NCBI GenBank assembly: GCA_027031765.1 | Contig: JALVPN010000179.1 | Location: 1 to 10,073, forward strand | Length of the DNA: 10,073 nt | Source of the DNA: Promethearchaeota archaeon | GTDB lineage: Archaea > Asgardarchaeota > Thorarchaeia > Thorarchaeales > Thorarchaeaceae | Direction of reading: 5' to 3' | Part shown: positions 1 to 10,073 of the stretch, in pieces | Numbering within the stretch: the first letter of the stretch is position 1 | How the letters are laid out: each line of letters begins with the position of its first letter | The notes under the pieces: model-generated | What the model was told of the DNA's origin: nothing | The model's input: only the letters and a program-made list of their open reading frames with translations | Database searches by the model: none | Translations under genes and position numbers: made by a program

Positions 1-179
1 TATACTAGACACCTGCAAGTGGGCGCGCCAGAAGGCCCCGGAAATGGTGTTTCGAGCGCTCCTGCGGGGGGACGCGTTGGTCTGGTGTGGAGGGTGGGCC
101 GCAGAGGCACTTTTCGGGCCCTCCGGCTTAACATCTGGCCACGGCGTATCTGGCCACCAGATGGATGGCCGTCGTGTCG

Positions 180-1658
180 TCACGGGTTGTATGCGAACGG
201 GTGACGGGCCGAGTCGCGCCGGGCGACAATCTCGTCAACGGTCTGTCGGCCCTCTATGGCACGTCTAAGCGCATGCCGTACGGCACGGAAGTTGTTGATG
301 TACACCCGACGTGGGTTGTTCGCGTTGGGGTGCACGAAGGCATTGACCACCACGACTATGTCGTCCAGGAGTTCTTCAGGGAGGATGCCATCGGTGATGG
401 TCCGCCGTACGGCGTCAGCAACAGCATGCTGGGCCACATCATAGACGAGGTGCCTGTGGCGCTCATGGGTGATCGTTACTGTGGAGGCGAAGACGACCGT
501 CACCTCGAGGTCCTTTACGAGGTTGCAGGAGTGGTGCCCCTCAGTGGTCTTGCCAACAATGTCGAGAGCGGCCTGGACGGGGCCGTCCTTGATGCCGAGC
601 ACCAGGTCTACATGTGCCACCTCCTGGCCCTCACCGCACAGCGACTCGCCATGCAGGAGGGTGAGGTCGGGGACCTCGTCTGGGACGAGACCGACAGCCT
701 TCGGGTACGACTCTGCCACCACGTACTTGTCACCCATGCGGTACCTCACGGGCCCACGTGGTATCAGGCGCAGGTCTTCCAGGCACGTGCGCAGCTCGTC
801 CAGGTCTTCATACCTGAACGAGTCACCACAGAGGAGGGGTCTGCGGGCATCGCCAACAGGCACACCCATCATGTTGAGGGCTGCCTTTACTGCGAGGCCG
901 CCACCCTTGTTGACGATGATACGCACCGCCTTCTGGATGCTGCGCTGGACTATCAGGGCCTCCTTCAGGTCGCCGCGAGCAAGTGCGGCCTGCATCTTGA
1001 TGTAGCGGTCGGGGAACACGTTCGCACTGGCAAGGACTGCCCCGTCGCAACCAGCAGCAAAGGCTGGTAGTGCGACCTCGTCGTGGCCGATGACCACCTG
1101 GAACCCTTCAGGCCTCCGGACAAGGATGGTCGTCAGGTTGACGAGGTTGCCACTGGAGTCCTTCATGCCCGCAATGCCATCAATCTCGCGGAGGCCGTCC
1201 ACAAGCCACCAGTCGAGGTTCACACCTGTGACCTGGGGGATGTTGTATACGAATACGGGCAGGCTACTTGCATTTGCGACGCGCTCGTAGTGCTCGTAGA
1301 TCTCCTTTGTTGTGGGCCGCAGGAAGTACGGTGTCACGACCAGCACCGCACTGGCACCGAGCTCTGCTGCACGGCGCGTGAGCTTGACAGCATCGCCGGT
1401 GTAGGCCGCGCCCGTGCCAGCGAGGACAGGCACACGCCCCTTTGCGGCCTCACAGGCAATACGGATTGCCTCCACCTTCTCGTCGAACGTCATGCTGGTG
1501 AACTCGCCGGTGGTACCGCATGGGACAATGCCGGTGGCGCCAGCATGGATGACATGGTCAATGAGCCCCCGGTACTGCTCCTCGTCGACGCCGTCTTCAT
1601 TGAACGGTGTGACGAGCGCCGGGTAGACACCTTTGAACTTGAACTGTTTCTCAGCCAT
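180..1658 (-). CDS. dapA: DapA/DHDPS-family class I aldolase fused to a C-terminal formaldehyde-activating enzyme (Fae) domain (paralogue A, ~492 aa)
   Basis: N-terminal ~300 aa carry DapA-family motifs PALVTPF, GTTGEF, GRVPVLAGTG, YNIP and the Schiff-base Lys in MKDSSG (codon 1161-1163). The C-terminal ~160 aa (approx. 180-660) match Fae: GESLCGEGQEVAHVDL, AQHAVADAV, DGILP, FVHP, ARHPF. Start placed at ATG 1658, 3 nt after SD GGGGGTGAT (1670-1662); ATG 1661 is an alternative, and the ORF-track start 1733 overlaps the upstream gene. The symbol is family-level only; true DHDPS activity is doubtful. Confidence 0.9.
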   Translation of the reverse strand: MAEKQFKFKGVYPALVTPFNEDGVDEEQYRGLIDHVIHAGATGIVPCGTTGEFTSMTFDEKVEAIRIACEAAKGRVPVLAGTGAAYTGDAVKLTRRAAELGASAVLVVTPYFLRPTTKEIYEHYERVANASSLPVFVYNIPQVTGVNLDWWLVDGLREIDGIAGMKDSSGNLVNLTTILVRRPEGFQVVIGHDEVALPAFAAGCDGAVLASANVFPDRYIKMQAALARGDLKEALIVQRSIQKAVRIIVNKGGGLAVKAALNMMGVPVGDARRPLLCGDSFRYEDLDELRTCLEDLRLIPRGPVRYRMGDKYVVAESYPKAVGLVPDEVPDLTLLHGESLCGEGQEVAHVDLVLGIKDGPVQAALDIVGKTTEGHHSCNLVKDLEVTVVFASTVTITHERHRHLVYDVAQHAVADAVRRTITDGILPEELLDDIVVVVNAFVHPNANNPRRVYINNFRAVRHALRRAIEGRQTVDEIVARRDSARHPFAYNP

Positions 1659-1661
1659 CAT

Positions 1662-1670
1662 ATCACCCCC
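1662..1670 (-). promoter_or_regulatory. Shine-Dalgarno site GGGGGTGAT containing the upstream gene's TGA stop
   Basis: Minus strand reads TGG GGG TGA T ATG ATG, an 8/9 match to the archaeal consensus GGAGGTGAT. Confidence 0.7.
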
Positions 1671-3063
1671 AGACCTGCGCCAACGCCTCACCAACGGCCT
1701 GTTCGGCGGCACGGGTGACCGCGCGTCGGTCATGCTCGTTCAGGTCGACATCCATCACCATGACCATCACTTCAGAGTGAACGGCACCAGCCGGTATCTT
1801 GCCAGCAGAGAGAGCAGACGCCACTGCCCGGGCGGCACCGGACTGGACCGGGCCATAGAACAGCGATGCCTGGCGCATGGACTTGATCCTCCGTGCCGGC
1901 AACATCAGGCTGCTCGGTCGGACGGGCAGGTTCGGCTCAAGGATCACAGTGAGTGCTTCATGCCCCACACGTGGTGCAGCGAGGAGCCTGACGAATGCCC
2001 GTCCCAGTGGCCCGCTCTTTGGGCCGGCTGCCAGCACCACAGAGACCGTGTCGTTGGATGCCCGGCCGGTACGGAGCCCTTCGATGGCCGCATCATCAAG
2101 ACCACAGTCGTAGAGGGTCTTGCTTATGTCTATATCCGACTTGACAGGCGGGCGCTCAAGCCCCCCGATGAGGCCCAGACGTCCGAGCTCAAGGCGCACC
2201 TCTTCTCGGAGCTCACGAGTAAGGGTACCGCCCGAGTCGAGGGGCATCCTCGGGTACCCTGCGTGGACTCCCATCATCCGGAGGGCGGCCTTGACCGGGG
2301 GCGCCCCACCGTTCCTCGTTATTATGCGCGACAGCGTCTGGACAGAGAGCTGCAGACGCCGTGCCTCCTCAATCTCCCCCTTGCGGACATGCTCCATTAT
2401 CTCCAACCAGACATGTGGGATGACGTTCGCAGAGGCGAGGATGGCTGCACTGGCACCAGCAGCGACAGCCGACAGGAAACACTCGTCGTGACCGATGAGC
2501 ACCGGCATCTTGTGGCCCACTTTCTGGATTAGTTCGAGAGTGTGTGGGATGTTGCCACTGCTGTCCTTTATAGCAACGATGTTGTCCAGCCCCGCGAGGT
2601 CTTCCACGACGTTTGACTGGAGTATGCCGAGGGTACACTGTGGGATGTTGTACATTATTACGGGCAGGTCCCCCTGCCGTGCGACTGTCGCGTAGTGTTC
2701 GTAGTAGCCCTTGTCAGTGGGACGCAGGTAGAATGGGGAGATGACGAGGGCCGCATCACAACCGATGTCAGCAGCGTACTTTGTCAGGGCGACCGTGGCC
2801 CTAGTGCTGTTCTGACCGGTACCAGCGACCACCGGCACGCGCCCGTCAACGAACTCGACGGCAAGACGCAGGACACGCTTCCGCTCCTCAGTACGCATGT
2901 ACACGAACTCGCCCGTCGTACCACACGGGACGACACCCGTTGCCCCCTTCTCTATCACGTAGTCAATGACCTCTCTGAACCCGTCCTCAAGCACATCACC
3001 GTCCTTGGTGAAGGGTGTCACGAGAGCAGGCATTACACCTGTCGGGACGAACCTCTTTGCCAT
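1663..3063 (-). CDS. dapA: DapA/DHDPS-family class I aldolase fused to a degenerate Fae-like domain (paralogue B, ~466 aa)
   Basis: Motifs PALVTPF, GTTGEF, GRVPVVAGTG, YNIP and IKDSSG (Lys codon 2566-2568). The C-terminal region (approx. 1663-2075) has Fae-like GPKSGP..AF, PNLPVRP, GPVQSGAARAV and GKIP, but no AHxD and no terminal HPF. Start set at ATG 3063 (MAKRF) because it aligns with paralogue A's start and lies ~40 nt below a BRE/TATA; the 3252 start lies upstream of that promoter. The symbol is family-level only. Confidence 0.9.
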   Translation of the reverse strand: MAKRFVPTGVMPALVTPFTKDGDVLEDGFREVIDYVIEKGATGVVPCGTTGEFVYMRTEERKRVLRLAVEFVDGRVPVVAGTGQNSTRATVALTKYAADIGCDAALVISPFYLRPTDKGYYEHYATVARQGDLPVIMYNIPQCTLGILQSNVVEDLAGLDNIVAIKDSSGNIPHTLELIQKVGHKMPVLIGHDECFLSAVAAGASAAILASANVIPHVWLEIMEHVRKGEIEEARRLQLSVQTLSRIITRNGGAPPVKAALRMMGVHAGYPRMPLDSGGTLTRELREEVRLELGRLGLIGGLERPPVKSDIDISKTLYDCGLDDAAIEGLRTGRASNDTVSVVLAAGPKSGPLGRAFVRLLAAPRVGHEALTVILEPNLPVRPSSLMLPARRIKSMRQASLFYGPVQSGAARAVASALSAGKIPAGAVHSEVMVMVMDVDLNEHDRRAVTRAAEQAVGEALAQVWG

Positions 3064-3101
3064 CGCGGGACACCAGCAGGGAGTGCAGCCCGCCCCCATC
3101 G

Positions 3102-3116
3102 TATTTAAGTTTCGGC
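3102..3116 (-). promoter_or_regulatory. Archaeal BRE + TATA box of the aldolase-Fae operon
   Basis: Minus strand reads GCCGAAAC-TTAAATA-C: a purine-rich BRE directly followed by an AT-rich box in otherwise GC-rich DNA, ~40 nt upstream of ATG 3063. Confidence 0.7.
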
Positions 3117-3344
3117 GTCCCGAGGACCAACAGGGGGGCGTACTCGCAGGGCCCACGGGTGCCACATGCAGCAGTATGTGGAGGCCCTGCACAGATAGCA
3201 CCGGTTGTGTACTGGAAACGCCACTGACATGTCCTGACCTCAGCGCTGACACTGTGTCCGGGCACTAGTGTGTGGTCGCGCTGACACCGCCGTGTCGGAC
3301 TCCCGGACACCCGCCATGACGCGCCGGGGCAGCGGCCGCACCCC

Positions 3345-3350
3345 TTAAGT
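3345..3350 (+). promoter_or_regulatory. TATA-like box (TTAAGT) for cutA, probably leaderless transcript
   Basis: The box centre is ~27 nt upstream of ATG 3375, the canonical archaeal TATA-to-TSS distance. No SD precedes the ATG. Confidence 0.55.
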
Positions 3351-3374
3351 CGGCAGCATTTCGTTGTAGAGACC

Positions 3375-3683
3375 ATGACCGAGTTCATCGTTGTACTGGC
3401 GACAGCACCGGAGGCCGAGGCCGAGAGGATAGCGCGGGCCCTAGTAGAACGCGGTCTGTGTGCCTGTGTGAACATCATTGGTGGTGTGAGCAGCATCTAC
3501 CGCTGGAAGGGGTCCATAGAGTCTGGTGCAGAGGCTGTACTCCTGATGAAGACAACGGCAGCCCTTCAGGAGCATCTCTACGAGGCACTCCGTGGACTCC
3601 ACCCGTATGAGGTCCCAGAGTTCATAGTGCTCCCAATAGTCGGTGGCAGCGACGAGTACCTCAACTGGTTGCGCGGCGAATAG
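3375..3683 (+). CDS. cutA: Divalent-cation tolerance protein CutA
   Basis: 102 aa with the family motifs LVERGLCACVNI, SIYRWKG, LLMKT, HPYEVPE and Y(L)NW. Confidence 0.95.
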   Translation: MTEFIVVLATAPEAEAERIARALVERGLCACVNIIGGVSSIYRWKGSIESGAEAVLLMKTTAALQEHLYEALRGLHPYEVPEFIVLPIVGGSDEYLNWLRGE

Positions 3684-3703
3684 GGCCCGTCCCAAGTGCC
3701 GGC

Positions 3704-6154
3704 TCACGCTATGCCAGCGCCCCGGGCTGCATACCGCAACGACTCGTTGAAGTACTTCCCGACGACCGCCGCAATCGCAGGCCCGACCACACGGTCAATG
3801 TCGCCGGCCATCATAGCACGGAGGTCAGCGCGGGGTGACAGCTTGCCACGCCGTTTCAGGTGGCCAATCTCCCGCTGGACTATTGAGCGGGCCTCTTCAA
3901 TGCGCATGGCCTCTGCAGACGTCCCGATCAGGCCACGCTTGATTGCAGTTATGGCGTCCATCACGAAGACAGCCAAGTTGTCGAGGTCGTCTGACGTCTT
4001 CATGTTGGCAGCACCATGTCGTGGACAGCTCTCTCCCGACGGAGCGGCACCACACAGTGTGCAGACCCTTCGCCCACGGTTGGAACGTACGTAGTATGAC
4101 AGGAGGTTGGCGCACTTGATGCTGTCATTGGGCCCCCACTCAAGGCCACGACTGCCCACACGCCCCACTGCCTTGAACGCCGTTGTGGCCTTCGTATGAA
4201 TCCACGAGACAACATCGATCATCCTGCGTTTCCGGTCGATGACTGCGCGTCCCTGCAGCTGGAGTTCGGCAGCCTCCTCCTCTTTCTTCATCTTCTTCTG
4301 GCGCTCGCGTTGCAGGAACCTGTGCATGATGTCGTATGCAATGGCATAGTTGTCAAACTCAAGGCCGTCGAGCCTGAGCGGGGCGTCCACAATGCCCTCG
4401 AACACGGGGCTCGGAGTACGCCTGAGCTCCTCCTTTGCAGAGTCCATGTCTGTGCCACTGAGGCGCGCGTGCATCCACGTACAAATAGTGGGTGCATCGA
4501 GGTCGGGCAGGACACACTTCGCCTCATATATGCGCCTTGATGCGAGGTCTATGAGTATCTCCTCCCGGAGGCTCTGTAGCCGGGGCTCAGTGTCCTCATA
4601 GATGCTCTTCAGCAGTGCCTTCATCCGCAGCAGGTCATTTTTCGACCGGATGTACATCTCGACAATACGGGTGAGGTTTGTGAGCAGCCCGGTAGTGAGG
4701 TGCCAGACAATGTCAAGGCGCAGTGCCAAGAGGCTCTCCTTCGTGCGCCGCTGCAGGCCCATCTCACCCGACGTCGTGGCCACGGCCCCGAGCTCACCGC
4801 TCTCGACCCGCCTGCGCACTTCCAGCAGGTGCACGACCTCTTCTGGAGGCGGCACCCGCATCTTCTTCTTGAGCTCTTCGAGGACCTGCACCTCAACACC
4901 GATGAGCGACTCCGGCGGCCGTGTGAGGACCTCTATGGTGACCTTGTCCAGTTCCGAGGCCCGCATGCCCCGTGCACGGAGGGCACCCTTGACAGGCTTC
5001 TCAAGAGCGCGTTCGAGCTTCTCAAGAGTGCGGAGGGAGCGTTCAATCTGGTCCAGCTCCGCCTGTGTGAGTGCGGGGCCGCCTGCTCCACCGGTCTCGA
5101 CCTGTCCCTCCTCGGCGACCTCCAATAGGCCACGGGCCAGCTGTTCACCATCGTCCAAGCCGGCCTGCCTCAGGCCCTTCCGCACTGTGTCCGGGGCAAG
5201 ACCGAGCAGGTGGGCGAGGAGCTCGGCTGCGTGCTGAGGGTCATCGAGTATCATACTACCGACCTCGCGTGCCATGGTACGTGCCATGCGGGCCTCGTAC
5301 TCCTCAAGCGTGGCAGGGCTCTCGAACTCCATCTGAAGGGCCTCCAGCAGCGAGAGTCGGAGTGCGTGGGCACGACGGATCACCGGGATATGCCTGGGCT
5401 CGACAAGGAGGCGTCGTGCCGTGTACTTTGCAATCACGGCCCAGACCTCCTCAGAGACCGGGGCGTGGAGCAGGCGGCCCCGGGGATACTCTAGACGCCC
5501 GAATATACGTTTCAGGGCCCGCTTGAGCACGGAGACCTCGATGACCTCGTACTCGTGCTCGCGCAGGAGTTCGTCACGCAGCGAGAGGGCCGACTCCTTC
5601 AGGCCCGACGCCCGTTCGTATAGCTCCCGGCGCCAATCGTCGCCCCACCCCGTCACCTGGACGACGAAGTCGACGTCCATTATGGGACCGTAGTCGCTCG
5701 GGATCTCAGCAAGGTGCTCACGTACGAGCTCGTCAGTCCTGTGCAGGACATCTGGGTCGTACGGGTCACCGTTGCCGAGCTCGTCACAGAAGCGGACCGT
5801 GAACTCGCTCACCAGACGCGCGATGTCAATCTCCTCGGTCAACCTGGTACCGAGGAACTGTCTACACTCGAGCTCCAGTTGACGGCGTTCCTCAGCAGCC
5901 ACATCGTCGTGTCCCTCTGTGGGCTGAGTGAACGCGGTCTCTGTGCTCTGCAGCCGGATACCACTGTAGTGGTACAGGTAGAAGCTGGCGAAGGACGAGA
6001 GTATGTCCTCGAACGGACGTGGCTCGCCTAGGATGGACGCAAGGGTAGTCCGGTCACGACTACTGCGCATATGGTTGACCAGTGCCTCCCGTAGTAGGAT
6101 TTCCTTGCCGGCCTCACTCATCTGACGGGTCCTCAAGACCCATGCCCGTGACAT
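3704..6154 (-). CDS. Large uncharacterised alpha-helical protein (816 aa) with a C-terminal CxxC-x8-CxxH Zn-finger motif
   Basis: 2.4 kb ORF with normal globular/helical composition. ATG 6154 is preceded by SD GGGGTGA plus 4 nt, overlapping the upstream stop. No family recognised. Confidence 0.85.
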   Translation of the reverse strand: MSRAWVLRTRQMSEAGKEILLREALVNHMRSSRDRTTLASILGEPRPFEDILSSFASFYLYHYSGIRLQSTETAFTQPTEGHDDVAAEERRQLELECRQFLGTRLTEEIDIARLVSEFTVRFCDELGNGDPYDPDVLHRTDELVREHLAEIPSDYGPIMDVDFVVQVTGWGDDWRRELYERASGLKESALSLRDELLREHEYEVIEVSVLKRALKRIFGRLEYPRGRLLHAPVSEEVWAVIAKYTARRLLVEPRHIPVIRRAHALRLSLLEALQMEFESPATLEEYEARMARTMAREVGSMILDDPQHAAELLAHLLGLAPDTVRKGLRQAGLDDGEQLARGLLEVAEEGQVETGGAGGPALTQAELDQIERSLRTLEKLERALEKPVKGALRARGMRASELDKVTIEVLTRPPESLIGVEVQVLEELKKKMRVPPPEEVVHLLEVRRRVESGELGAVATTSGEMGLQRRTKESLLALRLDIVWHLTTGLLTNLTRIVEMYIRSKNDLLRMKALLKSIYEDTEPRLQSLREEILIDLASRRIYEAKCVLPDLDAPTICTWMHARLSGTDMDSAKEELRRTPSPVFEGIVDAPLRLDGLEFDNYAIAYDIMHRFLQRERQKKMKKEEEAAELQLQGRAVIDRKRRMIDVVSWIHTKATTAFKAVGRVGSRGLEWGPNDSIKCANLLSYYVRSNRGRRVCTLCGAAPSGESCPRHGAANMKTSDDLDNLAVFVMDAITAIKRGLIGTSAEAMRIEEARSIVQREIGHLKRRGKLSPRADLRAMMAGDIDRVVGPAIAAVVGKYFNESLRYAARGAGIA

Positions 6155-6170
6155 CTCCTCACCCCACCTC
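6155..6170 (-). promoter_or_regulatory. Shine-Dalgarno region GAGGTGGGGTGAGGAG containing the upstream stop codon
   Basis: Minus strand reads GAG GTG GGG TGA GGAG ATG. Confidence 0.65.
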
Positions 6171-8753
6171 CGTGTTGCCAGCCCTGACCGTAAGGGTGTC
6201 GCCAGACAGTTCGTACGTCACAAGGCGCAGCAGGCCCGGCCGTTCGGGACGACGCAGGTACACGGCCACAGGGCGTGGCATCACACGGCTGAAAGCCCGG
6301 GCCATCGTGTCGAGCACATGCTCTACAAAGCCATCAAGGTCCGGGTCATGGGTGCCGGACATATCCGTGGCGCCCCCTGCGACCTGTGCAAGACGCCCAT
6401 TCAGGTCGTTGTACATCTCCCTGTACGCGGACTCCATCTCGGCGATGGTCTCGCTCATGACACGGTGCAGGTGTTCGTATACCCGCAGGTCTTTTGATGG
6501 GGTCGGGCGCGGTGGCGGTGGCACTTCATGGCGCAGTGGGAACTCTGACTCCACTGGCGCAAGGTACTCGGACAGGGGCGGCGGGGGAGTAGGTGGTGAC
6601 TCGTCCGGTCTGAGGAGGGCCTGTGCTCTCCTCTGCTCATAGTCAGCAAGCGCAGACTGGTACCGTGCCGTGTCAACCTCATGACGAATCCTTGCATCCG
6701 ACAGTTGCCGTTCGCGCTCCTCATTGTGTTTCCGCACCCGCAAATTCTCGGCCTCGACCTCACGGCACCGCTGCTCCCACGCCGCAACCTGCTGGTCGTA
6801 GTCGGCCTTCAGCGAATGGTATGCCGACGTGATGCGTCCAACTGTGTCGACAGCACGGTGACCACGCACCTTTGAGTGCACGAAGCGCACCAGTTCGATG
6901 AGCACCTGTGAGAGCGGTGCCCCACCCCCAACAGACGACTTGATGCACGATGCGAACTCCCGGAGCCAGTGTCGGGCCTCCTGCTTCCACGCATCATCAC
7001 GCTCCGCGTTCTCAACTGCCCGCTCAAGTGCCGCGAGAGGGCTCAGACCATTCTCACGTGATCTCTGCACAATCCAGTCGATGGTGCGCGTGGAAACGAG
7101 GGAGTCTGCAAGATCGGGCACTATCTCGCTCACCGTCCTCACTGTATAGTCCAAGAGCTTCATGGCCGCCACGTCCTCTGGCGACGGACTGTCAGACCCA
7201 TCAGCAGGTGCTTGGAGGCGGGCCCCGACAAGCTCGTGGAGGTCCTGCGGGCCGACCATGTCCCAGATACTGCCCCGGCCGACCCTATCGACCATCTCCC
7301 GTGCCACATGGGCCGCTGCAGACGCGGGGCTCTCGTGGGAAACACCTGTATAGGACATCTGGTCAAAGATTGCATTGAGCTGGGCATACGCGTCCCGCGT
7401 GTACCTCTCAAGGACAAGGCGGGCTGCTGGTGTGAGCTCGCGGGACTCCTCAGTTTCTGCAAAGTCGCGTATGACGGACAGGCACAGATGTCGTGCAGAG
7501 TGTATGAACACATATTGGGCGAGGCGGCCAATCAGGTACTCGCTGACGCGCCGGGCATACGCGACAAAGTAGTGGAGTGTGGCCTTGAGCCTCCAGGCGC
7601 GGATCTCGACACCTGTCCCGAACTCGCGCTTGAGGGCTGCTGTCGCCTGCTGGACGAGGGACGTGAACATGGGACGACGGGGGCCCCTGAACCGTTCGGG
7701 GTACATGTCCATGAACTCAAGTAGGGCCTGATGGTGGCCGTCAAGTGAAAGAACCTCTCCAGACCGTACGTGGGCCTCCACCGCGTCCGCCAGCGCACCG
7801 ACCACCTCCTCCAGCGTGTCACCGAAGGTGTGGGCAGCACTGGTCAGCCGGCCACGTTCGTGCAGTGGCGTACCCGCACTGGCAAGCTGCTGTTGGAGCA
7901 GCTCGACCACGGTCCGCAAGATGTCGGCCTCCTCAATACTATACGCGTAGACGTTCAGCTCTCCAATGACTGCACGGCCGAGCTCCGGGACTCGATATAC
8001 CAACGTGTGGAGACCGGTCGGTGTGAGGACCATGCCCCGCAGGAGTCCCAAGGCCGACTCCTCATCACCAGCAGGTGGGAGCGAGAACTCGACCGACTCG
8101 ACCGCCCCCTGTGGGAGGACTGCAGCAGGCAGTGTCGTGAAGTCGGGCGTGGCCGGTACCATCACTTCCGTGTCTGGCGGGACGTCCGCCGAACGGATGT
8201 GCAGCGAGTCCCACGAGCCCTGGAACTGGCGGTCCACCATGTCCACGAATAGGACGCTGTTCAGCCGGTCGTTGAACCTCTGGAGGACGCGCAACCCCTG
8301 TGACTCATAGTCGAGTCCATTGTTCACCGTGGCCTGCTCGATGTCCGCGAGCTTCTTGGCGAGTGTGTGGATGTACTCGTCAATCTTGAACGGGTCGACC
8401 AGCCCACGCTCCCAGCTCACCACCGAAACGTGTACGTGTACGTCGCCAGACCGACCGCCAGCGACCACGAGCTGTTCTGGCAGCACCTCTGAGCTAGAGG
8501 CCCTGTCAAGGTCCCAGATTATGGCAAGGATCTCGTAGCCATCTCGCTCCCTGATGCTCTTGCGCACCTCTGACACAAGAGGTGTAACGCCCATCGCCAC
8601 GGAGCTCGAGTTGTGTTCCATCATCGTGCCGCATCCCAGGGCGCTCCCAATGGGATGCCCCTTGCTGGTGGTGGTGCCCAAGATAGCGGCGGATGCCATC
8701 TGGATGGCCTCAACTGTGCTCGGTGTGTCACCCCTAGACTTGCCTGCAGCCAT
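6159..8753 (-). CDS. Large uncharacterised protein (~810-890 aa) with a long heptad helix and polyproline tract
   Basis: 2.6 kb ORF, no family recognised. The stop is firm but the start is uncertain. ATG 8753 has SD-like GTGAGGA 8 nt upstream and GC-rich third positions downstream of it; alternatives are GTG 8831, ATG 8699 and ATG 8594 (MGVTPL, where clearly globular sequence begins). Confidence 0.8.
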   Translation of the reverse strand: MAAGKSRGDTPSTVEAIQMASAAILGTTTSKGHPIGSALGCGTMMEHNSSSVAMGVTPLVSEVRKSIRERDGYEILAIIWDLDRASSSEVLPEQLVVAGGRSGDVHVHVSVVSWERGLVDPFKIDEYIHTLAKKLADIEQATVNNGLDYESQGLRVLQRFNDRLNSVLFVDMVDRQFQGSWDSLHIRSADVPPDTEVMVPATPDFTTLPAAVLPQGAVESVEFSLPPAGDEESALGLLRGMVLTPTGLHTLVYRVPELGRAVIGELNVYAYSIEEADILRTVVELLQQQLASAGTPLHERGRLTSAAHTFGDTLEEVVGALADAVEAHVRSGEVLSLDGHHQALLEFMDMYPERFRGPRRPMFTSLVQQATAALKREFGTGVEIRAWRLKATLHYFVAYARRVSEYLIGRLAQYVFIHSARHLCLSVIRDFAETEESRELTPAARLVLERYTRDAYAQLNAIFDQMSYTGVSHESPASAAAHVAREMVDRVGRGSIWDMVGPQDLHELVGARLQAPADGSDSPSPEDVAAMKLLDYTVRTVSEIVPDLADSLVSTRTIDWIVQRSRENGLSPLAALERAVENAERDDAWKQEARHWLREFASCIKSSVGGGAPLSQVLIELVRFVHSKVRGHRAVDTVGRITSAYHSLKADYDQQVAAWEQRCREVEAENLRVRKHNEERERQLSDARIRHEVDTARYQSALADYEQRRAQALLRPDESPPTPPPPLSEYLAPVESEFPLRHEVPPPPRPTPSKDLRVYEHLHRVMSETIAEMESAYREMYNDLNGRLAQVAGGATDMSGTHDPDLDGFVEHVLDTMARAFSRVMPRPVAVYLRRPERPGLLRLVTYELSGDTLTVRAGNTEVG

Positions 8754-8840
8754 TGTGCGGATCCTCACGGGCGATGGTCTGTGGACAACGGGACAGACTG
8801 TCACCGTCCAATATGGCGGCCTAATGTGCACCGTTTCTTT

Positions 8841-9815
8841 TCAATATAGCTGAGAGAAGTCCCCGTCGCCACTGATTGGTGACCACACTCCATCAAGGTC
8901 ATGGGTCACCAGGCCTGCCATTTTGAGGAAGTGCAGTGATACCTCCACAGTTGTTGGTAGGAGGCACTCCAGGCATGTCGGGTGGGGGACACTCCCTGAC
9001 TCACGGATGTCGTGTACGACCTGCTCGGTGCTCGCATGCTTCCTAGCGACGACATGGTTGAGGACAGCGTCCTCGAATGCCAGCAGGGCGTCGGAGGCCT
9101 GTTCGAGAGCAAGACGGGCCTTGTCACCGAGCCAGGCCACATCGTGTGCAGGCAGCAGGTACTCGACGTCCAGCTTGGAGAGCTCGTCAAGGGCTTCCAG
9201 CCGGGCCGGTATGCTGCCAGACAGGTCAAAGTAGAAGAGCTCGGGTCGGTTCGGAAACCCCACCACTTCATCCCCCGCGAGGAGGATGCCTGCTTCCTCC
9301 TCATAGAACACACAGTGACCGGCCGAGTGGCCGCCCGTGTGGATCACGGTCAGACGCATGTCGCCGAGGTTGATCAGTGCTTGGTCTTCAAGCGTCCCGT
9401 CAGGGACCACACTGGGAAACCTCACGCTGAACGGGCCCTTTGAGAGGTACAGGCCGACCTGTTCTAGTAGGCCCGTACGCAGGCGGGACTTGAAAGATGC
9501 CGGGTCTGAGAGGAGCATGGCATCGCGTTCGTGTACCATCACTGTTGCGGATGTCACACTCTTCACCTGCGCGACGCCACCCACATGGTCAGGATGACCA
9601 TGGGTACACAGGATGAACCTGACATCCTCGGCGGGCTCGTAGCCGACCTCGCGGATGGCATCGACTATCGCGGGCCCGGGGTCGTTGTGCAGCCCCGGGT
9701 CAACAACCGCAACACCCTCGGCCCCTGCCACAACATAGGAGGTGAGATACCCCATCTCTTCGTAATACTGCCCTCTCACTGCATAAACAGAGGGCGCCAC
9801 CTCTGTCACAGCCAT
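8841..9815 (-). CDS. MBL-fold metallo-hydrolase (glyoxalase II/LACTB2-like) with a probable C-terminal helical/winged-helix extension, ~324 aa
   Basis: Motifs VVDPG, HGHPDH (HxHxDH, 9585-9602), TGGHSAGH, AGDEV and LLPAH. Start at ATG 9815 (MAVTEVAPSVYAV) gives the typical MBL N-terminus and lies ~28 nt below a TATA box. Confidence 0.92.
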   Translation of the reverse strand: MAVTEVAPSVYAVRGQYYEEMGYLTSYVVAGAEGVAVVDPGLHNDPGPAIVDAIREVGYEPAEDVRFILCTHGHPDHVGGVAQVKSVTSATVMVHERDAMLLSDPASFKSRLRTGLLEQVGLYLSKGPFSVRFPSVVPDGTLEDQALINLGDMRLTVIHTGGHSAGHCVFYEEEAGILLAGDEVVGFPNRPELFYFDLSGSIPARLEALDELSKLDVEYLLPAHDVAWLGDKARLALEQASDALLAFEDAVLNHVVARKHASTEQVVHDIRESGSVPHPTCLECLLPTTVEVSLHFLKMAGLVTHDLDGVWSPISGDGDFSQLY

Positions 9816-9839
9816 TGCAAGGAACGTCCTACCGCCCGG

Positions 9840-9846
9840 CTTAATA
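9840..9846 (-). promoter_or_regulatory. TATA box (TATTAAG) for the MBL gene, probably leaderless transcript
   Basis: The only AT-rich box in the region, centred ~28 nt upstream of ATG 9815. No SD before the ATG. Confidence 0.6.
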
Positions 9847-10073
9847 CAGTATCGATGGACTCCTGTGGAGGCGCGGCGGACGCACCTGCAGTAGGGTGGG
9901 GGACTCACGCAGGACGGCACAACGTAGAGGGTACAGTGCCCGGGCGCCATATCTGGGGCCTCTCTGGCGCCGTCACACCAGCAACGTGGAGGGGGTACTT
10001 CCAGACGGACACACCCGGGCTGGTGCGGGGGGTCGTGGTGGTTCGTGAAGCACCGGAGGGCTTGCGCCCTGGC

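Follow-up and report, generated by a model that had tools for sequence, protein, structure and literature searches.

The domain of the formaldehyde-activating enzyme (Fae), which speeds the joining of formaldehyde to tetrahydromethanopterin, has a described fusion in archaea, Fae-Hps, which is found in methanogens and in many Asgard archaea and in which Fae is joined to a TIM-barrel aldolase-type enzyme that releases or consumes formaldehyde. The active sites of Fae reportedly lie between subunits, and His22 is said to be catalytic, both points going back to a structure study of 2005. The Lys161, Tyr133 and Thr44/45 motif (E. coli numbering) is common to the whole DHDPS/NAL superfamily and is not specific to DapA, while Arg138 in the same numbering is the residue that binds aspartate semialdehyde in DHDPS. 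There is also an engineered system, the synthetic homoserine cycle, in which pyruvate and formaldehyde give 4-hydroxy-2-oxobutanoate (HOB), the keto acid that is then transaminated to homoserine; the HOB aldolase of this cycle is the promiscuous E. coli RhmA acting on free formaldehyde, and HOB is called a non-native metabolite (PMC8879981). A literature search found no paper describing a DapA-Fae fusion, in agreement with an earlier note on this DNA, which knew of no characterisation of the architecture.

The window (the whole stretch of Thorarchaeota DNA that was analysed, 10,073 nt) carries two such genes, B and A (Table 1). As the earlier note had proposed, each consists of a DHDPS-family barrel and a Fae domain, with a Pfam profile scan matching all four domains: in gene A, DHDPS with an E-value of 1.5e-72 (ORF residues 32-302) and Fae with 4.1e-33 (ORF residues 362-513), and in gene B, DHDPS with 1.5e-75 and Fae with 1.1e-24, the latter over profile positions 15-135 only. 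These scores far exceed the curated cut-offs and are thus not due to chance. The ORF of gene B extends over 1663-3252 of the minus strand, its start being placed at the ATG at 3063 because the resulting 466 aa equal the length of the orthologue in the complete Thorarchaeota genome L005; the span of 180-3063 previously given for the pair is therefore correct. The ORF of gene A extends over 180-1733 (minus strand), with the ATG at 1658 as the likely start and that at 1661 as an alternative, and its 492-aa form is present in the database as P0006. Direct reading shows that the B stop is preceded by GGGGG and followed, after a single nucleotide, by the two ATG codons of A, so that the genes form one operon, and this layout fits translational coupling. 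The two proteins share only about 38% identity.

Table 1. Features of the aldolase-Fae gene pair, with positions given in the window.
Feature	Position	Strand	Description or evidence
Gene B, 466 aa	1663..3063	-	DHDPS-family aldolase + partial Fae domain; upstream cistron
B aldolase (TIM-barrel) domain	2206..3042	-	PF00701, 255.9 bits
B Fae-like domain	1675..2043	-	PF08714, 91.3 bits, profile positions 14-136; 1Y5Y alignment; motif table
Gene A, 492 aa (493 with ATG 1661)	180..1658	-	DHDPS-family aldolase + full-length Fae domain; downstream cistron
A aldolase (TIM-barrel) domain	828..1640	-	PF00701, 246.2 bits
A Fae domain	195..650	-	PF08714, 118.1 bits, profile positions 2-158; 1Y5Y alignment; motif table
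B/A junction	1656..1670	-	GGGGG, TGA (B stop, 1665-1663), 1 nt, ATG ATG (A start); direct reading
TTAAATA, candidate archaeal TATA box	3102..3108	-	centre 42 nt 5' of B start codon; direct reading

It had been predicted that automatic annotation would name such genes dapA, and more than 100 orthologue clusters do bear this name because A (228.9 bits) and B (223.9 bits) narrowly pass the NCBI dapA model TIGR00674 (cut-off 206.15). The possibility that A and/or B is a true 4-hydroxy-tetrahydrodipicolinate synthase (DapA) for lysine, with Fae as an accessory domain, draws on these scores, on the nearest solved structures being DapA enzymes and on the two genes being the only members of the DHDPS family which a profile search finds in their genome. 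The GTTGEF, YNIP and KDSSG motifs, the last containing the Schiff-base Lys, are kept in both proteins, and the Schiff-base Lys and Tyr are present in all 22 fusions that were aligned, where the departures are GSTGEF in three, YQ(I/L)P in two and KCSWG in one. In gene A, the Lys lies within MKDSSG and the position of Tyr107 is occupied by Phe (TPYFLRP); the reciprocal Tyr107 pattern of the aldolase halves varies between species. However, the position of Arg138 is Cys in B (YNIPQCTL) and Val in A (YNIPQVTG) and is C, V, L or A in 22/22 fusions; four stand-alone DapA proteins of Asgard archaea have Arg there. The fusions also read GTTGEF, KDSSG and GxDE where stand-alone DapA reads GTTGE[SA], K[CA]ASG and GDD, and in a phylogenetic tree stand-alone DapA falls on a separate long branch (support 100/100). 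GxDE was at one point considered as a sialic-acid-lyase signature, an idea that was dropped as the sequence of the M. jannaschii DapA structure also reads GNDE.

The genomic setting is also unfavourable to a role in lysine synthesis. Profile searches of the genome of origin (95% complete) found neither dapB nor an asd-type gene (Semialdhyde_dhC), and dapB was found in none of 43 genomes of the Thorarchaeota family. A check for a separate canonical dapA, suggested in the earlier note, showed that the Asgard genomes with dapB have a dapA of approximately 300 aa adjoining it, in addition to the fusion, so that families possessing the pathway have a dapA-dapB cluster of their own. On these grounds, the identification of A and B as DapA is largely refuted, and a function of either in the lysine pathway is very improbable, as had been supposed.

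The Fae half of the pair is divided between the two proteins. Both pass the Pfam cut-off of 27 (A with 115 bits, B with 87.7 bits), but only A, with 128.7 bits, passes that of TIGR03126 (one_C_fae, cut-off 118), B reaching 78.1 bits with a match confined to profile positions 14-137. In alignment with 1Y5Y, the A domain can be aligned from residue 8 to residue 168 (of 169), a range that takes in both the GEAL..EVAHIDL motif and the HPFA tail, and the B domain covers the central PNLP.KP and FGPAQ region. A keeps GESL..EVAHVDL, whose His is presumably the catalytic His of Fae, together with FVHP and the ARHPF tail; the LEPN..KP loop is missing from it, and YDVAQ stands in place of GPAQ. B keeps GHEAL..LEPNLPVRP and FYGPVQ; its EVAH(I/V)DL reads NDTVSVVL, and it has neither FVHP nor the ARHPF tail. 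Thus neither chain holds the whole set of Fae motifs (EVAH.DL, PNLP.KP, FGPAQ, FVH, HPF), which single-copy fusions retain in full, with 168-208 bits. Because the halves are complementary and the single-copy relatives complete, A and B are likely, on the motif evidence, to be subunits of one heteromeric enzyme and not the two equivalent enzymes assumed in the earlier note. Exactly two Fae matches were found in 37 of the 40 Fae-positive genomes of the Thorarchaeota family.

Could A and B instead be separate homo-oligomeric enzymes whose functions diverged after duplication, the motif pattern coming from relaxed selection on a redundant domain? Each does have an intact aldolase Lys/Tyr/Thr set, and their low identity would suit such a history. 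Against this, all 13 A-type genes with sufficient flanking sequence, bacterial ones included, have a B-type gene directly upstream, and no A-type gene was seen without one. B always precedes A, the two being separated by 0-18 nt or overlapping at stop and start, in archaea and bacteria alike. A-type genes form one old clade (support 99/98) that has held its pairing across phyla, and the motif table shows the same Fae halves retained in every B-A pair examined. Independent enzymes are accordingly improbable, and the heteromer remains the preferred reading.

Beyond the Thorarchaeota, the fusion was found in Bathyarchaeia, Loki-type Asgard archaea, Methanofastidiosia and Undinarchaeales. It is not restricted to archaea, since Anaerolineae, Spirochaetota and Myxococcota carry it as B-A pairs. 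The expectation that its hosts possess tetrahydromethanopterin (H4MPT) was borne out in part. The H4MPT marker Mch is present in the genome of origin (372.6 bits), and across 201 Asgard genomes the family tallies of Fae and Mch nearly coincide, each family with the fusion also having Mch and one of two forms, c1 or c2, of the partner gene described below; conversely, no Asgard family that has both Mch and c1/c2 is without the fusion. It did not hold in bacteria that were examined: among five bacterial genomes with homologous B-A pairs (Anaerolineae, Chloroflexota and Sandaracinaceae), whose completeness is not stated, Mch was found in none and Ftr in one. This touches a refuting condition named in the earlier note, host genomes lacking H4MPT pathways, as regards a strict dependence on H4MPT. 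In the absence of Mch, the Fae-like pair of these five hosts cannot serve the known H4MPT pathway.

This bacterial result bears on a further explanation, namely that the aldolase is real and the Fae-like domains are non-catalytic, serving oligomerisation or regulation or binding another ligand, with an aldehyde other than formaldehyde, such as glyoxylate, glycolaldehyde or a semialdehyde, as the aldolase substrate. The loss of canonical Fae motifs in each paralogue and the sub-threshold TIGR03126 score of B point the same way. Yet A and B have lost complementary and not random sets of motifs, as would be expected of one composite site that has been preserved; the single-copy fusions are complete, the fusion is confined within Asgard archaea to families with Mch, and the small hydrophobic side chain found in place of Arg138 suits an aldehyde that is small and uncharged. 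A non-catalytic Fae half is therefore considered unlikely, though less so than the two alternatives above, and a Fae half active in formaldehyde chemistry is the reading retained here.

The earlier note described a system of two genes and overlooked a third that is conserved with them. This partner encodes an uncharacterised U32-like TIM-barrel protein and exists in two mutually exclusive forms, c1 and c2, one of which adjoins the fusion at 37 of 59 loci in many phyla; no other neighbour recurs across phyla at these loci. In contexts picked by means of c1 alone, the fusion lies just downstream in four of eight. The coupling is not obligatory, given that c2 of the genome of origin lies on another contig (C120), apart from the fusion pair, and that c2 also occurs without the fusion in three families (f5, f22 and f25). 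Neither c1 nor c2 has a match in Pfam or NCBIfam. The predicted fold of c2 (pLDDT 91.6) gave only weak generic TIM-barrel matches in a Foldseek search against the PDB, and in VIA-align CutC (Z 11.9) and U32 peptidase (Z 11.2) were among many tied barrels, so that the fold points to no function. A complex prediction for c2 with a single-copy fusion (a Loki-type pair) scored 0.00, which has no bearing either way.

The idea that c1/c2 is the missing homoserine kinase is not supported, as thrC-type genes occur in six families (f4, f7, f15, f17, f19 and f20) lacking both thrB and c1/c2, and c2 occurs in two families (f24 and f27) without a thrC match. In Thorarchaeota, c2 has threonine-synthase-like and ECF S-component genes as neighbours, neither of which was found beside c2 in other phyla, and the 'threonine synthase' passes its models only narrowly. 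An anabolic route from HOB through homoserine to threonine is not supported in Thorarchaeota: no thrB match rose above the cut-off, an ApgM-like match fell below the cut-off for the proposed homoserine kinase, and homoserine dehydrogenase was found in two of the 31 genomes of the family. An indirect connection with homoserine is seen in families f5 and f22, which have no Fae, Mch or asd; there, c2 heads an operon of c2, aminotransferase, homoserine dehydrogenase and AOR at seven of eight loci. From chemistry and gene neighbourhood, HOB, which the earlier note had suggested, would be the most likely substrate, and the c2 operon lends this indirect support.

It is proposed, with about an even chance of being right, that B and A are the two subunits of one bifunctional, non-DapA heteromer which combines a pyruvate-type aldolase with a split Fae and carries out formaldehyde/H4MPT chemistry on HOB, working with c2. 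In each subunit, a pyruvate-type aldolase barrel of class I (Schiff-base lysine) is joined to a Fae-type domain; the face with the catalytic His would come from A, as would the C-terminal tail, while B would bring in the PNL loop and the face with GP(V/A)Q. As the Fae residues are divided between them, a complete pterin/formaldehyde site may exist only at the A-B interface. The barrels would split a 4-hydroxy-2-oxo acid into pyruvate and formaldehyde or form it from them, the formaldehyde being passed to or from tetrahydromethanopterin as methylene-H4MPT. The net reaction would be a reversible hydroxymethyl transfer between pterin and 2-oxo acid, resembling PanB or serine hydroxymethyltransferase with different folds, and the enzyme would act together with the U32-like protein, c2 in the genome of origin.

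A more tentative extension, which we consider possible though doubtful, is that of a natural, dedicated HOB hydroxymethyltransferase, joining methylene-H4MPT from the archaeal Wood-Ljungdahl pathway directly to pyruvate to form the C4 keto acid and, by transamination, homoserine, or perhaps working backwards so that carbon from homoserine enters the C1 pool. With c1/c2, it would form an unrecognised way past the aspartate kinase and aspartate-semialdehyde dehydrogenase steps, used by Asgard archaea, by Bathyarchaeia and by certain anaerobic bacteria. Should the proposed chemistry hold, the H4MPT branch of that pathway would gain a new exit or entry at which a C-C bond is formed, in organisms that figure prominently in ideas about the origin of eukaryotes and in the carbon cycling of sediments, and there would be a natural enzyme for a step of synthetic methylotrophy now covered only by promiscuous aldolases. 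The label 'DapA' on hundreds of database entries implies a lysine pathway which most hosts lack, an error that carries over into metabolic reconstructions for Asgard archaea and for Bathyarchaeia. With its split Fae site, the pair would clearly exemplify subfunctionalisation at an active site between subunits, and the c1/c2 family, which is abundant and strongly conserved, has no function assigned to it. New in this analysis are the spread beyond Thorarchaeota, the cross-phylum partnership with c1/c2, the co-occurrence of fusion, c1/c2 and Mch in Asgard archaea, and the c2 operon with homoserine dehydrogenase.

Among known systems, Fae-Hps is similar in its H4MPT-using archaeal hosts and in being, like the proposed enzyme, bifunctional with a presumed hand-over of formaldehyde. 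It differs in that its partner enzyme is an OMP-decarboxylase-fold Hps and not a DHDPS-family class I pyruvate aldolase, in that its Fae is N-terminal where here it is C-terminal, and in that the Fae site is here divided over two paralogous subunits. Against the Fae-Hps model NF009833 (cut-off 274), the pair scores 88.9 and 61.1 bits with the Fae part only (positions 4-161 of 392), the partner domain being DHDPS; no Fae-Hps-type match was found in the Thorarchaeota-family genomes, which gave two weak Fae matches alone. The Fae of Methylorubrum extorquens (PDB 1Y5Y/1Y60) is a free-standing homo-oligomer with all motifs in each subunit, whereas A and B each hold only part of them. DapA/DHDPS shares the fold and the catalytic Lys, Tyr and Thr (the M. 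jannaschii enzyme is the top solved structure, with 171 bits), but the fusions lack Arg138, have other signature motifs and an extra Fae domain, and occur here in a host without the DAP pathway. PanB and serine hydroxymethyltransferase are alike in function only: the C1 unit that they move is at the level of formaldehyde and passes between a reduced pterin on one side and, on the other, a carbanion beside a carbonyl or imine. Their folds and mechanisms are unrelated to those of the fusion. The fusion as an H4MPT-dependent replacement for PanB was ruled out, as 28 of the 31 Thorarchaeota-family genomes, that of origin included, have a canonical PanB. Lastly, RhmA, which serves in the engineered homoserine cycle, belongs to the metal-dependent class II aldolases, whereas the enzyme proposed here would be of class I, dedicated to its reaction and coupled to a pterin carrier; if it is an HOB hydroxymethyltransferase, it would be the natural counterpart of that cycle.

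Two long minus-strand ORFs occupy the span 180-3252, each with a Pfam DHDPS domain (E-value 1e-72 in gene A, 1e-75 in gene B) followed by a Fae domain (4e-33 and 1e-24 respectively), and these matches bear out the aldolase-Fae fusion that the earlier note had read in both genes. Synteny with L005, a complete chromosome from Thorarchaeota, sets the product lengths at 466 aa for B and 491 aa for A, which places the start of B at 3063 and that of A at 1658 or 1661; together with the ORFs, it shows the limits of 180-3063 first proposed for the pair to be right. At the junction, the TGA of B is followed by one base and the ATG of A, with a G-run immediately 5′, and a TTAAATA is located 42 nt 5′ of the B start codon. 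The genes further upstream are set apart from the pair by a CutA1-type gene on the opposite strand. These include genes for two large proteins, one of 816 aa and the other of about 867-890 aa, with no Pfam or NCBIfam family, the smaller possessing a CxxC...CPxH stretch near residue 690. The order of an MBL-fold hydrolase and these two orphans is also present upstream of the B-A pair in L005.

Positions of the genes discussed, in the window and on a second contig (C120) of the same genome
Feature	Position	Strand	Location	Remark
Gene A, downstream cistron	180-1658	-	window	
Gene B, upstream cistron	1663-3063	-	window	
Small ORF separating gene B from the orphan genes	3375-3683	+	window	L005 orthologue annotated CutA1 (PF03091)
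Two large-protein genes and, 5′ of them, an MBL-fold hydrolase gene (in the order of the positions)	3704-6154, 6159-8831, 8841-9950	-	window	
ECF-type riboflavin-transporter S-component gene	8017-8619	+	C120	directly 5′ of c2
c2 (partner protein)	8750-10045	+	C120 (L019)	region 6433-10045

Both proteins exceed the cut-off of the NCBI dapA model by a small margin, and more than 100 orthologue clusters bear the name dapA, as the earlier note expected of automatic annotation. Four results argue against this name, and B and A are mis-annotated as DapA. The first is genome content. The host genome (2.95 Mb, 95% complete), obtained from a hydrothermal-vent metagenome and holding the window as one entire 10-kb contig, has no DHDPS-family genes besides B and A, and neither dapB nor an asd/argC-type domain was found in it; close relatives of both proteins carry the label Thorarchaeota, and dapB was found in none of the 43 genomes of that family. 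Secondly, dapB has clear matches across 201 Asgard genomes in families f9 and f24 only (those in f20 being below the cut-off), and in five dapB-bearing genomes of f9/f24 a distinct dapA of ~300 aa adjoins it, asd too in one of them, with the ~500-aa fusion lying elsewhere; the separate canonical dapA that the earlier note proposed looking for is present there. Thirdly, in an alignment of 22 fusions with four true DapA proteins from these dapB genomes, the motifs differ at four points, namely GTTGEF versus GTTGE[SA] at the Thr motif, YNIP-x-[CVLA] versus YNVP-x-R at the Tyr motif and Arg138 position, KDSSG versus K[CA]ASG at the Schiff-base Lys, and G-x-DE versus GDD at the fourth. The Arg at the Arg138 position is, by established biochemistry, the aspartate-semialdehyde ligand of DHDPS. 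Finally, true DapA sits on a long branch of the maximum-likelihood tree with support of 100/100.

In the Thorarchaeota family, Fae matches occur in 40 of 43 genomes and are solely the two weak ones of A and B. Other Asgard families have Fae at 220-240 bits in a frame of ~400-460 aa, a size like that of Fae-Hps (matched by size, not by domains), often with a ~500-aa Fae frame as well; all 12 of the latter that were fetched are DHDPS-Fae fusions. A search of species-representative genomes with the junction region of the fusion gave full-length fusions in Bathyarchaeia, Loki-type Promethearchaeota, Borrarchaeum, Sifarchaeum, Odinarchaeota, Methanofastidiosia and Undinarchaeales, along with B-A pairs in bacteria (Anaerolineae, further Chloroflexota, Spirochaetota and one Sandaracinaceae genome).

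The A protein aligns end to end with the solved Fae 1Y5Y, GE.L..EVAH.DL and the HPF tail included, and for B the alignment is confined to the central part with PNLP.KP and FGPAQ. All Fae motifs are kept in the single-copy fusions of eight Asgard families and Bathyarchaeia. In A-type proteins the PNL loop and GPAQ are gone, while in B-type proteins it is the His motif and tail, with FVHP also missing in some lineages, including the window's B. Sufficient flanking sequence is available for 13 A-type genes, and each has a B-type gene directly 5′, either overlapping it or 0-18 nt away. A-type proteins form one clade (maximum-likelihood support 99/98), indicating that the duplication is old. Both aldolase barrels keep the Schiff-base Lys; the reciprocal Tyr107/Phe pattern of the window's pair is not constant from species to species. 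The pterin site of Fae is reportedly described in a 2005 structure paper as lying between neighbouring subunits; if so, it would be complete only at an A-B interface, and these sequence patterns make an A-B heteromer plausible.

Clustering of neighbours identified a single recurrent partner, which has a shorter form, c1 (~315 aa), and a longer one, c2 (~427 aa), the latter having an N-terminal helical part before a barrel like that of c1. Neither has a match in Pfam or NCBIfam, though each form is unusually well conserved, with 60-80% identity across phyla. The structure model of c2 is confident (pLDDT 91.6); the best match to its barrel is with predicted bacterial clusters named "U32-peptidase-like" (TM 0.75), which c1 also matches through sequence features, and against the PDB, CutC and a U32 protein come first (Z about 11-12) with many barrels tied. 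Among 59 fusion loci, c2 is nearby in 26 and c1 in 11, and no other neighbour was found to recur across phyla. One Anaerolineae contig has c2, B and A in this order on one strand, and in four of eight loci picked by c1 alone the fusion lies just downstream. Asgard families carry c1 or c2 in a mutually exclusive manner, f16 being split between the forms (3/5 vs. 2/5). On C120, which also has a transketolase gene, c2 and the gene of a 499-aa PLP enzyme are divergent; this enzyme, which carries a fused PadR-like winged helix, passes threonine-synthase models by a small margin, and the c2/thrC-like neighbourhood is present in at least 14 Thorarchaeota genomes, as judged by coordinates. Of 27 Asgard families, just 4 were found to have a canonical homoserine kinase (thrB), while most have thrC-type genes; c1/c2 as a homoserine kinase was tested across these families and did not hold up. 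In one contig labelled Anaerolineae (L026 3703-4554), c1 lies directly 5′ of PanB (ketopantoate hydroxymethyltransferase), another enzyme that puts a pterin-borne C1 unit onto a 2-oxo acid. The fusion as a PanB replacement was likewise tested and did not hold up.

The association with H4MPT genes put forward in the earlier note stood in the Asgard families but not in the five bacterial genomes checked. At family level in the 201 genomes, the fusion is found exactly where c1 or c2 coincides with the H4MPT-pathway marker Mch (f1, f8, f9, f12, f13, f16, f18, f21, f24, f27). Families f5, f22 and f25 have c2 without Mch or Fae, and in f3, f4, f7, f10, f15 and f19 Mch is accompanied by the shorter Fae frame but by neither the fusion nor c1/c2, apart from a single weak c1-like match (39% identity) in f19. 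Mch was found in none of five bacterial genomes with B-A pairs (G205-G209), and a second marker, Ftr, in one; there the pair must use another carrier, perhaps H4F, or do something else. Paired Fae-type domains thus also occur where no H4MPT metabolism can be recognised.

The fusion of Fae to the aldolase points to formaldehyde as the aldehyde, with which a pyruvate Schiff-base aldolase would yield 4-hydroxy-2-oxobutanoate (HOB), the example given in the earlier note and a reasonable guess for the substrate or product. In the literature, HOB occurs solely as a non-native intermediate of an engineered homoserine cycle (PMC8879981). Fae, Mch and asd are all missing from f5 and f22, and in seven of eight loci there (L116-L123) c2 is the first gene of an operon that continues with a class I/II aminotransferase, a homoserine dehydrogenase (415 bits, cut-off 373) and an aldehyde:ferredoxin oxidoreductase (AOR), with oligopeptide ABC-transporter genes close by in three of the eight. 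By this content, alternative partners of c2 act on homoserine-level C4 compounds and aldehydes, which lends independent, though indirect, support to HOB as the acid of the fusion. The operon also hints at an AOR-linked route that connects aspartate with aspartate semialdehyde and homoserine and bypasses both aspartate kinase and Asd. The B-A pair is a genuine enzyme system, widespread and unstudied, and its architecture is well supported as that of a class I aldolase and Fae, known parts in a new combination.

Follow-up and report, generated by a model that had tools for sequence, protein, structure and literature searches.

Adjacent aldolase-Fae fusion paralogues in Thor archaea as a probable obligate heteromer with a divided Fae site

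Two adjacent aldolase-Fae fusion genes

Genes A and B of an Asgard (Thor) archaeon are neighbors, and each encodes a fusion of a DHDPS domain (PF00701) to a Fae domain (PF08714), as assigned by Pfam. Throughout the databases, such proteins carry the name of the lysine enzyme DapA, although this organism lacks the enzymes of that pathway that would make the substrate or use the product. The locus raises the question of whether the two paralogues act as separate enzymes or as parts of one. The original prediction, made from the residues of the two Fae domains, was an obligate hetero-oligomer of a catalytic subunit and a pseudo-enzyme.

The window is the whole 10,073-nucleotide stretch of DNA that was analyzed, and both genes lie on its minus strand. 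Gene B (positions 1663 to 3063) is a B-type aldolase-Fae fusion, identified as an open reading frame with Pfam matches, of 466 amino acids; it starts with MAKRF, the start codon having been picked by agreement with 120 orthologues, and its TGA stop codon is at 1663-1665. Gene A (positions 180 to 1661, stop codon at 180-182) encodes an A-type fusion of 492 to 493 amino acids. At the junction (1656 to 1674, minus strand), the last codons of B, TGG GGG, are followed by the TGA stop codon, a 1-nt spacer, and the ATG ATG of A, and the last codons of B include GGGGGTGAT, which resembles an archaeal Shine-Dalgarno sequence. At 18 other Thor loci, the spacer ranges from −4 to +7 nt, and B likewise ends in GGAGG-like codons. 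The one data set listed as containing this DNA is a hydrothermal-vent metagenome, which may be its source; no RNA data set is listed. The wider Thor gene context, comprising CutA, two large unknown proteins, and an MBL-fold protein, is uninformative on function.

The Fae domains carry opposite sets of ancestral features

Fae residues are numbered here from the alignment to Methylobacterium extorquens Fae (1Y5Y), in which the chain index plus 1 gives the published numbering. The Fae domain of A (183 to 671, minus strand) scores 115.1 bits against PF08714 (cut-off, 27) and 128.8 bits against TIGR03126 (equivalog-domain cut-off, 118.05), above both. It aligns over residues 8 to 168 and retains His349-Val-Asp351 (606 to 614, with the His codon at 612-614) at the positions of His22 and Asp24, as well as Thr73 (T395), Gln88 (Q410), and the His-Pro-Phe (HPF) motif of the C-terminal arm (195 to 203). 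It has no EPNL loop, owing to a deletion, and reads DV in place of the GP of GPxQ. The position of Lys71 is occupied by Thr (T393), which the original prediction had counted as decay; the residue is indeed Thr, but Thr is found there throughout the fusion family, including the single-copy forms, and on sequence grounds it is ancestral to that family rather than a loss.

The Fae-like domain of B (1666 to 2088, minus strand) passes the PF08714 cut-off of 27 with 87.7 bits and falls below that of TIGR03126 with 78.4 bits (cut-off, 118.05). It aligns over residues 16 to 110 and has Ser341-Val-Val343 (2035 to 2043, with the S341 codon at 2041-2043) at the His22 and Asp24 positions. The C terminus is about 23 residues short, so that the HPF arm is missing in the 1Y5Y alignment. 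The ancestral EPNLPVRP loop (1915 to 1938, minus strand) and the GPVQ motif containing the Gln88 equivalent (1843 to 1854, minus strand) are both kept. Re-translation of the codons and the 1Y5Y alignment thus bear out the predicted residue pattern and its coordinates in both paralogues: A with His, Asp, Thr, Gln, and the terminal HPF but no PNLxxKP segment, and B with His to Ser, Asp to Val, and no HPF tail but with PNLPVRP and GPxQ. In addition, B has Ala in place of Lys71 and Arg in place of Thr73, two substitutions that the prediction had not mentioned.

The residue split is conserved across the family, which makes it no chance event as judged from sequence. The His and Asp residues are kept in 108 of 109 A orthologues and in none of 120 B orthologues, the C-terminal tail is missing from all 120 of the latter, and their GPxQ motif retains G and Q in 120/120 and P in 117/120. 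Orthologues share 64 to 78% identity with the window proteins across the family, both copies being under purifying selection.

The two genes also occur together. Among 86 family genomes, B-type genes were found in 75, A-type genes in 76, and both in 72, and B precedes A, adjacent and on one strand, in all 70 cases in which the two are on the same contig. Every apparently single A-type or B-type gene in these genomes lies at a contig end, and wherever the matter could be judged, neither type was found alone.

A single old duplication preceded the split

Both types appear to derive from a fusion that is still single copy in other archaea. Among 78 single-copy fusions, His22 is present in all, and Asp24, EPNLxVKP, GPxQ, HP[FLY], and Tyr107 are present in nearly all. 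In the tree, the B-type sequences group into a single clade, with SH-aLRT support of 99, or 97 when the tree is limited to the aldolase columns, and the A-type sequences into another, with support of 98, or 92 under the same limit; each clade takes in members of pairs from Bathyarchaeia and Thermoplasmata. P0116, P0117, and P0120 are A-type members of such Bathyarchaeia pairs rather than single-copy forms. The window A and B proteins fall in the A-type and B-type clades, respectively, in agreement with their motif signatures, and the Thor stem branches are long. The topology indicates one old duplication, after which the A-type and B-type lineages have traveled as a pair.

The pairs outside Thor bear on a check suggested along with the original prediction, namely whether the A/B pair and the loss of His from B are conserved together. 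This is the case within Thor. Beyond it the loss is variable: His is still present in five B-type genes of Bathyarchaeia and Thermoplasmata, and the position is occupied by Q, Y, A, V, G, S, or R in nine other non-Thor B-type clusters. As read from these sequences, the loss of His from B is secondary and lineage variable and is not the defining mark of the split; the older, universal marks are the loss of the arm from B and the loss of the loop and GP from A.

A heterodimer model places the retained faces together

Multimer modeling of A with B had been suggested along with the original prediction, and for the two Fae domains it gave a score of 0.89, against 0.01 for the best of three controls; the score by itself cannot separate hetero- from homo-oligomers, and because a solved Fae homopentamer exists, it may reflect the model's memory of the fold. 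Among reference cases, 58 of 80 solved complexes and 2 of 110 mismatched pairs attained the score mark against which the complex was read. The model is a 1:1 complex of the Fae domains only; its runs share at least 85% of contacts, with partner pLDDT values of at least 89. The modeled interface brings A residues 336-340, 351-353, 393-395, and 484-488 against B residues 374-382, 404-408, and 411-419, which sets the retained face of A, including its HPF arm, against the retained face of B, including the EPNLPVRP loop and GPVQ.

The faces were compared at Fae positions that are at least 90% conserved in the single-copy forms. Of the 14 ancestral columns on the A side of the interface, Thor A keeps a fraction of 0.91 and Thor B 0.11; of the 15 on the B side, the fractions are 0.22 and 0.88, respectively; the aldolase domain is kept at 0.80 in A and B alike (Fisher p = 3e-6, indicative only); the comparison may be partly circular in that the faces come from a model that may favor better-conserved surfaces. 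The unused face of B is its least conserved part (0.56, versus 0.71 to 0.75), which together with the variable His position points to relaxed constraint; that of A is still fairly conserved within Thor (0.76) and may have another role. Double losses are not depleted, with 12 columns lost in both copies against about 9.5 expected by simple counting if losses were independent, so the argument is carried by where the losses sit and not by their number.

A divided Fae site as the preferred explanation

The reading that we prefer, at a probability of about 0.7, is that A and B form an obligate heteromer with a composite Fae site split between them after the old duplication. The cofactor cleft of the solved Fae (PDB 1Y5Y/1Y60) reportedly sits between two neighboring subunits. 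Starting from one ancestral aldolase-Fae fusion of the kind still single copy in many H4MPT-using archaea, duplication would have left each copy with one wall of this cleft: in A, the C-terminal HPF arm together with the strands that bear His22/Asp24 and Thr71/Thr73, and in B, the EPNLxV(K/R)P loop and the helix of GPxQ (Gln88). Only contact between the A face and the B face would then create a complete Fae-type site, and A and B, translated from a single coupled transcript, would act as an obligate heteromer. In Thor, B would later have dropped a His and an Asp that it no longer needed, and A would have exchanged the aldolase residue Tyr107. We infer the binding of A to B, the composite site, and the stoichiometry from the gene anatomy, conservation, co-occurrence, single duplication, and reciprocal retention observed here. 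A pentamer such as Fae has no room for subunits that alternate 1:1. The assembly may include rings.

The hetero-oligomer of the original prediction finds support in each of the computational tests, namely the co-occurrence of the genes, their single duplication, the reciprocal faces, and a model that passed its controls. Its division into a catalytic subunit and a pseudo-enzyme fares less well, the scaffold label being too simple for a protein that keeps a wall of the cleft and an intact aldolase; on sequence and model evidence, B is probably more than a scaffold and makes up one half of a composite site. A dead Fae-like domain in B that only stabilizes or tunes a self-sufficient A would account for the absence of His22, Asp24, and the arm, for the TIGR03126 score below the cut-off, and for the poor conservation of the unused face of B. 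We nevertheless consider it improbable, because A itself has lost the EPNL loop and the GP, both kept in at least 90% of the 78 single-copy forms, and so would on its own lack one wall of the ancestral cleft, whereas B keeps the loop and GPxQ (G and Q without exception) at the modeled interface, along with the catalytic residues of its aldolase.

Slightly less probable still is a pair of independent homo-oligomers, with the B domain re-used for another ligand and the genes linked through a shared pathway. Purifying selection on both copies, two aldolase domains that look catalytically competent, and long Thor stem branches compatible with new functions would all fit separate enzymes, but each copy has lost what the other keeps, on opposite faces of one interface; the gene order and coupled junction are invariant; and the pair has passed across three phyla as one unit, whether by inheritance or by transfer. 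In a B homo-oligomer, the arm and, in Thor, the His and Asp residues would be missing from every interface; in an A homo-oligomer, the loop and GPxQ would be. The alternative to which we give the least weight is a heteromer held together by the aldolase domains alone, as in a DHDPS-type tight dimer, with the Fae-like domains apart and their differences due to drift or separate roles. In tight dimers of the DHDPS family, Tyr107 of one subunit extends into the active site of the other, and at this position Thor A has Phe and B has Tyr, which speaks for such an arrangement. The substitution is specific to Thor, however, whereas the Fae split is common to every pair, and an association through the aldolases alone would leave the opposite-face losses and the confident Fae-Fae model unexplained. 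Tyr107 is in any case a weak clue, a single residue next to a Tyr that A keeps (PYF) and replaced by Phe in 12 of 119 B copies as well.

Aldolase domains and candidate chemistry

The aldolase domain of B (2164 to 3042, minus strand) appears intact, with Lys166 as the Schiff-base residue (2566-2568), Tyr138 (equivalent to Tyr133), GTTGE, and Tyr112 (2728-2730), the equivalent of Escherichia coli Tyr107. That of A (759 to 1637, minus strand) has Lys166 (1161-1163), Tyr138, and GTTGE, with Phe112 (1323-1325) at the position of E. coli DapA Tyr107. Both proteins exceed the curated cut-off of the DapA model TIGR00674 (A, 229.1; B, 224.4; cut-off, 206.15) and share with DapA the Schiff-base Lys161, Tyr133, and Thr44/45. 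They differ from it at Arg138, which in DapA binds aspartate semialdehyde: the YNVPSRT of Methanocaldococcus jannaschii DapA reads YNIPQVTG in A and YNIPQCTL in B, placing Val or Cys at this position. No Asd (TIGR00978) or DapB_C (PF05173) was found in the genome of this organism, which is 95% complete. A true DapA was ruled out on the missing Arg138, Asd, and DapB, and the database name is, judging from sequence, probably wrong.

A tentative proposal, which we hold at somewhat less than even odds, is that the Fae module exchanges C1 units between methylene-H4MPT and formaldehyde and that the class I aldolase joins such a unit to pyruvate, or splits it off again, the joined product being 4-hydroxy-2-oxobutanoate, a precursor of homoserine. 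The further step, in which C1 units pass from methylene-H4MPT through formaldehyde to pyruvate, so that Thorarchaeia and other archaea without Asd and Hom would make homoserine, threonine, and methionine independently of aspartate, is more doubtful. In the genome studied, Hom is absent, ThrB has no match over the cut-off, and ThrC-like genes and MCH are present. Hom occurs in 3 of the 86 family genomes and is rare in the fusion-bearing Asgard families (f1, 3/57; f4, 0/3; f13, 0/5; f14, 0/7), whereas it is common in Asgard families without Fae (f8, 16/21; f11, 13/15). Against the route, the anticorrelation is not strict, given that 28 of 63 f22 genomes with at least two Fae matches carry Hom (counted by hand) and that f30 has both, and no homoserine kinase was found; alternatively, the host organisms may simply be auxotrophs. 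An H4MPT-dependent ketopantoate hydroxymethyltransferase, analogous to PanB, was ruled out by the presence of a normal PanB in the genome (PF02548, E = 1.5e-115). To our knowledge, a route to 4-hydroxy-2-oxobutanoate and homoserine from pyruvate and C1 units has so far existed only as the engineered "homoserine cycle," and our literature searches returned no paper that describes an aldolase-Fae or DapA-Fae fusion or, in archaea, a natural route to 4-hydroxy-2-oxobutanoate. If the reading as a homoserine precursor is true, metabolic reconstructions of these uncultured archaea would change. The pair apparently encodes a widespread, unstudied C1 enzyme of Asgard archaea, Bathyarchaeia, and Thermoplasmata, joining the H4MPT pool to 2-oxo-acid chemistry.

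Comparison with known systems

M. extorquens Fae is a stand-alone homopentamer with both faces on each subunit, whereas the A/B domains are fused behind an aldolase and their faces are divided between two paralogues. A second relative is the single-copy fusion of Bathyarchaeia, Loki/Hod-type Asgard archaea, and Methanofastidiosia, an uncharacterized protein annotated as DapA that represents the direct ancestor type; it has the same two-domain architecture and YNIPQ[VC]T in place of YNVPSRT but, unlike A or B, has the two Fae faces combined in a single chain (HD, EPNLxVKP, GPxQ, and HPF).

Fae-Hps (NF009833), found in methanogens and most other Asgard families, similarly fuses Fae to a carbon-carbon bond enzyme that handles formaldehyde, and by analogy the two systems likely share a logic in which formaldehyde is passed between an aldolase-type site and H4MPT. 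In Fae-Hps, however, Fae is N terminal and not C terminal, and the partner is hexulose-6-phosphate synthase instead of a class I pyruvate aldolase of the DHDPS/NAL type. Neither A nor B contains an Hps domain, NF009833 scoring only over the Fae part; RuMP_HxlA has no match above the cut-off in the genome of this organism, and no Fae-Hps was found in the family.

Heteromers of a live and a degenerate paralogue with active sites at their interface are known in trypanosomatids from deoxyhypusine synthase and AdoMetDC/prozyme. There too an enzyme with an interface site was duplicated, and complementary loss led to mutual dependence; the folds and organisms are unrelated, and in the A/B pair both partners would contribute conserved pocket elements, each keeping in addition a second, intact catalytic domain. 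The pair would thus be a clean natural case of a duplicated homo-oligomer turned into an obligate heteromer by division of an interface active site, with the ancestral single-copy form still extant for comparison.

A TIM-barrel gene associated with the single-copy fusions

A conserved gene for a TIM-barrel protein of about 430 amino acids is the usual neighbor of the single-copy fusions and lies on a separate contig in the genome studied here. The protein matches no Pfam or NCBIfam family, its Atlas scores are all 0.83 or less, and a Foldseek search of the PDB gave no match below 1e-3. Its AF2 model (pLDDT, 84.8) has a helical N-terminal domain followed by a TIM barrel, for which a VIA wide search returned a flat list at Z scores of about 12 (CutC, DUF849/Kce, and glutamate mutase). 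Its assignment as a further step of the proposed homoserine-precursor pathway, part of the same reading, is as speculative as the full route. On contig C120, an ECF transporter gene stands between the TIM-barrel gene and a ThrC-like gene; the latter encodes a PALP-PadR fusion, and its proximity is probably incidental.

Paired aldolase-Fae genes and their junction

The window is contig C179 of a Thorarchaeota (Asgard) genome of 2.95 Mb and 95% completeness, whose only DHDPS-family and Fae-family genes are two minus-strand open reading frames in head-to-tail order. Gene B (1663 to 3063; 466 amino acids [aa]) and gene A (180 to 1661; 492 to 493 aa) each encode a class I aldolase domain of the DHDPS family with a Fae domain C-terminal to it. 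The junction reads TGG GGG TGA T ATG ATG, leaving a 1-nt spacer, and the last codons of B form a Shine-Dalgarno-like GGGGGTGAT. In 18 further Thor loci with a readable junction, the spacer ranges from -4 to +7 nt and is preceded by TGGAGG or TGGGGG. The conserved C-terminal Trp-Arg/Gly codons of B (TGG AGG or TGG GGG, then stop) double as a Shine-Dalgarno-like site for A in the window (1663 to 1674) and in the Thor junction loci L104 to L123, so that part of the C-terminal conservation of B may reflect nucleotide-level constraint. A complete Thorarchaeota chromosome, L098, preserves the gene order of the whole window: an MBL-fold protein, a pair of large proteins (~890 and 816 aa) that match no Pfam family, and CutA (3375 to 9950), then B and A.

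Among the 86 genomes of the Thor family, 76 contained an A-type gene, 75 a B-type gene, and 72 both; in 70 of these 72, the genes share one contig and strand, with B upstream of A. Neither type was found in 7 of the 86 genomes, and all one-gene cases and all genes on two contigs were located at contig ends. Independent occurrence, which would have spoken against the original prediction, was not seen across these genomes; the counts and the conserved spacers together indicate that A and B are not independent in occurrence and that the coupling signal is conserved.

Complementary losses of Fae motifs

The Fae domains of A and B were aligned to Methylobacterium extorquens Fae (1Y5Y), and each codon was retranslated. 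Both procedures bore out most residues as first described: A retains His22 (H349, codon 612 to 614), Asp24, Thr73, Gln88, and the terminal HPF arm, whereas B has Ser for His22 and Val for Asp24, keeps EPNLPVRP and GPVQ, and is missing the HPF arm, its Fae domain stopping ~23 residues early. The alignment also agreed that A lacks the EPNL loop and has Thr at Lys71; the GP of GPxQ is DV in A, and B likewise lacks Lys71 and Thr73. The Lys71-to-Thr change had been counted as decay in A, but Thr is the ancestral state of this position throughout the fusion family. In database orthologues, the His and Asp are kept in 108 of 109 A orthologues versus 0 of 120 B orthologues. All 120 B orthologues have the G and Q of GPxQ and lack the tail.

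Origin of the pair from a single-copy fusion

In other Asgard families, a canonical Fae-Hps gene is accompanied by one aldolase-Fae fusion of ~500 aa. In contrast to most of these families, the Thor family has no Fae-Hps, and no hexulose-6-phosphate synthase above the cutoff was found there. In a scan of species-representative genomes, the single-copy fusion was widespread in Bathyarchaeia and among Asgard archaea of the Loki/Hod type, with one occurrence in Methanofastidiosia. Nearly all of 78 single-copy proteins contained all of the motifs (His/Asp, EPNLxVKP, GPxQ, HPF, and the aldolase Tyr107). Three loci of Bathyarchaeota and two of Thermoplasmata also have tandem pairs, B-like and then A-like, in which the B-like proteins have lost the arm and retain the loop and GPxQ, and the A-like proteins retain the arm and His/Asp and have lost the loop and GP.

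B-type proteins form one clade (SH-aLRT, 99) and A-type proteins another (98), and both hold on 276 aldolase-domain columns alone, which exclude the Fae traits (B, 97; A, 92). The pair thus arose in one old duplication and has since been passed on, by inheritance or transfer, as a unit. In B, loss of the His is a secondary event: the five B-type genes of the Bathyarchaeota and Thermoplasmata loci retain His, and nine other non-Thor B-type clusters (50% identity) have Q, Y, A, V, G, S, or R at this position, the pattern that would be expected of a position freed from constraint. Some non-Thor B-type clusters (P0251, P0252, and P0302) have degenerated further, with EPGL for EPNL and GV.Q for GP.Q, and one has lost both motifs; the B-type clade is thus heterogeneous outside Thorarchaeia.

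Losses segregate to opposite faces of a modeled interface

A complex of the Fae domains of A (residues 318 to 492) and B (305 to 466), modeled with a separate alignment for each, scored 0.89, compared with 0.01 for the best of three controls, a score that cannot separate hetero- from homo-oligomers and is no proof of binding. Of 80 solved complexes, 58 reached this mark, as did 2 of 110 mismatched pairs; the runs shared at least 85% of their contacts, and the pLDDT of the partner was at least 89. Because the Fae homopentamer has already been solved, the result may reflect likeness to a known structure, and the value of the model is geometric. The predicted interface involves residues 336 to 340, 351 to 353 (Asp24), 393 to 395 (Thr71/Thr73), and 484 to 488 (HPF arm) of A and residues 374 to 382 (EPNLPVRP), 404 to 408 (GPxQ), and 411 to 419 of B.

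The faces were compared using the 69 Fae-domain columns whose conservation among single-copy forms is 90% or more. Over the 14 columns on the A side, Thor A retained the ancestral residue at 0.91 and Thor B at 0.11; over the 15 on the B side, the values were 0.22 and 0.88, respectively. Non-Thor pairs gave A/B retentions of 0.86/0.34 (A side) and 0.33/0.83 (B side), and retention over 104 conserved aldolase columns was 0.80 in both A and B. Face 1 had 13 A-only and 0 B-only columns and face 2 had 1 and 11 (Fisher P = 3e-6, indicative only, as the columns are contiguous). The unused face of B is its least conserved part within the family (0.56 versus 0.71 to 0.75), and that of A is only slightly relaxed (0.76 versus 0.81 to 0.83). 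By plain count, double losses were not fewer than chance (12 observed, ~9.5 expected); the evidence for a division between the modeled faces is that the losses are spatially segregated.

The pair as a putative heteromer with a composite site

A and B are best read as a probable obligate heteromer with a composite Fae-type site, in which A would supply the arm together with the catalytic strand, and B the other wall of the cofactor cleft. The heteromer in the original prediction of a catalytic protein and a pseudo-enzyme scaffold or regulator agrees with this reading; the scaffold label fits poorly, because B would contribute conserved pocket elements and its aldolase residues are intact (Schiff-base Lys, Tyr133, GTTGE, and Tyr107). 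The position of Escherichia coli DapA Tyr107 marks a second, Thor-specific asymmetry. Thor A has Phe there (PYF in 105 of 107), and Tyr is kept by B, the remaining A-types, and every single-copy form. In the tight dimers of DHDPS, Tyr107 reaches into the active site of the partner, so that B would complete the A site in an A/B aldolase dimer; this is a hint only, as it concerns a single residue, at which 12 of 119 B copies have Phe as well. With five members, a ring has no way to alternate 1:1; losing one interface might have converted a ring into a heterodimer.

A literature search found no publication on the aldolase-Fae fusion or the A/B pair. The Fae and aldolase folds are both known; what is unstudied is the architecture and the sharing of a single interface site by a pair of paralogous fusion proteins.

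Possible chemistry and a conserved neighbor

DapA identity was rejected, as Arg138 is Val or Cys in A and B and neither Asd nor DapB is encoded in the genome. The H4MPT C1 pathway is present in the organism, as shown by MCH. These findings and the distribution of homoserine dehydrogenase (below) fit a candidate reaction in which methylene-H4MPT would provide a C1 unit for addition to pyruvate, giving 4-hydroxy-2-oxobutanoate, the keto acid of homoserine; cleavage in the opposite direction is an alternative. A PanB-like role was rejected because PanB is already encoded in the genome. Homoserine dehydrogenase (Hom) was not found in the window genome and is present in 3 of the 86 family genomes; the window genome has no clear homoserine kinase (no ThrB above the cutoff), and ThrC-like genes occur in all 86 family genomes (above the cutoff in 68). 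Among Asgard genomes with a completeness of at least 85%, Hom was nearly absent from fusion-bearing families (f1, the Thor family, 3/57; f4, 0/3; f13, 0/5; f14, 0/7) and common both in families that have no Fae (f8, 16/21; f9, 2/3; f10, 3/5; f11, 13/15) and in those with Fae-Hps only (f15 to f19 and f29, 17/18). The anticorrelation is not strict, as family f30 has both; in f22, by hand count, Hom occurred in 28 of 63 genomes with at least two Fae hits and 27 of 39 with one.

A highly conserved protein of ~430 aa adjoins the single-copy fusion in 56 of 80 loci from two phyla; in the Asgard loci its gene immediately precedes that of the fusion, in the same orientation. Across Bathyarchaeia and Asgard loci (for example, L071, 4680 to 5966, and L053, 4448 to 5716), it shares 61 to 74% identity with the copy of the window genome, which is encoded on another contig, C120 (8750 to 10045). 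A 499-aa protein encoded about 0.8 kb from the latter gene (C120, 6433 to 7932) joins a ThrC-like PLP enzyme to a C-terminal PadR-type DNA-binding domain; an ECF riboflavin-type S component lies in the intervening stretch. The ~430-aa protein matched no Pfam or NCBIfam family, and structural comparison of its AF2 model (pLDDT 84.8) found no specific relative. The model consists of a helical N-terminal domain and a TIM barrel, and the protein contains many invariant His, Glu, Asp, and Lys residues.
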